From: Chthoniobacterales bacterium
GTDB taxonomy: Bacteria > Verrucomicrobiota > Verrucomicrobiia > Chthoniobacterales > Chthoniobacteraceae
Length of the DNA stretch: 64,000 bases
Direction: 5' to 3'
Assembly (NCBI GenBank): GCA_038207335.1
Contig: JBBQZX010000019.1
Coordinates: 32,001 to 96,000, forward strand
The first letter of the stretch is position 1. Each line of letters begins with the position of its first letter. The notes under the pieces are model-generated. The model saw nothing but the letters and a program-made list of their open reading frames with translations. It was not told the origin of the DNA and did no database searches. Below are positions 1 to 64,000 of this stretch, piece by piece. Position numbers and translations under genes: made by a program.

Positions 1-2000
1 AGTTTCCTTTTGCAAACGCGACGCCAAATCGGAGCAAACTTTATCCACGTCGGGGCTGTTCATCAAAAACAGCGCTTGGGGAGCCGTGACCGTTTGCGTG
101 CGCAGAGAACAGGGCGCGCGACCGTCGTCCACATCGAACGTTTGCAGGAAATTTGGCGTCACCTCGCGGCTGGAAGAATATCCGCGCACCAGGTAGGCGC
201 CGCGCCGTTGGAGATTCGCGTCGCTGCCGGCGAACGAGCGGCGACGACGATTTCCGCCGTCACCTTCACTTAAACTAAAAGATGGGCCGCCTACTTTCAA
301 ATCCAGATCACCGGCCGCCGAGTGCATGGCATCCCAAATGGGTTCCGCTTCCAGACGCTGCAATCGAAAACGCCACAGAAGGATGTCGCTCGGGTCAATC
401 TTTTGACTTCCCGCATATTCGTCGCCCGCCTCCGAAGTCCGCTGGTAAGCGTCGGAGGTGACCATCAACCGGTGCATCTGCTTCATGCTATAACCGCACT
501 GCACAAACTCTGCGGCGAGCCAATCCAACAAAGCCGGATGTGATGGCTTGCCACCGAGTTCGCCGAAATCGCTCGTGGTCCTCAAAAGACCTTCGCCGAA
601 GTGCCATTGCCATAAGCGGTTCACGGCTACTCGCGCGAAGAGCGAATTGTCCGGCGCGGTCAGCCAGTCCGCAAATGCCTCGATACGACCGTCGCGAAAA
701 TCCGGTTCCGAAGTCGCAAAGGGCCAGCCTGGTTTGACTTCATGACTCGTTTCGGGACGCAAAGGATCGCCACTCGTCAGGATGTAACTCTTTTCCTGCG
801 CGCGCATCCCATCCGCCTCCACGGTATAAAACACCGGCAGTCTCGGCCCGCGGCTTCCGGCAGTGGAACCTTCCGCATTTAATTGACTCTGCATTTCCTG
901 GTATTTCCTGCGGGCCTCCTCGGGCATCGATTCGGTGAGCTTGTCGCCATCGATGCGCAGGATGGGGAAATAGTCGTCCGCAATTTTTTGCTCCTCGACC
1001 GTTCGCTGTTTCTCCGGCTTGCGAATGACTGCCTGCGCCTCGGGGGGCAGCATCAGCACGCGTTCCTCGTAGAGTTTCGCTTGGTAAGGCGCAGCAAAGT
1101 CGCTCACGGCCTTTTCCAAGGGCGCGCGTTTCTTCTCCGCTTCCGCCATCGCTTTTCCAGCAGCGATCAGGTCCGCCGAACTTGCGAGAGTGATCTTGCT
1201 CAGGACCAGCGGATCGAACAGCGCCTTCATCGCGTAGTATTCCTTCTGCGAAATCGGGTCATACATGTGGTCGTGACATTTCGCGCAACCCACCGTCATG
1301 CCCATGAACGCCGTCGAAACCGTTCGGTAGCATTGATCGCCAGATCCTGCGGATCCTCGCCAGTACCTCGCGCCAGGAGACCGAGGGCAAATTCATCGCC
1401 AGGTCGCGGCTCTTTGCGCGAACGATAACCCGTGGCCGACATTTGCGTGCGCTCATTGGCGCGGCGACCGGTGAGTTGAAGTTGCACAAACTGATCGTAA
1501 GGCACGTCGTCGTGCAGGGCGTTGATGACCCAGTCCCGCCACAAATAGATCCCGGGCGCTGCCGTCATCCGCTCATCTGCGTCCGCATAACGCAACACGT
1601 CCAACCAATGCCGCGCGTAACGGACCGCGTGCTGCTCATCGGCGAGAAGTCGATCGACCACTTTGTCGTAAGCGTCCGTCGAATCATCCGCCAGAAACGC
1701 CTCCTGCACTGCCGGCGACGGCGGAATGCCAACTAGGTCGAGATAGACGCGACGCAACAGTGATAGCTTATCCGCAGTGCCTACTGCTTTGAGTCCGCGA
1801 TGCCTGAGTTCCGCATTGATGAAACGATCGATCGGGTTGGCTTCGGGACCGTCCGGCAACGCGGGTCGCACGACCGGTTTCAACGACCACCAACCCTCGC
1901 CCTTGGCCTTATTGGTGGGCGTCTCGCCGGTTGCAGTCAAAATCGAAGCGCCGAGAAAAATGATCCAGAGCAAAGCTTGGTTTGGAATTTTTCGGGTCAC
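1..2000 (-). pseudogene. DUF1549 (PSCyt2)/DUF1553 (PSD1) protein with a 1-nt frameshift at ~1323; 3' end runs off the window
   Basis: ORF 1296..2000 has a signal peptide and WWSLKPV, NPIDRFI, LLRRVYLDLVGIPP, ARHWLDVLRYAD. A second frame is open from 1320 to base 1 and reads VSTAFMGMTVGCAKCHDHMYDP...ARVAVNRLWQWHFGEGL...PSHPALLDWLA...APQALFLMN. Could be a sequencing error rather than a true pseudogene. Confidence 0.85.
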
Positions 2001-2497
2001 GAGATTGCCTCTACCATAGATGCCGCCATCGGTCCTTGGCGATCATTTGCTTGCTCCGACCGATCTGATGCGCGGCCGGGATTAAAAAACTGAACCAGTG
2101 GTGACGATCCAGTGCCGACGCTGAAGGTTTTCGCGCCGCCGCCGTCCCAAAGCCAGCGCGGGGAAGATGGACCGAAGCTACTTCAGATGCCGCCTGAAAA
2201 TGCATCTCGAATTCTCCCGACAGCGTCGGGCATTTCTCGACACACCATGTCAAATTTCCTGCCAAATACGTGGTAGGAAAGTGGCGGTTGATGGCGTCTT
2301 TTGGCGGACAAACACTAGGGCCGCGAAGATCACCACATCGCCCGCATGCCTGCTATTGCGGCGATTGGCGGACATTGACGCCAAAATGCCTCTTGATAAC
2401 TGGAAAGTTCGCCCCCTAGGCTCCACTTTCTTAACCGATCGGGTGCGAAGCGCGAACCGTTCGCCAACGAAGGTTGATCGGCTCGCGGTTGGTCGGT

Positions 2498-2536
2498 AAA
2501 AGCGAACGGGGCTGGCGATTGGAATCGCCAACCCCG
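2498..2536 (-). terminator. Probable intrinsic terminator after the fasciclin gene
   Basis: Minus strand CGGGGTTGGCGATT-CC-AATCGCCAGCCCCG followed by TTCGCTTTT, 13 nt past the stop codon. Confidence 0.6.
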
Positions 2537-2549
2537 CGCACAGAACATG

Positions 2550-3032
2550 TTACGGGATGAGAACGGTGTCGATGACGTGGATGACGCCGTTGCTCGCGGG
2601 GATGTCGGTCTTCACGACGTTGGCGGCACCGACGGTCACTTTTCCTGCATCGACCTTGATGGCCAATTCTTTGCCGTTCACCGTTTTGGCGTTCATGGTT
2701 TTCACATCCGCGGCCATGACTTTTCCAGCGATAACGTGGTAGGTCAGGATCGCCGTGAGCTTGTCCTTGTTCTCAGGCTTGAGCAGGCTATCGACCGTGC
2801 CTGCGGGGAGCTTTGCGAATGCTTCGTCGGTAGGTGCGAAGACGGTGAACGGCCCTTTGCCGCTCAGGGTATCAACCAAGCCGGCGGCTTTCACCGCGGC
2901 GACGAGCGTATTGAACTGGCCAGCGCCGGCAGCGACGCCGACGATCGTCTTCTCTTCCGCTGCGGAAAGATTGGAGGTGAGTATGGTTGACACCGTGGCG
3001 AAGGCCGCGGCGATGATGGCGAGTTTTTTCAT
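2550..3032 (-). CDS. Secreted fasciclin (FAS1) domain protein
   Basis: Signal peptide; [19 protein letters not shown] and [13 protein letters not shown] are the FAS1 H1/YH/H2 motifs. Confidence 0.95.
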
Positions 3033-3096
3033 AGGTTTGTTGCTTTGTTTGTTTGTTTAGTTTCGAGGGACGATGATTCGTTCTCGTGGGAAGCCA

Positions 3097-3123
3097 AACG
3101 CTTCATGCCATGGAGGCGGGTGC
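3097..3123 (-). promoter_or_regulatory. Candidate ECF promoter of the fasciclin gene (GCACCC-N17-CGTT)
   Basis: Bipartite motif 64 nt upstream of the ATG, resembling the motifs at 3371 and 4731. Confidence 0.35.
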
Positions 3124-3370
3124 GTTTTTATTTTGTGAAAATTCGCTCGGAATTCGCATCCAATTGCCTGCGCCGGGCGTTCGCGCGCAACGCGAGTTAG
3201 TCTGTCTGGCAGTCTTGGCGAATCTGCCCGGATTGTTCGCGAATCGCGGCTTTCTACTCTGTGGTGAGGCGTTGGAGATAGCGCACTTGCATGACGATGT
3301 GCTGGCTCTTCGCGAGTTCGACCTCGCGGCGCAGGAGGAAGTCCCGATTCAAAAAAATGCACTCCCGGAG

Positions 3371-3396
3371 GTATCCAGAGCAGGCGGAGCGGCGTA
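3371..3396 (+). promoter_or_regulatory. Candidate ECF promoter of the anti-sigma-PAS gene (GTATCC-N16-CGTA)
   Basis: Close to the TGATCC...CGTA type of ECF promoter; 44 nt upstream of ATG 3441. Confidence 0.45.
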
Positions 3397-3440
3397 TTCT
3401 CTTCTGTTCAACACCTTATCTCGCCAATTTTTCCGCTCCA

Positions 3441-4016
3441 ATGCTCAACGAATTCCTGCAAAACCAAGCCGCACTCTACGCGGCCGGGACAATGACGACG
3501 CAGGAGCGCGAGCAGTTTGAACTCGTCCTTGAATTTCAGCCTCAAGCCCGGGAACTGGTCGCCGGACTCGCGGAGATTGGAGCTGCGGTCATGCTGTCCA
3601 CCCAGCCACCTGCGAGCGCGGCGCCTTCGACGGGACTCAAGGAGCGCCTTTCTGCCCTGATCGCCGACCGCCCGCAGCATTCCACGCCCGTGGGCATGGT
3701 GATGTCCGGCCCGGATGGCCTCGTGCAGTGGATCAATCCTGCCTTCAGCGCGATGTGCGGATACACCCTCGAAGAGCTGCGCGGCAAGAAGCTCGGCCCG
3801 ATCTTGCAAGGCGTCGGGACCGATCGCGAAACGGCGGAGCGGATGCGTCGCGCTGTGCATGAAAACCGCCCGTGCAGCGAGACGATCCTCAATTATCATA
3901 AGGACGGCACGCCATACTGGGTCGAGGTCGCCATCACGACGATCCTCGATGACGCGGGTCAGCCCCTCTGGCTCGTCGCGCGCGAACGCGAAATCACCGA
4001 CTGCATCGCGGCGTAA
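3441..4016 (+). CDS. Anti-sigma-like N-terminal domain fused to a LOV-like PAS domain (191 aa, soluble)
   Basis: N-terminus AALYAAGTMTTQEREQFE...ARELVAGLAEIGAAV...APSTGLKERL resembles the RskA/ChrR anti-sigma domain. C-terminus WINPAFSAMCGYTLEELRGKKLGPILQGVGTD...ILNYHKDGTPYW is PAS/LOV-like. Start placed at ATG 3441. Confidence 0.8.
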   Translation: MLNEFLQNQAALYAAGTMTTQEREQFELVLEFQPQARELVAGLAEIGAAVMLSTQPPASAAPSTGLKERLSALIADRPQHSTPVGMVMSGPDGLVQWINPAFSAMCGYTLEELRGKKLGPILQGVGTDRETAERMRRAVHENRPCSETILNYHKDGTPYWVEVAITTILDDAGQPLWLVAREREITDCIAA

Positions 4017-4024
4017 GCGGCGCG

Positions 4025-4600
4025 CTAGAGTTCGGGGCCGATCACGTCCTTGAGCTTCGACATTCCGCGGCGAATCCGAGCCTTGATCGTGCCGAGCGGT
4101 TCGCCGAGGCGCTCGGCGATCTCCGTTTGCGTGAGGGAGGAAAAGAACGCGAGCTCGATGGCCTCGCGCTGGTCTTTCGAGAGTTTTTGAATCGCCTCGC
4201 GGACCAGCTTGCTCGTCTCTCCCGATGCGACCGCATCGAAGGAACTTCGGTCGTCGAACTGCTCAACCGTCTCCGACTCGCGCTGCATGTCGTCCTGCAG
4301 GCGGCTCCGGCGCTGCGTCGAGCGCAGACGGTCGATGGCCTTGTTGCGGGTGAGGGTGACTGCCCACGTGATCGGCTTGCCGCGGGTCGGGTCGTAGAGC
4401 GGTGCCTTTTCCCAAATCTGGATGAACGCATCCTGGAGCACATCCTCTGCGGCTTCCTGATTGTTCACCACGCGGTAAGCGATGGAAAACAGCACGCCCG
4501 AAAAGCAATCGTAAAGCTCCTCGAAAGCCCGCCGGTCACCCTGCGCCACCCGACGCAAAAGCGCGATCTCGGCTTCGAGTTGCTGGGGGTCGGGTTCCAT
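4025..4600 (-). CDS. ECF sigma factor, SigK-like
   Basis: Region 2 GDRRAFEELYD...AEDVLQDAFIQIW...YDPTRG...RNKAIDRLRS; region 4 QREAIELAFF...EIAERLGEPLGTIKARIRRG. Start at ATG 4600. Confidence 0.92.
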   Translation of the reverse strand: MEPDPQQLEAEIALLRRVAQGDRRAFEELYDCFSGVLFSIAYRVVNNQEAAEDVLQDAFIQIWEKAPLYDPTRGKPITWAVTLTRNKAIDRLRSTQRRSRLQDDMQRESETVEQFDDRSSFDAVASGETSKLVREAIQKLSKDQREAIELAFFSSLTQTEIAERLGEPLGTIKARIRRGMSKLKDVIGPEL

Positions 4601-4730
4601 GAGCGCCGAGAATGGTGGAACCAAGGCGTGCCAACAATACAAACCGGGTTTGCCTCCGCCGCGGCTCGGGAGTCGTTCCGTGCTTCAGCCGGCCGAGGGA
4701 TGAACGATGTGAATTTGAGGCGTCTGGTCT

Positions 4731-4756
4731 GCAAACGCAGACGTTTCGCATCCGTG
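4731..4756 (+). promoter_or_regulatory. Candidate ECF promoter of the small membrane protein gene (GCAAAC-N16-CGTG)
   Basis: Similar bipartite motif 29 nt upstream of ATG 4786. Confidence 0.3.
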
Positions 4757-4785
4757 ACATACGGCACAAAACCAAATCCAATTCC

Positions 4786-5001
4786 ATGAAACCCGCCCAA
4801 CTCAAACTGCTCAGCAATCTCTGCTTCATCCTCGGCTTTGCTTCCATCTTCGGCTCGATCGCCATCTGGTTTCTCACCGGGGGGCAGGCCATCGACACTC
4901 AGGCGCACGCTGAGCGATTCGGCATCTTCGTCGGTCTCTGGGCACCCACGTTCTTCATCCTCTCAAATCGCTTCGACCGCTACGCGGAAAAAGTGGGCTG
5001 A
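4786..5001 (+). CDS. Small membrane protein (71 aa)
   Basis: MKPAQLKLLSNLCFILGFASIFGSIAIWF...AERFGIFVGLWAPTFFIL; two hydrophobic segments; normal codon usage. Confidence 0.75.
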   Translation: MKPAQLKLLSNLCFILGFASIFGSIAIWFLTGGQAIDTQAHAERFGIFVGLWAPTFFILSNRFDRYAEKVG

Positions 5002-5114
5002 CCTTTCCCGACGTGACTCCTCCGTCGTTGACCCGCGTGCTCAGTTTCCAAAACGGCGGCGGCGTTTTGCATTGGAGTAGTATGGCTGGCGCGTGCCAAG
5101 TTCCCCTCTCGTCT

Positions 5115-7382
5115 ATGAAAGCTTCCTCCCGTTTGCTTGCCGTTGCGCTGTCGTTTTTGTTTTTGGAAAGTGTTGGGCCAGTGCGGGGGGTGGAGGATTC
5201 GGCGGCGGCGAAGGCGCGGGCGGCGAAAGGGGAGGCTCCGCCGACGAAGGGCTCGGAGATGCTGTATGGGCCGGTGTTTGAGGACAGCGTGCAGATTTCG
5301 CCGAAGGTGCCGGTGGCGGCGAAAGGGTTGGTGGTGCGGCTCGGGGGCGCGAGTGTTTGCTATGATACGGATGGGCTGCGGATGGCGGCGTTTTGGACGG
5401 TTGGGTTTCTGGATTTCAGGCACACGAATGTGGGGACTTACAAGGGCGACGGGACGGGCGCGACGACGGTGGCGGGGGATGTGCGGGTGCGGACGGAGGA
5501 TGGGCCGGGGTTTGGGGTTGATCCGACTTTCACCGATCCGCGGGCGACGAAGGCGGGGCCGTTGCCGCGGGAACACGGGCACTTTGCGGGTTACTATTTG
5601 CACGAAGATCGCGTGATTCTTTCCTACACGGTGGAGGGGTGCGCGATGCTGGAAATGCCGGCGTTTGCGAGCGATGGGGAGCGTGGGATTCTCATTCGGC
5701 ATTTCACGGCGGGGCCCAGTGCGAAGGCGCTGGAGGTGCGGCTCGCGGATAGGGAGCAGGGCAAGACTACGACGATCGGGGCTGTGTCGGTGGATGGGAG
5801 CAAGGAGGGATTTGCGATCAGCGAGGTGGGGGATCGGACGCTTTATTTGCATGTGCCGGCGCACGAGCAGGCGGTGAATTTCGCGGTGGCGATTTGGACC
5901 GGGGACGCGGTGCAGCCGCCGGTGGATTTGGGGAAGGCGATCGGGCCGTTGCAAAATCTCGCGGTGCTTTGCAAGGGCGGGCCGGGGCGGTGGGCGGCGA
6001 TCCCGGCGCTCGCGGGGACGGTGGCGAAGGATGACGCGGCTTATGTCGTGGATTCGATTCCGCTGCCGGTGGTGAATCCTTGGAACTCTTGGATGCGCCT
6101 TTCAGCGTTCGACTTTTTTGCGGACGGGCGGGCGGCGGTGGCGACGCTGAATGGCGACGTGTGGATCGTGTCGGGGCTGGATGCGAAGCTGGAGCACGTC
6201 ACTTGGAAGCGCTTTGCGGTGGGGCTTTACGAGCCGCTGGGGTTGAAGATCGTGCGCGGTGAAATCTATGTGCACGGGCGGGATCGGATTACGCGGTTGC
6301 ACGATCTCGATGGGGATGGGGAGGCGGATTTTTATGAGTCGTTCAACAGCGACAGGACGCTTTTCCCGAGTTATCACGCGTTTGCTTTTGATTTGCAGAC
6401 GGACAGCAAGGGGAATTTTTACTATGTCGTCGGCGGGAATCAGCTCGGGGTGAAGCGGGACTGGCATGCGTCGCTTTTCCGGGTGTCGCCGGATGGGGCG
6501 AAGACGGAGGTGGTGGCGACGGGCTTCCGCGCGCCGAATGGGATGGGGATCGGGCCGAATGATGAGATCGCGGTGGGCGATAATCAGGGGCACTGGATTC
6601 CTTCGAGCAAGGTGAACATCGTGAAGCCGGGCGGCTTTTACGGGCATGTGGCCGATCCGCGCATCGATGCGAAGGCGGTGGGGCCGAAGACTTTCGATGC
6701 GCCGTTGCTTTGGATTCCGATGACGATGGATAGCTCGACGGGCGGGCAGGTGTGGGTCACGGGGGGAAAGTGGGGGCCGTTTGATGGGAAGATGCTGACG
6801 ACTTCGTATGGAAAGAGCGCGCTGTTGGGGGTGCTGGAGGAGAAGGTGGAGGGGGTGGCGCAGGGTGGGGCGTTTGTTTTTCCGCTGAAGTTTGACTCGG
6901 GGATCATGCGGGCGCGTTTTTCGCCGGTGGATGGTCAGCTTTATGTGGCGGGGTTGCGCGGGTGGCAGACGAATGGGACGGCGGACGGGTGTTTGGAGCG
7001 CGTGCGCTACACCGGGAAGCCGGTGCTTTTGCCGACGGGGCTGCATGTGGGGAGGGATGCGCTGACGATCGGCTTTGATGTGGCGTTGGACCCGGCTTAT
7101 GGGAATGACGCGGCGAATTTCTCGATCGAGCAGTACAATTATAAGTGGTGGAGCACGTATGGGTCGCCGGATTTGTCGGTGGCGGACCCGGCGAAGAAGG
7201 GGCGCGATGCGGTGGAGGTGACGGGGGCGAAGTTGTCGGGGGATGGGAAGAGTGTGACGCTGACGGTGCCTGGGCTGGCGCCGGTGATGCAGATGGAGGT
7301 GAAGTGGCGGCTTCGGTCGGCGACGGGGGCGGAGGTGAAGGGGGTGCTGGGGAATACGATTGCGAAGGTGCCGACGGAGTAG
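5115..7382 (+). CDS. Secreted DUF6797-like / glucose-sorbosone-dehydrogenase-like beta-propeller protein
   Basis: Signal peptide; GDVWIVSGLD, WKRFAVGLYEPLGL, RLHDLDGDGEADFYE, ATGFRAPNGM, DNQGHWIP, RARFSPVDGQLYVAGLRGWQT. No CxxCH seen. Confidence 0.75.
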   Translation: MKASSRLLAVALSFLFLESVGPVRGVEDSAAAKARAAKGEAPPTKGSEMLYGPVFEDSVQISPKVPVAAKGLVVRLGGASVCYDTDGLRMAAFWTVGFLDFRHTNVGTYKGDGTGATTVAGDVRVRTEDGPGFGVDPTFTDPRATKAGPLPREHGHFAGYYLHEDRVILSYTVEGCAMLEMPAFASDGERGILIRHFTAGPSAKALEVRLADREQGKTTTIGAVSVDGSKEGFAISEVGDRTLYLHVPAHEQAVNFAVAIWTGDAVQPPVDLGKAIGPLQNLAVLCKGGPGRWAAIPALAGTVAKDDAAYVVDSIPLPVVNPWNSWMRLSAFDFFADGRAAVATLNGDVWIVSGLDAKLEHVTWKRFAVGLYEPLGLKIVRGEIYVHGRDRITRLHDLDGDGEADFYESFNSDRTLFPSYHAFAFDLQTDSKGNFYYVVGGNQLGVKRDWHASLFRVSPDGAKTEVVATGFRAPNGMGIGPNDEIAVGDNQGHWIPSSKVNIVKPGGFYGHVADPRIDAKAVGPKTFDAPLLWIPMTMDSSTGGQVWVTGGKWGPFDGKMLTTSYGKSALLGVLEEKVEGVAQGGAFVFPLKFDSGIMRARFSPVDGQLYVAGLRGWQTNGTADGCLERVRYTGKPVLLPTGLHVGRDALTIGFDVALDPAYGNDAANFSIEQYNYKWWSTYGSPDLSVADPAKKGRDAVEVTGAKLSGDGKSVTLTVPGLAPVMQMEVKWRLRSATGAEVKGVLGNTIAKVPTE

Positions 7383-7447
7383 GCGGCGCGAACACAGAGG
7401 AGGTTGCCAGAGGCGTTTGCAAGGAACGTCATTGGACACTCGCGAAA

Positions 7448-7481
7448 ACCGACCGGTCAGGGGTCCCGACGAGCGGTCGGT
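7448..7481. terminator. Hairpin between convergent genes
   Basis: ACCGACCG...CGGTCGGT inverted repeat in the 7383-7513 gap. Confidence 0.3.
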
Positions 7482-7513
7482 GACGGGGGTGGTTCGGAAG
7501 GGCGGGTGCTTTT

Positions 7514-7846
7514 TTACAGAGGGTGGCTCTGGCTTTCGAGGTTGAAGAGCCGGGGAAGTTCGAGGGTGGTGGGGCTGGCGTCGGGGTTGGTGTCCATGAG
7601 GCCGCTCATGTGGAGCCACCAGCGCTGGCAGATTTCGGTCTGGGCGATGGCGTCCCAGAGGATTTGATTTTCGTACTCCACGGTGGCGAAGAGCTGGAGG
7701 GTGTGCGGATGGAGGAAGATGCTGTAGCGGTGGACGCCGTGGACGCGGAGGACGGAGGCGAGGTCGGGCCAAATGGGGTTGTGGCGCCGGTGGTATTCTT
7801 CTTCGGCTCCAGGGAGGAGCTGCATGACGAAGGCTTTGCGGATCAT
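7514..7846 (-). CDS. rhaM: L-rhamnose mutarotase
   Basis: MIRKAFVMQLLPGAEEEYHRRHNPIWP, YSIFL, CQRWWLHM; 110 aa. Confidence 0.92.
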   Translation of the reverse strand: MIRKAFVMQLLPGAEEEYHRRHNPIWPDLASVLRVHGVHRYSIFLHPHTLQLFATVEYENQILWDAIAQTEICQRWWLHMSGLMDTNPDASPTTLELPRLFNLESQSHPL

Positions 7847-8895
7847 GAGTGGGGTCGGGCGGGGCCGATGCTTTCGCGGGGGATGAAGGTGGTGGCGAAG
7901 GTGGCGCTGTGGATGGTGGGGTCGGGGTGGGAGGAGTTGATGCGGGCGAGGAGGAGGGCGGCGGTTTTGCGGGCCATGTCTTCGATGGGCTGGGCGATGG
8001 TGGAGAGGGCGATGGGGAGGTGGCCGGAGAGGGGGATATCATCGACGCCGACGATGGAGAGGTCGCGGGGGACGGTGAGGCCGCGGTCGGCGGCGGCGCG
8101 GAGTGCGGCGATGGCGGAGAGGTCGTTGAGGGCGATGAGTGCGGTGGGGAGGCTGTGGGCGCGATTTTCGAAGTAGGTGGAGCAGGCGTCGCGGGCTTCG
8201 GTGATGGAGGGGCCGGAGCGGAGGAATTCGAAGCCGCTGTTGCCGATGCCGCGTTCGGCGAGGAGCTGGCGGAAGAGGCCGGGGCGGTCGCCGTCGGTCT
8301 GGCCTTCGGAGAGGGCGCAGAGGAATGCGAAGCGGCGGTGGCCGAGGGCGCAGAGGGCGTCGATGGCCTGGGCGAGGCCGGTGCTGAAGTCGGTGAGGAT
8401 GCTATCGACGGGGAGTGCGGGGCCGCCGACGAAGCTGAGGATGGCGAAGGGGCGCTGTTTTTCGAACTGAAGGGCGAGGAAGTCCCGGTGAGCTTCGCCG
8501 TCGCTGAGGAATGCGGCGACGCCATCGATCTGACGCTCGACGATGTCTTCGAGGCAGTGGCGTTCGCGGTCGAGGGAGGTGCGCCAGCTTTCGATGATGA
8601 GGTCTGAGCCGGCGCGCTGGGCTTCGATCTGGAGGAGGTCGGCGAAGGTGGTGTAGAAGGGGTTGTGGAGGTCGGGGAGGAGGAGGCCAATGGTGTTGCT
8701 GCGGCCCATGCGAAGGGCGATGGCGGCGCGGTTGGGGCGGTATCCAAGGTCGGTGGCGGCTTGGAAGACGCGGGCTTCTGTGGCTTTGGAGGCCCAGGAG
8801 TTGGCGCGTTTGTTGAGGATGGTGGAGGCGGTGTTGATGGCGACGCCTGCGCGGGCGGCGACGTCTCTGAGCCGGATTTTGGACGCGTCCTTCAT
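7843..8895 (-). CDS. LacI-family transcriptional regulator
   Basis: HTH LRDVAARAGVAINTASTILN, LGYRPNRAA, NPFY, VPRDLSIVGVDD, STIAQP. Start ATG 8895; 4-nt overlap with rhaM. Confidence 0.93.
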   Translation of the reverse strand: MKDASKIRLRDVAARAGVAINTASTILNKRANSWASKATEARVFQAATDLGYRPNRAAIALRMGRSNTIGLLLPDLHNPFYTTFADLLQIEAQRAGSDLIIESWRTSLDRERHCLEDIVERQIDGVAAFLSDGEAHRDFLALQFEKQRPFAILSFVGGPALPVDSILTDFSTGLAQAIDALCALGHRRFAFLCALSEGQTDGDRPGLFRQLLAERGIGNSGFEFLRSGPSITEARDACSTYFENRAHSLPTALIALNDLSAIAALRAAADRGLTVPRDLSIVGVDDIPLSGHLPIALSTIAQPIEDMARKTAALLLARINSSHPDPTIHSATFATTFIPRESIGPARPHS

Positions 8896-9033
8896 GGTGG
8901 TTTGGGTGTGAGCGGGGTGGAGAGTGCGTGGGGGCGACGGGTGCCTCAAGAAGTTTCCTGTGATGGCTTGCCGCGAGGGGGAAAAGGCGTTCATTGTGCG
9001 GGCTGTTTTCCTCCCGCTATTCCTCTCAAAGTC

Positions 9034-11958
9034 ATGCGCTTTCTCCCGCTGTTTTTTTTGGTGCTGCTGCCGACCGCGCAGGGGGCGCCGGTGCAGTTTA
9101 ATCGCGATATTCGCCCGATCCTGAATGGGCACTGCGTGAAGTGTCACGGAGGGGTGAAGGAGGCGGGGAAGCTGAATTTGCAATTCCGCGAGCAGGCGCT
9201 GCGGGCAGGGGAGACTGGGGAGATCGCGGTGGTGCCGGGGAAGCCGGAGGAGAGCGCGTTTATGGATCGGCTGACGACGGACGATAAAATGGACCGGATG
9301 CCGAAGAAGGAGGCGCCTTTGCCAAAGGAGAAGATCGAGCTGCTGCGGCAGTGGATCGCGGAGGGGGCGAAGTGGCAGAAGCATTGGGCGTATGAGCCGC
9401 CGGTGGCCGTGGGGAAGGGGATCGACACGATCGTGGGAGAGCATTTGGAGCGGGAAAAGCTGAGCTTTTCGCCGGAGGCGGATGTGCGAATCCTGGCGCG
9501 GCGGATGTCGTTTGATCTCGTGGGGCTGCCGCCGGAGACGGGGCGCGTGGATGCGCTGGAGAAGGAGGCCACGACAGATCGCGAAGGGGCGCTGCGGAAG
9601 TATGTTGACGAATTGCTGGCGATGCCGGCGTACGGGGAGAAGTGGGCGGTGCCGTGGCTGGACTTGGCGCGCTACGCGGACAGCAAGGGCTACGAGAGCG
9701 ACCGGCTGCGGGATATGTGGAGGTATCGGGATTGGGTGATCGATGCACTAAATGGGGATATGCCGTATAGCGAGTTCGTGGTGGAGCAACTGGCCGGGGA
9801 TCTTCTGCCGAACGCGACGGGGGAGCAGGTGATCGCGACGGCTTTTCATCGAAATACACCGCAGAATGACGAGGGCGGGACGGACGATGAGGAGTTTCGC
9901 ACTTACGCGGTGATCGACCGGCTGAATACGACGTTCGATGCGCTGCAGGGGACGTCGATCGGGTGCGTGCAATGTCACGGGCATCCTTACGATCCGTTCG
10001 TCCATGACGAGTATTACAAGCTGATGGCGTTCTTTAATAACACGGCGGATGCGGATCGGAACGACCAGGCGCCGACGCGGAAATTCCGTTCGCGCACGGA
10101 CGAAGCGCACGGCGTGGAGGTGGAGTCGCAGGTGGCGGCGGAAGAAGCGCAGGTAAAAGTCGGCGAGGAACTTCCTGAGGCGAAGAAGGCATTCGCCGAT
10201 TGGCTCGGAGGGCTGGGATCGGAGCGGGATTTCGCGCCGCTGAAAGACGTGGGCGTGGAGAGCACGCAGGGGAAATATCGAGTGGAGGAAGATGGGCGCA
10301 TTCATCTCGAAACGCCCGTGCCGCCGCGCTCGACGATCACGGTGACTGCCGCCGTGACGGAGGGGAAAATAGGTGCCCTGGCGGTCGAGGCGCTGCCTGA
10401 TGACAAGCTGCCGGGCCACGGGCCGGGCGGGAATGGGATCGGGAATTTCATCCTGACACGCATCCGCGCGGTAGTGGTGAGTGGCGGCGTCGAGACGCCG
10501 GTAGAGCTGTCCGAGGCGAGTGCGACTTACGAGCAGAAGAACTGGCCGGTGGCCGCCGCGCTGACGGAGGGCGTGAGCAAAGTGATCCCCGGAGAAGGCG
10601 AAAGCGGGTGGGCAATCGCGGGCGCGACCGGCAAGCCGCAAACCGCGATTTTCACGCTGAAAAAGCCGCTTACGATGCCTGCCGACGCGCAGCTCCGCGT
10701 GACGCTGGAGTGCGAGAACGAGAAGTGGGAACAGCATGTCCTCGGGTCATTTCGCATCGCCACGACGGTGGGTGTCGCATCTGAGAAAGTCGCGGCTTTG
10801 CCAAAGGAAATCCGCGACATCGTGGGGCGCAACGCGAAGAAGTGGAAACCCGAGGAGCGGGCGAAGCTGGAGCGCTATTTCTTCGCGGGCCTCGATCAAA
10901 AAGTGACGGCAGCTTACGAGGACATTGACCGCAAGAAGGCCGAGCTCGCGGCGATGGCGCTCTGCGAGCTGCCAATCATGCAGGAACTCAATGGGCAGGC
11001 GGCGCGCAAGACGAATGTCTTTCATCGCGGCAACTGGCTGGACAAAGCCGAGGAGGTGCAGCCCGCGACGCCGCAAATCTTGAACGCGTGGCACGACGAC
11101 TATCCGAGCAACCGGCTCGGGCTCGCGGAGTGGCTGACGAATGGCGAGAACCCGCTGACCGCCCGAGTGCAGGTGAATCGCGTGTGGGAGCAACTCTTCG
11201 GGATCGGGCTCGTGGAGACGCTCGAGGACTTCGGCTCGCAGGGGGACGAACCGCGGTATCAGGACTTGATGGACGATCTCGCGGTGCGCTTTCAGGGCGA
11301 GATGAAATGGAGCCAGAAGGCGCTGGTGCGCGAGATAGTGCTGAGCCGTGTGTATCGGCAGTCGTCAAAAGCGACGAAGGAGGAAATGGAGCGCGACCCG
11401 GCGAATCGCGACCTCGCGCGAGGACCGCGCTTTCGCCTGAGCAACGAACAAATCCGCGACCAAGCGCTGGCCTTGAGCGGACTTCTGAGCCGCAAGATGT
11501 TTGGCAAGCCAGTGATGCCTTATCAGCCGCCGGGCACATGGCTCACGCCGTATGAGGGCGTTGATTGGAAGACCTCGCCGGGCGAGGACTCGCACCGCCG
11601 TGCGATCTACACCCTCATCCGCCGCAGCGCGACTTACCCGAGTATGGTGACGCTCGACGCGCCGAGCCGGGAGTTTTGCGTCGTCCGGCGCACGCGCACC
11701 AACACCCCGCTGCAGTCGCTCGATCTGCTCAACAGCCCGGTCTATATGGAAGCCGCCGCCGCATTCGCAAAGCGCATGACCGAGCCCGGCGGCACGCTGG
11801 AAGACGAACTCGCCCGCGGCCTTGCGCTCGCCACTCAGCGCCCCGCGCGTCCGGACGAGATCGCGATCTTAGAAAAGCTCCACGTCAGCACCGGCGGCAG
11901 CATGACGCTCGTCGCGAATGCGATCCTCAATCTCGATGAAGTGCTCACGAAAAACTAA
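9034..11958 (+). CDS. Planctomycete cytochrome c (PSCyt1)/DUF1549/DUF1553 protein
   Basis: [65 protein letters not shown]. Start ATG 9034. Confidence 0.92.
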
Positions 11959-11973
11959 TCCGCTTCATTCATT

Positions 11974-13422
11974 ATGAGCCCTGAAACCCACCTTCACCGC
12001 CAGTCCGTCGAGCTCGCGACGCGGCGTTTCTTTTTGAAAAAGAGCATGGCTTGCATCGGTGGCATGGCTTTCGGGGCGATGTTCAGCGAGCGGGCTTTTG
12101 GGGCGCAGTCCACGCCGGTTCAGCAGTTTCCGGCGAAGGCGAAGCGCGTGATTTACATCCATCTCGCGGGCGCGCCGTCGCAGCTCGAGACGTTCGATTT
12201 CAAGCCCGAACTCGCGAAGCTCGACGGGCAGATTTGCCCGGATTCGTTTTTGAATGGGAAGCGATTTGCTTTCATCAAAGGCGTCCCGAAAATGCTCGGC
12301 CCGCAGGTCAAATTCGCGCAGCACGGCGCGAGTGGATCGTGGGTTTCTGCGGACTACCCGGAACTCGCGAAAGTCGCGGATAAGATGACTTTCGTGAAGA
12401 GCATGTGGACCGAGCAGTTCAACCACGCGCCCGCGCAACTCATGTTGCAGACGGGCGCGCAGATCAAGGGCAGGCCTTGCTTTGGCGCATGGGCGGTCTA
12501 TGGACTCGGGTCGGAAAACAAAGACCTGCCGGGCTTCATGGTGCTCACCAGCGGCGGCAAAAATCCCGACGCCGGCAAGACCGTGTGGGGTAGCGGATTC
12601 CTGCCGAGCATCTATCAGGGCGTGCAGTGTCAGGGGCACGGGGAGCCGATCCTTTTTGCGGAGAATCCCGAAGGCGTCACGCGCGAGCAACGACGCGCGA
12701 CCATCGACGCGATCACTGCGCTCGACGCGAAAACGGGCGAGGAATTTGGCGACCCGGAAACGCTCACGCGCATCAGCCAGTACGAACTCGCATTTCGAAT
12801 GCAGATGAGTGTGCCGGATGCGACCGATGTCGCTAGCGAGCCAGCGCACATTCACGAAATGTACGGCACCGAGCCGGGCAAAAATTCTTTCGCAAACAAC
12901 TGCTTACTTGCGCGCCGGCTGTGCGAGCGCGGCGTACGTTTTGTGCAGCTCTACGACTGGGGCTGGGACGCACATGGCACGAACGACGACACTTCACTCG
13001 TCGGCGGCATCCGCCGCAAAGCCTTGAAAGCCGACAAGGCTCTCGCCGCCCTCATCGGCGATCTCGAACAACGTGGGATGCTCAACGACACGCTCGTGGT
13101 GTGCGGTGCGGAATTTGGCCGCACTCCGATGCGCGAAAATCGCGACGCCGGCAAAGACAACCCATTCGCCGGACGCGACCACAGCCCCGGCGGTTTCACG
13201 ATCTGGCTTGCCGGCGGTGGTGCGAAAGCCGGCCTCAGCTACGGCGAGACCGACGACTTCGGCTATCAGGCGGTCGTGGATAAAGTCCACGTCCACGACC
13301 TGAATGCCACGCTCCTCCGCTTGCTAGGCTATGATCACGAAAAGCTCACCTACTTCTTTCAGGGCCGGAACTACCGCCTGACCGATGTGAAGGGCGAAGT
13401 GGTGAAAGCGCTGCTGGCGTGA
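11974..13422 (+). CDS. DUF1501 family protein (Tat signal)
   Basis: TRRFFLKK, KAKRVIYIHLAGAPSQLETFDFKP, CLLARRLCERGVRFVQ, EFGRTP, GRDH; directly follows the PSD1 gene. Confidence 0.93.
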   Translation: MSPETHLHRQSVELATRRFFLKKSMACIGGMAFGAMFSERAFGAQSTPVQQFPAKAKRVIYIHLAGAPSQLETFDFKPELAKLDGQICPDSFLNGKRFAFIKGVPKMLGPQVKFAQHGASGSWVSADYPELAKVADKMTFVKSMWTEQFNHAPAQLMLQTGAQIKGRPCFGAWAVYGLGSENKDLPGFMVLTSGGKNPDAGKTVWGSGFLPSIYQGVQCQGHGEPILFAENPEGVTREQRRATIDAITALDAKTGEEFGDPETLTRISQYELAFRMQMSVPDATDVASEPAHIHEMYGTEPGKNSFANNCLLARRLCERGVRFVQLYDWGWDAHGTNDDTSLVGGIRRKALKADKALAALIGDLEQRGMLNDTLVVCGAEFGRTPMRENRDAGKDNPFAGRDHSPGGFTIWLAGGGAKAGLSYGETDDFGYQAVVDKVHVHDLNATLLRLLGYDHEKLTYFFQGRNYRLTDVKGEVVKALLA

Positions 13423-13468
13423 CTGCCGGGAGCGAGCCTCTCACGTCGCCCGCCGCCGCCCACCGCGG

Positions 13469-16141
13469 TCAGCGCTTCACCTCGTAGTAGTAGGCGCGGG
13501 AGGTGCCGTCGATCGTGAAGCTCCCGTCGGGCGCGATGGCGAGCACGGTCGGCTGTGGGACGCCGTAGTGGTCGCACGGGTTCACGCTTTTCGGCGCGGC
13601 GCCCGCGAGCTTGATCGTGGCCTGCACGGGCTCGAGCAGCAGCGGCGCGGTGCCGGTGGATTCGAGCATTGTGCCGTCGGCGTTGTAGCGCGTTCCGGTC
13701 TGCTTGTCCTGCGCGAGCGCGGTGATGAGGATGTGCCGCGACCGCGCCAGTGGAAGATCATCGAGCGGCGTGAAAATCGTGCTGACGAATGGCGTTTTGA
13801 ATTTCACCGACACGCCCGGCAACTGGAACGCGCCGTCGCCCGTGCGCCCGATCACCGCCTGCGTTTTCGGCGTCTCGACGGTGATGACCTGCCGTCCGTA
13901 ATCCCAAACGAGTTCACTTGTTGCGCTGCGGATGCGCTTGTTTGCTTGATCCCAGAACTTTGAGAAATCCGCCTGTTCGGTTTTTCCGCCTTTGAAATCG
14001 ACCGTGACGCGCCCGATCGCGAATGCCTCCGACGGAGTGCCGCCATCGACGATCGTGTTCTTCACGTCGTAGCCGCCTTTCGTCGCGTCCTGCTTTAGCG
14101 CATCGGCTCCCGTGAAAAGATCGGCCTCCGAGAGACGCCGCGCAGCCACGATGGGCGACTCTTTCACATGCCCGTGCAGGATCGCAAAAGCGAGCGCGGG
14201 AAACTGCCCGACGTAGGCCGGCGTGTCGGTCGCGTAGCTCGACATGCCGGGCCAGCCGTCGCCGAGCCGCGTGCCGCTTTGAATGAAATGGAACGACGCG
14301 TCCCAGCCCTGGAGTCCCATCGCGTAAAATGCCATGATCGGCGCGGCCTCGATTTTCCACTGGTTCGCCCCGGATTGCGTCCACTCGGTGATCGAGAACG
14401 GCTTCGACTCCACCTGCTTCATCGCGACGGAAAAGATGCCGCCGCCGGGATGCGCGAGGTGCGACTCGTTGTTCACTTTCCCCTCCGCGATGCCGTGCCC
14501 GCCCGCGCCGCCGCCCGCGTAATTGTGCCGGTCGATCATGCCGCCGACGGTGTCGGTGAAGATATTCGCCGGGTCGCTCGCCGCGCCGCCGACCTGCCAT
14601 GCGGTGGTCATCGTGACGGCCCTGAAGCCCGCGTCGCGGAGGACCTTTTCGCACGCCTGGAACTCCGCGCGCTGCATCTCCGTGAGGAAGGCGATGTAGT
14701 CGCCCGCGCGCCGCGTCTCTCCCGCGAACGGCCCCTGCGGCCCCTTGCCCTCGAGCTCCCACGGCGACATGATCCGCAGCTCCTTGGCCTCGACGGAGTC
14801 GCCCTCTTTCAGCGCGCCCCACGCGGTTTTCAACGCGTCGTCGGTTTTGTATTTCGCCTTCACCCACGCTGCAAAGCGCTCGCGCAGTTGCTTCGCGTGC
14901 AGTGGCCACTTTTTTGGCTTCGGCTCGGAGAGCGCACCGAGCGGATTCCAGAAAAAGATCGAGTCCTCGTTTTGCATCTCGACGACCGCAAGCGCGGGAT
15001 CATCCACGTAGCGCAGGCCCGTGTAGGGGTTTTTGTGAGTCAGCAGCGCGACGAGCGTTTTGTTGCGGATGTCCCACAGCACAGGCGCGGCGGTGATGAT
15101 GCCGTAGGTGTCCTTGCGTTTCCCGGCACCTTCGAGTTCGGCGAAAAGCGCGGGGTCATATCCATCCTCGGGCCCGATCGTGAAGTGGTAGAAGACCGAC
15201 CAGTCCGTGTAGATGCCGTTCTTCTTCAGCTCCGCAAACCACCAGTCGTATTGGTCGAGCTTCTTCGGATCGATCTTCCCGTCCGTATTCACCTCGTCGA
15301 AAACCGCGTGCTCCCGAACCGCGTTGATGCCGAATTTCCGCAGGTATTTCGCGCGTTGCGTGAGCTGTGTGCGCGAGTAGCGGCCGGGCTCCACGTTCGA
15401 TCCGCAGCCCCACAGCTTCACGGACGCGGTCGCTTTTTCGAAGCGCAAATCTTTTCCCGCGGGGTGCAGAAAACCGAGCGCTCCGGCAGGCGCGGGGATG
15501 AGCCGGGACATGTCGATGACGCTGCGCGGATCTAGCGGATCGTCGTCCGCGAGTAGCGGAAACCAATCGCCAGCACCGCCCGCGAATGCTGTGCCACCGG
15601 GCTTCTGCGAGCCGGCGGGGACGAACGGCACGCGCGTGAAAACGAAGCAATCGAGACCGCCGTGGTTGCTGTGCTCGGCACCGCTGTCCATGCGGAATCG
15701 GATGCTGTGATGACCGGCGGTGAGCGCCACGCTGCCGCCTTTTGCCCACGCGATGAAGCGCATGTCGGGCTTGTTGTCGGCGGCGATATTCTGCTCGCCG
15801 CGGCGGTCGGCGAAATCGACGGGCGTCCAGTCGCCAGAGTCGAGTTGCCACTCGAGTTTCGCGCCGACGCTCGGATTTGCGCGTACCCAAAACGCATATG
15901 AATCCGGCGTGACGACATCGAACGGATACTCGGCCTCGCCCGCTTGGTCTTTGTTGAAATTCGAAATCCAGTCGCCGCCGGACAGGACGTCGGTTTTCAC
16001 TTTGTCGTACCACCACGGATGCCGGGTCATCGTGCTTTTGACGGCGCTCTCGCCCTCGATCCAGATGTAGTCGGCGGATGCCGCGAAACTGACGATTGGC
16101 AGGCAGGAAAGCAGGACGGCGAGGAGTGGGGCGCGAGACAT
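13469..16141 (-). CDS. Secreted clan GH-A (GH5-like) glycoside hydrolase with an N-terminal beta-sandwich
   Basis: Signal peptide; LRKFGINAVREH, ELKKNGIY, HKNPYTGLRYVDDPALAVVEMQNED (acid/base NE), IDRHNY, KPFSITEW (nucleophile). Confidence 0.7.
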   Translation of the reverse strand: MSRAPLLAVLLSCLPIVSFAASADYIWIEGESAVKSTMTRHPWWYDKVKTDVLSGGDWISNFNKDQAGEAEYPFDVVTPDSYAFWVRANPSVGAKLEWQLDSGDWTPVDFADRRGEQNIAADNKPDMRFIAWAKGGSVALTAGHHSIRFRMDSGAEHSNHGGLDCFVFTRVPFVPAGSQKPGGTAFAGGAGDWFPLLADDDPLDPRSVIDMSRLIPAPAGALGFLHPAGKDLRFEKATASVKLWGCGSNVEPGRYSRTQLTQRAKYLRKFGINAVREHAVFDEVNTDGKIDPKKLDQYDWWFAELKKNGIYTDWSVFYHFTIGPEDGYDPALFAELEGAGKRKDTYGIITAAPVLWDIRNKTLVALLTHKNPYTGLRYVDDPALAVVEMQNEDSIFFWNPLGALSEPKPKKWPLHAKQLRERFAAWVKAKYKTDDALKTAWGALKEGDSVEAKELRIMSPWELEGKGPQGPFAGETRRAGDYIAFLTEMQRAEFQACEKVLRDAGFRAVTMTTAWQVGGAASDPANIFTDTVGGMIDRHNYAGGGAGGHGIAEGKVNNESHLAHPGGGIFSVAMKQVESKPFSITEWTQSGANQWKIEAAPIMAFYAMGLQGWDASFHFIQSGTRLGDGWPGMSSYATDTPAYVGQFPALAFAILHGHVKESPIVAARRLSEADLFTGADALKQDATKGGYDVKNTIVDGGTPSEAFAIGRVTVDFKGGKTEQADFSKFWDQANKRIRSATSELVWDYGRQVITVETPKTQAVIGRTGDGAFQLPGVSVKFKTPFVSTIFTPLDDLPLARSRHILITALAQDKQTGTRYNADGTMLESTGTAPLLLEPVQATIKLAGAAPKSVNPCDHYGVPQPTVLAIAPDGSFTIDGTSRAYYYEVKR

Positions 16142-16363
16142 GACATTGAGAAAAATGCGCGCCAGCTCAAGTGTCGATGCGGGAGTCGGTGCGGTCGCTG
16201 ACTTCGCGGATGTGATCCCGGGTCTGGTGACGGGTGGGCCATTGCCTCCGGGAAGCGCGTTCGCACGGCCCAGACGCTTTCGAACCCACTCTTTGCGCCG
16301 CCCGACATACGCGCTAACGTGCTCGCGCGAGACGATTCCTATTCATCATCCGCTTTCCTCCCG

Positions 16364-19300
16364 ATGCGCCTTTTTTTCTCGATCCGCTCTGCCGCTGCCA
16401 CGCGCTGTCTGCTCGTGCTCGTCGCGATTTTCAGCGCATTGGCGGCGCCAGCTCGGGCATTCGTTTTCGATTCATTTGGCGATGGGTTTTGGAATGCGGT
16501 GAACCAGAACAACAGCAAGGCGCTCGTGGTGACGAGCACGGGCGCGAGCCAGGCAGCGGTCGCCACGACCGATTTCGGCCAGCAATTCGAGGTGCTCTTG
16601 AATCTCGAGGACGGCACTTTTCGCATCCGCAATCGCGACACTCTGAAGTGCATCGGCGCGCTGAATGGCGGGACGACAGCGGGCACGGCCGTCGTGGAGA
16701 TCAATTACACCGGCGCGAATTCGCAGCGCTGGAGCCTCATCGACGTGGGCAGCGGCTTTTACCAAGTGGTGAATGTCGCCGCGAATCTCGCACTCCAAAC
16801 CGATGCGGCGGCGACGGCGAACGTCACGCTGCAGGTGAAATCGACGAGCAACTTACAGCGCTGGAAATTCAACTACATCACACATTACCCGAAAAAAGGC
16901 GGCGCGGGATGGGACGGAAAATGGGATCAGTTCAACGTCTCGTGGTGTTACAACTGGAGCGACGCGACGGGCGCGTATCTGCCGGACGCGCGGGTTTTCG
17001 AGCCGATGAAATATTCGCGATACTGGCCAGGAACCGGGAATCTCGGGGGCGGCTACGCGGCAATGCACTCGACGCCGAAGCCTGTATTCATCATGGGTTT
17101 CAACGAGCCGGACCAGACGAGCCAGGGCGACACGCCGGTTGCGGATGCGATTTCGTTGTGGCCGGAACTGCAAAATCAAAACGTCCCGCTTGTGAGCCCG
17201 GCGGCGACGAACGCCTACAACGGCTGGCTCGGCGACTTTTACACGCAGGTCGGAAACAAGGGCTACCGCGTCGATTTCACCGCCGTGCATTGGTATGCGA
17301 ATCCCAGCGCGGACACGCTCATCAATCACCTCCAGAGCGTCTATAATTCATGGGGTCGTCCCATCTGGCTGACGGAATTTGGCGCGGTCGATTGGGCGGG
17401 GAACCAGACGTGGACGGAGGAGGACGACTGGAGGTTTCTCGCGGAATTCATGTGGCGCGCGGAGAACCTCATCTGGCTGAAACGCTACTCGATGTTCGTC
17501 TTCACCGGCGACCCGCCTGCGAATCCGTGGAGCCGCGTCGGCTCGCGCTCCAACATGATGAAGTCCGACAACAACACGCTCACTTCGATCGGCGAACTTT
17601 ACGCCGGCTGGGATGGCGATCAGACGATCCGCCCGCGCACCGCGTATCTGCTGCAGGGGCAAAATTCCATGCACCGCCTGAGCAGCAGCGCGGCGAACAG
17701 CGGGTTCCCCGCGGCTGCGCAATATCCCTCGCCTGTCTCGATCCGCTTCGGCGGCGCGCAGGCGCAGTGGGCATTCGTGCAGTCGCCGACGAGCGGGCAA
17801 TTTTACATCGTCTCGCTGCTCGATGGACGCCGCCTGCGCACCGATGGAAATGGCGTCGATCTCGCGCCAATCGGCACCACGGGCATCGGCGTGCAGTGGA
17901 ATCTCTCGAGCCCTGATGCCTACGGATATTGCTACATCGACAACGCGAATTTCACCGGAGGAAAAGCGCTCTACAACCAGCGCTGGAACAACGGCGACGG
18001 CTCGCCGAACTCCATCTACTACGGCGTGCAGGCGTCGGGAAATGCGTCCGACATCACGCGCTTCCGCTTCGTGAAACCCGGGGTGGCCGTCGCCGTCCCC
18101 GACGCTCCCGTGGCGCCCACGGCCGTGGCCGCGGCACCCGGCGATCGCAGCGTGGCACTGAGTTGGAGCGGTGAAGGTTTCATCTTCACGGTGTCCCGGA
18201 GCACCTCGGCGGGCGGGCCATACACGGTGGTCGCAAGTGGAATCCAGACGCGCACTTTTACCGACAACACGGCACTCAACGGCACGCCTTATTATTACGT
18301 CGTCTCGGCCACGAACATCGTCGGCGAGACCTCCGTGAATTCCGCGCAAGTCGCCGCGACGCCGCTTGCTTCCTTGAACGGCGCGGCGCTCATGGCGAAT
18401 TACAAATTCGAATCCGGCGACGCGTCGGATCGTAGCGCGCGCGGACAGCACGGCGCTGTGAGCGGCGGCGTCACCTTCACGGCGCCGGGGAAGGTGGACA
18501 GCGCGGCGGCGACCTTCGACGGCATCGACGGCTCGATCCAAATCCCGGTCGTCGTGGCGAATGATTTCACGATCGCATTTTGGATGAAGACAACGGCGAC
18601 GGGTGGCGCGGGGACGCAGTGGTATAGCGGTAACGGCCTCGTGGATGGCGAGGTCGGCGGCGCGGGCGCGGATTTCGGCACGTCGCTGCTCGGGTCGAAA
18701 GTCGCATTTGGCGTGGGCAATCCCGATACCACGATCCAGTCCCCGACCGCAGTGAATGACGGCGCGTGGCATCACGTCGCGGTGACGCGGAATGGCACGA
18801 GCGGCGCGATGCAACTTTTCCTCGACGGCGTGCCGCAGGCTTCCGCGACAGGGCCGACGGGGACGCGCACCTTGCCGACATCGCTGCGGATCGGCAGCAT
18901 CCAGACGGGCGTGCGCTTTTTCAGCGGCTCGCTCGATGAAATCCGGCTCTACAATTACGCGCTCACGAGCGCCGAAATCGCGCGCCTTTTCCGCCCTCGC
19001 AACGCGCCGGTCGCTGTCTATTCGTTTGAGAATAACGCGCTCGATTCGAGTGGTTTTGGGAATCACGGCGCGGTCGCGGGCGGCATTTCGTACGGCGCAG
19101 GGAATGTCGGGCAAGTGGGGCAATTCAACGGCGCGGGAAACTCGGTGGTGATTCCGTCGCCGCTCGTGAATGACTTCAGCATCGCGTATTGGATCAAGAC
19201 CACGGCGACCGCGGGCACGGGGCAGTGGTGGAGCGGCGCGGGCATCGTCGATGGCGAAGTCAGCGGCGCGGTGAATGACTTCGGCACGGCGTTGATAGGG

Positions 19301-20878
19301 AGCAAGGCGGCGTTTGGAGTCGGCAACGCAGACACGACGATCACTTCGACGAGTGCGATCAATGACGGCCAGTGGCATCACGTTACCGCCACTCGGGCGA
19401 GTGGGTCCGGTGCCATGAAACTCTTTGTGGACGGGCTTCTCCAGGCGACGGGCACCGGCCCCACCGGATCCCGCACCGCGCCAAATGCGCTCCGTATCGC
19501 CGGGATGCAGCCCGGCTACGGATACCTCGCTGGCGCGCTCGATGAGGTCCGGCTCTACACGTATCCGCTCAGCGCCGGGCAGGTCTTCGCGATGGCAAAT
19601 CCAGCGCCCGCACCGTGGCTCTCGACCGATATCGGCGCGCCGGCGGCCGACGGATTCGCGGGCAGAAATGTTGCGGGAACATGGTCCGTCGGCGGGAGCG
19701 GTGCGGATATCTGGACGACGGCAGATCAGTTTCAATTCGTGAACCAGCCCGCAAATGGCGACGGCAGTATCGTCGCGCGCGTCACCTCGCTGCCGACAAA
19801 TCCCGACAGCGGCACCACTGCGAATTCCAAAGCTGGCGTGATGTTCCGCGCCACGACCGCGGCCAATTCACAGTTCGTCGATCTCGTTTTCGATACCTCG
19901 CAGGGGCTCCAGTTCACGAACCGCGCGACTGCGGGCGCGGCAGCCGCGCAGCCCGTCGCCAATGTCAACGTGAGCACCGCGCCGTTCTGGCTGCGCCTCA
20001 CCCGCGGCGGAAATATTTTCCAAGCCGCCTACACGACCGTCGCCGCGCCAGCCGCGAGCGATTGGATTTTGATCGGCAACGTTTCCGTCGGGCTGCCGAC
20101 GAACGCGCTCGCCGGGCTCGCGGTTACCTCCCACGCCGACGGCATCGTCGCCGACACGAGCTTCACCGGTGCCGCGCTCAATGCGAACCAAGCGCCGACC
20201 ATCTCTGCCGTCGCGAATCAGACGATCTCCGAAAACGCGGCGACCAGCGTGCTTCCTTTCACTATCGCCGATTTCGAAACACCAGCCGCGAACCTTATCG
20301 TCACCGCGACTTCTTCGAACACGACGCTCGTGCCGACCGCGAACATCACGCTCGGCGGCTCGGGCGCGAGTCGGACCGTCCGCGTCACGCCCGCGTCGAA
20401 TCAATCCGGCACCGCGACGATCACGCTCAATGTGAGCGACGGAACGCTCGTGACCACGAGCGCGTTCGTCGTGACGGTGCAGACCACGCCGGTTGGGAGT
20501 TGGCGGCAGCAGTGGTTTGGCAGCACCGCCGAGACCGCGAATTCCGCAGACGCTGCCGATCCCGATCGCGACGGAATCAGCAATCTCTGGGAGCGCGCTT
20601 TCAATCTCGATCCCACTGCCGTCGATTCCGCTGCCACCGCTTGGCCGGTCGTCGGCGAGAACGGCGCGAACCTCACGCTGATCTACCGCCGCAACACGGC
20701 CGCGACCGACATCACATATCAAGTACTCTGGAGCGACGACCTCGCCACATGGTCCGCGACTGGCGTGACAGACAGCCTCTTCTCAAGCAGCGGGAACACG
20801 CAAACCCGCATGGGTCAGATCCCGATGAGCCTCGGCGCGCGCATTTACCTCCGCTTGAAAATCACTACGCAGCCGTAG
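16364..20878 (+). CDS. Modular secreted GH128-like beta-1,3-glucanase: ricin-B, GH128, ricin-like, FN3, 2x LamG, beta-sandwich, cadherin/Ig, C-terminal DxDxDG module
   Basis: QRW ricin motifs; WCYNW, GFNEPD, AVHWY, PIWLTEF; LamG NDGAWHHVAVT...LDEIRLY twice; NQAPTIS; DPDRDGISNLWE. Start ATG 16364. Confidence 0.82.
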   Translation: MRLFFSIRSAAATRCLLVLVAIFSALAAPARAFVFDSFGDGFWNAVNQNNSKALVVTSTGASQAAVATTDFGQQFEVLLNLEDGTFRIRNRDTLKCIGALNGGTTAGTAVVEINYTGANSQRWSLIDVGSGFYQVVNVAANLALQTDAAATANVTLQVKSTSNLQRWKFNYITHYPKKGGAGWDGKWDQFNVSWCYNWSDATGAYLPDARVFEPMKYSRYWPGTGNLGGGYAAMHSTPKPVFIMGFNEPDQTSQGDTPVADAISLWPELQNQNVPLVSPAATNAYNGWLGDFYTQVGNKGYRVDFTAVHWYANPSADTLINHLQSVYNSWGRPIWLTEFGAVDWAGNQTWTEEDDWRFLAEFMWRAENLIWLKRYSMFVFTGDPPANPWSRVGSRSNMMKSDNNTLTSIGELYAGWDGDQTIRPRTAYLLQGQNSMHRLSSSAANSGFPAAAQYPSPVSIRFGGAQAQWAFVQSPTSGQFYIVSLLDGRRLRTDGNGVDLAPIGTTGIGVQWNLSSPDAYGYCYIDNANFTGGKALYNQRWNNGDGSPNSIYYGVQASGNASDITRFRFVKPGVAVAVPDAPVAPTAVAAAPGDRSVALSWSGEGFIFTVSRSTSAGGPYTVVASGIQTRTFTDNTALNGTPYYYVVSATNIVGETSVNSAQVAATPLASLNGAALMANYKFESGDASDRSARGQHGAVSGGVTFTAPGKVDSAAATFDGIDGSIQIPVVVANDFTIAFWMKTTATGGAGTQWYSGNGLVDGEVGGAGADFGTSLLGSKVAFGVGNPDTTIQSPTAVNDGAWHHVAVTRNGTSGAMQLFLDGVPQASATGPTGTRTLPTSLRIGSIQTGVRFFSGSLDEIRLYNYALTSAEIARLFRPRNAPVAVYSFENNALDSSGFGNHGAVAGGISYGAGNVGQVGQFNGAGNSVVIPSPLVNDFSIAYWIKTTATAGTGQWWSGAGIVDGEVSGAVNDFGTALIGSKAAFGVGNADTTITSTSAINDGQWHHVTATRASGSGAMKLFVDGLLQATGTGPTGSRTAPNALRIAGMQPGYGYLAGALDEVRLYTYPLSAGQVFAMANPAPAPWLSTDIGAPAADGFAGRNVAGTWSVGGSGADIWTTADQFQFVNQPANGDGSIVARVTSLPTNPDSGTTANSKAGVMFRATTAANSQFVDLVFDTSQGLQFTNRATAGAAAAQPVANVNVSTAPFWLRLTRGGNIFQAAYTTVAAPAASDWILIGNVSVGLPTNALAGLAVTSHADGIVADTSFTGAALNANQAPTISAVANQTISENAATSVLPFTIADFETPAANLIVTATSSNTTLVPTANITLGGSGASRTVRVTPASNQSGTATITLNVSDGTLVTTSAFVVTVQTTPVGSWRQQWFGSTAETANSADAADPDRDGISNLWERAFNLDPTAVDSAATAWPVVGENGANLTLIYRRNTAATDITYQVLWSDDLATWSATGVTDSLFSSSGNTQTRMGQIPMSLGARIYLRLKITTQP

Positions 20879-20910
20879 CTCCCCCTGCGACTTTAACGTG
20901 TTTGTGGAAT

Positions 20911-20930
20911 GCGGAGGTTTCGACTTCCGC
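20911..20930. terminator. Hairpin between convergent GH128-like gene and clpP
   Basis: GCGGAGGT-TTCG-ACTTCCGC with a UUCG loop. Confidence 0.4.
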
Positions 20931-21629
20931 TCAGCTCTTCAAACTCTCCGGCTTTTCGCCGGCACCGCCCACGGATTCGGCGATTTCGCTGGCGACTTTG
21001 ATCTGGCGGCGGCTGGTCACGACTTCATCGACGAGGCCGTATTCCTTGGCCTCCAGCGCGGTCATGTAGTAATCGCGGTCGGAGTCGCGGCCCACGATTT
21101 CCGCTTCTTTGCCGGTGTGCTCGGCGAGGATTCGGATGAGCCGTTTCTTGAGTTTGTACATGTACTCCACCGTGCGCTCGACGTCACTCGCAGTGCCCTG
21201 CGCGCCGCCGCTGACCTGATGGATCATGATGTCAGAATTCGGCAGCGCGTACCGTTTGCCGCGCGTCCCGGCGGCGAGCAAAACCGCGCCCATTGAGGCG
21301 GCCATGCCGATGCAGTAAGTGTTCACGTCGCAGGTGAGGAATTGCATCGTGTCGTAAATCGCGAGGCCCGAGGTGACGGAGCCTCCGGGGCTGTTGATGT
21401 AAATGCTGATGTCCTTTTTGCCGTCGTCCATCTGGAGGAAGAGGAGCTGCGCGATGACGGAATTCGCCACGCCGTCGTCGATCGCGGTGCCGAGAAAAAT
21501 GATGCGATCCTTCAGCAGCCGCGAGTAGATGTCGTAGCTGCGCTCGCCGCGGCCCGTCTGCTCGACGACGACCGGGACGTAATAGTTGTTTTGCGGAGTC
21601 TGGATGCGGCGGTCGGGCTGGATGATCAT
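20931..21629 (-). CDS. clpP: ATP-dependent Clp protease proteolytic subunit
   Basis: [58 protein letters not shown]. Confidence 0.97.
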
Positions 21630-21665
21630 GTGAAAAGGTGGGTTTCGGTGTGAGACGGAGAATTT

Positions 21666-21743
21666 AACCGCGGATGGCGCGGATGAAAACGGATGAAGCC
21701 AAATTCTTTTTCTTTATCCGCAATCCCCGCGAAATCCGCGATT
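21666..21743. repeat. Imperfect palindromic element built from (C)GGAT / ATCC(G) units between tig and clpP
   Basis: AACCGCGGATGGCGCGGATGAAAACGGAT-N21-ATCCGCAATCCCCGCGAAATCCGCGATT. Confidence 0.65.
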
Positions 21744-21750
21744 CAGAGTA

Positions 21751-23064
21751 TCATGCTGCAGTCGCAGAAATGTTCGCGTTCGAGACCAGAAAATCGAGCG
21801 TCTTGGCGGTCAGGATCTCCTCGCTGATCTGGTCGAGCCCGTTGCGCTTATCGAGCTCCTTCACCATTTTCTCGAAAGGCATCTTGTAGTGCTCGGCGAG
21901 CGATGCGACGCGGCCGAAAATCTCCTCGCGCTTCACCGAGATGCCTTCTTGTTCCGCGATCCGCAGGAGGATGAACGTGCCTTTCAATTTCTCCCGTGCA
22001 TTCTGTGAAGCCATGCCGACGAGTTCGCGCTCGCTGCCCTTGATTACTTCTTCAGTCACGCCCCGCGCCTGATTTTCACGCACGATGTCGTTGAGGATTC
22101 TCTGCGTTTCATTCCGCACGAGGTTCGCCGGCAGTTCGCATTCCACTTTGCCGAGCAGCGCCTTCATGATCTGTGTGCGCTTGTTACCCTCGACCTCGCC
22201 GGCTTTCTGCTTAGCGATTTCGTCCTTCGCGAGTTCGCGCAGTTCCGCCAGCGTTTTGCCTTTCACTACGGTATCGGCAAAGGCGTCGTTCAGCTCTGGC
22301 ATCTGCTTCTGCTTCACGCCTTTGAGCGTCACTTTGTAATGGATCGTCGTTCCCGGCATTCCCTCGACGGGGAAATCCGCCGGCACCAGGATGTCAAACT
22401 CGCGCGCGTCGCCGACATTCGCGCCGACGATGTGCCCGCAGAAGCCGGGGAAGAACGCCTCGTCGGTCATCTTGATCCAGAAATCGTCGTTCTCGGAGAG
22501 CGGTTTGCCCGCCTTTGGAAAAACCTCGTGGACGGGCTTCCCGTCGATCGTGCCGGTGTAATCGACGACGATGAAATCGTCCATCTGAGCCGCGCGGCCA
22601 TCAACATCCGTGAAGTCCGCGGCCTGGTCGCGGAGATTCTCGATCGACTCGTCGATCTCAGCGTCCGTCACGTCGGTCGATTTCACATCGACAGCCACGC
22701 CTTTGTATTCGGGAAGTTCGAATTCGGGATGCGTCACGACCGTCGCGGTGAACGACATCGTTTTGTCGTCGCCGAGCTGCACGTCCTCGACGTTTGAGAT
22801 TTGCAGCACGCGCAGCTTTTTCTCCGCGATCGCCTCGCGCGCTGCCTCGCGCAGCACCTTGCCCTCGAGCTCTTCGCGGATTTGCTTTTTGAATTTGCGC
22901 TCGACGACAGCGCGCGGCGCCTTTCCGGGGCGGTAGCCGGGGATGCGCGCCTGTTGCCCGAAGTCCTTCACGAGCTGATCCAGCACCTTGTTGACGCGCT
23001 CGGGTTCAACCTCGACGCGGAGGGTGGCAAGGCAGTTTGGAAGAGGTTCGACGACGACGTTCAT
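21751..23064 (-). CDS. tig: Trigger factor
   Basis: IPGYRPGKAP ribosome-binding motif, FKBP-like middle domain, adjacent to clpP. Start ATG 23064. Confidence 0.96.
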   Translation of the reverse strand: MNVVVEPLPNCLATLRVEVEPERVNKVLDQLVKDFGQQARIPGYRPGKAPRAVVERKFKKQIREELEGKVLREAAREAIAEKKLRVLQISNVEDVQLGDDKTMSFTATVVTHPEFELPEYKGVAVDVKSTDVTDAEIDESIENLRDQAADFTDVDGRAAQMDDFIVVDYTGTIDGKPVHEVFPKAGKPLSENDDFWIKMTDEAFFPGFCGHIVGANVGDAREFDILVPADFPVEGMPGTTIHYKVTLKGVKQKQMPELNDAFADTVVKGKTLAELRELAKDEIAKQKAGEVEGNKRTQIMKALLGKVECELPANLVRNETQRILNDIVRENQARGVTEEVIKGSERELVGMASQNAREKLKGTFILLRIAEQEGISVKREEIFGRVASLAEHYKMPFEKMVKELDKRNGLDQISEEILTAKTLDFLVSNANISATAA

Positions 23065-23181
23065 GGTTCGGATTTTGGGATAAAGGGGGCGGAAAGATAG
23101 CGGCTCGCTTTCAAATGCAAACATCGAAATGCCGCGCGATTTCCGGCGCGTTGCGGGGAGATATTCCCACCGACTGGCAGT

Positions 23182-23898
23182 TCAATTCGGGGAGAGTTCG
23201 CGCACTGCGTTTTCCGTCGCGTCGGCGACGGCGTTCCAGCCTTCGCGATCGTTTGTTGCGCTCTCGAAAGCGAGCGGTTGGCCGATGCGCAGTGTGATTT
23301 TTCCCGCCTGCGGCATGGAGCGATTGGGCGGGAGGGCGCGCCATGCGCCATCCAAATAACACGGCACGATCGGCACGGAAGTGCCTGCCACGATGCGGCC
23401 GAGGCCGGACTTGAAGCGTGTCATCTCGCCGGTCCGAGTCCGCGTGCCTTCGGGGAAAAGGATGTAGATGCAGGCATCGCCGACGAGCCGCGCGCGGAGG
23501 TCGTCAAGCGAATGCGCGCCACACTTTTTCCGCCAGATCGGCAGCGCATTCATGAAGGCGGTCGCGAAAAGGGAGGTCGCCTTTTTCGTGAAAAAAGTGT
23601 CCCCCGCTGCGATGGGGAAAACGCGGCCGACCTGCCGCACGGGCATCGCTGCCGCGAGAATGAGCGCGTCAAGATGACTGCCGTGATTTGCCACGAGCAC
23701 GAACGGAGCACGGGAGGGAAGATTTTCACGCCCATGAATCTCCAGTCGATGCGCGGCGGTGAGATAAATCCGAGTGAGCCAGCGCCACGCGAGGCACGAG
23801 GCTGCGCCAACGAGACCGACCTCCCGCCGCAGGCTCTGCACTCTGTCGCCCGGCGAGAGCGAAAGGTCGCGCGCGGGCTGGAAATTCCACGGCTCCAT
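23182..23898 (-). CDS. Lysophospholipid acyltransferase (PlsC family)
   Basis: ANHGSHLD (HX4D) and LFPEGTRT. Confidence 0.9.
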   Translation of the reverse strand: MEPWNFQPARDLSLSPGDRVQSLRREVGLVGAASCLAWRWLTRIYLTAAHRLEIHGRENLPSRAPFVLVANHGSHLDALILAAAMPVRQVGRVFPIAAGDTFFTKKATSLFATAFMNALPIWRKKCGAHSLDDLRARLVGDACIYILFPEGTRTRTGEMTRFKSGLGRIVAGTSVPIVPCYLDGAWRALPPNRSMPQAGKITLRIGQPLAFESATNDREGWNAVADATENAVRELSPN

Positions 23899-24905
23899 CA
23901 GCTCCCTCCGCTGAAAATGCGCGCGGGCTGGTCGAGCCCGAAGCCGCGCAAATACTGGACGTAATGGAACACCGCGGGTGCCGCGAGGATGAGGCTGTCG
24001 AAGCGGTCGAGTAGTCCGCCGTGGCCGGGGATGAGGACGCCCATGTCTTTGATGCCGATGTCGCGCTTGATGGACGACAGCATGAGGTCGCCGAACTGCC
24101 CCGCGATGCTGACGATGAGCCCGAGCCCGAGCAGCGCGACCGGCCCGTCGAGAGGAGTGCCTTTGAAGACAAAATGTCCGAGCGACGCGACGAGTGCGGT
24201 GGTGAGCACCAGGGCGCCGAGCGCGCCGCCGATCGTTTTGTTCGGGCTCGTATTCGGCGTGAGTTTGCGATGCCCGAGCGTCTTGCCGGCGATGTAGGCG
24301 AAGATGTCGTTCAGCTCCACGGTGACAATGAGGAGCAGGACGATCGGGCGGTAGTCTGCGTCATTTGCCATGTATCCGAGGTGGCCGATGCAGACGCCGA
24401 ACAGCAGGAAGCCGATCGCGCCGAGGCCCACGCGCTGGATGTAGCCGTGCGGCTCGTCGCGTAAAATCGCGGTGATGGCGATGAGCACCATGGCGAGCGG
24501 CGGCACGGCCACAAAGAGGTCATACCAGTGATCGGCAATCGCGAAGGTCAGCACGGCGATGCTCGCGACGACGACCGCGCTGAGCCCGCGCTCGCGGAAG
24601 AAACCGGTGGCGCGCGCAAATTCGCGGTAGCACAGCACGCTGAGCAGCGCGACGGCGGCGATTGTCCACGCCGCGCCGAGCAGCACGGGGCCGATCAGCA
24701 GGGGAGTCATGATCGCCCACGAGCGGACGCGCTTCACGAGTTCGTCGTGCAGCTTTGCATCCGTGCGCCCGGCGGCGTGCAGGAGCCAGATCGCGGCGAA
24801 TGCGATGACCAAAACCGCGACGACGGCGATGGTGATTCCGAGCGTCACCGGTGAGTCGAATGCGTGCCGAAAACCGAACAGGCGCTGCGTGGAAATGGCG
24901 TCCAT
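23898..24905 (-). CDS. Phosphatidate cytidylyltransferase (CdsA/YnbB-like)
   Basis: NDIFAYIAGK, SPNKTIGG, GDLMLSSIKRDIGIKDMG..IPGHGGLLDRFDS. Confidence 0.92.
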   Translation of the reverse strand: MDAISTQRLFGFRHAFDSPVTLGITIAVVAVLVIAFAAIWLLHAAGRTDAKLHDELVKRVRSWAIMTPLLIGPVLLGAAWTIAAVALLSVLCYREFARATGFFRERGLSAVVVASIAVLTFAIADHWYDLFVAVPPLAMVLIAITAILRDEPHGYIQRVGLGAIGFLLFGVCIGHLGYMANDADYRPIVLLLIVTVELNDIFAYIAGKTLGHRKLTPNTSPNKTIGGALGALVLTTALVASLGHFVFKGTPLDGPVALLGLGLIVSIAGQFGDLMLSSIKRDIGIKDMGVLIPGHGGLLDRFDSLILAAPAVFHYVQYLRGFGLDQPARIFSGGS

Positions 24906-24909
24906 ACTT

Positions 24910-25566
24910 TTAACGCGCGCGCAAAAACGCGGCGATGCGCGAAAGGCGGCGAAGCGCGGTGACGATGCAGCCGAGGATGAGGAGCGCGAGTGTGTAGAGG
25001 GGGAGATGAAACGACGCGATCGGCGCGAAATAAGGGAGAATCGCCATCACGACGGTGAGTCCGGTGAGCAGTGCCATGCGGTGTTGCTTGGCCATCGGCC
25101 CGATGAAAATCTGACCTGCGCCGACGCTCGCACCCAGCGCGCGGCAGTAGGCCACGAAGACCGCCACGATTGCCGCGCCGAAGCCGTGCAGGGGATCGCT
25201 GCCAGCCGCAAACCCTGCTCCAATCAGGATCGCCGCGTCGGCGACGCGATCCGGTGCCTCATTCCACAGGTCGCCCACCGGTCCGCCGCGCCCGCCTTCC
25301 ACCGCGACCATTCCGTCGAGCAGATTTGCGATGAGTCGGAGCTGCATGAACACCGCGGCGGACAGCCAGCACGCAGATTGCGCGCCGCCGAGCGTGTGCG
25401 ACGTCGCGGCGAAAGACGCGCCGGCGAGCGCGCCGAAAATCATCGTGCAGAACGAGATCGCATTCGGAGCGGCGCCGATTTTCGCGAGCCAGGCGGAGAA
25501 GTCGCGGAAGATTTTCATGTCGCGGCTTTTCAGCGGGCGACGACCGCTCAGCGGAGTGGGAGTCAT
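24910..25566 (-). CDS. CDP-alcohol phosphatidyltransferase (YnbA-like)
   Basis: RRPLKSR, PNAIS, QLRLIANLLDGMVAVEGG...GDLWNEAPDRVAD, GPMAKQHRM. Start ATG 25566. Confidence 0.88.
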   Translation of the reverse strand: MTPTPLSGRRPLKSRDMKIFRDFSAWLAKIGAAPNAISFCTMIFGALAGASFAATSHTLGGAQSACWLSAAVFMQLRLIANLLDGMVAVEGGRGGPVGDLWNEAPDRVADAAILIGAGFAAGSDPLHGFGAAIVAVFVAYCRALGASVGAGQIFIGPMAKQHRMALLTGLTVVMAILPYFAPIASFHLPLYTLALLILGCIVTALRRLSRIAAFLRAR

Positions 25567-25913
25567 GTGCGGCCCATGAAATACATGCCGCCGATGAGCA
25601 GCGCCATGCCGGCGAGATTTGCAGGGCGAATCGTTACGCCGTCGGCCATCCGTGCGATGAGCGCGGCCCAGATGAAGGTCGTCGCGTAGATCGGATACAG
25701 GACAGTAAGCGAACCGCCTTTTTTGAAGGCGGCGACGAAGAGAACCATCACGGCGACGTAGCAAATCACGCCGCCGAGCAGGCGCGCATTCAGTAGATAA
25801 CTCGCGATCGATCCGCCTGCGCGATCGGCTCCCGACTTGTAAAAAAACTGGCCGATCGCACCGAGAAAAGCGGCGATGGCGAACATCAGCATGGCGACCG
25901 GAGACGTGGACAT
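25563..25913 (-). CDS. Small DMT/EamA-like membrane transporter (ArnE/ArnF-sized)
   Basis: 116 aa, four hydrophobic helices, GAIGQFFYK, GSLTVLYPI; overlaps the next gene by 4 nt. Confidence 0.75.
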   Translation of the reverse strand: MSTSPVAMLMFAIAAFLGAIGQFFYKSGADRAGGSIASYLLNARLLGGVICYVAVMVLFVAAFKKGGSLTVLYPIYATTFIWAALIARMADGVTIRPANLAGMALLIGGMYFMGRT

Positions 25914-26028
25914 TTTGAATAAGAAGCGATGGCTTATGGCCAAAAGCCGTGGCGACCTCAACGCATTCGCGCGCTTCGGGAATCTGTGGACGAAAGATTT
26001 CCTGCCGATTTAATCAGCGGCTCGCGTC

Positions 26029-26958
26029 ATGCAGAAAATCCCTCTCGGTTCGACATCCCTTCACTGCAGCCGGCTTGCTTACGGCTGCTGGCGCATCGCT
26101 CGGGTGGGGGCGGAAGCCGCGGATTTCGCCACCGCACGGCGGGCAGTGCTCGCGGCGGTCGATGCGGGTTACACGCTTTTCGATCACGCGGATATTTACT
26201 GCGACGGACACGCGGAGACGGCATTCGGCGCGGTTCTTCGCGAGACGCCGTCGCTTCGGGATCGCATCGTTATCGCGACGAAATGCGGCATTCGATTTTC
26301 CGATCAACCGTCCGGCGCGCCTTATCGATACGATCTTTCGCGCGATCACATCGTGCAGTCGTGCGAGCAATCGCTGCGACGACTCGGGATCGAAACGATC
26401 GACCTGTATCAACTCCACCGCCCGGATTGGCTGATGGATGCGGCCGAAGTCGCGGGCGCGTTTTCCGAGCTGACGCAGGCTGGAAAAGTGCGCGAATTCG
26501 GGGTCAGCAATTTTCTCCCGGCTCAGGTCGCGCTGCTCCAGCAAGCCCTGCCAGCGCCGCTCGCGGTGAATCAAATCGAGATCAGTTTGCTGCAACTTGG
26601 TGCGCTTTCCGACGGCGCGCTGGAGCAATGTCAGGCGGCAAAAATCACGCCGCTGGCGTGGAGCCCGCTCGGCGGCGGATTGCTCGCCGATGGCGCAGTG
26701 GACATCCTCGACGCTCAGAAGGCTTACGAGCCCGCTGCCGTCGTTTCCGCGCTCGATGCGATGGCGCGCGCTCGCGGCACGACGCGCACCGCGCTCGCGC
26801 TCGCGTGGCTGCTGCGGCATCCGGCAGGCATCGTGCCGATCATCGGCAGCACCGACCCGGCGCGAATCCGCACGGCGGTGGCGGCGACTGAAATCCAGAT
26901 AAGCCGCGAGGAGTGGTATTCGCTTCTCACGGTCGCGCGCGGCGTGCCGCTTCCGTAG
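26029..26958 (+). CDS. Aldo/keto reductase (YdhF-like)
   Basis: SRLAYGCWR, FDHADIY, TKCGI, IDLYQLHRPD, GKVREFGVSNF, AWSPLGGG. Confidence 0.93.
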   Translation: MQKIPLGSTSLHCSRLAYGCWRIARVGAEAADFATARRAVLAAVDAGYTLFDHADIYCDGHAETAFGAVLRETPSLRDRIVIATKCGIRFSDQPSGAPYRYDLSRDHIVQSCEQSLRRLGIETIDLYQLHRPDWLMDAAEVAGAFSELTQAGKVREFGVSNFLPAQVALLQQALPAPLAVNQIEISLLQLGALSDGALEQCQAAKITPLAWSPLGGGLLADGAVDILDAQKAYEPAAVVSALDAMARARGTTRTALALAWLLRHPAGIVPIIGSTDPARIRTAVAATEIQISREEWYSLLTVARGVPLP

Positions 26959-26964
26959 CTGCGC

Positions 26965-27819
26965 ATGGGCCGGATTTTCATCGCGGGCTGTGGATTCGTC
27001 GGGCTCGAGGCAGCGCGGCTTTTCCAGGAGGCGGGATGGGAGGTGGTCGGTGGGACGCATTCCGCGGAGTCGGTGGCGCGGCTCGCGGGGGAGCCGTTTC
27101 CGGTCGTCGCGGCGGATATTTCGAATCGCGATGATGTCGCGCGAATCGAGAAGGGAAACGGGTTCGATGCTGTGGTGCATTGCGCGAGCAGTGGTCGAGG
27201 CGGGGCGGATGCGTATCGCGCGGTATATCTCGAGGGGGTGCGAAATCTCGCGGAAATCCTCGCGCCGCCCGTCCTGCTTTTTACGAGCAGCACGTCGGTT
27301 TATGCGCAGACCGGCGGGGAATGGGTGACTGAAGAAAGCGCTGCCGAGCCAGGGCGTGAAACGGGACGTGTGCTGCGTGAAACGGAAACATTGGTGCTCG
27401 AAAGGGGTGGGGTTGTTGCGCGGTTGGGCGGAATTTACGGCCCTGCGCGCTCGGTGCTGTTGAGGAAGTTTTTCAACGGTGAGGCGGTGATCGAAGGCAA
27501 GGGGACGCGTTGGATCAATCAGGCGCATCGCGACGACATCGCGTCGGCGCTGCGGCGTCTCGTCGAGCGCGACCAGCGCGGCATTTTCAATGTCTGCGAC
27601 GACGAACCGTTGCAGCAGTGCGCGCTTTATGAATGGCTTGCGCAACGCTTCGACCGCGGGCTTCCGCCGCGCGGCGAGGTCGATCCGAATCGCAAACGCG
27701 GCGTCACGAACAAACGCGTGAGCAATTCGAAATTGCGCGCGCTCGGCTGGCAGCCGCGGTTCCCGTCGTTCTGCGATGCGGTGGAAAACGATCCGCGGAT
27801 ACTTCCCGAGTTCGAGTGA
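26965..27819 (+). CDS. NAD-dependent epimerase/dehydratase (atypical SDR)
   Basis: IAGCGFVG, FTSSTSVY, RLGGIYGPAR, NKRVSNSKL. Confidence 0.88.
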   Translation: MGRIFIAGCGFVGLEAARLFQEAGWEVVGGTHSAESVARLAGEPFPVVAADISNRDDVARIEKGNGFDAVVHCASSGRGGADAYRAVYLEGVRNLAEILAPPVLLFTSSTSVYAQTGGEWVTEESAAEPGRETGRVLRETETLVLERGGVVARLGGIYGPARSVLLRKFFNGEAVIEGKGTRWINQAHRDDIASALRRLVERDQRGIFNVCDDEPLQQCALYEWLAQRFDRGLPPRGEVDPNRKRGVTNKRVSNSKLRALGWQPRFPSFCDAVENDPRILPEFE

Positions 27820-28012
27820 GTGCAGATGCGATGTCGGGTCGGGCAATGGGTGCGGCCTTGGCAAAAGGTGAATTTTGTAGCTGGGATCGTTGATCCCGGC
27901 GAGGAGCCGTATCCGGGACTGGCCAGTCGCCGTGATCACCGATCCCTGCTACAACGGCGCGGTTGGCTCGCGTTCTACTTTCGTGGTTCAACTTCCTCCC
28001 ACTTTTCCGCCC

Positions 28013-29632
28013 ATGAAACTCCGCTCTCTCCCCGCCGCTTTCGTTGTCGTTTTCTGCTTCTCCATTTCCTCCGCGCGGGCGCCCGAGAAGTGGGTGTATC
28101 TCGCCACGAATCTGCTCGTGGACAAAAATGTCGATGACGCGGAGACGCTTATGAAACGGGCTTCGGCGGCCGGTTACACGCATCTGCTGCTTCACGATTC
28201 GAAGTTCTCGCGGCTCGGGGAACTCGACGCGCGCTATTTTAAAAACATCGAGCGCATGAAGCGCATTTCGGCGGAGACGAGGATCGAAATCGTGCCGGCG
28301 GTTTTCTCGATCGGATATTCGAATGACTTGCTCAGCATCGACCCGAATCTAGTCGAAGGCTTGCCGGTGAAAAATCTGCCGATGATCGTGAAAGATGGCG
28401 TGGCGCACGTGGACGATCCTCAGCCGCCAAAACTGCCGGGAGGTGACTTTTCCGACCTGAAATACTGGAGCTGGAAAGATCCGAACATCGTCGCGGAAAA
28501 TGGCGCGGCGCGGCTGACGAACCCCGATGGCAAAAACGCGCGGATTGTGCAAAACCTCGAAGTAAAGCCGTTTCGGCAGTATCACGTCTCGGTGCGCGTG
28601 AAGACGCAAGACTTTCACGGGAAGCCGGAGGTGAAGGCGCTCGCGGAGAAAAAGGGGCAGCTCAACTGGGAGGATCTCGGCGTGAAATCGACGCAGGACT
28701 GGACCGTGCATCACGCGGTTTTCAATTCGTTCGACACTCACGAGGTCGCCCTCTTTTTCGGCGTCTGGGGGGGGACGACGGGGTCGCTTTGGTGGGACGA
28801 TGCGAAGATCGAAGAGGTGGCCTTTTCGAACCTGATACGCCGCGATGGAGCGCCGCTGACGGTGACGACGGCGGATGGGAAACCGCTCGTCGAGGGACGC
28901 GATTTTGAAAGGCTCGATGACCCGAAGATGGGTCAGCATCCTTGGCACGGCGAGTTCGACACGTTTCACGAACCACCGCTTTTGAAGACGAAATTGCCGG
29001 ACGGAACGAAGCTGCTGGTGAGCTATTTTCACGCGGCGACGATATACGAACATCAGGCGTCGATCTGCCCAAGCGAGCCGAAGACGATGGACCTGCTACG
29101 CGATCAGGCGAAGCGAATGCACGCGGCTTGGGGCGCGAAGGGCTACATGATGTCGCACGATGAGGTGCGCGTATTGAATTGGGATAAGTCGTGCACGGAT
29201 CGGCATCTGACGCCGGGCGAGATTTTGGCTGACAATGTGAAGCAGTGCTCGGGGATCCTGCGCGAGGTGAATCCGGGCGGGCGCGTTTACGTGTGGAGCG
29301 ACATGTTCGATCCGAATCACAACGCTGTGAATGGGCCTTACTATTTAGTGAATGGCGACTTGCGCGGATCGTGGAAGGGGATCGACGAGGATGTGATCGT
29401 GCTGCCGTGGTATTTTGAAAAGCGCGCGGAGAGTCTGAAATTTTTCGCGGAGCGCGGGAACAAGCAGGTCGTCGCGGGATACTACGACAGCAAGCCGGCG
29501 CGGGTGGCGGAGTGGCTGAGCGCGGCGAAGGCGGTGCCGGGGTCGGTGATCGGGGTGATGTACACGACGTGGCAGAACAAGTATGGGGACTTGGAGAAAT
29601 TCAGCGCGGCGGTGGATGCGGCGGTGAAGTGA
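28013..29632 (+). CDS. Secreted GH20-like TIM-barrel protein with inserted CBM-like domain
   Basis: Signal peptide; [30 protein letters not shown]; central GGDFS...[20 protein letters not shown] beta-sandwich. Start ATG 28013. Confidence 0.55.
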
Positions 29633-29714
29633 GGCGGTGGCGCACGGGTCCGGCGCATTGGTAGCGCGCCTGCGTTCTCGACCTCGCACGGCGCTTCTGC
29701 TCAACTCGGCGCCC

Positions 29715-31079
29715 ATGCCATACACCACCTGCACCCCGCCCGACGGCGGCAAGATTTCCATCACGCGCGGCCAACTCAATGTGCCCGCAAACCCTGTCGT
29801 TCCCTTCATCCGCGGTGATGGGACGGGGCCGGACATCTGGGCGGCGAGTGTTCGCGTTTTCGATGCGGCGGTGGAAAAGGCGTACGGCGGCGAGCGGAAA
29901 ATCGCGTGGTTCGAGGTGTTCGCCGGCGAGGCTGCGAAGACCAAATTCGACAACTGGCTGCCGGATGACACGGTCGATGCGTTCAGGGAATATCTCGTCG
30001 GGATCAAGGGTCCGCTCACGACGCCGATCGGCGGCGGCATCCGCTCGCTGAATGTCGCGTTGCGGCAGCTGCTCGACCTCTACGTCTGTCTGCGGCCGGT
30101 GCAGTATTTCAAAGGCGTTCCGTCGCCGGTGAAGCGCCCGGAACTCGTGGACATGGTGATTTTTCGCGAAAACACGGAGGACATTTACGCTGGGATCGAG
30201 TTCGCCGGAGGCACGCCGGAGTCGGCGAAAATGCTCGCGTTCTTGGAGGAAAACTTCCCGAAGGATTTCGCGAAGATCCGCTTCGGCACAAGTGCGGCGG
30301 TCGTTGATTACATGAAGCAGGCGGCGCCGGAGCATACGATGGAGAATTACCCGCCGACGGTCGGCATCGGCATTAAACCGGTGTCGCAAGTCGGCACGAT
30401 CCGGCTCATCAAGGCGGCGATCCAGTACGCGCTTGATCAGGGCCGCAAGTCGGTGACAATCGTCCACAAGGGGAACATCATGAAGTACACCGAGGGGGCG
30501 TTTCGCGACTGGGGATACGCGGCGGCGGAGCGGATTTTCGGGGACAAAGTTTATACTTGGGCGCAGTGGGAGCGGACGAAAAAGGAGAAGGGCGAGCCTG
30601 CCGCGAACGACGAGCAGAAGGCCGCGCTCGCCGCCGGACGCGTGCTGCTGAAGGACTCGATCGCGGACATCACGCTCCAGCAGGTGCTCACGCGTCCGAC
30701 CGATTTCGAGGTGATCGCGACGTTGAATTTGAACGGAGATTACCTCTCCGACGCGCTCGCCGCGCAGGTTGGCGGCATTGGCATCGCGCCGGGCGGAAAT
30801 ATTAACTACGTGACCGGCCACGCGATCTTCGAGGCCACGCACGGTACAGCGCCGAAATATGCCAACAAAGACGTGGTGAATCCCGGATCCGTCGTGCTTA
30901 GCGGCGAGATGATGCTGCGGTACACGGGCTGGAATGAGGCCGCGGACTTGATCTTAAAGGGCCTCAATGGTGCGATCGGCAGCAAGCGCGTGACGTATGA
31001 TTTTGCGCGGCAGATGGACGGCGCGACCGAGATCAAATGCTCGGAATTCGGCGACAACATCATCGCGCACATGGCGTGA
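29715..31079 (+). CDS. icd: NADP-dependent isocitrate dehydrogenase
   Basis: [60 protein letters not shown]. Start ATG 29715. Confidence 0.97.
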
Positions 31080-31122
31080 ACGAGGGGCGTGCTGTAGAGT
31101 TTGCGGCGCCACGAGATTGAGT

Positions 31123-32574
31123 ATGGATCCATTAGAGCACGACGACCCTTTCCTTAAAGTGGAGGAGTCTCTCGTGGCATTCCGAAAAGGAGCGAATTAC
31201 CCAACGCCGTGGCAGAGGAAGACGATGTGGACGTCGCTCGCGACGCTTGCGGTTGTGGCGATTGGCGCGGTGGCGGTTGGGCTGATTTGGCTGACTTCGC
31301 ATGTGTTAGGATTTCTCCAGCCGATCCTCATCCCGTTCGCAGTCGCGGCGGTGATGGCGTACTTGCTCGAGCCGGTCGTTGAGCGACTGGTAAAGTGGGG
31401 TGCATCACGGAGCCGCGCGGTTCTCTACGTGTTTGCGGTCGTTTCGATCGCGTTCGCGGGCGTCCTGCTGTGGGTCATTCCGACCGTCTCCGCCGAGGCT
31501 GTGCAGCTCGCGCGAAAGTTCCCGGGGCTCACACAGGACGCGCAGCGGATGGTCACGAAATTTGCGAACGAGATTCGGCAAAAATACAACGTCCAAATCC
31601 TGCCAGATTTCCCGCCACCTGAGTCCGCACCGGCGGTTGCGGGGACTTCCGAATCACCCGCGCCCGCGCCAGCGGCTCCGCAACCCTCTTCGGCACAGGG
31701 AACGGCGGCGGCAGAGCCTACGGTTACGCCGGCAAAAGTCACGGCTGCTACGGATTTGGAGCAGCCGTTCGATTACCAGCAGTTCCTCTCTGGCGACTGG
31801 CTTCGCACCGCGCTGCCGACGGTGATCGCGAAACTCTGGAGTTTCATCCGCGGCAGTGTCGGCGGATTTCTCGGCGTCTTCGGATTCCTGCTGAGCATGG
31901 TGATCGTACCGATCTATCTTTTCTATTTTCTCATCGAGAGTCGGAACATCCAGGAATCGTGGGACGACTATCTGCCGTTGCGCGCGTCGCATTTCAAAGA
32001 TGAGGTGGTCGAGACGCTCGAGGAGATCAACGGATACCTCATCGCGTTCTTCCGCGGGCAGCTCGTCGTCAGCATGATCAATGGCACCGTCACCGGCATT
32101 TGCCTTGCGGTCGTAGGACTCGATTTCGGCATTCTCATCGGCCTCATGCTCTGCTTCCTCGGCATCATCCCGTATCTCGGCATTGCGCTTTGCTGGATTC
32201 CGGCAGTTGCGATTGCGGCGCTGCACGGCGGGAGTTGGCTGGTGCCGGCGACGCCCTGGTGGGCGTTTCCGCTTGTGGTGACGGGCATCTTCACGGCGGT
32301 GCAGCAAATAGACGGGCTTTTTGTGACTCCGAAAATCGTCGGTGAATCAGTCGGATTGCATCCGGTTACGGTGATTTTTTCCGTATTCATCTGGAGCTTG
32401 CTCATGGGCGGTTTGCTCGGCGCAATTCTCGCAGTGCCGATGACGGCGACAATCAAAGTGGTGCTGCGTCGCTACGTCTGGCAGCGGCGATTTATGAATT
32501 CGCCGGTTCTCGCAACGGATGAGAGCGACGTGATCCAGCAGGCGCAGCTCCCATCTGTCGAAACCGGGAAATGA
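31123..32574 (+). CDS. AI-2E family transporter
   Basis: AYLLEPVV, FFRGQL, IIPYLG, QQIDGLFVTPKIVGESVGLHP, GAILAVP; Pro/Ala-rich insert. Start uncertain. Confidence 0.9.
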   Translation: MDPLEHDDPFLKVEESLVAFRKGANYPTPWQRKTMWTSLATLAVVAIGAVAVGLIWLTSHVLGFLQPILIPFAVAAVMAYLLEPVVERLVKWGASRSRAVLYVFAVVSIAFAGVLLWVIPTVSAEAVQLARKFPGLTQDAQRMVTKFANEIRQKYNVQILPDFPPPESAPAVAGTSESPAPAPAAPQPSSAQGTAAAEPTVTPAKVTAATDLEQPFDYQQFLSGDWLRTALPTVIAKLWSFIRGSVGGFLGVFGFLLSMVIVPIYLFYFLIESRNIQESWDDYLPLRASHFKDEVVETLEEINGYLIAFFRGQLVVSMINGTVTGICLAVVGLDFGILIGLMLCFLGIIPYLGIALCWIPAVAIAALHGGSWLVPATPWWAFPLVVTGIFTAVQQIDGLFVTPKIVGESVGLHPVTVIFSVFIWSLLMGGLLGAILAVPMTATIKVVLRRYVWQRRFMNSPVLATDESDVIQQAQLPSVETGK

Positions 32575-32945
32575 GCCCAAACGCGCCGCGCGTCGTCGTC
32601 AAAAATACCACGTTTCGCGATGCTGTAGTCGCCGGGGTCGCTGGGTTCCTGGTGCTCGCGTTTTTGATCTACGGCATCGTGCATTTCGCCTCGGAGTCGA
32701 GCCGTGCAAAGGCGAATACCCTGACCGGAGTCGTCAGAGAAAAGCAGTTCACGCCGGCGCCGCAGGAGGAGATTACGTTTGGGAAAAAGGGGCTCAAGAC
32801 GAAGGCGATCGACGGGGAATATCTGCTGAAAGTGCAGGTCGAAGGAGAGCCGCGACTTTACGAAGTGCCGGTGGAGAAATCGACCTATGAAAGCAAGACG
32901 GTCGGCGACACCGTCAGTTTCATTCGTCCCCCGAGCGAGCAGTAG
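32571..32945 (+). CDS. Hypothetical single-TM protein
   Basis: N-terminal TM helix then a beta-rich domain; ATGA overlap with the upstream gene. Confidence 0.7.
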   Translation: MSPNAPRVVVKNTTFRDAVVAGVAGFLVLAFLIYGIVHFASESSRAKANTLTGVVREKQFTPAPQEEITFGKKGLKTKAIDGEYLLKVQVEGEPRLYEVPVEKSTYESKTVGDTVSFIRPPSEQ

Positions 32946-33621
32946 CGTTGCGGTGCTTCTCGGCGGCGCGGATCAGGAAGACGATCTCGCCTTTCACAGT
33001 CCGCGCTGCGTAATGCGTGAGCACGTCTGCAGCGAGACCGATGCGATATTCCTCGTAGGTTTTCGTCAACTCACGGGCGACGCAGACAAGGCGGTCGGGC
33101 AGGTGACTGGAGCAGACTTCGAGCGTTTTCACGAGGCGGTATGGCGACTCGAAAAAAATCGACGTTTCCGCACGATCGCGTGCGGCGAGGAGCACGCGTT
33201 CGCGCTGCCCGCTCTTCGTCGGGAGAAACCCTCCGAAGTAAAACTCCTCCGCGGGAAATCCCGAGCCGATAAGCGCGGTGAGCACGGCGGAGGGGCCGGG
33301 CAAAATCGTGTAAGAGATGCCGCGTTCGATACATGCGCGCAGCAGGCGATGGCCGGGATCCGACACGCCGGGCATCCCGGCGTCCGTGATAAGCGCGACC
33401 TTTTCACCGGATTCGAGACGCACGAGAAGCTCCTCGGTTCGCCGCGCCTCATTGTGCGCGTGATAGCTCACCAACGGCTTTCGGATTTCGAAATGCCGAA
33501 GCAAATTTCCCGAGTGGCGCGTGTCCTCCGCCGCGATGATATCCGCGGCTTTGAGCGTCTCCAGCGCACGCAGCGTGATATCGCCCAGATTACCGATCGG
33601 CGTGGCGATGAGGGAGAGCAT
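32920..33621 (-). CDS. rsmI: 16S rRNA C1402 2'-O-methyltransferase
   Basis: IATPIGNLGDITLRA, AEDTR, DAGMPGVSDPG, FFESPYR, ARELTK. Start ATG 33621. Confidence 0.96.
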   Translation of the reverse strand: MLSLIATPIGNLGDITLRALETLKAADIIAAEDTRHSGNLLRHFEIRKPLVSYHAHNEARRTEELLVRLESGEKVALITDAGMPGVSDPGHRLLRACIERGISYTILPGPSAVLTALIGSGFPAEEFYFGGFLPTKSGQRERVLLAARDRAETSIFFESPYRLVKTLEVCSSHLPDRLVCVARELTKTYEEYRIGLAADVLTHYAARTVKGEIVFLIRAAEKHRNATARSGDE

Positions 33622-33690
33622 CCTCTGATTCGAGAGCGCGAAAATCCGATCTCTCAACTCGCAGCTAAGAACTCTCGACTTCCGCAGCGC

Positions 33691-34221
33691 TCACCAGCCC
33701 TCGCTGATCAAGCTCGTGAGGCGGACGGCCATTTCCTTTGCCGCGAGCGGGATCGCCTGGCGCTCATCCTGATTCACATCCGCCGCAAGAGTGCTGCTGC
33801 CGTTTACAAAAAAATTGGTCGTGCCCGTGACGTTCCGATGATCGATCTCCGCGCCCGTGCGCGTGTCTTTCACCGAATAGATGACACGCATGGTGAGCGT
33901 GTATTCACGGCTCTGCAGTGTATTGCCGCGGACGCTGCGAGAGGAGCGCCGCACGATGGAGTCGAGCGTGCATTCGAGGATCGCGTCGGCGTGCTTTTCA
34001 TCGGTCACGGTGTAAGTGCCGTCCTGCTGGATTTGCTTGATGACGGCATTCGCGAGTTCCACCTCGACCCGCGGGAAGAGTGTGTCGTTCTTAAATGACG
34101 GCACGGCGATCGTGGTGATGTTTTTGTACGGCTTCGGCTTGATCGGGCCGATTTGGTAACCGGCGCAGCCCGCGAGAGTCGCGAGTGTCACCACGAGGGG
34201 GAGGAGGCGGAGAAGTCGCAT
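33691..34221 (-). CDS. lptE: LptE-like lipoprotein
   Basis: Lipobox LAGC followed by GYQIG, IAVPSFKNDT; C-terminal W; follows bamD. Confidence 0.75.
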   Translation of the reverse strand: MRLLRLLPLVVTLATLAGCAGYQIGPIKPKPYKNITTIAVPSFKNDTLFPRVEVELANAVIKQIQQDGTYTVTDEKHADAILECTLDSIVRRSSRSVRGNTLQSREYTLTMRVIYSVKDTRTGAEIDHRNVTGTTNFFVNGSSTLAADVNQDERQAIPLAAKEMAVRLTSLISEGW

Positions 34222-34224
34222 CGG

Positions 34225-35439
34225 TCAAGGAGCTTTCGGAAGCGTGGCGTCGGCAGGCAATGCCTCGGGAAGCGGCGGTTCGACCGGTGTAATGTCGCCT
34301 GGCGAAGTGCGAAGCCGCGGGCGGTTCGAAGGCGCGACCTCATCGGGCATCGGCGCCACTGCGACGGGCGGGCCGGCGTAGTCGGGACGCGAGACGGTAT
34401 TCACTTTTGCCTGCAGCTTCCGGCGGCTTGCGGCGCGGGCACCTGTCTCCGCGCGCTCGGGGCCGGCACGCAGCGCGTCTTCGCCGAATTTTTCTTTCAG
34501 TTCCGCGATGCGCGTTTTTGCAAATGTGCTTTCCGCCGTGTCGGGCTGTGACTTGATCACATCGTTGTAGTAAATGACGGCGGCTTTGTGGTTGCCGGTC
34601 TTGTCGTAAAATTTCGCGACATCAAGCGTGCCCTGCGCGGAGCCGGTCTCGAGCGTCTTCAGGTTTTCCCGGGCCTGCGGCACCTTTTCGCTTTCGGGAT
34701 ACCGCGCGATGAAATCATCGAACGACTCGCGCGCTTTTGCCGCCGAAGCCTGATCGTAGGAGCCTTCGCGGTATTCTTTGAGCCGCACGTATCCGACTTG
34801 GTAGAGCGCGTCGTCTGCGATCGCATCGGTCGGGTATCGCGTGACGACAGCCTGATACGCAGCGATGGCCTCTGGGAGTTTGCCCTGCTTTTCGAGCGCC
34901 TGTCCGATGTTGAACTGCGCGATCGGCGCCCATCGGCTGAAGGGGGCTTTTTTCACGATCGACTCGAACATCTCTTGTGCACGGCTCATCGACGGCGCGA
35001 CCGGGACACCGAAAAGTTTCTTCTTTTGCCCATCCAAAAACAGCTTTCCGATCTTGAACATCGACTCGACGACCGGCTCGAAATCCTCGCCCTTCGGATA
35101 CTTCGAGAGATACGTGTCGTAGGCCGTGAACGCCTTGTCGTAGCTGCCCGAGCGTTCCAGCAGCGCGCCGATTTTGCGTTGCGCCTTCGGGGCGAGCAGC
35201 GAGAGGCCGTAGCGTTTGACGAGCCCGCGATAAGCATTGAGGGCGGAGTTGATGTCGCCCGCGGCCTCGAGTTCTTCTCCCTTTCTCATCTGCTCCGCCG
35301 CGCTCCCTTCGATCTTGCTGCTGGCATCGCCCTCCACGCTCCAGCCTTCATTGGAGCGGTAGATGAGGGCGGCATTCCCCGCGCCGGGAATCGCCACGAT
35401 GAGCGCGGAGAGTGTGGTGAAAAGGGCGAGTTTTCGCAT
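34225..35439 (-). CDS. bamD: Outer-membrane assembly TPR protein, BamD-like
   Basis: TPR repeats, YDQASAAKARESFDDFIARYPES, VAKFY...AAVIYY. Start ATG 35439. Confidence 0.78.
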   Translation of the reverse strand: MRKLALFTTLSALIVAIPGAGNAALIYRSNEGWSVEGDASSKIEGSAAEQMRKGEELEAAGDINSALNAYRGLVKRYGLSLLAPKAQRKIGALLERSGSYDKAFTAYDTYLSKYPKGEDFEPVVESMFKIGKLFLDGQKKKLFGVPVAPSMSRAQEMFESIVKKAPFSRWAPIAQFNIGQALEKQGKLPEAIAAYQAVVTRYPTDAIADDALYQVGYVRLKEYREGSYDQASAAKARESFDDFIARYPESEKVPQARENLKTLETGSAQGTLDVAKFYDKTGNHKAAVIYYNDVIKSQPDTAESTFAKTRIAELKEKFGEDALRAGPERAETGARAASRRKLQAKVNTVSRPDYAGPPVAVAPMPDEVAPSNRPRLRTSPGDITPVEPPLPEALPADATLPKAP

Positions 35440-35449
35440 GAGGGCGCGG

Positions 35450-35478
35450 ACCGTAGCGGCGAGGGCGGGGAGCGTCAA
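35450..35478 (-). promoter_or_regulatory. Sigma70-type promoter of bamD (TTGACG-N17-TACGGT)
   Basis: Near-consensus hexamers, 17-nt spacer, -10 ends 10 nt before the ATG. Confidence 0.65.
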
Positions 35479-35541
35479 GGTGAGGGGAGGGGGCAAGCGG
35501 ATACTGTCGAGACTGAATCCTGAAAACTGTAGGGTGAATTC

Positions 35542-36444
35542 ATGGACGTGTATTCACCGCAGACGCCAGCCGATGATCCTGCTGCGCGCAAGGTCCACTT
35601 CGGCACTTGCGCGTGGAGTTTTGATGACTGGCGCGGCGTCTTTTACCCGGTGCATCTCGCGGCGGGCGATCGTCTGGAATTTTACGCGCGGTTTTTGGAT
35701 TCGGTGGAAATCGACTCAACGTTTTATGCGCCGCCGAAAATCACATCGGTTCGCCACTGGCTCGATGCCACGCCGGACGGCTTTCTTTTCGCCGCGAAGA
35801 TGACGCGCGAGATCACGCACGACAGGAAGCTGCGCGATTGCGCGGATGTTTTGCCGGCCTTTCTCGCGAGCCTAGCGCCTTTGCGCGCAAAGCTGGCGTG
35901 CGTGCTGGTGCAGTTGCCGCCATTTTTCACAGCGCAGCATGGTGAACACGCTCTGCGCGAATTTGTGCGCGCCCTGCCTCAGGATTTCCGTTTCGCGATC
36001 GAATTCCGCGACGAAAGCTGGCATCATCCTCGCATCGCGCACTTGCTGGAAGAGAACCGCGTTTGCTGGGTCTGGAACGACTTGACGCCGATCACGCAAG
36101 CACGGCAGGGCGCGTTCGATTACTGGCCGCGGACGACCGACTTTCTTTACGTGCGCCTGCTCGGCGACCAGCAGACGAAGTACGGCGGCGACGGCAGCCG
36201 TCTGCACAAATATCGCGGCTTGGTGTGGCCGCGGGATGCGTCACTCGACTCATGGAGGGCGCGCGTCAGCGAGAGTCTGGCCGATGTCAGCCGCGCATTG
36301 ATCATGACCAATAACCACTTCGAGGGATTCTCACCGCACACCTGCCAGCGGATCGCCGAGCGGTTTGGCGTGGCCATCCATCTGCCGTCGGTGGAGGAAC
36401 GCGCCGGAAGCGACTCCGACGCGGGCCAGATCGAATTGCTGTAG
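35542..36444 (+). CDS. DUF72 (YecE-like) protein
   Basis: GTCAWSFDDWRGVFYP, VEIDSTFY, LVQLPP, AIEFR, YVRLLG, NNH. Confidence 0.93.
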   Translation: MDVYSPQTPADDPAARKVHFGTCAWSFDDWRGVFYPVHLAAGDRLEFYARFLDSVEIDSTFYAPPKITSVRHWLDATPDGFLFAAKMTREITHDRKLRDCADVLPAFLASLAPLRAKLACVLVQLPPFFTAQHGEHALREFVRALPQDFRFAIEFRDESWHHPRIAHLLEENRVCWVWNDLTPITQARQGAFDYWPRTTDFLYVRLLGDQQTKYGGDGSRLHKYRGLVWPRDASLDSWRARVSESLADVSRALIMTNNHFEGFSPHTCQRIAERFGVAIHLPSVEERAGSDSDAGQIELL

Positions 36445-36450
36445 CCCGCA

Positions 36451-37113
36451 TCACGCCTTGATTACACCGTTTCGGATGGCGTAGCGGACGAGGTCGGCGA
36501 TCGAATTCAATTCCAGTTTTCGCATGATCCGCGCGCGGTGAGTCTCCGCGGTTTTGACGCTAATTTTCAGCTGCGCCGACACGTCCCTGTTGCTTTTGCC
36601 TTCGGCCAAAAGCTGCAGGGTTTCACGCTCCCGAGGTGTCAGTTCATTCGATGCCCGCCTGCGGATATTTGGGCCGCGCAGCTTGCGGATGTAGTGCTGA
36701 TGAGCCGTGCGGGCCGTACGCGAGGTGAAGAAAGTGCGGTGCACACGCAGTGCCTCGAGCGCGGAGACGAGATCTTCTCCCGCATCGGATTTTAGCATGT
36801 ACCCGCTCGCTCCGGCCGCGAGCACCTCCAGCACGAACTGCTCAGACTCATGGACCGACAGCACGAGCACCTCGGCGTGAGGCAGTTTCTCAAGCACGAG
36901 TCGCGTGGCCTCGAAACCGTTGAGTTCGGGCATTTCGATATCCATCACCACGATGTCCGGTTTAAGCCGATCCGCGCGCTCGATCGCCTCGCGGCCATCG
37001 GAGGCCTCGCCGACCACGACGAAATCCTCGCGCATTTCCAAAATTGCGCGGAGACCCCGGCGGACGACTTCGTGGTCATCGACGAGCAGGATTCGAGTTT
37101 TGTATCCGTTCAT
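36451..37113 (-). CDS. NarL/FixJ-family response regulator
   Basis: LVDDHEVVRRGL, VMDIEMP, LuxR HTH LTPRERETLQLLAEGKSN...KTAETHR. Confidence 0.95.
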   Translation of the reverse strand: MNGYKTRILLVDDHEVVRRGLRAILEMREDFVVVGEASDGREAIERADRLKPDIVVMDIEMPELNGFEATRLVLEKLPHAEVLVLSVHESEQFVLEVLAAGASGYMLKSDAGEDLVSALEALRVHRTFFTSRTARTAHQHYIRKLRGPNIRRRASNELTPRERETLQLLAEGKSNRDVSAQLKISVKTAETHRARIMRKLELNSIADLVRYAIRNGVIKA

Positions 37114-38171
37114 AAATTCATGGGAAGAACGACCGCCACGGTCGTGCCGGATGAATCGCCCTCGATGGAGAATCTTCCATCCAGTTCGAGCACACGCTCC
37201 CTCATTCCGATAATGCCGAAGCCTTCGCTCTTGGTGGCAGGGAGCCCGGCACCCCGGTCCCGCACGGAAAGCGTGATCCAGCCTTTATTTGCGGCGACCT
37301 CGATGTCGGCTCTAGCGCTGCCGGAGTGCTCGTGAATATTTTCGAGCGCTTCCTGAACGATGCGAAAGATCGCAGTTTCGAGTGAGCGTGTGAGCCGCCC
37401 AATCGTGGGATCGACCGCGAGCGCGGCGACGATTCCGGTGCGCTGCTGAACACTCTCGACGAGCCAGTGCAGCGCCGCCGAGATGCCGCGCTCATCAAGC
37501 AAAGCTGGATGCAGCAGGTAAGATTGCGTGCGGATTTCGCGCACCATCGTCTGTGTCAGCGTGAGGCTTTCGGAGAGCAGCGCCGCGCGCTTCTCCGGCG
37601 GCAGTGCCGGGCTTTTGAGATTCAGAACGCTCAGATTCATCGCGAGTGCGGCGAGTGTCTGAGCTGTGGAATCGTGTAGCGCTCGCGCCATGCGGCGACG
37701 CTCGTCGTCTTGCAAGTGAAGCAACCGGTGGGTGAGCGCGCGCAGTTGTTGCTCGCTCTGCTTTGCCATCGAGATGTCGCGGACAATCGCGGATGTCCCG
37801 ACCAACCCGCCTGCCGGGTCGTGCAGGGGGAAGACCGAAAGGCTTACGTCGAGCACATCGCCGGATTTTGTCATACGGCGCGTCTCGTGGTGATGCACGC
37901 GCTCGCCTCGGCGCACGCGCGCCTTGATCTCGCGCGACTCGTCGTGCCGGTCGTCCGGAGTCACGAGCAGCGTGGTCTTTCCGCACATTTCGGAAGCGCT
38001 GAATCCGAACATTTTTTCCGCCCCCCAATTCCATCCGACTACGTTGCCGTCGGGAGTGGACGTAATGATCGCGTCGTCGAAAGCCTCCACGATCATTCCC
38101 ATTTGCTCGAACGCGAGTGCGCCCAGCGTACAATCGTTCGCTCTTGTGGGGGCAATCCTTCCGCGTTCCAT
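37110..38171 (-). CDS. Soluble PAS-domain histidine kinase (HisKA_3)
   Basis: PAS DAII...WNWGAEKMFG...IVRDIS; ERRRMARALHDS; FRIVQEALEN; DRGAG, GFGIIGMRER. Start may be 38102. Confidence 0.92.
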   Translation of the reverse strand: MERGRIAPTRANDCTLGALAFEQMGMIVEAFDDAIITSTPDGNVVGWNWGAEKMFGFSASEMCGKTTLLVTPDDRHDESREIKARVRRGERVHHHETRRMTKSGDVLDVSLSVFPLHDPAGGLVGTSAIVRDISMAKQSEQQLRALTHRLLHLQDDERRRMARALHDSTAQTLAALAMNLSVLNLKSPALPPEKRAALLSESLTLTQTMVREIRTQSYLLHPALLDERGISAALHWLVESVQQRTGIVAALAVDPTIGRLTRSLETAIFRIVQEALENIHEHSGSARADIEVAANKGWITLSVRDRGAGLPATKSEGFGIIGMRERVLELDGRFSIEGDSSGTTVAVVLPMNL

Positions 38172-38184
38172 GGGGGGCGGGGAG

Positions 38185-39117
38185 TTAGCTCCCGTTTTCC
38201 TCGCGATACCAGTCGTAAGTTTTTGCGATTCCTTCGCGGAGCCCGATGGCCGGAGACCAACCCAACGCCTTGATCTTCGTAACCTCCAGCAGCTTGCGCG
38301 GCGTGCCGTCGGGCTTGGTTTCGTCGAAGATGAGCGCGCCCGAAAATCCGACGATTTCGCAGATCATTTCGGCGAGTTCGCGGATGGAAATATCCTCGCC
38401 GCAGCCGACGTTGACGATCTCGGGAGAGTCGTAGTTTTTCAGCAGAAAAACACACGCACTGGCGAGGTCGTCGGCGTGCAGGAATTCGCGCCTCGGCGTG
38501 CCTGTGCCCCACACGACGACCTCGTGGTCTCCGCGGAGTTTTGCTTCGTGGACTTTGCGCATGAGCGCCGGGAGGACGTGCGAACTCGCGAGGTCAAAGT
38601 TGTCGCCCGGGCCGTAAAGATTCGTCGGCATGGCGGAGATGAAGTCGCGCCCGAACTGCCGCGAATACGACTGGCACAGCTTGATGCCCGCGATTTTCGC
38701 GATTGCATACGCGTCGTTCGTCGGCTCGAGCGCGCCGGTCAGGAGCGAGTCTTCGTGGATCGGCTGCGGCGCGAATTTCGGATAAATGCATGAGCTGCCG
38801 AGGAACAAAAGTTTCTCCGCGCCGTGATCGTGCGCGGCCTCGATCACGTTGTTTTGGATCGCGAGATTTTCGAGCAGGAACTCGACCGGAAAATCGCGGT
38901 TCGCGGCGATCCCGCCGACCTTCGCCGCCGCGAGCACGACGACCCGCGGATGAGCCTCCGCAAAGAATCCGCGGACGGCGGTGCGGTCGCGTAGATCGAG
39001 TTCGGAGCGCGTGCGGGTGATGAGATTATCGAAGCCGTCCGCAGCCAGCGCGCGCGAGATCGCCGAGCCCGCGAGCCCGCGGTGACCGGCGATGAAAATG
39101 GGGTCGTTTTTTTGCAC
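38185..39117 (-). CDS. fcl: GDP-L-fucose synthase
   Basis: IAGHRGLAGSA, AAAKVGGI, FLGSSCIYP, YAIAK, MPTNLYGPGDNF, PRREFLH, KPDGTPRK. GTG start at 39117. Confidence 0.95.
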   Translation of the reverse strand: MQKNDPIFIAGHRGLAGSAISRALAADGFDNLITRTRSELDLRDRTAVRGFFAEAHPRVVVLAAAKVGGIAANRDFPVEFLLENLAIQNNVIEAAHDHGAEKLLFLGSSCIYPKFAPQPIHEDSLLTGALEPTNDAYAIAKIAGIKLCQSYSRQFGRDFISAMPTNLYGPGDNFDLASSHVLPALMRKVHEAKLRGDHEVVVWGTGTPRREFLHADDLASACVFLLKNYDSPEIVNVGCGEDISIRELAEMICEIVGFSGALIFDETKPDGTPRKLLEVTKIKALGWSPAIGLREGIAKTYDWYREENGS

Positions 39118-39212
39118 GGGCCGGACGGTGCCGCGCAGCGGCGCGATGTGCAAGGCGCGGAGGCATGTGCTCCACCTTCCCATCCGCCGCGAATTTCGCT
39201 CTCATCCACGCC

Positions 39213-40076
39213 ATGCCACGCCTCACCGTCCTCAAGACCTACAAACTCGCCATCGGCGGAAAATTCCCCCGTGGCGAAAGTGGGCGCGTCCTGCCCGCCA
39301 AATCCGCCGACGGCAAGACACACCTCGCGAACTTCTGCGCCGCTTCGCGCAAAGACCTCCGCGACGCCGTCGTCGCCGCGCGCAAAGCGCAGCCCGGCTG
39401 GGCCAAAGCCACCCCGTATCTTCGCGGTCAAATCCTCTACCGCGCCGCCGAGATTGCCGAGCAGCGTAGCGCCGAACTCATCCACGAACTCACCCGCGCC
39501 GGCACCCGCCACGCCGCCGACGAAGTCGCCCTCGCCATCGACCGCCTCGTCCACTTCGCCGGCTGGACCGACAAATACGCCCAGCTCTTCAGCAGCGTGA
39601 ACCCCGTCTCCACGCCGCATTTCAACTTCACCTCGCCCGAGCCCACCGGGGTCGTCGGCATCCTCTGCCCCGACGCGCCCGCGCTCCTCGGCCTCGTCTC
39701 GCTGCTCGCCCCTGCCATCCTCAGCGGCAACACCGCCGTCCTCCTCGCCTCCGAATCCACCCCGCTCGTCGCCGTCACCTTCGCTGAAATCCTCGCCACC
39801 AGCGACCTCCCCGGCGGGGTCGTGAATCTCCTCACCGGCACCCGCGCCGAGCTTGTCCCGCACTTCTCCAGCCACATGGACGTCAACGCCCTCATCGACG
39901 GCTCCGGCGACCCTGCCATCACCGCCGCCGCGCACGCCGGCAGCGCCATCAATCTCAAGCGCCACGCCGCCCGCGACCTCGCACCCGCCGACTGGCACAC
40001 CGACCGCGCGCAAGACCCCTATTGGATCCTCGACACCGTCGAATTCAAAACCGCCTGGCACCCCATCGGCACCTGA
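39213..40076 (+). CDS. Short aldehyde-dehydrogenase-family protein (Rossmann domain only)
   Basis: KTYKLAIGGKFPRGESGR, FAGWTDKY, EPTGVVG, SDLPGGVVNLLTG, KTAWHPIG; 287 aa; no ELGG/catalytic-Cys domain. Confidence 0.85.
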   Translation: MPRLTVLKTYKLAIGGKFPRGESGRVLPAKSADGKTHLANFCAASRKDLRDAVVAARKAQPGWAKATPYLRGQILYRAAEIAEQRSAELIHELTRAGTRHAADEVALAIDRLVHFAGWTDKYAQLFSSVNPVSTPHFNFTSPEPTGVVGILCPDAPALLGLVSLLAPAILSGNTAVLLASESTPLVAVTFAEILATSDLPGGVVNLLTGTRAELVPHFSSHMDVNALIDGSGDPAITAAAHAGSAINLKRHAARDLAPADWHTDRAQDPYWILDTVEFKTAWHPIGT

Positions 40077-40077
40077 C

Positions 40078-41235
40078 GTGCGCGCACTCCTCATCGTCCT
40101 CGATAGCGTCGGCTGCGGTCGCGCCCCCGACGCTGCGGCCTACGGCGACACCGGCGCCGACACCCTCGGTCACCTCTTCAAAGCCGTCCCCGGCCTCGAC
40201 CTCCCCACGCTCTTCTCCCTCGGCCTCTGGAAAATCCTCACCGGCGATGTCTTCCATCCCCGCTCACAAAACACGCGCGCCAGCTACGGCCGCATGCGAG
40301 AAAAATCCGCCGGCAAAGACACCACCACGGGCCATTGGGAAATCGCCGGCGTCCTCCTCGAAAAGCCCTTCGCCACCTACACCGCATTCCCCCCCGCGCT
40401 CATCGACGCCATCCAGCGCGCCGCCGCCGTCACCTTCATCGGCAACCTCCCCGCCAGCGGCACCGCCATCCTCGAGCGCCTCGGCCCCGAGCACCTCCGC
40501 ACCGGCAGCCCCATCCTCTACACCTCCGCCGACTCCGTCCTACAAATCGCCGCCCACGACAGCATCCTCCCCGAGAAAAAGCTCCACGCCCTCTGCCGCA
40601 TCGCGCGCCGCCACGCTGACGCCTTCCACATCGGCCGCGTCATCGCCCGTCCCTTCACCGGCGAACCCGGCGCTTTCACCCGCACCGCCGGCCGCCACGA
40701 CTACTCCATCGTCCCCCCCCGCACCATCCTCAACGCCATCGCCGACACCGGCCGCCACGTCCACTCCGTCGGCAAAATCCGCGACATCTTCGCCGGCAGC
40801 GGCATCACTCACAGCCACCCCACCGCCTCGAACGCCGAAGGCATGGCCGCCATCGAAAACCTCTGGCGCACTGCCCCCGACGACGCCCTCATCTTCGCAA
40901 ACCTCGTCGATTTCGACACCCTCCACGGCCACCGCCGCGACCCGGCCGGCTACGCCAGCGCCCTCATCGCCTTCGACACCTGGCTCGCCACCTTCCTGCC
41001 GAAAATCGACCCGGGCGACCTCCTCATCATCACCGCCGACCACGGCAACGACCCCACCGCCCCCGGCACCGACCACACCCGCGAAGAAGTCCCCCTTATC
41101 CTCCTCCACGGCGACCAGCGCCGCCCCCTCGGCACCCGCGAAACCTTCGCCGACGTGGCCGCCACCTTCGCCGATTTCTTCCGTTTAAAATCCCCCTGGC
41201 CCCGCGGCAAGACCCTCCTTCGAGCCAAACGCTGA
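40078..41235 (+). CDS. deoB: Phosphopentomutase
   Basis: IVLDSVGCG, GKDTTTGHWE, YTSADSVLQIAAH, RVIARPF, NLVDFD..GHRRD, TADHGNDP, DHTRE. GTG start. Confidence 0.96.
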   Translation: MRALLIVLDSVGCGRAPDAAAYGDTGADTLGHLFKAVPGLDLPTLFSLGLWKILTGDVFHPRSQNTRASYGRMREKSAGKDTTTGHWEIAGVLLEKPFATYTAFPPALIDAIQRAAAVTFIGNLPASGTAILERLGPEHLRTGSPILYTSADSVLQIAAHDSILPEKKLHALCRIARRHADAFHIGRVIARPFTGEPGAFTRTAGRHDYSIVPPRTILNAIADTGRHVHSVGKIRDIFAGSGITHSHPTASNAEGMAAIENLWRTAPDDALIFANLVDFDTLHGHRRDPAGYASALIAFDTWLATFLPKIDPGDLLIITADHGNDPTAPGTDHTREEVPLILLHGDQRRPLGTRETFADVAATFADFFRLKSPWPRGKTLLRAKR

Positions 41236-41238
41236 CCC

Positions 41239-41278
41239 GCCCTTCGCCGTGATTCGGGCGCGAATCGCGGAGAGGGGC
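41239..41278. terminator. Long GC hairpin after deoB
   Basis: CCGTGATTCG-GGCG-CGAATCGCGG core with imperfect outer pairing GCCCTTC/GAGGGGC. Confidence 0.4.
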
Positions 41279-41535
41279 GCGCGCATCGGCGGGAGGGGGT
41301 TGCGAGGAACGTCATTGCGACATTGATGCGGAGCGCGTCTCGCGAGGCGCGCGCTTTTGCCAATGGCCCACCCGCGTTTCTGCCAATCGCCTTTGGCAAG
41401 GCGCTCGACACCCGCGCATCCTGACTCGGCGAATCGGAGAATCGCGTTTCAAAGTTTCGCCCGCTTGCGTGGTCAAAGAAACGTTGCTCTCTTCCCGACC
41501 CGCAATTTCGCGCTGCCTCTACCGCCTCTTTTCGC

Positions 41536-44500
41536 ATGAATTTCACGCCACTCCGTCTCGCTGCGATTGCAGCTTTTCTCTCCACCGCCACCGCCGCGGA
41601 GCCGATCAAACACGGCACCGGCGACGCGCCCGCCGCCGCGACGCCGGAGGCGGCGAATGCGATGAAGTCTTTTAAATATGACGGCGGGCTGAAGGTGGAC
41701 CTTTTCGCCGCAGAGCCGCTCCTCGCGAATCCGGTGTGCTTTTCAATCGATGAAAAAGGGCGCTGGTATGTCTCCGAGAGCTACCGGCAGGAGAAGGGGA
41801 TCGAGGACAATCGCGGGCACATGGACTGGCTCGCGACGGACATCGCGTCGCGCACGACGGATGACCGGCTGGCGTTGATGCACAAGTTTTATCCCGACCC
41901 GAAAAAGTTCGCGGAGAAGTTCACGCAATTCGAGGAGCGGATCGTGCGGCTGGAGGATACGAATGGCGACGGCGTGGCGGATAAGCAGACGATTTACGCC
42001 GATGGGTTTCGCGATCCGCTCGACGGCACGGGCGCGGGAATCCTAGCGCGCGGCAACGACGTGTGGTGGACGTGCATTCCGAATTTGTGGCACTTCCGCG
42101 ATGCCGACGGGGATGGAAAAGCCGAGCTGAAGGAAAAGCTGCTGAGCGGGTTCGGGGTGAAGTTTGCATTCCGCGGGCACGACATGCACGGGCTGCGGTT
42201 TGGGCCGGATGGGCGGCTGTATTTCTCGATCGGGGATCGCGCGATCCATGTGCAGACGAAGGAGGGGACGACGGTCGCGGAGCCGGACACCGGCTCGATC
42301 ATGCGGTGCAATGCGGATGGAACGAACTTCGAGGTGTTCGCGACGGGCGTGCGCAATCCGCAGGAGCTGGCCTTTGACGAGCTGGGCAATCTTTTCACCG
42401 GCGACAACAACTCGGACGCGGGGGACAAGGCGCGCTTTTTGCAATTGGTCGAGGGCGGCGATTACGGCTGGCGGATGGCGTTCCAGTATCTGCCGGATCG
42501 CGGTCCGTGGAATCGCGAGATGCTGTGGGATGAAGTCAAAGGGCCAGCGGCGAAATACATCGTGCCGCCGGTGGCGAATATCGGGAACGGGCCGAGCGGG
42601 CTGACGTTCAATCCGGGGACGGGGCTCGGCGAGCGGCATCACGGGCGGTTCTTTTTGTCGGACTTCCGCGGCGGCGCGAGCGCGAGCGTGGTGCATCAAA
42701 TCGCGCTGGAGCCGAAGGGCGCGTTTTTCAAGGTGAAGGAGCTGCACGATTTCGTGAAAGGCGTGCTGACGACGGATGTGGAATTTGGGAACGACGGGTC
42801 GCTTTACGTGCTCGATTGGGTGGAAAGCTGGGGCGGGGTGGGGAAGGGGCGCATGTATAAATTCACCGACCCGTCGGCAAACACCGCGCTCCAGGCGGAG
42901 ACGCAAAAGCTGATCGGTGAGGGGATGTCGCAGCGTGGCGATGGCGAACTCGCGGGGCTGCTCGGGCACGCGGATCAGCGTGTGCGGCAGGCCGCGCAAT
43001 TCGCGCTCGCGGTGAAAGGGGATGCCGCGGCACCTGTATTCATGCGGGTCGCGGGCGATGTGAAGGCGCCGCCGCTGGCGCGGATTCACGCGATCTGGGG
43101 GCTCGGGCAGGTCGCGGAGAAGAAGGCGGATGCCTTGCAGCCGTTGCTCGCGCTGCTGGCGGATGGCGACGCGGAGGTGCGCGCGCAGGCGGCGCATGTG
43201 CTCTCGGATCGGAAGTTCGCGACGACGGCGGATAAGCTCGTCGCGATGCTGAAAGATGCGTCGGCGCGCCCGCGCTTCTTCGCGGCGATCGGGCTGGGGA
43301 GGCTGGCGTTCAAGCCCGCGGTCGAACCGCTTTTTCAGATGCTCGCGGAGAACAACGACGCCGATCCGGTGCTGCGTCACGGCGCGGTGATGGGCCTGAA
43401 ATCATGCGCGTCCGCGGAGCAGCTCGTAGCGAAGGCGCACGACGGTTCGGTCGCCGTGCGAGTCGGCGCCCTCGTCGCGCTGCGCCGCCAGCAGAGCCCG
43501 GAGGTCGCGGTGTTTTTGAAGGACGCGGATGAATCCGTCGTGCTCGAGGCCGCGCGGGCGATCCACGACGTGCCGATCGAAGCGGCAATGCCCGCGCTCG
43601 CCGCGCTCACGACCGAGAAGCGGATCAAGAATCCGCGGATTTTGGAGCGGGTGGTAAACGCGAATTACCGCATCGGCAAAGCGGACAAAGCGCGCGCTCT
43701 CGCGGCCTACGCGGCGGATGGCTCGGCGCCCGAGGTGGCGCGCAAGGACGCGCTCGACGCGCTCGCAGAATGGGGCGGCCCGAACCCGCAAGATCGCGTC
43801 TTGAACATGTGGCGGCCGATTCCAAATCGCCCGCCGACCGATGCGGTCGCTGCCGTCACGCCAATCCTGCCAGCGCTCTTGAAAGACGCACCGGGAGGCA
43901 TCATGGAGATGGCCGCGAAACTCGCGGGCAAGCTCGCCATCGGTGCCGCCGGAGAGCCGCTCGCCGCGCTCGTTTCAAACGACAAAGCGCCCGCGCCCGC
44001 CCGCATCGCCGCGCTCCAGGCGCTCGCGACTTTGAAAGACAAGCGCCTCGAGGCGGCTGCGAAATCGGCCTTCGCGGCGAAGGACGCAAAGCTCCGCAGC
44101 GAGGCGCTCCAGGCTCTCGCCGCGCAGGAGCCCGGAGCCGCCGTGCAGATGATCGGCGAGGCGATCCAGCGCGGTTCGGTCGTCGAAAAGCAAGGCGCGC
44201 TTGCCGCGCTCTCGCTCATCCAGCGGCCCGAATCCGCGGCGCTGCTTTCGTCGCTGATGGATCAGCTCATTTCCAAGCAAGGGCCCGCTGAAATCCGGCT
44301 CGATATTTACGAGGCCGCGAAGAAGAGCGGCGCCCAGGAGGTGAAAGACAAGATTGCGCAATACAAAGCCTCCCTCCCCGCAAACGATCCGCTCGCGCCT
44401 TACAAAATCTCGCGCGCCGGAGGCGACGCCGCGCGCGGGCTCAAAATCTTCCGCGAAAAGCAGGAGGTGCAGTGCTTCCGTTGTCACAAATGCGATGGCG

Positions 44501-44850
44501 GCGACAGCGTCGTCGGCCCCGACCTCACGCACATCGGCGCGAGCAAGGACCGCAATTACATCCTCGAGTCCATCGTCTTCCCGAACAAAGTCATCGCGCC
44601 CGGCTTCGCCATCGTGAGCCTCACGCTGAAAGACGGCAGCGCCGTCGTCGGCCGCGTGCTTTCGGAAAACGGCTCCGATATCAAAGTCGAGACCCTCGAC
44701 GCCGCAGGCAAACCGCAGCAGGTCACCGTCCCGACCGCGAACATCAAAGAGCGCCTCAGCGCCCCGTCGCCAATGCCGGAAAACACCCGCGACAACCTCA
44801 CCCGCAGCGAGCTCCGCGACGTGATCGAATACCTCGCCACCCGCAAGTAA
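41536..44850 (+). CDS. PVC-type heme-binding protein (beta-propeller dehydrogenase-like domain, HEAT repeats, cytochrome c)
   Basis: LFAAEPLLANP, LEDTNGDGVAD, HGLRFGPDG, GVRNPQELAFD, HEAT repeats, GDAARG...CFRCH...GPDLTHIG...SPMP. Confidence 0.92.
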   Translation: MNFTPLRLAAIAAFLSTATAAEPIKHGTGDAPAAATPEAANAMKSFKYDGGLKVDLFAAEPLLANPVCFSIDEKGRWYVSESYRQEKGIEDNRGHMDWLATDIASRTTDDRLALMHKFYPDPKKFAEKFTQFEERIVRLEDTNGDGVADKQTIYADGFRDPLDGTGAGILARGNDVWWTCIPNLWHFRDADGDGKAELKEKLLSGFGVKFAFRGHDMHGLRFGPDGRLYFSIGDRAIHVQTKEGTTVAEPDTGSIMRCNADGTNFEVFATGVRNPQELAFDELGNLFTGDNNSDAGDKARFLQLVEGGDYGWRMAFQYLPDRGPWNREMLWDEVKGPAAKYIVPPVANIGNGPSGLTFNPGTGLGERHHGRFFLSDFRGGASASVVHQIALEPKGAFFKVKELHDFVKGVLTTDVEFGNDGSLYVLDWVESWGGVGKGRMYKFTDPSANTALQAETQKLIGEGMSQRGDGELAGLLGHADQRVRQAAQFALAVKGDAAAPVFMRVAGDVKAPPLARIHAIWGLGQVAEKKADALQPLLALLADGDAEVRAQAAHVLSDRKFATTADKLVAMLKDASARPRFFAAIGLGRLAFKPAVEPLFQMLAENNDADPVLRHGAVMGLKSCASAEQLVAKAHDGSVAVRVGALVALRRQQSPEVAVFLKDADESVVLEAARAIHDVPIEAAMPALAALTTEKRIKNPRILERVVNANYRIGKADKARALAAYAADGSAPEVARKDALDALAEWGGPNPQDRVLNMWRPIPNRPPTDAVAAVTPILPALLKDAPGGIMEMAAKLAGKLAIGAAGEPLAALVSNDKAPAPARIAALQALATLKDKRLEAAAKSAFAAKDAKLRSEALQALAAQEPGAAVQMIGEAIQRGSVVEKQGALAALSLIQRPESAALLSSLMDQLISKQGPAEIRLDIYEAAKKSGAQEVKDKIAQYKASLPANDPLAPYKISRAGGDAARGLKIFREKQEVQCFRCHKCDGGDSVVGPDLTHIGASKDRNYILESIVFPNKVIAPGFAIVSLTLKDGSAVVGRVLSENGSDIKVETLDAAGKPQQVTVPTANIKERLSAPSPMPENTRDNLTRSELRDVIEYLATRK

Positions 44851-44888
44851 CCCCTGCCGGAGCCAGTCCCCGGGTAGCACGTACCCCC

Positions 44889-46283
44889 ATGATTCGCATC
44901 TTCCTCATCTTCGCTGTTGCTTCGCTCGTCGCCCTGCGGAGCGGTGCGGTTGCTGCCGGGCAGGCGCGGCCGAACATCGCCGTCTTCCTCGCCGACGACC
45001 ACAGCATGCTCGACTCCTCCGCCTACGGCTCGTGCGATGTGCGCACGCCGAGCATGGAGCGCATCGCCGCGGCGGGCATGACTTTCACCCACGCCTTTGT
45101 CGCCAGCCCGAGCTGCGCGCCGAGCCGCGCGTCGCTGCTCACCGGTCTCATGCCCGTGCGCCACGGCGCCGAGCCGAACCACGCGAAGCCCCGCGACGAG
45201 ATTAAGAAGTGGCCCGCGTATTTCCAGGAGCTCGGCTACGAAGTCGTCGCCTTTGGCAAAGTCGGGCACTACGAGCAGACGCGGCTCTACGGCTTCGACC
45301 ACTTCGAGCACATCACCTTCCACGACGACGTCGCCGTGGCCGAGGGCGCCAAGTGGCTGCGCGCGCGCAAAAGCGACAAGCCCCTCTGCATCTTCTTCGG
45401 CACCAACTGGCCGCACGTCCCCTGGCCCGCCACCGGCGAAGGCTACACCGCCGATGCCGTCCACCTGCCCCCCACACTGCCCGACACCCCCGCCATGCGC
45501 GCCGCGATGGCCACCTACTACGCCGCCGTCGCCCGCATGGACGCCGACCTCGGCCTCGCCCTCGATGCCATCCGCGATGCACTCGGCCAGGAGACACTCA
45601 TCGTCGCCACTGCCGACCACGGCACCCAGCTCCCCTTTGGAAAATGGAACCTCTACGACGCCGGCACCCGAGTCCCACTCATCGCCTCGTGGCCGGGGAA
45701 AATCGCACCCGCCTCGCACACCGACGCCATGGTGAGCTGGATCGATCTCCTTCCCACCCTCCTCGAGCTCGCGGGCGGCACCCCCCCGGCCGGCATCGAC
45801 GGCCAATCCTTTGCCGGCGTCCTCCGCGGCGAAAAGACCACCCACCGCGAGCGCATCTTCACCACCCACAGCGGCGATGGGAAAAACAACAACGTCTATC
45901 CCATGCGCAGCGTCCGCACCGCCGACTGGAAATACATCCGCAACCTCCACCCCGAATACTACTACTTCACCCACCTCGACTGGTCCCAGAAGCGCAACGA
46001 CTACTTCGAGAGCTGGAAGACCCTTGCCACCACCGACGCCCACGCCGCCGCGCTCCTCTCCCGCTACCACCAGCGCCCCGTCGAGGAGCTTTACGACCTC
46101 CGCGCCGACCCCCTCGAGCAGCAGAACCTCTCCGCCGACCCCGCCCAAGCCGGGCGCCTCACCGCGCTCCGTGCCGAAGTGAACGCCTGGATGAAGGCCA
46201 ACGGCGATACCGGGAAAACCTACGGCAACCCGCGCCTGCTCACCGACCCGGATCGCGACGCCTCCCCCAAGGCGGAGAAATAG
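44889..46283 (+). CDS. Sulfatase (Cys-type, SGSH-like)
   Basis: PNIAVFLADD, CAPSRASLLTG, WPH, ADHG, GTRVPLI, EELYDL. Start ATG 44889. Confidence 0.94.
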   Translation: MIRIFLIFAVASLVALRSGAVAAGQARPNIAVFLADDHSMLDSSAYGSCDVRTPSMERIAAAGMTFTHAFVASPSCAPSRASLLTGLMPVRHGAEPNHAKPRDEIKKWPAYFQELGYEVVAFGKVGHYEQTRLYGFDHFEHITFHDDVAVAEGAKWLRARKSDKPLCIFFGTNWPHVPWPATGEGYTADAVHLPPTLPDTPAMRAAMATYYAAVARMDADLGLALDAIRDALGQETLIVATADHGTQLPFGKWNLYDAGTRVPLIASWPGKIAPASHTDAMVSWIDLLPTLLELAGGTPPAGIDGQSFAGVLRGEKTTHRERIFTTHSGDGKNNNVYPMRSVRTADWKYIRNLHPEYYYFTHLDWSQKRNDYFESWKTLATTDAHAAALLSRYHQRPVEELYDLRADPLEQQNLSADPAQAGRLTALRAEVNAWMKANGDTGKTYGNPRLLTDPDRDASPKAEK

Positions 46284-46351
46284 CGGCGCACGCAGCTGCC
46301 ATTACGCACGGAGTGGCTCGCAGCAGCGCAGGGTTTAGGCAGCGCCCGTAG

Positions 46352-47050
46352 TTATTTCGCGGGCGCCTCTTTGAGGAACTCTACGTTGCCGGTATCGAGG
46401 TCGTAGTGCGCGGCCACCACGGAGACGGTGCCCTTTTCGACCATCTCCTTGAGAATGGGCGCGGACTCCCGCAGTTCTTTGGCGACGTTCACTTCGTTCG
46501 ACTTGGCGGTGGCTTCCGCGTCCTCGCCGGCAGTGGCCTCCACCGCGGGCGCGATCGCCTTGACCAGCGATTGGATGTGCCCCTGGGCCTCCGCCTTGGC
46601 GGCGATCGTGTCCCTTGCCGCCTTGACCGCGCCACACCGCTCGTGGCCGAGCACCACGATCAGCTGCGTTCCCAGATGGTCCACCGCATACTCGATGCTG
46701 CGCAGCGTCTCGTCACTGAGGACATTGCCCGCGACGCGAACCACGAAGAGGTCGCCCAAGCCCTGATCGAAAACCACTTCAGGTGCAGTGCGCGAATCAG
46801 AGCAGGCGAGGACAACGGCAAACGGGTGCTGGCTGGTTGCCAATTCCGCGCGACGTTCCCCCGTCTGGCGCGGGTGCTGAAGCTTGTTGCCGATGAACCG
46901 CTGATTGCCGGCTTTGAGGCGTGTGAGGGCTTCGGCCGGTGCGACTTTCGGGGAAGCGTCGGCGTGATCTGGCTCCTTGGCGGTGAGTGCAGGTGGGAGG
47001 CATAGCAGGGCAGCGACGGTGCCACTTAGGATGTAGGACTGGTAGTTCAT
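46352..47050 (-). CDS. Secreted beta-class carbonic anhydrase
   Basis: Signal peptide; LKAGNQRF, ACSDSR, GDLFVVRVAGN, LGHERCGAV. Confidence 0.94.
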   Translation of the reverse strand: MNYQSYILSGTVAALLCLPPALTAKEPDHADASPKVAPAEALTRLKAGNQRFIGNKLQHPRQTGERRAELATSQHPFAVVLACSDSRTAPEVVFDQGLGDLFVVRVAGNVLSDETLRSIEYAVDHLGTQLIVVLGHERCGAVKAARDTIAAKAEAQGHIQSLVKAIAPAVEATAGEDAEATAKSNEVNVAKELRESAPILKEMVEKGTVSVVAAHYDLDTGNVEFLKEAPAK

Positions 47051-47225
47051 GGGTGTGTGTGGTGGCTTGGATGGATGGCGGAGGAAGAAAGATAGCGTAT
47101 AGCGGGCTGGCGGGGAGTTGGTAAGCGGAGTCTGGGAAAGGAGGAGAGGTAAGGCAATCGGTGTTTAATGGAAATTGTGTTCAGGATGAATGAAGCATCG
47201 CCGGGGCGGGCAACGGGTGCGGCGT

Positions 47226-47264
47226 TGAGTGGCGGAGGTGCGAGTGCTGAGTGGCGGAGGTGCG
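47226..47264. repeat. Perfect 17-bp direct repeat, period 22
   Basis: TGAGTGGCGGAGGTGCG at 47226-47242 and 47248-47264. Confidence 0.85.
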
Positions 47265-47599
47265 GGCCACGGGTAGCGATGGTGCGGTTGGTGGGTAGGA
47301 GGGTGGGTTCTTATAAGGGCCGATCTTGCCGGGATGTATGCTCAGGATTGCCGCTGATGCGATCTTTTACCTATACGATCGTCCCGAATACCATGGGCTG
47401 ACGCCTTTCCGGATAGTGCGCCGATTATCGCGGGTAATAGGGCAGGTCGCCTGGATGGCGGTCGTCGCGGCTTTCTCACTGCCGGACCGGGGCGGCCAGG
47501 ATGGCCGCCATACAACCGCTGATCGCGGGAGGCGGGGTGGTGGGGCAGGGGGCTATGACTGGGGGCCGCGCCGATATGCGCGGGCTTTGGCGGGCCGGG

Positions 47600-48655
47600 C
47601 TAGAGGAGGGGCTCGGCAGCTGCTAGGGCTTTGAGATAGACGCGGTGCTGGCCGCCGCCGCCGATTTCCTCGAGGAGGAGGGAGGAGGTGGAGTTGCTGC
47701 CGGCGGGGAGGAGGTGGTGGTAGGTGCGGTCGCCGGGGAGGCGGACTTCGACGCGGAAGAAGTCGCCGGCGGCATCGCGCTGCATCTGGACGCCGCCACG
47801 GTCGGAGGCGAGTTCGCAGCGGCTGATGGAGCGGCCGGCTTCGAGTTTGATGGCGATGCGTGTGTCGCCGCCGACGGCATTTTGGAAGATGAAGCCGGTG
47901 CCGTCGGCGCGTGTGAATTCGAGCCCGAGCTGCGCGGCGAACCAGCCGGTGAGGAGGATGGCGGTGGAGCGATACTCGGGGGCGTGGGCGATGGTGATGG
48001 TCTGGAGATTGGCGAGGACGTCGAGGTTCTCGGGGTGGTCGAACATTTGCGCGAGGGCCTGGCGCAGGTGGAGGGAGCGGGTCCAGTTCAGGTCGCAGAG
48101 GGTGAGGCGGGAGTTGGCGTGGGTGAGGGAGTCTTTGAGCCGGGTGAATTGGGGGCGGGGGCTCGTCCACGCCTGGCTGTCGAAGATGAGGCGATCGACG
48201 CGGGCCCAGAGTTCTTCGTCGATGGGGTCGGGGAATACGCCCTGCCACCAAAGGTGGAGGGGGAGGTCGGAGTCGAGGTTCGAGAAGACGATGTTGGCGA
48301 TGCGGTTCTGGGTGTCGCCTTCGAAGAGGAAGGAGATTTGCTCGCAGCAGATTTGCTTGGCGCCGGCGCGGCTGAGGTGGCAGTGGGCGTTGATCCAGGC
48401 GCGGACACGGGCCTCGGGCGCGGTGGGCTCGCAGCAGATGAGGATGGCGCGGCAGGCGTGCTCGCGGGTGAGCTCCATGATGAGCTCGGTGTTCGCGCTC
48501 ATGGTGCCGGAGCCTTCGCAATGGACGGCGAAATTGATGAGGGAGGCGCGGGTGGTGGCGCCGGCGTCGCGGTCCCAGAGTTTCTTGAGGTCGCGTCCGA
48601 TTTGCCCGAGTTCGACGGGCATCCCGAGCGCTGAGGTGTCGAGGGAGTCAGGCAT
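47600..48655 (-). CDS. opcA: Glucose-6-phosphate dehydrogenase assembly protein OpcA
   Basis: RASLIN, HACRAI, CCEQI, DLPLHLWW, DRLIFDS, DLNWTR; immediately downstream of zwf. Confidence 0.88.
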   Translation of the reverse strand: MPDSLDTSALGMPVELGQIGRDLKKLWDRDAGATTRASLINFAVHCEGSGTMSANTELIMELTREHACRAILICCEPTAPEARVRAWINAHCHLSRAGAKQICCEQISFLFEGDTQNRIANIVFSNLDSDLPLHLWWQGVFPDPIDEELWARVDRLIFDSQAWTSPRPQFTRLKDSLTHANSRLTLCDLNWTRSLHLRQALAQMFDHPENLDVLANLQTITIAHAPEYRSTAILLTGWFAAQLGLEFTRADGTGFIFQNAVGGDTRIAIKLEAGRSISRCELASDRGGVQMQRDAAGDFFRVEVRLPGDRTYHHLLPAGSNSTSSLLLEEIGGGGQHRVYLKALAAAEPLL

Positions 48656-48664
48656 CGCGGCTCC

Positions 48665-50218
48665 TCACATTCTGCGCCAGGCGCGTCCGTCGCGGGCGAG
48701 GAGGTCGTCGGCTTCGGTGGGGCCCCAGGAGCCGGCTTCGTATTCGCAGAGCGGGGGAGGGGTCTCGTTCTTGTGCCACGCTTCCTCGATGCGGTCGATG
48801 AAGCGCCATGCGCCCTCGACTTCGTCGCGCCGCGCAAAAAGCGTGGCGTCGCCGCTCATCGCGTCGAGCAGGAGCCGCTCGTAAGCCTCGGGCGAGGCTT
48901 TTCCAAAGCTCGTGCCGTAGTGGAAATCCATCTTCACCGGCTCGACTCGGAGCGCCGCGCCGGGGCGCTTCGCCTGGATGCGGAGCGAGATGCCTTCGTC
49001 GGGCTGGATGCGGATGACGAGGACATTCGGCCCGACTGCGGCAGCGTCTTTATTAAAGAGCACGCTCGGCGCGTTCTTGAACTGCACGGCGATTTCGGTG
49101 CCGCCTTTTGGCAGGCGCTTTCCGACTCGGACGTAAAATGGCACATCGGCCCAGCGCCAGTTATCGACGTGAACTTTCAACGCCACGTAAGTCTCGGTCA
49201 TCGACTCGCGGCTCACGCGATCCTCGGCGCGGTATGCGATGACTTCCTTGCCGTTGATCGCACCCGCCGCGTACTGCCCGCGCACGACATTTTCGCCGAC
49301 CTCCTCAGGCGACATCGGGCGCAGGGCGCGCACGACTTTCACTTTTTCATCGCGGACGCTGTCGGCCTTCAGGTCGGTCGGCGGCTCCATCGCCACAAGG
49401 CAGAGGAGCTGGAGGAGGTGATTTTGCACCATGTCGCGCAGTGCGCCGGAACTCTCGTAGTAGGGCCCGCGCGCCTCGACGCCGAGCGGCTCGGAGGCGG
49501 TGATCTGGACGTGGTCGATGTAGCGGCTGTTCCAGATGGGCTCGAAGATGGAGTTGGCAAAGCGCAGCACCATGATGTTTTGCGCGGTCTCTTTGCCGAG
49601 GAAATGGTCGATGCGGTAGGTGTCCTGTTCTTGGAAGACGGTATCGACGATGGTGTTCAACTCCTGCGCGGAGGGGAGGTCGGAGCCAAAGGGCTTCTCG
49701 ACGATGACGCGCGACCATGCGCCGTCGCGGGCTTTGTTGAGCCCGACTTCGGCGAGCTTTTCGAGGATGCCACCGAATTCGCTCGGGGCGACGGAGAGGT
49801 AGAAGAGGCGGTTGCCGCCGGTGTTGCGCTCGGCGTCGAGCTGGTCGAGGCGCTCGGCGAGTTTTTTGTAGCCGTCGAGGTCGCCGAATTCGCTGCGATG
49901 ATAGAAGAGCCGCTCGCTGAAACTTTCCCACAGCTCCTCATTGAGCCCCTGCCGCGAGTGTTTGCCGACGGCTTCCTTGAGCTCCGCGCGGAAGGAGTCG
50001 TCCGACTTTTCGCGCCGCGCAAAACCGACGACGGAGAGCGCCGCGGGGAGGTCGCCATCGGCGGCGATGTTGTAGAGCGCTGGGATGAGTTTTCGATACG
50101 TGAGATCGCCGGATGCGCCGAAGATCACGACGTTGCAGGGCTGTGGCATCGGTCGGCTGGAAAGCCCCTCCCGCAGAGGATTGGCGGACCGTTCAGGCGG
50201 AGTGGTGGTCTTTTTCAA
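48665..50218 (-). CDS. zwf: Glucose-6-phosphate 1-dehydrogenase
   Basis: FGASGDLTYRKLIPAL, EKPFG, YRIDHFLGKE, RDMVQNH, AYERLL. TTG start. Confidence 0.97.
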   Translation of the reverse strand: MKKTTTPPERSANPLREGLSSRPMPQPCNVVIFGASGDLTYRKLIPALYNIAADGDLPAALSVVGFARREKSDDSFRAELKEAVGKHSRQGLNEELWESFSERLFYHRSEFGDLDGYKKLAERLDQLDAERNTGGNRLFYLSVAPSEFGGILEKLAEVGLNKARDGAWSRVIVEKPFGSDLPSAQELNTIVDTVFQEQDTYRIDHFLGKETAQNIMVLRFANSIFEPIWNSRYIDHVQITASEPLGVEARGPYYESSGALRDMVQNHLLQLLCLVAMEPPTDLKADSVRDEKVKVVRALRPMSPEEVGENVVRGQYAAGAINGKEVIAYRAEDRVSRESMTETYVALKVHVDNWRWADVPFYVRVGKRLPKGGTEIAVQFKNAPSVLFNKDAAAVGPNVLVIRIQPDEGISLRIQAKRPGAALRVEPVKMDFHYGTSFGKASPEAYERLLLDAMSGDATLFARRDEVEGAWRFIDRIEEAWHKNETPPPLCEYEAGSWGPTEADDLLARDGRAWRRM

Positions 50219-50292
50219 AGCGAACCGGGAGAGTGCGCAGGTGCGCGGCGGGTTTCAAGCCGCATCGCATCGCGTCAGGCTTCCAACCTGAG

Positions 50293-50748
50293 TCACGGCT
50301 GCACGAGCACGACGAATAGAATCTGCCCCCGCGCGTGCATCGGACCGCGGATGAAGAGCGGGCTCTCCGGCGCGATCTTCGCCTCGGTATCCACGAGCTG
50401 CTGCTTGTCGTGAAAGAGCTGGAGATTCAGCAAATATCCGCCTCGCGCTTCCTTCGCGCTGGAGCGGCGCGCTTTCACATCCATGGAAAAATGCGAGGTC
50501 GGCGCGAGCTGGACCTCCGCCATGTCGTCGATCTTAGCGGTCGCGCTGCCGATGATTTCGACCTGATTGTAGCCGAGCAAATTCCGCAGCCGCTTGCACA
50601 CGGCGTCGAGCTCCGCGGGCGGCGCTTTCGGTTGCGCGACATTCGACGCGAGCAGCACGGCGCTCCAGATTTTATCCTCAGCGCCGGCGCGCGGAAGCGT
50701 GATCAGGAGCGCGAACGCAATGCCGAAGATGAGGCGGAGCGCGGTCAC
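50293..50748 (-). CDS. Exported hypothetical protein
   Basis: Signal peptide, beta-rich domain; 3 nt downstream of the anti-sigma gene. Confidence 0.7.
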   Translation of the reverse strand: MTALRLIFGIAFALLITLPRAGAEDKIWSAVLLASNVAQPKAPPAELDAVCKRLRNLLGYNQVEIIGSATAKIDDMAEVQLAPTSHFSMDVKARRSSAKEARGGYLLNLQLFHDKQQLVDTEAKIAPESPLFIRGPMHARGQILFVVLVQP

Positions 50749-50751
50749 GGG

Positions 50752-51261
50752 TCAGTTGAGCTGCGCGCTCGCGGGGAGGTAATCGAGCCCGTCGAGCCAG
50801 AGCACGGTGACGTTGTCCTTCGGGTTATAAACGGGCGTCGCGGAGACGTGCGGATTGTCCGTGCGGGCATCGACGATCTCCGCAAAATACGGCGTTCCCG
50901 CGCCTTCGGGTGTGCCGGTCGGGATCATCATTTTGAAAAGCCCGCCTGCGAGAAGCAGGCACGCCGAGCCCACCATCGCGAGCTGCGGGATCGACCACTG
51001 CCACCAATGGCGGCGATCGCTTTTCACCTCTCGCCCCGACTCCGCGGCGATGCGCGCCGCGACCTGGTGAGAGAAAAAGTCGGCGTTTGTGAGCGACGGC
51101 GCATCCGCGTGACGGCGCAGAAAATCGCCGAGCCGCAGTGCGTCCGTTTTGTCCGGGAGCGCGTCCGGAACGGACTCGAGTTCGCGCTCGAAAGCGGCGG
51201 CTTCCGCGGCGGTCAGTTTCCCGTCGATCCATCCGGTGTAGCGTTCTTCAAAGGTTTTCAT
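50752..51261 (-). CDS. Membrane anti-sigma factor
   Basis: YTGWIDGKLTAAEAAAFEREL anti-sigma-like N-terminus, single TM, short C-domain ending VTVLWLDG; overlaps the sigma gene. Confidence 0.75.
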   Translation of the reverse strand: MKTFEERYTGWIDGKLTAAEAAAFERELESVPDALPDKTDALRLGDFLRRHADAPSLTNADFFSHQVAARIAAESGREVKSDRRHWWQWSIPQLAMVGSACLLLAGGLFKMMIPTGTPEGAGTPYFAEIVDARTDNPHVSATPVYNPKDNVTVLWLDGLDYLPASAQLN

Positions 51262-51889
51262 AAACGTCTCGGAGCAGGGTTTGGAGTTTCTTGCGGGCGT
51301 AGAAAAGACGCGACATGACGGTGCCGATCGAGCAGTCGAGCACGTCGGCGATTTCCTGATATTCCAGCCCGTCGATCTCGCGCAGCACGATCACGGCACG
51401 ATGCTCGGGCGAAAGTTTGACCAACGCGGCATCGATGCGCGTGCGGACTTCCTGATCGGAAATTTTCTCGATCGGCTGCAACTCGCCTTTCGGCAGCGTT
51501 ACCGCGCCGGGCTCGATGTTTCGCAGCCCGATCGCGTCGTCGAATTCCGTCCCTCCGTGAATCTGCTTTTTGCGGATCGAGTCGATCGCGACGTTCATCA
51601 AAATCCGGTAGAGCCAGGTGTAAAACGACGACTGCCCGCGAAAGCGCGCGATCGATTTCCACGCCTTCAGAAAGCCGTCCTGCGCGAGGTCCCACGCGTC
51701 TTGTTCGTTGCGGACGACGTTGTAGATCATGGAAAAAGCGCGGCTCCGGTATCGGGTGACGAGTTGGTTGAACGCCTGCTGATCGCCCGCCTGCGACCGG
51801 GCGACCAATTGCAAATCATCGGGCTCGTCGGGCAGGTTTTCGGTGTCGGCAGACGTGCGTTTGGACGGACTCACTCGTGAAAAATTCAA
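51248..51889 (-). CDS. ECF sigma factor (RpoE-like)
   Basis: GDQQAFNQLV, DAWDLAQDGFLKAW, FRGQSSFYTWLYRI, LREIDGLEYQEIA...GTVMSRLFYARKKL. Confidence 0.94.
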   Translation of the reverse strand: MNFSRVSPSKRTSADTENLPDEPDDLQLVARSQAGDQQAFNQLVTRYRSRAFSMIYNVVRNEQDAWDLAQDGFLKAWKSIARFRGQSSFYTWLYRILMNVAIDSIRKKQIHGGTEFDDAIGLRNIEPGAVTLPKGELQPIEKISDQEVRTRIDAALVKLSPEHRAVIVLREIDGLEYQEIADVLDCSIGTVMSRLFYARKKLQTLLRDVYENL

Positions 51890-51933
51890 CTGGGGTTTAA
51901 CTTTTTTACCGCCGCGACCGCCGCGGTAAAACC

Positions 51934-52596
51934 TCAGTCACCCGTCCCAAACCGCCGCCGCCACTCCGCGCGATACTCGCCCATGAGTTGGATGATCCCG
52001 TCGCGGATTTGGAACAGCCGCTGGTTGAGCGTCGCAAAACGCTCGCGCTTGATCCGCGCTTCTTTCTTGAGCTGCACCGCCGCCTCGAGCCCGAGCATCG
52101 TTGCCTTCAGCGCTCTTTTTAAATATGCGATCGTCATCCCGATCTCATCCACGTCGTCGTCGCTGAGCGCTGCAGCGAGCTTGGCACTGGCAATCGCCGT
52201 TTGCGTCGAGAGTTTCACAGCGGCGGGCTGATTTCCCGCCTCGCCGAGGTCTTCGAAAAGCTGATCGATCCAAATCGTGAGCGCGAACGACGCCTTGTAG
52301 AGCGGATGCACTTCAAAGCCGAGTCCGCCGGACTCCGTCTCATCGGCACCACTTTCCTCCAGCGCCTCGGCCTCTTCCTCGAAAAGCGAATCCACATCCT
52401 CAGCCCACTTCTCCCCCTCGCGGTCGAGCAGATGAAACCAGCCCATCTCCCGCGCGATGATCTGGTCGCGCCTCGGATCGTCGATGTAGCGCTCGAGAAG
52501 CTCCATGTATTTCTCGGTTTTCTGATCCTGCTGCTGGAGAAAACGCTCCCAGTCGTATTCGTCCCAGATTTGCTCCGGGCCGTCGTTGTCGCGCAT
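51934..52596 (-). CDS. Acidic helical hypothetical protein
   Basis: WDEYDWERFL...IIAREMGW...IAYLKRALK; normal codon usage. Start ATG 52596. Confidence 0.75.
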   Translation of the reverse strand: MRDNDGPEQIWDEYDWERFLQQQDQKTEKYMELLERYIDDPRRDQIIAREMGWFHLLDREGEKWAEDVDSLFEEEAEALEESGADETESGGLGFEVHPLYKASFALTIWIDQLFEDLGEAGNQPAAVKLSTQTAIASAKLAAALSDDDVDEIGMTIAYLKRALKATMLGLEAAVQLKKEARIKRERFATLNQRLFQIRDGIIQLMGEYRAEWRRRFGTGD

Positions 52597-52671
52597 GGGG
52601 ATTAAATACGGCTCAGGAGGGGGAGGCGGCAAAAGGAAAGTTCGGAGGACGGAAGACGCCGCCCGCGCTCT

Positions 52672-53760
52672 TCAGCCTTCGACCATCACCGTCGGCCCCC
52701 CGCCTGCCTCCACCTGCCTCCGCAACTGCCCGCACGCCGCCGCAATATCCCCGCCCTTTTCCCGCCGAATCGTCGCCGCCGCGCCCGCCCTCTCCAACAC
52801 CGCCATGAACGCATCCTGCCGCGCCTCGCTCGGCCGTTTCCACTCCAGCCCATCCACCGCGTTGTACGGGATGCAATTCACCTTCGCACGCACCTTTCGC
52901 ACAAGCCGCCCGAGCGCTGCCGCGTCCTCCGGGCGATCGTTCACGCCGTCGATCAGGATGTATTCGAAAGTCAGCCGCTGGCTCTTTTTCTCGGTATAAA
53001 AAGCGCACGCCTCCAGCAGCGCCGCCAGCGGGAATTTGCGGTTCACCGGCATGATCTGCTGCCGCACCTCATCCGTCGCTCCGTGCAGAGAAATGGCGAG
53101 CCGCACCTGCAACGGCTGCTCCGCGAGCAGCCGAATCTGTGGCGCGAGACCGCTTGTCGAAATCGTGATGTGCCGCGCGCCGAGTCCCACGCCCCACGGG
53201 GCATTGATGATCCCGATCGCGCGCATGAGATTCGCGAAATTCGCGAGCGGCTCGCCCATGCCCATGAAGACGATGTTGTTGATCTTCTCGCCGCTCAACT
53301 CCTCCACGCGCAGCACCTGGCTCACGATCTCTCCCGCGTGCAAATTCCTGCTGAATCCATCCAGTCCGCTCGCGCAAAATTTGCACCCGTAAGCGCAACC
53401 GACCTGCGTCGAAATGCAGAGTGTGCGCCGATCCGAGGCTTCGCCATAAAGCGCGGGCGAAGCGGGAATCAGCACCGTCTCGATGAGGCTCGCATCGTGC
53501 AGCCGGAATAGAAATTTGCGTGTCGTATCCGACGACCCGAGCGTCCGCACCGGCTCCAGATCGTCGAAGGAAAACGCTTCCTCCAGCTGCGAACGGAGCG
53601 CCGCCGGCAGGTCGCTCATCTCATTGAACGTACGTACCCGTTGCCCGTAAATCCAATGCAGCATCTGCTTCGCGCGATACGCCGGCTGTCCGAGCGCTCT
53701 CAACTTCGCGCCCAGCTCATCGAGCGTGAGCGAGTGAATCGGCGTGCGGGCAGCGAGCAT
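52672..53760 (-). CDS. rlmN: 23S rRNA m2A2503 radical-SAM methyltransferase
   Basis: CISTQVGCAYGCKFCAS, FMGMGEP, AISLH, EYIL, IAAACGQL. Confidence 0.97.
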   Translation of the reverse strand: MLAARTPIHSLTLDELGAKLRALGQPAYRAKQMLHWIYGQRVRTFNEMSDLPAALRSQLEEAFSFDDLEPVRTLGSSDTTRKFLFRLHDASLIETVLIPASPALYGEASDRRTLCISTQVGCAYGCKFCASGLDGFSRNLHAGEIVSQVLRVEELSGEKINNIVFMGMGEPLANFANLMRAIGIINAPWGVGLGARHITISTSGLAPQIRLLAEQPLQVRLAISLHGATDEVRQQIMPVNRKFPLAALLEACAFYTEKKSQRLTFEYILIDGVNDRPEDAAALGRLVRKVRAKVNCIPYNAVDGLEWKRPSEARQDAFMAVLERAGAAATIRREKGGDIAAACGQLRRQVEAGGGPTVMVEG

Positions 53761-53920
53761 CGCGCACCTTCACCGGAACGCCTCCGCGCGGCAAGCGGGA
53801 GCTGTCACGCAGCGGAACGCGTTCCTAATTCGCGCGGCACTTGTGGATTGCACCCTTTCAGCGCCCGGCCTCGCGTTTTTCCCTGAATCTGCGAGAAATC
53901 TAACCGCGTTTTTCAACTCT

Positions 53921-56900
53921 ATGAAGTTCACACCTTTTCGCCTCTCCCTCCCCGGAATGTGTATCCTCGCGTTGCCGCTCACAGCGCTCGCCGGGGACAA
54001 GCTCACCTTCAATCGCGACATCCGCCCGATCCTGTCGGACAAATGCTTTGCCTGCCACGGCACCGATGCGAAGCACCGCGATTCCGGGCGGCGGCTCGAC
54101 ACGCCGGAGGGTGCATTTGTGGAGACGGAAGGAATCATCGCCATCAAGCCGGGCGACCTCGCGGCGAGCGACGCGTGGGAGCGGATCACGAGCACCGACA
54201 AAAAGGAAATGATGCCGCCGCCGAAGTCGCACAAGACGCTTACTGCCGCAGAAAAAGAAGTGCTGCGGAGGTGGATCGTCGAGGGCGCGAAATACGAGAA
54301 ACATTGGGCATTTGAGCCGCCGGTGAAAGCCGTGCCCCCTGCGGTGAAAGATGCGGGTCGGGTGCAAAATCCGATCGATGCCTTCGTGCTGGCGCGCTTG
54401 GACCGCGAGGGTCTCGCATTTTCGCCCGAAGCCGACCGCGCCACGCTCATCCGCCGCGTCACGCTCGCGATCACGGGACTGCCGCCGACGCCTGCCGAGG
54501 TCGATACTTTCACCGCCGACACCGCGCCGGATGCGTTCGCGAAAGTGGTTGATCGCCTGCTCGCCTCGCCGCGCTTCGGCGAGCACATGGCGCACTGGTG
54601 GCTCGACCTCGCGCGCTACGGCGACACGCACGGGCTGCATCTCGACAACGAGCGCGAGATGTGGCTCTACCGCGACTGGGTCATCGGCGCCTTCAACCGC
54701 AATTTGCCGTTCGACCAATTCACGATCGAGCAACTCGCCGGCGACCAAATCCCGAATGCGACGAACGAGCAGAAAGTCGCGAGCGGCTTCAACCGCTGCA
54801 ACGTGACGACCAGCGAGGGCGGCGCAATCGCGGAGGAATTTCGCTTCCGATACGCCATCGATCGCTCCACCACGACGGCGCAGGCGTGGCTCGCGCTCAC
54901 GACGCAATGCGCGGTCTGCCACGACCACAAATTCGACCCGATCTCGCAGAAAGAGGTCTATCAACTTTACGCGTTCTTCAACAGCAGCGCCGACCCAGCG
55001 ATGGATGGCAACAAGGCGCTCGTCGAGCCCGTGCTGCAAGTTTCGACTCCCGATCAAAAGCAGCAGCTCGCCGCTTTCGACGCGAAAATCGGCGCGCAAA
55101 AAAAACAGCTCACCGATGCTGTGAACATCGCGGTGCAGGCTTATCGAGACCCCGCCGATGCGCCCGATGCCGCCACGCCGCACGCGGTCGAGGAAGTGTG
55201 GATGGAAGATGGATTTCCGGCCGGCGCGAAGCCGCAGATCAACGACGGCGAGTCGCCGCTCATGCTCGTCGGCAGCGAGGAAATGCCGCCCGCATCCGGG
55301 AAGCTCTCGATCAAGCGCTCGGCGAAAGGCGTGGGCCAAGATTTCTTTGCGGGCGGCGCGAGCTTCACGGTTCCAGCAGATGCGATCATCTCCGTGATGG
55401 CGCGCACCGACCCCGCGGATTTGCCGCGCGCGATCATGATTCAATTCCACACGAGCGACTGGAAGGCGCGCGCCGTGTGGGGCGACGACGCGGCGATCCC
55501 GTACGGGAAGCCCGGCACGCCCGAGCATTTCCTCGCGGGCGAACTGCCACCGAATTCGCAATGGACACGGCTCGAGGTGCCGGCTGAAAAGCTCGGCCTT
55601 CACGCGGGCGACGTGATCGACGGATACGCATTCACGCAGGCTGGCGGCACGGTTTTCTGGGACCGTCTCGCCGTGCATGGGACGAGTGATCCCGCGGCCG
55701 ATCCGGCGCGATCTTTCACCGCATGGCTGAAAGCGGGCGAGGGGAAAGACACGCCGAGCGTCACGCCGGAACTGAATGGGTTGCGGAAAAAACGCGCGGC
55801 GGCTCGCAAGCCGGAGGATCTCGCCAAGCTGCGCGCCCACTACATCCAGAGCGTTTGCGCCACGACGCGCGGCGCATTTGCCAATGCGGAGAACGCGGTC
55901 GCCGCGCTCGAAAAACAGCGCGCCGATTTGGACAAAGCGCTCCCGAGCACATTCGTCATGCACGACATGGATGCGCCGCGCGAATCCTTCGTGATGGAGC
56001 GTGGCCAATACAATGTGCCGGGCGAAAAGGTGCAGCCCGGCACGCCCGCGATTTTGCCTCCTCTTGATGTGGAAAACCCGCGCCGCATCGACCTCGCGCG
56101 CTGGCTCGTGGACGCCAAAAATCCTCTCACCGCACGCGTCGCGGTGAATCGCTTCTGGCAGCAGCTCTTCGGCATCGGGCTCGTGAAAACGTCCGCCGAT
56201 TTCGGCTCGCAGGGAGAGCCGCCGAGCCACCCGGAATTACTAGACTGGCTAGCCGTGAGTTTCCGGGAAAGCGGCTGGGACATGAAGCGGCTGGTGAAGA
56301 CGATCGTGCTCAGCAACGCATGGCGGCAGACCTCTCGCGTGACGCCCAATCTCCTTGTGCGAGACCCGGAAAATCGCCTGTTCGCGCGCGGCCCGCGGAT
56401 GCGCCTGAACGCCGAAGCCGTGCGCGACGACGCACTCTTTGTCGCCGGCCTCCTTGTCGAGAAGCAAGGTGGGCACGCGGTGAAATCGTATCAGCCGCCG
56501 AATATCTGGGAGCCCGTTGCATTCAAAAACAGCACGACCCGCAACTACGTCCAGGACACCGGCGACGCGCTCTACCGCCGGAGTGTTTATTCATTCATCA
56601 AGCGCACCGCGCCGCCACCGTTCCTCGTGAATTTCGATGCCCCCTCGCGCGAGGGAATCTGCACCCGCCGCGAGCGCAGCGACACGCCGCTCCAAGCGCT
56701 TCAACTCCTGAATGACGTGCAATATTTCGAGGCCGCGCGCGTCTTCGCCCAGCGCATTTTGACGGAGGGAGGCCCGACTCCCGGAGAGCGTATCGCCACC
56801 GCATTCCGCCTCGCCCTCGCTCGCCTGCCCGAGCCTCGCGAGACCGAGCGAGTCCAGTCGATGCTCGGCATTTTCCTTGAGAAATATCGCGCGAATCCCG

Positions 56901-57031
56901 AAGCCGCCAAAGCCGTTCTGGCCAACGGCGAATCCAAGCCGCCCGCAAACCTCGACACCATCGAACTCGCCGCTTGGACGCAGGTCGGAAACCTTGTCCT
57001 CAACCTCGACGAAAACATCACGCTCAACTGA
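53921..57031 (+). CDS. Planctomycete cytochrome c (PSCyt1)/DUF1549/DUF1553 protein
   Basis: [61 protein letters not shown]. Start ATG 53921. Confidence 0.93.
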   Translation: MKFTPFRLSLPGMCILALPLTALAGDKLTFNRDIRPILSDKCFACHGTDAKHRDSGRRLDTPEGAFVETEGIIAIKPGDLAASDAWERITSTDKKEMMPPPKSHKTLTAAEKEVLRRWIVEGAKYEKHWAFEPPVKAVPPAVKDAGRVQNPIDAFVLARLDREGLAFSPEADRATLIRRVTLAITGLPPTPAEVDTFTADTAPDAFAKVVDRLLASPRFGEHMAHWWLDLARYGDTHGLHLDNEREMWLYRDWVIGAFNRNLPFDQFTIEQLAGDQIPNATNEQKVASGFNRCNVTTSEGGAIAEEFRFRYAIDRSTTTAQAWLALTTQCAVCHDHKFDPISQKEVYQLYAFFNSSADPAMDGNKALVEPVLQVSTPDQKQQLAAFDAKIGAQKKQLTDAVNIAVQAYRDPADAPDAATPHAVEEVWMEDGFPAGAKPQINDGESPLMLVGSEEMPPASGKLSIKRSAKGVGQDFFAGGASFTVPADAIISVMARTDPADLPRAIMIQFHTSDWKARAVWGDDAAIPYGKPGTPEHFLAGELPPNSQWTRLEVPAEKLGLHAGDVIDGYAFTQAGGTVFWDRLAVHGTSDPAADPARSFTAWLKAGEGKDTPSVTPELNGLRKKRAAARKPEDLAKLRAHYIQSVCATTRGAFANAENAVAALEKQRADLDKALPSTFVMHDMDAPRESFVMERGQYNVPGEKVQPGTPAILPPLDVENPRRIDLARWLVDAKNPLTARVAVNRFWQQLFGIGLVKTSADFGSQGEPPSHPELLDWLAVSFRESGWDMKRLVKTIVLSNAWRQTSRVTPNLLVRDPENRLFARGPRMRLNAEAVRDDALFVAGLLVEKQGGHAVKSYQPPNIWEPVAFKNSTTRNYVQDTGDALYRRSVYSFIKRTAPPPFLVNFDAPSREGICTRRERSDTPLQALQLLNDVQYFEAARVFAQRILTEGGPTPGERIATAFRLALARLPEPRETERVQSMLGIFLEKYRANPEAAKAVLANGESKPPANLDTIELAAWTQVGNLVLNLDENITLN

Positions 57032-57097
57032 CCCGGCGGCCGAAACCCGCGATCCCGGCGGCGCTCCAGTGTGCTGGCCGGAGTTGATGCCGACCGG

Positions 57098-60000
57098 CTA
57101 CGGGACGCTGATCGTGTAGATGGCTTGGGCGCCGTCGGTGAAATAGACGCGGGCAGCAACGGTGCCGTCGGCGGCGAAGCTGCGGCGCGTGCCGGCGCTG
57201 CCGCTGCTCGCGGCCAGCGTGACGAAGCTCTTCACCGGCGTGCCGCCGAGCGGGTCGCCTTCTTGTAGAAGCTTGCGCAGCGTGCCGGTGCCAGTCATGG
57301 CCCAGAGGCCGGTGTTGCTGGTGGCGAGGATGCCGCCGGGGCCGTTTGCGCCGCTTGCGCCGGTCACGAGTTTCGCCACGAAGAGCGGGCCCTTGTCGCT
57401 GGCGGCGAGCGATGTGAACGATTTCCACTGCGCTCCGACGGCGCTCTCCGGCGGCTGCGCGCCTTCCTGCGCGAGCAGGGCGAGCGCGGTGGAGGCGTTC
57501 TGCCACCAGATGCCGGTGTCGCTTGTGGCGGTGACGCTGCCGCCTTTGGCCTGCCCGAGGAACGCGAAGATCTGGCCGTCCGGCGAGAGGACGGGGTCCT
57601 TTAAGGCATTGAACGCGGCGTCGGTGCCGGGGGCGGGCTCGCCGCGCTTAATGCTGCTAGCGGTGCCGGTGGTGGGCATGAAAAAGAGGCGCTTGGCATC
57701 GCTGGCGAGCACGCCGCCGAGGTTCGGCGTCAGGTTCGCGAGGAAGGCGATTGCGCCGCCTGCGGTATCGGGATTGGCGGGCGAGCCAAAGGTTTTCCAC
57801 GTCGCATCCGGCACGCCGGGCACGGTCGGCTCGGTGCTGGCGAACACCTTGCTCGCGCCGCTTTCATCGGTATCCACGAGCGCCTGCGTCTTATCCACGA
57901 AGGCGACTTGGAACGTCGCCGTCGCGCCGCCCCACTGGCCGCGGCCCTGCGCGGGCGTGCCGCCGGAAGTCTTCAACAGGCGGAAGCTCTTCACCGCGCT
58001 CGTGCTGACGCCCCCCAGCGTGCTGCCCTCGCGCGCGATCGCAGTCACCGTGCCGGTGCTCGCCTTCCAACGCCACGCGCCCGTGTCGTCCGTGCGCGTC
58101 ACGCCGCCCGGCCCCGCCGCGCCCGCCGCGCCGATGCGCAGGCTGCCGGTGAAGACGACCCACACGTCGCTGCCGCCGAACTGGATGTTCGAGGTGGATG
58201 CCACGGTCTCGACCACCGTGCTGGCGGAACTGATCGACGCCGACGCGATGCTCCTGAGCTGCGAGCCCTCGGGCGTGCCGGGCAGCGTCGCATTCTCGCG
58301 CGCCACGAGCCGCACCGTGCCGCCCGCATTGGAAAAGAGCGCGATGTCGTCATTTGTGGTCGCGCCGCCGAGCTTCGCGAGGAAGGCGATGCTGCCATCC
58401 GCCGCGATCACCGGGTCCTTGAACGCCTTGAACGTAACGCCCGCCAGCGGCGAACCGGTCGCATCCGGCGCGGCATCGCCCGTCTTCGCGATTGCCCGCG
58501 TCGGCGTACCTGCGAAGAGCCCCGCACCGGAGCCTGTCGGGCTCTTCCACTTCGCGAGAAAAGCCAGCGTCTCCGCGTCATTGATCGCCGGCACTCCGAA
58601 GCCCGCGAACACCGCGCCATCCGGCGGCCCGCCCGCCGTCCCCGCGCCGGGCACCGTGCCGCCTTTCTCAAAGCGCCTTGTCGCCTCCGGGTTCAGCGTC
58701 ACCGTCCACGACGCCACCGCGGGCGTCGCATCCGTATTCCCCGCCGCATCCTTCGCGCGGACTTCGTAAACGTGCGCGCCCTGCGCCAGCCCGTTCAGAA
58801 CCACCGGGCTCGTCACCGGCCCAAACTCCTCCCCATCCAGCCGCCCCTCGAAAGTCAGACTCCCCGCCGCCGTCACATCATCGCTTCCCGTGAACGCAAT
58901 CGTCGCCGAATCACTATTCACCGTCCCCGACGGCCCGCTCGTGATCGTCGTCTCCGGCGCCGTCATATCCGGCGGCGCCATCGTCGTGAAAGTCGCGACG
59001 CTCGTGTAGCTCGTCCCCACCGAGTTCGTCGCATACGCCTTGAATGAATACCCGCTGCTCGCATCCAACCCGCCCACCGCCACCGTGAAGCTCCCCGTCG
59101 TCCCCGCCGCCGTCGCCGACATCACCCCGCTCCCGCCGAGCACCGGGTCCGCATTCCCCGAAGTCAGCGCATACACCAGGCCCCGCGCCGTGATCGCCGC
59201 TCCGCCGTCGCTGGTCACATTCCCCCCGAGCGTTGCCCCCGCATCCGTCACGCCGGTGAAGGTCGGCGTCGTCACCGTCGGCGCAGTTGGTGCAGTGTAA
59301 GAGACGAGCTTGGCCGCACTCGGGACACCATTGGCGAAGACTGTCGCCAGCGCGTAGCCCTCACGCAGCGCTGCGGCGGGCGTTGAGGTGAAGGACGTTG
59401 CGGATGCAGACGCCGAGGCATCCCGAGAAAGAAAGACGCTCTGCTCGTTGTTCAGCCAGCGCAGTTGCACCACGGGGTAGTTTGTTGGCGAATCGTTCGT
59501 GCCGCCTACGGACGCGCCGGAAATGCCGTTGAAGCCACTGCCAGTCAGCACAAGCCGCCCGTTCGAATCGAACGAGGAGGCGGTAACCTGCGGTTGCGTG
59601 GCCGGTGAGAAGCCAAGTCCCACGTTGTAGAGTTCCGCGCTCGCGAGATCGCTACTGCCATAAAAGCCCCCGGCGACGAGCACTTTGCCGTCGAGCAGCA
59701 GCGCCGCTGCTTGAACGAAGCGTGCGTTCGCAAGGTTGCCGGTTGCGGTCCACGTCCCGTTTGCCGGATCGTAGAGTTCAGCACTCATCGTTACGCCGCT
59801 GTTCCCGGCTCCGCCGGCGACGAGCACTTTGCCGTTAGGCAGCAGCGTCGCCGTGTGATTTCCACGCGCCGTGGAGAGACTGGCGGTCGCAGTCCACTTC
59901 CCGCTCGCCGGATCGTAGAGCTCTGCGCTCGTGACAACCACGCTGGTCCCGACTCCCCCAGCGACGAGCACCTTGCCGTTGGGCAGCAGTGTTGCCGTGT

Positions 60001-61720
60001 GATAGCCGCGCGCCGTGGAGAGGCTGGCGGTCACCGTCCACGTCCCGGTCGCCGGGTCGTAAAGTTCCGCACCCGTGAGCGCACCGTTATTTATTCCCCC
60101 GGCGACGAGCACCTTGCCATTAGGCAGTAGAGTTGCCGTGTGACCGTAGCGCGCCGCGGCGAGGCTGCCGGTCGTCGTCCACGTCCCGGCCGCCGGATCG
60201 TAGAGTTCCGCGCTGGCGGCATTGCCGCCAGTCTGTCCCGCGGCGGCGAGCACCTTGCCGTTCGCCAGTAGCGTCGCCGTGTAATAGTTGCGAGCCGTCG
60301 ATAGGCTGCCGGTCGCAGTCCATGTTCCATTACCCGGGTCGTAGATCTCTGAGCTCGTAAGAGGTCCAGTGGATCCAGAGCCTCCACTAACGAGCACCTT
60401 GCCGTTGGGAAGGAGCGTCGCCTTGTGAGAATTTCGTTCCGTGGCAAGGCTGCCGGTCGCAGTCCACGTCCCGCTTACTGGATTGAAAAGCTCAGCGCTC
60501 GCGAGATCGCTGGTTCCAAAGCGACCCGCAGCGACGAGCACCTTGCCGTTGGGCAGGAGCGTCGCCGTGGGATACGAACGCGCCGCGGCGAGGCTGGCGG
60601 TGGGGGCGAAAGTCCCGGTCGCCGAGTCGTAGAGCTGCCCGGTCGCTAGAGCGCCGCTCGTTCCATAACCACCCGCAACCAGCACCTTTCCGCTCGGCAA
60701 CAGCGTTGCCGTCTGCTGCGCGCGTCCGGCCGCGAGGCTGCCCGTCACCGCCCACAGTCCGCTCGCCGCGTCGTAGATCTCCGCGCCTGGGACAGTGCCG
60801 TTCGCATTAGCGCCTCCCGCGACGAGCACCTTGCCATTGGGAAGCAGTGTCGCCGAGTGAGTATAGCGCGCCCCGGTCGAGAGGCTTGCGGTCGCAGCCC
60901 ATGTCCCCGTTGCAGGGTTGAAGATTTCAGCGGTCGCGGTTGCGCCAAAGCCCGCGTCATTCCCTCCACCGGCGACGAGCACCAGCCCATTGGGGAGCAA
61001 CGTCGCGGTGTGTGAATAGCGTGCGGTCACGAGGCTCCCGGTCGCTGACCACGACCCGGTTGCCGGATCGTACATCTCTGCGGTCCGGAGAGGCCCACCG
61101 TTGCCTCCCGCCGCGACGAACACCTTGCCACTCGGCAGCAGCGTAGCAGTGTGCCTCGTCCGCTGCGCGGAAAGGTTGCCGGTGGCGCTCCAAGTCCCCG
61201 TAGCCGGATCATAGAGGCTCGCTGTTTGGAAAACGTTGGACCCGTTAAAGCCCCCGGCCACCAGCACCTTGCCGTTGGGCAGCAGCGTCGCTGTATGATC
61301 AAAGCGCGCACCCGGCAGGCTGCCGGTCGCCGACCACGTCCCGGTCGCCGGATCGTACAGTTCCGAGCTCGCGAGACCGCCACCGCTCCCTATTCCCCCG
61401 GCGACCAGTACCTTGCCGTTCGGCAGCAGCGTCGCCGTATGGTGGTCGCGGGCTGTGAGCAGGCCGCCGGTCGTCGTCCAGGTTCCGAGCGCAGGATCGT
61501 AGGTCTGCGCGGTTGCCAAATAGGAGCCGCCGAGAACCCCGCCAGCGACGAGCACCTTGCCGTTCGGTAAAAGCGTGCCTGTATGCAACTGCCGCGCACT
61601 CGCCATGCTGCCGGTATTGGCGAAGGTATTCGGTGCCTGTGCCCACGCGGGTGACGTAGCGTCGAACAGGGTGAGCGTGACGGTGGCAGCTGCGAGGAGC
61701 AGGCGCGCGGGGATTTTCAT
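57098..61720 (-). CDS. Secreted Kelch-repeat protein (14 repeats) with FN3/Ig domains and C-terminal NxxGxxAF-like repeats
   Basis: Signal peptide; 14 copies of the R..HTATLLPNGKVLVAGG...AELYDP..GTW consensus; GGNVTSDGG FN3-like; APETTITSGP Ig-like; PAINDAETLAF / PVIAADGSIAF repeats. Confidence 0.9.
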   Translation of the reverse strand: MKIPARLLLAAATVTLTLFDATSPAWAQAPNTFANTGSMASARQLHTGTLLPNGKVLVAGGVLGGSYLATAQTYDPALGTWTTTGGLLTARDHHTATLLPNGKVLVAGGIGSGGGLASSELYDPATGTWSATGSLPGARFDHTATLLPNGKVLVAGGFNGSNVFQTASLYDPATGTWSATGNLSAQRTRHTATLLPSGKVFVAAGGNGGPLRTAEMYDPATGSWSATGSLVTARYSHTATLLPNGLVLVAGGGNDAGFGATATAEIFNPATGTWAATASLSTGARYTHSATLLPNGKVLVAGGANANGTVPGAEIYDAASGLWAVTGSLAAGRAQQTATLLPSGKVLVAGGYGTSGALATGQLYDSATGTFAPTASLAAARSYPTATLLPNGKVLVAAGRFGTSDLASAELFNPVSGTWTATGSLATERNSHKATLLPNGKVLVSGGSGSTGPLTSSEIYDPGNGTWTATGSLSTARNYYTATLLANGKVLAAAGQTGGNAASAELYDPAAGTWTTTGSLAAARYGHTATLLPNGKVLVAGGINNGALTGAELYDPATGTWTVTASLSTARGYHTATLLPNGKVLVAGGVGTSVVVTSAELYDPASGKWTATASLSTARGNHTATLLPNGKVLVAGGAGNSGVTMSAELYDPANGTWTATGNLANARFVQAAALLLDGKVLVAGGFYGSSDLASAELYNVGLGFSPATQPQVTASSFDSNGRLVLTGSGFNGISGASVGGTNDSPTNYPVVQLRWLNNEQSVFLSRDASASASATSFTSTPAAALREGYALATVFANGVPSAAKLVSYTAPTAPTVTTPTFTGVTDAGATLGGNVTSDGGAAITARGLVYALTSGNADPVLGGSGVMSATAAGTTGSFTVAVGGLDASSGYSFKAYATNSVGTSYTSVATFTTMAPPDMTAPETTITSGPSGTVNSDSATIAFTGSDDVTAAGSLTFEGRLDGEEFGPVTSPVVLNGLAQGAHVYEVRAKDAAGNTDATPAVASWTVTLNPEATRRFEKGGTVPGAGTAGGPPDGAVFAGFGVPAINDAETLAFLAKWKSPTGSGAGLFAGTPTRAIAKTGDAAPDATGSPLAGVTFKAFKDPVIAADGSIAFLAKLGGATTNDDIALFSNAGGTVRLVARENATLPGTPEGSQLRSIASASISSASTVVETVASTSNIQFGGSDVWVVFTGSLRIGAAGAAGPGGVTRTDDTGAWRWKASTGTVTAIAREGSTLGGVSTSAVKSFRLLKTSGGTPAQGRGQWGGATATFQVAFVDKTQALVDTDESGASKVFASTEPTVPGVPDATWKTFGSPANPDTAGGAIAFLANLTPNLGGVLASDAKRLFFMPTTGTASSIKRGEPAPGTDAAFNALKDPVLSPDGQIFAFLGQAKGGSVTATSDTGIWWQNASTALALLAQEGAQPPESAVGAQWKSFTSLAASDKGPLFVAKLVTGASGANGPGGILATSNTGLWAMTGTGTLRKLLQEGDPLGGTPVKSFVTLAASSGSAGTRRSFAADGTVAARVYFTDGAQAIYTISVP

Positions 61721-61987
61721 GCGGAGGGAAATAGGGGAGCGGTGAGGGAGACGATGCGAGTCGAGGAAGTCGGACCGGTGGTTGTGAAACCGGCGCGGAG
61801 GGAAGCAGCGAAACGGGGCATGTCAAGCCACCGGTGCCGTCCAACTCACCGCCGACGAAGGCTCGCCCTACCCGCGGGCATTCAGTGACTCAGCGCGCGC
61901 ATCCGCGAGCGGCAGCCGCCGCCTCCGCCCCCCGTGTCGAAGCCAAAATCGGAACGTTCGCGAACCGCCCTTCCGCGGGGGTATCCT

Positions 61988-62008
61988 CAAGCCGGAGGCT
62001 TGCGGTAC
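61988..62008. repeat. REP-like short palindrome
   Basis: CAAGCC-GGA-GGCTTG followed by CGGTAC; single copy in the window. Confidence 0.35.
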
Positions 62009-62084
62009 ACAGGCTTTAAATACACAACCCGTCAGACACCGCGCCTTGACCTGCCCCGGTTTTGGCCGAACGCTTTGCATCGCC

Positions 62085-63563
62085 ATGCACCCCTTCATCG
62101 AAAACGAGATCAACCTCACGCGGCGGCAGTTTTTTGGGCAGACCGGGCTGCGGCTCGGCGGCGTCGCGCTGGCACAGTTGCTCGGGGAAAAGGCGTTCGC
62201 CGCATCGACTTCACTCGCGACTCCTGCGCTACGCGTGCATCCCGCACTGCCGGGGTTTCCAAATTTCGCGCCAAAGGCCAAGCGGCTCATCTACCTGCAC
62301 ATGAACGGCGCGCCGTCGCAGCTCGATCTCTTCGATCACAAGCCCGGTCTCGCGGAGCACTTCGACCAGGATTTGCCGGACTCGATCCGCGGGGGGCAGC
62401 GTCTAACGGGGATGTCGTCGGGGCAGAAACGCTTTCCGGTCGCGCCGTCGAAATTCAAGTTTGCGCAGCACGGGAACAGTGGGCGCTGGATCAGTGAGCT
62501 GCTTCCGCACACGGCGGAGATCGTGGACGAAATCGCGGTCATCAAGAGCGTCCACACGCACGCGATCAATCATGACCCGGGGTGCACGTTCCTTTTCACC
62601 GGCGCGGAAATCCCCGGCAAGCCGAGCCTCGGCTCGTGGCTCTCTTACGGGCTGGGCAGTGAGTCGAACGATCTGCCGGCGTTCGTGGCGCTCACGGCGA
62701 AGTATCCCGAGACTTCCGACGGGCAGGCGCTCTTCACGCGGATGTGGAGCAGCGGATTCCTGCCAGGTATCCACAACGGCGTGGCCTTTCGCAGCGGCGC
62801 GGACCCGGTGCTGTTTTTGGAAAATCCCAACGGCGTGCAGCGCGAGGATCGCCGTGCGTTGCTGAATGCCCTCAGCGACCTCAATCAGCGGCAGGCCGAG
62901 CGTTTCGGCGACCCGGAGACGCTGACTCGCATCGCGCAATACGAGATGGCATTTCGGATGCAGGCCAGCGTCCCTGACCTCGCGGACTTCAAAAAAGAAG
63001 ACGCCGCGACGCTCGAAATGTACGGCCCGGATGTCGAGCGCCCCGGCTCTTTCACCCAAAGCTGCCTGCTCGCCCGCCGCCTCGCCGAGCGCGGCGTGCG
63101 CTGCGTGCAAGTCATGCATCGCGGCTGGGATTCGCACTCGAATCTCCCGACCAATCTCGGCAACCAAACGCGCGACACCGATCGCGGCTGCGCGGCGCTT
63201 ATCAAGGACCTCAAGCAGCGCGGTCTGCTCGACGACACGCTCGTCATCTGGGGCGGCGAATTTGGCCGCACCGTCTATTCGCAAGGCACGCTGACGAAGG
63301 ACAACTACGGACGCGACCATCACCCGCGGAACTTCTGCATGTGGATGGCCGGCGGCGGAATCAAGCCCGGCATCAGCTACGGCGAGACCGACGATTTTTC
63401 CTACAACATCGTCGAAAACCCCGTCCACCTGAACGACATCAACGCCACGATCCTGCACTGCCTCGGCATCGATCACTCGCGCTTCACCTACAAATTCCAA
63501 GGCCTCGACCAGCGCCTCACCGGCGTGGAGCCTGCGGAAGTCGTGAAGGGGATTTTGCTGTAA
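62085..63563 (+). CDS. DUF1501 family protein (Tat signal)
   Basis: [49 protein letters not shown]. Start ATG 62085. Confidence 0.94.
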
Positions 63564-63679
63564 CCGGGATCGGCGATCCGAGCCGGAACAGCGGGCGGAA
63601 TTCTTGTGTCCTTTTCGTGTCGCCTCGTTCGTCTTTGAATTAGCGAGGCCAACCGCCTCCCATCAAAACCATCGAACCC

Positions 63680-64000
63680 ATGACCACACAAAACCACTAC
63701 CCGCCCATCTCCTCCTACCTCGCCGTCAACGATGCCGCGAAGGCCATCGAGTTCTACAAGTCCGCTTTCGGCGCGACGGAAATCTACCGCCTTTCGGACT
63801 CCGCGTCCGGTCGCATCGGCCACGCGGAACTGGCGCTCAATGGCAGCATGATCATGCTTTCCGATGAGTTCCCGGGTTACTCGAAATCCCCGCAAACGCT
63901 CGGCGGCACCGCGGTGCGATTTTGCCTCATGGTGGAAGATGCGGACGCCGCGTTCGACCGCGCAGTGGCCTCCGGCGCGACCGTCCTGCGGCCGCTGACC
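63680..64000 (+). CDS. VOC/glyoxalase (PhnB-like) protein, truncated by window edge
   Basis: Own translation: MTTQNHYPPISSYLAVNDAAKAIEFYKSAFGA...IGHAEL..NGSMIMLSDEFP...DADAAFDRAVASGA. Confidence 0.9.
   Translation, partial: MTTQNHYPPISSYLAVNDAAKAIEFYKSAFGATEIYRLSDSASGRIGHAELALNGSMIMLSDEFPGYSKSPQTLGGTAVRFCLMVEDADAAFDRAVASGATVLRPLT

Follow-up and report, generated by a model that had tools for sequence, protein, structure and literature searches.

A SigK-like ECF Sigma Factor Convergently Encoded with a Predicted RskA-Type Anti-Sigma/LOV-Fold PAS Fusion Protein in Verrucomicrobiota

Gene Organization and the Conserved Core

The window analyzed here, a 64,000-nucleotide stretch of contig JBBQZX010000019.1 from a Chthoniobacterales bacterium (Verrucomicrobiota), carries near its start four open reading frames that an earlier note had described as a candidate signaling module. 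All four are present at 2550–5001 as that note had placed them, and the convergent sigma factor and anti-sigma genes indeed end 8 nt apart (gap 4017–4024). The genes and associated features are as follows.

2506–2537, minus strand: terminator-like hairpin of 14 pairs 3' of the fasciclin gene (consensus match only)
2550–3032, minus strand: fasciclin (FAS1) gene (open reading frame call; PF02469, E 8.6e-43)
3097–3123, minus strand: predicted ECF promoter of the fasciclin gene, GCACCC-N17-CGTT (N16 in most relatives)
3371–3396, plus strand: predicted ECF promoter of the anti-sigma-PAS gene, GTATCC-N16-CGTA (conserved motif)
3441–4016, plus strand: anti-sigma-PAS gene, encoding a soluble protein of 191 aa (PAS_9 at residues 83–178, E 7.3e-16)
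3441–3680, plus strand: RskA-type anti-sigma domain, class I (residues 1–80; four helices, no zinc motif)
3687–4001, plus strand: LOV-fold PAS domain without adduct cysteine (structure comparison, residue counts)
3756–3758, plus strand: codon of the family-specific Cys106
3873–3875, plus strand: codon of the family-specific Cys145
4025–4600, minus strand: SigK-like ECF sigma factor gene (ECF18/19 clade; 191 aa, no sigma4 cysteine pair)
4609–4637, minus strand: predicted housekeeping-type sigma promoter, TTGTTG-N17-CATTCT, ending 8 nt before the ATG
4652–4677, plus strand: membrane-gene ECF promoter candidate 1, GCCTCC-N16-CGTT (motif scan)
4720–4745, plus strand: membrane-gene ECF promoter candidate 2, GCGTCT-N16-CGTT (motif scan)
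4786–5001, plus strand: small membrane protein gene (71 aa, one hydrophobic segment)

The start of the anti-sigma-PAS gene at 3441 is shared by its relatives, Met1 being found in 120 of 120 among the homologues listed; a longer, 241-aa start at 3291 was thus ruled out. The hairpin has to be read against the background of its scan (seven in the region compared with 4.0 in shuffled sequences). The same scan detected no intrinsic terminator in the gap where the two genes converge, and T4/A4 runs occur in 4 of 41 gaps of this kind.

The idea of a fixed four-gene module had to be abandoned, since all four genes occur together in only 2 of 79 GTDB loci. The fasciclin gene stands beside the sigma/anti-sigma-PAS pair in 19 and the small membrane gene in eight. 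The synteny check that had been proposed for the 3441–4016 protein gave co-location with the sigma factor: the two genes converge at a distance of about 2 kb or less in 55 of the 79 GTDB loci, and they converge in 42 of the 71 evaluable metagenome loci (80 in total). This arrangement is more than chance. The conserved core consists of two genes, encoding a SigK-like ECF sigma factor and a convergent 191-aa anti-sigma-PAS protein, and the fasciclin and membrane protein genes are variable members of the predicted regulon.

A full sigma gene is absent nearby in 23 of the 79 loci (four of these having less than 500 nt of contig downstream), and the anti-sigma-PAS gene is divergent from the sigma gene in L005 and L054. 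Most of the distant fusion homologues are orphans, and for many distant members the nearest sigma factor in the host genome has its own RskA. G366 also contains a second arrangement, composed of a divergent sigma gene and a fasciclin fusion with the motif, and lacking RskA. A class-wide search that scored 11 candidates per genome against a strict cut-off gave finds in at least 5 of 301.

A Soluble Anti-Sigma Domain in Front of a PAS Domain

Searches with the 191-aa protein gathered 670 homologous clusters, and its model (pLDDT 88, pTM 0.76) contains anti-sigma helices at residues 4–15, 20–32, 34–53, and 66–75. Comparison of this domain with verrucomicrobial RskA proteins yielded an hhalign probability of 97.4% (E 1.2e-11), and the verrucomicrobial RskA profile in turn matches RskA 4nqw_B at E 0.0015. 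The N-terminus matches NCBIfam anti-sigma models below their cut-offs (NF052375, E 3.7e-7; PRK13920, E 9e-4), and a single-sequence PDB search with residues 1–80 found no anti-sigma factor. No His/Cys zinc motif was found in residues 1–80, no hydrophobic window above 1.6 in the whole protein (maximum 1.13), and no RskA_C domain (PF10099) in the fusion, the Pfam matches being to PAS families only. The domains, together with the missing membrane segment, support the earlier proposal that an RskA-type anti-sigma domain is fused here to a cytoplasmic LOV-fold PAS domain in place of an extracytoplasmic sensor. The first 100 residues have no plasmid match. Longer fused forms were sought among proteins of 336–2000 aa, where seven of eight matches were PAS-only and the remaining one, of 361 aa with an upstream bactofilin match, looks like read-through; this is weak evidence that longer fused forms do not exist.

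The Sigma Factor and Its Predicted Partner

The best NCBIfam match of the sigma factor is SigK PRK09646 (165 bits, cut-off 226), followed by PRK12519 (163.5 bits, also under cut-off), and its best PDB match is SigK 4nqw (E 5e-27), with 2q1z, of the RpoE-ChrR system, second. It has no extension, and in an alignment of 30 sigma factors none has a cysteine after residue 101, so that the sigma4 cysteine pair is missing. This pair is general in ECF18 and present in some ECF19 subgroups, and is not defining for ECF19 (ECF classification descriptions).

A close sigma factor (E ≤ 3e-85, the next match being at 1e-72) and a close fusion protein are encoded by one and the same set of 14 among 251 genomes from the order. 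The two genes are adjacent in 12 of these 14, and in two genomes of one genus both are present though unlinked. No RskA-like protein other than the fusion was found in the source genome, and the fusion is the sole RskA-profile match in G000, G439, G488, G623, G528, and G366. Modeling of the complex, suggested earlier as a check, returned a predicted sigma/anti-sigma complex with a score of 0.83, compared with 0.00 for the best of three controls; of 157 solved pairs, 116 attain the mark applied, as do 2 of 215 mismatched ones. At least 90% of contacts agree between runs, with partner pLDDT of at least 84. In the predicted interface, fusion residues 11–17 contact sigma residues 148–180, with fusion residues 66–80 also taking part, and helix 1 meets sigma4 while helix 4 meets sigma2. 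Helix 2 has a conserved face (residues 24–36) that the predicted interface leaves free. Met180 and Ala15, the alignment equivalents of SigK L177 and RskA L18, form a modeled contact that is hydrophobic, not Leu-Leu, and Leu15 occurs in 13 of 127 members. That the score passes may be due to the similarity of this pair to the SigK-RskA complex of known structure (4nqw). Overall, sigma factor and fusion protein are very probably a cognate pair.

Promoters and Negative Feedback

Upstream of the anti-sigma-PAS gene, the motif G[CTA]ATCC-N16-CGTA is conserved in 72 of 77 training upstreams and in 62 of 76 held-out metagenome upstreams, compared with none in shuffled sequences; the ECF promoter that had been read here is thus real and conserved. 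The GTATCC-N16-CGTA site obtains the top score among 3943 upstreams of the genome. The motif matches the published ECF18 motif TGCATCTT/CGTA (ECF classification descriptions) and contains both ATC in the -35 and CG(TA) in the -10 element, the criterion for ECF18/19. It is also found before distant sigK-like genes (L143–L149, scores 13.6–20.9; L147, L151, and L152, 11.7), most of them with a co-oriented RskA. A variant precedes fasciclin genes in 16 of 19 cases, compared with 1.3 in shuffled sequences, and the site in the window ranks 10th of 2598 in the genome, by a matrix partly trained on the fasciclin sites of relatives. An outward-facing site beside the sigma gene occurs in 17 of 57 relatives (5.1 in shuffled sequences, maximum 12), and the membrane-gene site ranks 17th of 2598.

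The sigma gene itself is preceded by the ECF motif in only 1 of 57 upstreams. The housekeeping promoter previously assigned to it was recovered in part: a sigma70 consensus scan of the sigma upstream found none, but a TTG-N20-YAnnnT element is present in 34 of 57 sigma upstreams (0.6 in shuffled sequences), at 8-nt spacing from the ATG in 29 of those 34. The sigma mRNA would be near-leaderless. Because the predicted ECF motif lies before the anti-sigma and fasciclin genes but not before the sigma gene, the negative feedback loop suggested earlier is well supported at the level of promoter sequence, and the promoter logic of the proposed switch as a whole appears highly likely.

Predicted Regulon

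The fasciclin protein (160 aa, no cysteines) has a hydrophobic N-terminus, a likely signal peptide. The 71-aa membrane protein matched no Pfam family and belongs to an unnamed widespread family of 2634 homologous clusters. Across loci, in which genes were predicted with a simple caller by which some were missed or mis-framed, neighboring genes encode photolyases, cyclopropane/furan fatty-acid and carotenoid enzymes, lipocalins (14 loci), and SOUL haem-binding proteins (six loci). Stress neighbors occur in 35 of 56 sigma-linked loci compared with 1 of 23 unlinked loci, and a core stress-gene set in 26 of 56 compared with none of 23, the set having been picked after viewing the loci and related genomes not being independent. 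In shorter held-out metagenome loci, the core set shows a weak contrast (7 of 42 compared with 2 of 29). No site above 9 bits was found for DPRP (0/11), FAD_binding_7 photolyase (0/9), or CrtI (0/5) genes. Most stress-neighbor genes were not found in the source genome, whose carotenoid and photolyase cluster lies 21 kb away beside a MerR-B12 regulator and does not carry the motif.

Genome-wide regulon prediction is noisy, with 16 real sites above 13 bits compared with four in shuffled sequences. A superoxide dismutase site ranks fourth in the genome. Where the genome has the sigma factor, 4 of 14 such loci score above 12 bits, including the one in which the site was first noticed, compared with 0 of 16 loci from genomes without the sigma factor, each genome mostly being represented by one of two paralogues; membership of superoxide dismutase in the regulon is suggestive only. 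Judging from these genes, the wider regulon seems to be centered on photo-oxidative stress and not on fasciclin.

The PAS Domain and Its Possible Signal

The closest solved structures of the PAS domain are all LOV domains, including CagFbFP LOV (TM 0.93, rmsd 1.3 Å) and phot-LOV1 (Z 17.5, rmsd 1.4, 106 aligned); NifL, MmoS, and Aer rank below, and DosP gives Z 13.3. The sensor had been called PAS/LOV-like, which holds for its fold but not for a canonical LOV domain. Canonical LOV light sensing is excluded, as the adduct Cys of GxNCRFLQ and other flavin contacts are missing; the adduct position is occupied by Leu in 86, Pro in 40, and Ile in one of 127 members. For cysteine-less LOV* domains, Yee et al. 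(2015) list G59, N61, R63, F64, L65, Q66, N94, N104, and Q123. Four of these nine are kept in the PAS domain (G59, L65, Q66, and N94) where nearly all are needed, placing it outside this class. N61 is mostly replaced by Lys, R63 by Pro, N104 by Val, and Q123 by Glu; the domain also contains an insertion of one residue. The flavin-pocket Gly, Leu, Gln, and first Asn are retained, with phosphate-side Arg136 in 113 of 127.

Three residues characterize the family: Cys106 (127/127), Cys145 (118/127), and His153 (121/127), whose equivalents are present in 6, 7, and 29, respectively, of the 213 nearest PAS domains found in other proteins. Judging from LOV topology, Cys106 and Cys145 presumably lie too far from each other to form a single disulfide. 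The general residue signature is common to a large PAS subfamily in kinases, for which we know of no ligand. Since the LOV criteria fail and two family-specific cysteines are present, redox sensing seems likelier than direct photoreception. The input is probably oxidative or photo-oxidative, and sensing by cysteine chemistry specifically is a tentative proposal, rather less likely than not.

Flavin could provide another route. Bound as in cysteine-less LOV or NifL/MmoS-type domains, it would be reduced by light or chemically and free the sigma factor, making a direct light/redox switch. The order of nearest structures (LOV, then NifL, MmoS, and Aer), the retained pocket residues with Arg136, and the light-protection genes nearby are consistent with this, and cysteine-less LOV domains are able to signal by reduction (PMC4682037). 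With four of nine listed residues kept, a one-residue insertion, and the same signature in a large kinase subfamily, we nevertheless think a flavin switch unlikely.

Alternatively, the ligand of the PAS domain may be a small molecule produced under stress, for instance a tetrapyrrole photosensitizer (haem, porphyrin) or an oxidized fatty-acid product, whose binding would release the sigma factor. SOUL, lipocalin, and fatty-acid enzyme genes are neighbors, the invariant Cys and the nearly invariant His are potential haem ligands, and the sister sigma clade adjoins an aminotransferase class III gene (PF00202), which we take from its motif to be hemL. The fold is closer to flavin- than to haem-binding PAS domains, as the Z scores for LOV and DosP indicate, and such a ligand seems distinctly unlikely.

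Proposed Mechanism

By a slight balance of probability, we favor a scheme in which the soluble RskA-type/LOV-fold PAS fusion binds and inhibits the sigma factor and likely frees it on oxidative or light-driven stress. The sigma factor would be produced at a steady level from its housekeeping-type promoter and kept inactive by the convergently encoded fusion, as in the predicted complex. Oxidation would change the state of the PAS domain, most likely via Cys106/Cys145 or a redox cofactor, and the altered domain would either free the sigma factor directly or expose the fusion to proteolysis. Free sigma factor would then read G[CTA][AG][TC]CC-N16-CG[TA][AT] before the fasciclin and small membrane genes. 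In relatives, its targets would be lipocalin and reductase genes and genes for fatty-acid modification, which there adjoin photolyase and carotenoid genes. As it would transcribe the anti-sigma gene and not its own, the response would shut itself off.

The fusion may have replaced an ancestral membrane RskA, the order of evolutionary events being read from a quick sigma tree and not a result. A bolder version, which we regard as doubtful, is that a single 191-residue protein forms a complete ECF switch: a LOV-derived PAS domain from a large uncharacterized subfamily, grafted on an RskA anti-sigma domain, would sense light or redox damage directly, having begun as a second anti-sigma of the SigK regulon and then, on at least two occasions in Verrucomicrobiota, ousted the membrane RskA, so that autoactivation gave way to negative feedback.

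The fusion could instead be a feedback damper or a dual activator-inhibitor, its PAS domain serving folding, dimerization, or turnover while the sigma factor receives its input elsewhere. Its promoter is the strongest of the predicted regulon, orphan copies keep this promoter where the sigma factor already has a membrane RskA, L131 and L135 are remnants with the anti-sigma domain only, and the N-terminal part of RskA is capable of activating SigK as well as inhibiting it (PMC7509140). Against this, the fusion is the sole RskA-like protein found in six genomes, the sigma factor has neither the sigma4 cysteine pair nor an extension, and the invariant PAS residues are absent from related PAS domains; we judge the damper improbable. 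That the two genes merely travel together as a cassette, without regulation of the sigma factor by the fusion, would suit their opposite strands, separate promoters, and orphan distant homologues, but is very improbable given the RskA homology, the predicted complex, the convergence, the absence of other RskA-like proteins, and a co-occurrence that persists in the two genomes with unlinked genes.

Comparison with Known Systems

SigK-RskA systems (ECF18/ECF19) are associated with the mpt83/mpt70 fasciclin cassette. The present pair resembles them in its sigma factor nearest SigK, homologous anti-sigma domain, promoter type, and predicted fasciclin target. It differs in that the fusion carries a PAS domain instead of a membrane helix and RskA_C, and the sigma factor lacks the sigma4 cysteine pair and a promoter of its own target type. 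Moreover, its genes are convergent and separately transcribed, whereas RskA is defined by position +1, co-oriented with the sigma gene.

Like RpoE-ChrR (ECF11), the singlet-oxygen switch of Rhodobacter sphaeroides, the pair combines a soluble class I anti-sigma domain with a second, sensory-type domain, and the neighbors match the kinds of genes in that regulon (photolyase, cfaS, and RSP_1090/1091 types). Unlike ChrR, the fusion contains no zinc motif and no cupin, the ChrR model scoring only E 0.09; rpoE-chrR is an autoregulated operon, whereas the present pair is convergent.

LitS (ECF18s6 in Burkholderia; ECF19s4 in Streptomyces) is likewise a SigK-clade sigma factor with the same promoter type, and its light regulons contain cfa, photolyase, or carotenoid genes (ECF classification descriptions). 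Along with LitS, the SigK-like RpoE of R. capsulatus exemplifies related sigma factors in singlet-oxygen or light responses. S. coelicolor LitS receives its input via a separate regulator, LitR, which controls sigma transcription, whereas the putative sensor here is fused to the anti-sigma domain. In the soluble anti-sigmas of ECF19s19 (cupin) and ECF19s7/s18 (ZAS-MDMPI), the membrane part of RskA is swapped for a cytoplasmic domain, as it is here; the ECF18/19 group descriptions consulted list no PAS-fused anti-sigma.

With LOV and LOV* proteins (YtvA, CagFbFP, BAT-LOV*), NifL, and MmoS, the PAS domain shares its fold and some of the flavin pocket, and 40 members resemble BAT-LOV* in having Pro where the adduct Cys would be. 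It is set apart from them by the missing adduct Cys, the failed residue filter, and an anti-sigma output on the same chain.

Significance

Literature searches returned no description of this architecture, in keeping with the earlier claim of novelty, and a PAS-fused RskA-type anti-sigma as a one-protein stress switch is apparently undescribed. The finding is a variant of ECF18/19 regulation. To our knowledge, the signal reaches known class I anti-sigmas by way of a membrane or periplasmic portion, zinc, or a cupin; a PAS-fused anti-sigma, if true, would add a new route of input and, of the switches of its type that link a sensor to transcription with two proteins, would be the smallest. The stimulus of SigK has been called obscure (PMC9861118), and the present protein, which is small and soluble and has a defined pocket, two cysteines specific to its family, and a predicted promoter, would make signal perception of the ChrR/RskA kind directly testable in E. 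coli. Synthetic circuits might possibly gain from it a compact component gated by redox state or light. The system would also offer a first approach to the ligand of a very large PAS subfamily and would inform the control of photo-oxidative stress in Verrucomicrobiota.

Organization and conservation of the locus

All four genes that the earlier note placed at the locus are present as it described them, including the 8-nt gap between the stop codons of the sigma and anti-sigma genes:

2550–3032, minus strand: fasciclin (PF02469 match)
3441–4016, plus strand: anti-sigma–PAS fusion of 191 aa, with PAS_9 at residues 83–178 and sub-threshold anti-sigma matches at residues 10–83
4025–4600, minus strand: ECF sigma; nearest NCBIfam model SigK (165 bits, cut-off 226)
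4786–5001, plus strand: 71-aa membrane protein with 2634 homologous clusters

The sigma best matches 4nqw (SigK; E 5e-27) in the PDB, followed by R. sphaeroides RpoE (2q1z). The 71-aa protein matched no Pfam family; its own family is large and unnamed, with a shorter distant relative (L055:3353-3544) found after fasciclin in nine loci. The window corresponds to G000:C19:32001-96000, and its closest named relatives among the matches listed are Chthoniobacterales. At positions 1–2000 (minus strand), a DUF1549-type gene seemingly forms two ORFs in different frames, broken near 1296–1305.

Synteny of the 3441–4016 homologs, which the earlier note had proposed to check, bears out the pairing. Among 79 GTDB loci from the best 80 of 118 matches, the sigma is convergent with the fusion and within about 2 kb at 55, sits on the opposite strand 5.4 kb upstream at one (L054), and is absent as a full gene near the fusion at 23, four of which end within 500 nt and one of which (L060) contains a sigma fragment. 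Of 80 metagenome loci, 71 could be evaluated, and 42 of these have a convergent sigma. In the same 79 loci, the pair is accompanied by fasciclin at 19, by the membrane gene at eight and by both at two. Every titled record among those best 80 matches comes from Verrucomicrobiota; the three top Atlas clusters do too. Within the order, fusion homologs occur in 27 of 251 genomes and the broader sigma family in 144 (a tally including the unpublished genome G564), while the close types of fusion and sigma share the same 14 genomes, below which the sigma scores drop off clearly. Because 12 of these 14 pairs are adjacent, they represent mostly one cassette rather than 14 independent cases.

Several loci vary in arrangement: a TPR or Dps gene oriented with the anti-sigma gene lies between the convergent partners (L073, L089, L090, L092, L093, L095 and L047, L068), and in L044, L057, L058, L060 and L061 the pair has a phage-integrase-family gene nearby. 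Together with the absence of both partners from the two same-genus genomes searched, the latter is a hint of mobility or loss. In L028 (G622:C5), the fusion gene is broken across two frames at residue 91, through frameshift or assembly error.

Anti-sigma half

The fusion was modeled as four helices within residues 4–75 followed by a PAS fold (17-row alignment; pLDDT 88, pTM 0.76); neither a membrane segment nor a zinc motif was found in it. Canonical RskA proteins of Verrucomicrobia aligned with its N-terminal part (97.4% probability, E 1.2e-11); RskA_C was present in all five of those scanned, and their profile matches the RskA anti-sigma domain of 4nqw (E 0.0015). The complex prediction suggested by the earlier note gave residues 1–80 with the sigma a score of 0.83 (best control 0.00; mark reached by 116/157 solved complexes and 2/215 mismatched pairs), with contacts at least 90% alike across three runs and partner pLDDT of at least 84. 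Since a like complex has already been solved, this score shows likeness to SigK–RskA rather than binding by this copy; binding of the sigma by the fusion is a model-based prediction.

PAS domain

The claim of a cytoplasmic PAS/LOV-like sensor survives in its location and fold. The PAS domain superposes on LOV domains (TM 0.93, rmsd 1.3 Å; Z 17.5), with NifL, MmoS and Aer slightly below. LOV identity itself does not survive comparison with the LOV residues listed by Yee et al. (PMC4682037, section 16): among 127 family members G59 (125), L65 (127), Q66 (121) and N94 (127) are kept, the adduct Cys is Leu in 86 and Pro in 40, the N61 position has mostly Lys and R63 mostly Pro, and Val stands at N104 and Glu at Q123. 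Judged by this list, the domain counts as neither LOV nor LOV*. A flavin-based light or redox sensor, consistent with the fold and at odds with these replacements, is unlikely.

The fusions carry Cys106 (127/127), Cys145 (118/127) and His153 (121/127), in a set where some rows duplicate the same gene; a reduced set (52 rows, <72% identity) gave 52, 47 and 48, and related PAS domains have these residues in 6, 7 and 29 of 213. At the level of sequence, the three are features special to the anti-sigma fusions. The general PAS signature is common to a large subfamily present in kinases, where KPGxxLQG / A-x-E domains form tandem arrays (P0129 and other long proteins) that reach seven copies or more. 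We know of no ligand for this subfamily. That the PAS domain of the fusion senses a tetrapyrrole or lipid ligand is quite unlikely.

Promoters and feedback

The motif G[CTA]ATCC-N16-CGTA lies upstream of the fusion gene in 72 of 77 regions, on which the matrix was trained, and in 62 of 76 held-out metagenome loci (0 shuffled); in a genome-wide ranking of 3943 upstream regions, the site at 3371–3396 scores highest. The motif matches the ECF18 motif TGCATCTT/CGTA of PMC7826278. The same motif precedes distant sigK-like genes in L143–L149 (13.6–20.9 bits; weaker in L147, L151 and L152), most of which have a co-oriented RskA. Autoregulation being typical of ECF sigmas, this placement links the motif to the sigma family. 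In relaxed form, it occurs in 16 of 19 fasciclin upstreams (1.3 shuffled) and points outward from the sigma 5' end in 17 of 57 (5.1 shuffled), but only 1 of 57 close-clade sigmas has it before its own gene. Upstream of those sigmas lies TTG-N20-YAnnnT (34/57 versus 0.6 shuffled; 29 of them end 8 nt ahead of the ATG), an element at which a generic consensus scan made no call. Thus, the negative-feedback layout claimed earlier holds by conservation. No terminator was found between the convergent genes, so their transcripts may overlap. A further GCATCC-N16-CGTT site at 3156–3181 (plus strand) points toward the anti-sigma gene from 260 nt ahead of that gene's start.

Neighboring genes and predicted regulon

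Recurrent neighbors at the GTDB loci (L044–L122) are lipocalin (14 loci), DPRP photolyase-related protein (11), FAD_binding_7 photolyase (9), fatty-acid desaturase (7), CMAS, amine oxidase and SOUL (6 each), DUF1365 (5), CrtI-type, OsmC and DUF4130 (4 each), and Dps and AhpC (3 each). At least one occurs at 35 of 56 sigma-linked loci versus 1 of 23 comparably long unlinked loci, for a set picked after the fact in related, non-independent genomes; the held-out metagenome contrast is weak (7/42 versus 2/29). Several of these neighbors lack a strong promoter site of their own. In the RpoE–ChrR regulon, to which the fasciclin RSP1409 also belongs, genes of these types take part in making furan fatty acids. 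The same types are listed for the RpoE–ChrR singlet-oxygen regulon (photolyase, cfaS, RSP_1090/1091; PMC7074977) and for LitS regulons (PMC7826278). PMC7074977 also describes a singlet oxygen-induced SigK/RskA-like pair in R. capsulatus, and PMC9861118 describes light-induced fasciclin genes in M. kansasii.

Most recurrent neighbor types were not found in the present genome (G000), whose predicted regulon is small: the fusion (rank 1 of 2598), fasciclin (10), the membrane gene (17) and perhaps superoxide dismutase (4) and a DUF4331 gene, with the sigma gene itself at 1552. The dismutase (G000:C15:72903-73526) and the DUF4331 gene (L172:2976-4364), a listed ECF18 neighbor, have good ECF-type sites. 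About 19–28 kb before the region at the window start that holds the module, a carotenoid-type cluster (L153:3563-13204, G000:C19) encodes two CrtI-like oxidoreductases, an aldehyde dehydrogenase, an acyltransferase and a glycosyltransferase. Genes for a MerR-B12 (CarH/LitR-type) regulator, an SRPBCC protein and a DNA photolyase run divergently from it. The motif is absent from these carotenoid genes and photolyase, which lie 21 kb away; the cluster is a second, separate light-response system.

Relation to RskA

A quick sigma tree grouped the convergent type (28 rows, support 94) with a hemL-neighboring type in a 39-row clade (99) that stands apart from RskA-linked sigmas. This widespread sister (L130–L142; 50–64% identity) lies directly behind a class III aminotransferase gene, which we take to be hemL. 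A complete RskA is present in one member (L141), and in others the +1 position is empty; anti-sigma-domain-only RskA remnants of 72–88 aa directly follow the sigma at L131:1280-1495 and L135:1232-1495. In G000, G439, G488, G623, G528 and G366, an RskA profile picks up nothing but the fusion, and eight other close-type genomes have further RskA-like genes elsewhere. Orphan fusions mostly keep the promoter. G366 is a separate solution: sigma and fusion are divergent, a motif-bearing fasciclin fusion lies downstream, and a profile search found no RskA. We read these patterns as probable entry of the fusion into the regulon as a second anti-sigma, with replacement of RskA, which fits the report in PMC7509140 (section 11) that SigK-like sigmas without sigma4 cysteines often have an abnormal or missing RskA. 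Tandem duplicates of the fusion gene occur at L029/L170, L030/L043, L032 and L036; the upstream copy is divergent, promoter-bearing and in its own clade, and Cys145 is replaced in some copies.

Proposed mechanism

The sigma would be synthesized at a steady level and sequestered by the fusion; oxidation of the PAS domain, or a change of state in its cofactor, would release it to transcribe protective genes together with the anti-sigma gene, whose product would then shut off the response. We consider this whole sequence slightly better than an even bet: its domains, gene pairing and promoter motifs are observed, the binding step is predicted, and the signal with the release it triggers is inferred. 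That the fusion instead acts as a damper or dual modulator is quite unlikely, the fusion being the sole match to the RskA profile in six genomes. A fusion that does not regulate the sigma is very improbable given the conserved pairing.

The system would work like RpoE–ChrR and probably descends from SigK–RskA, but by defining features it is a member of neither. The earlier note knew of no such architecture, and no PAS-fused anti-sigma was described in the literature searched, which lay mostly outside subscription papers and, by titles and opening lines of abstracts, dealt with other systems. The soluble anti-sigma–PAS fusion with inverted feedback is real and conserved; it is an apparently undescribed variant of ECF18/19 control and likely serves photo-oxidative stress.
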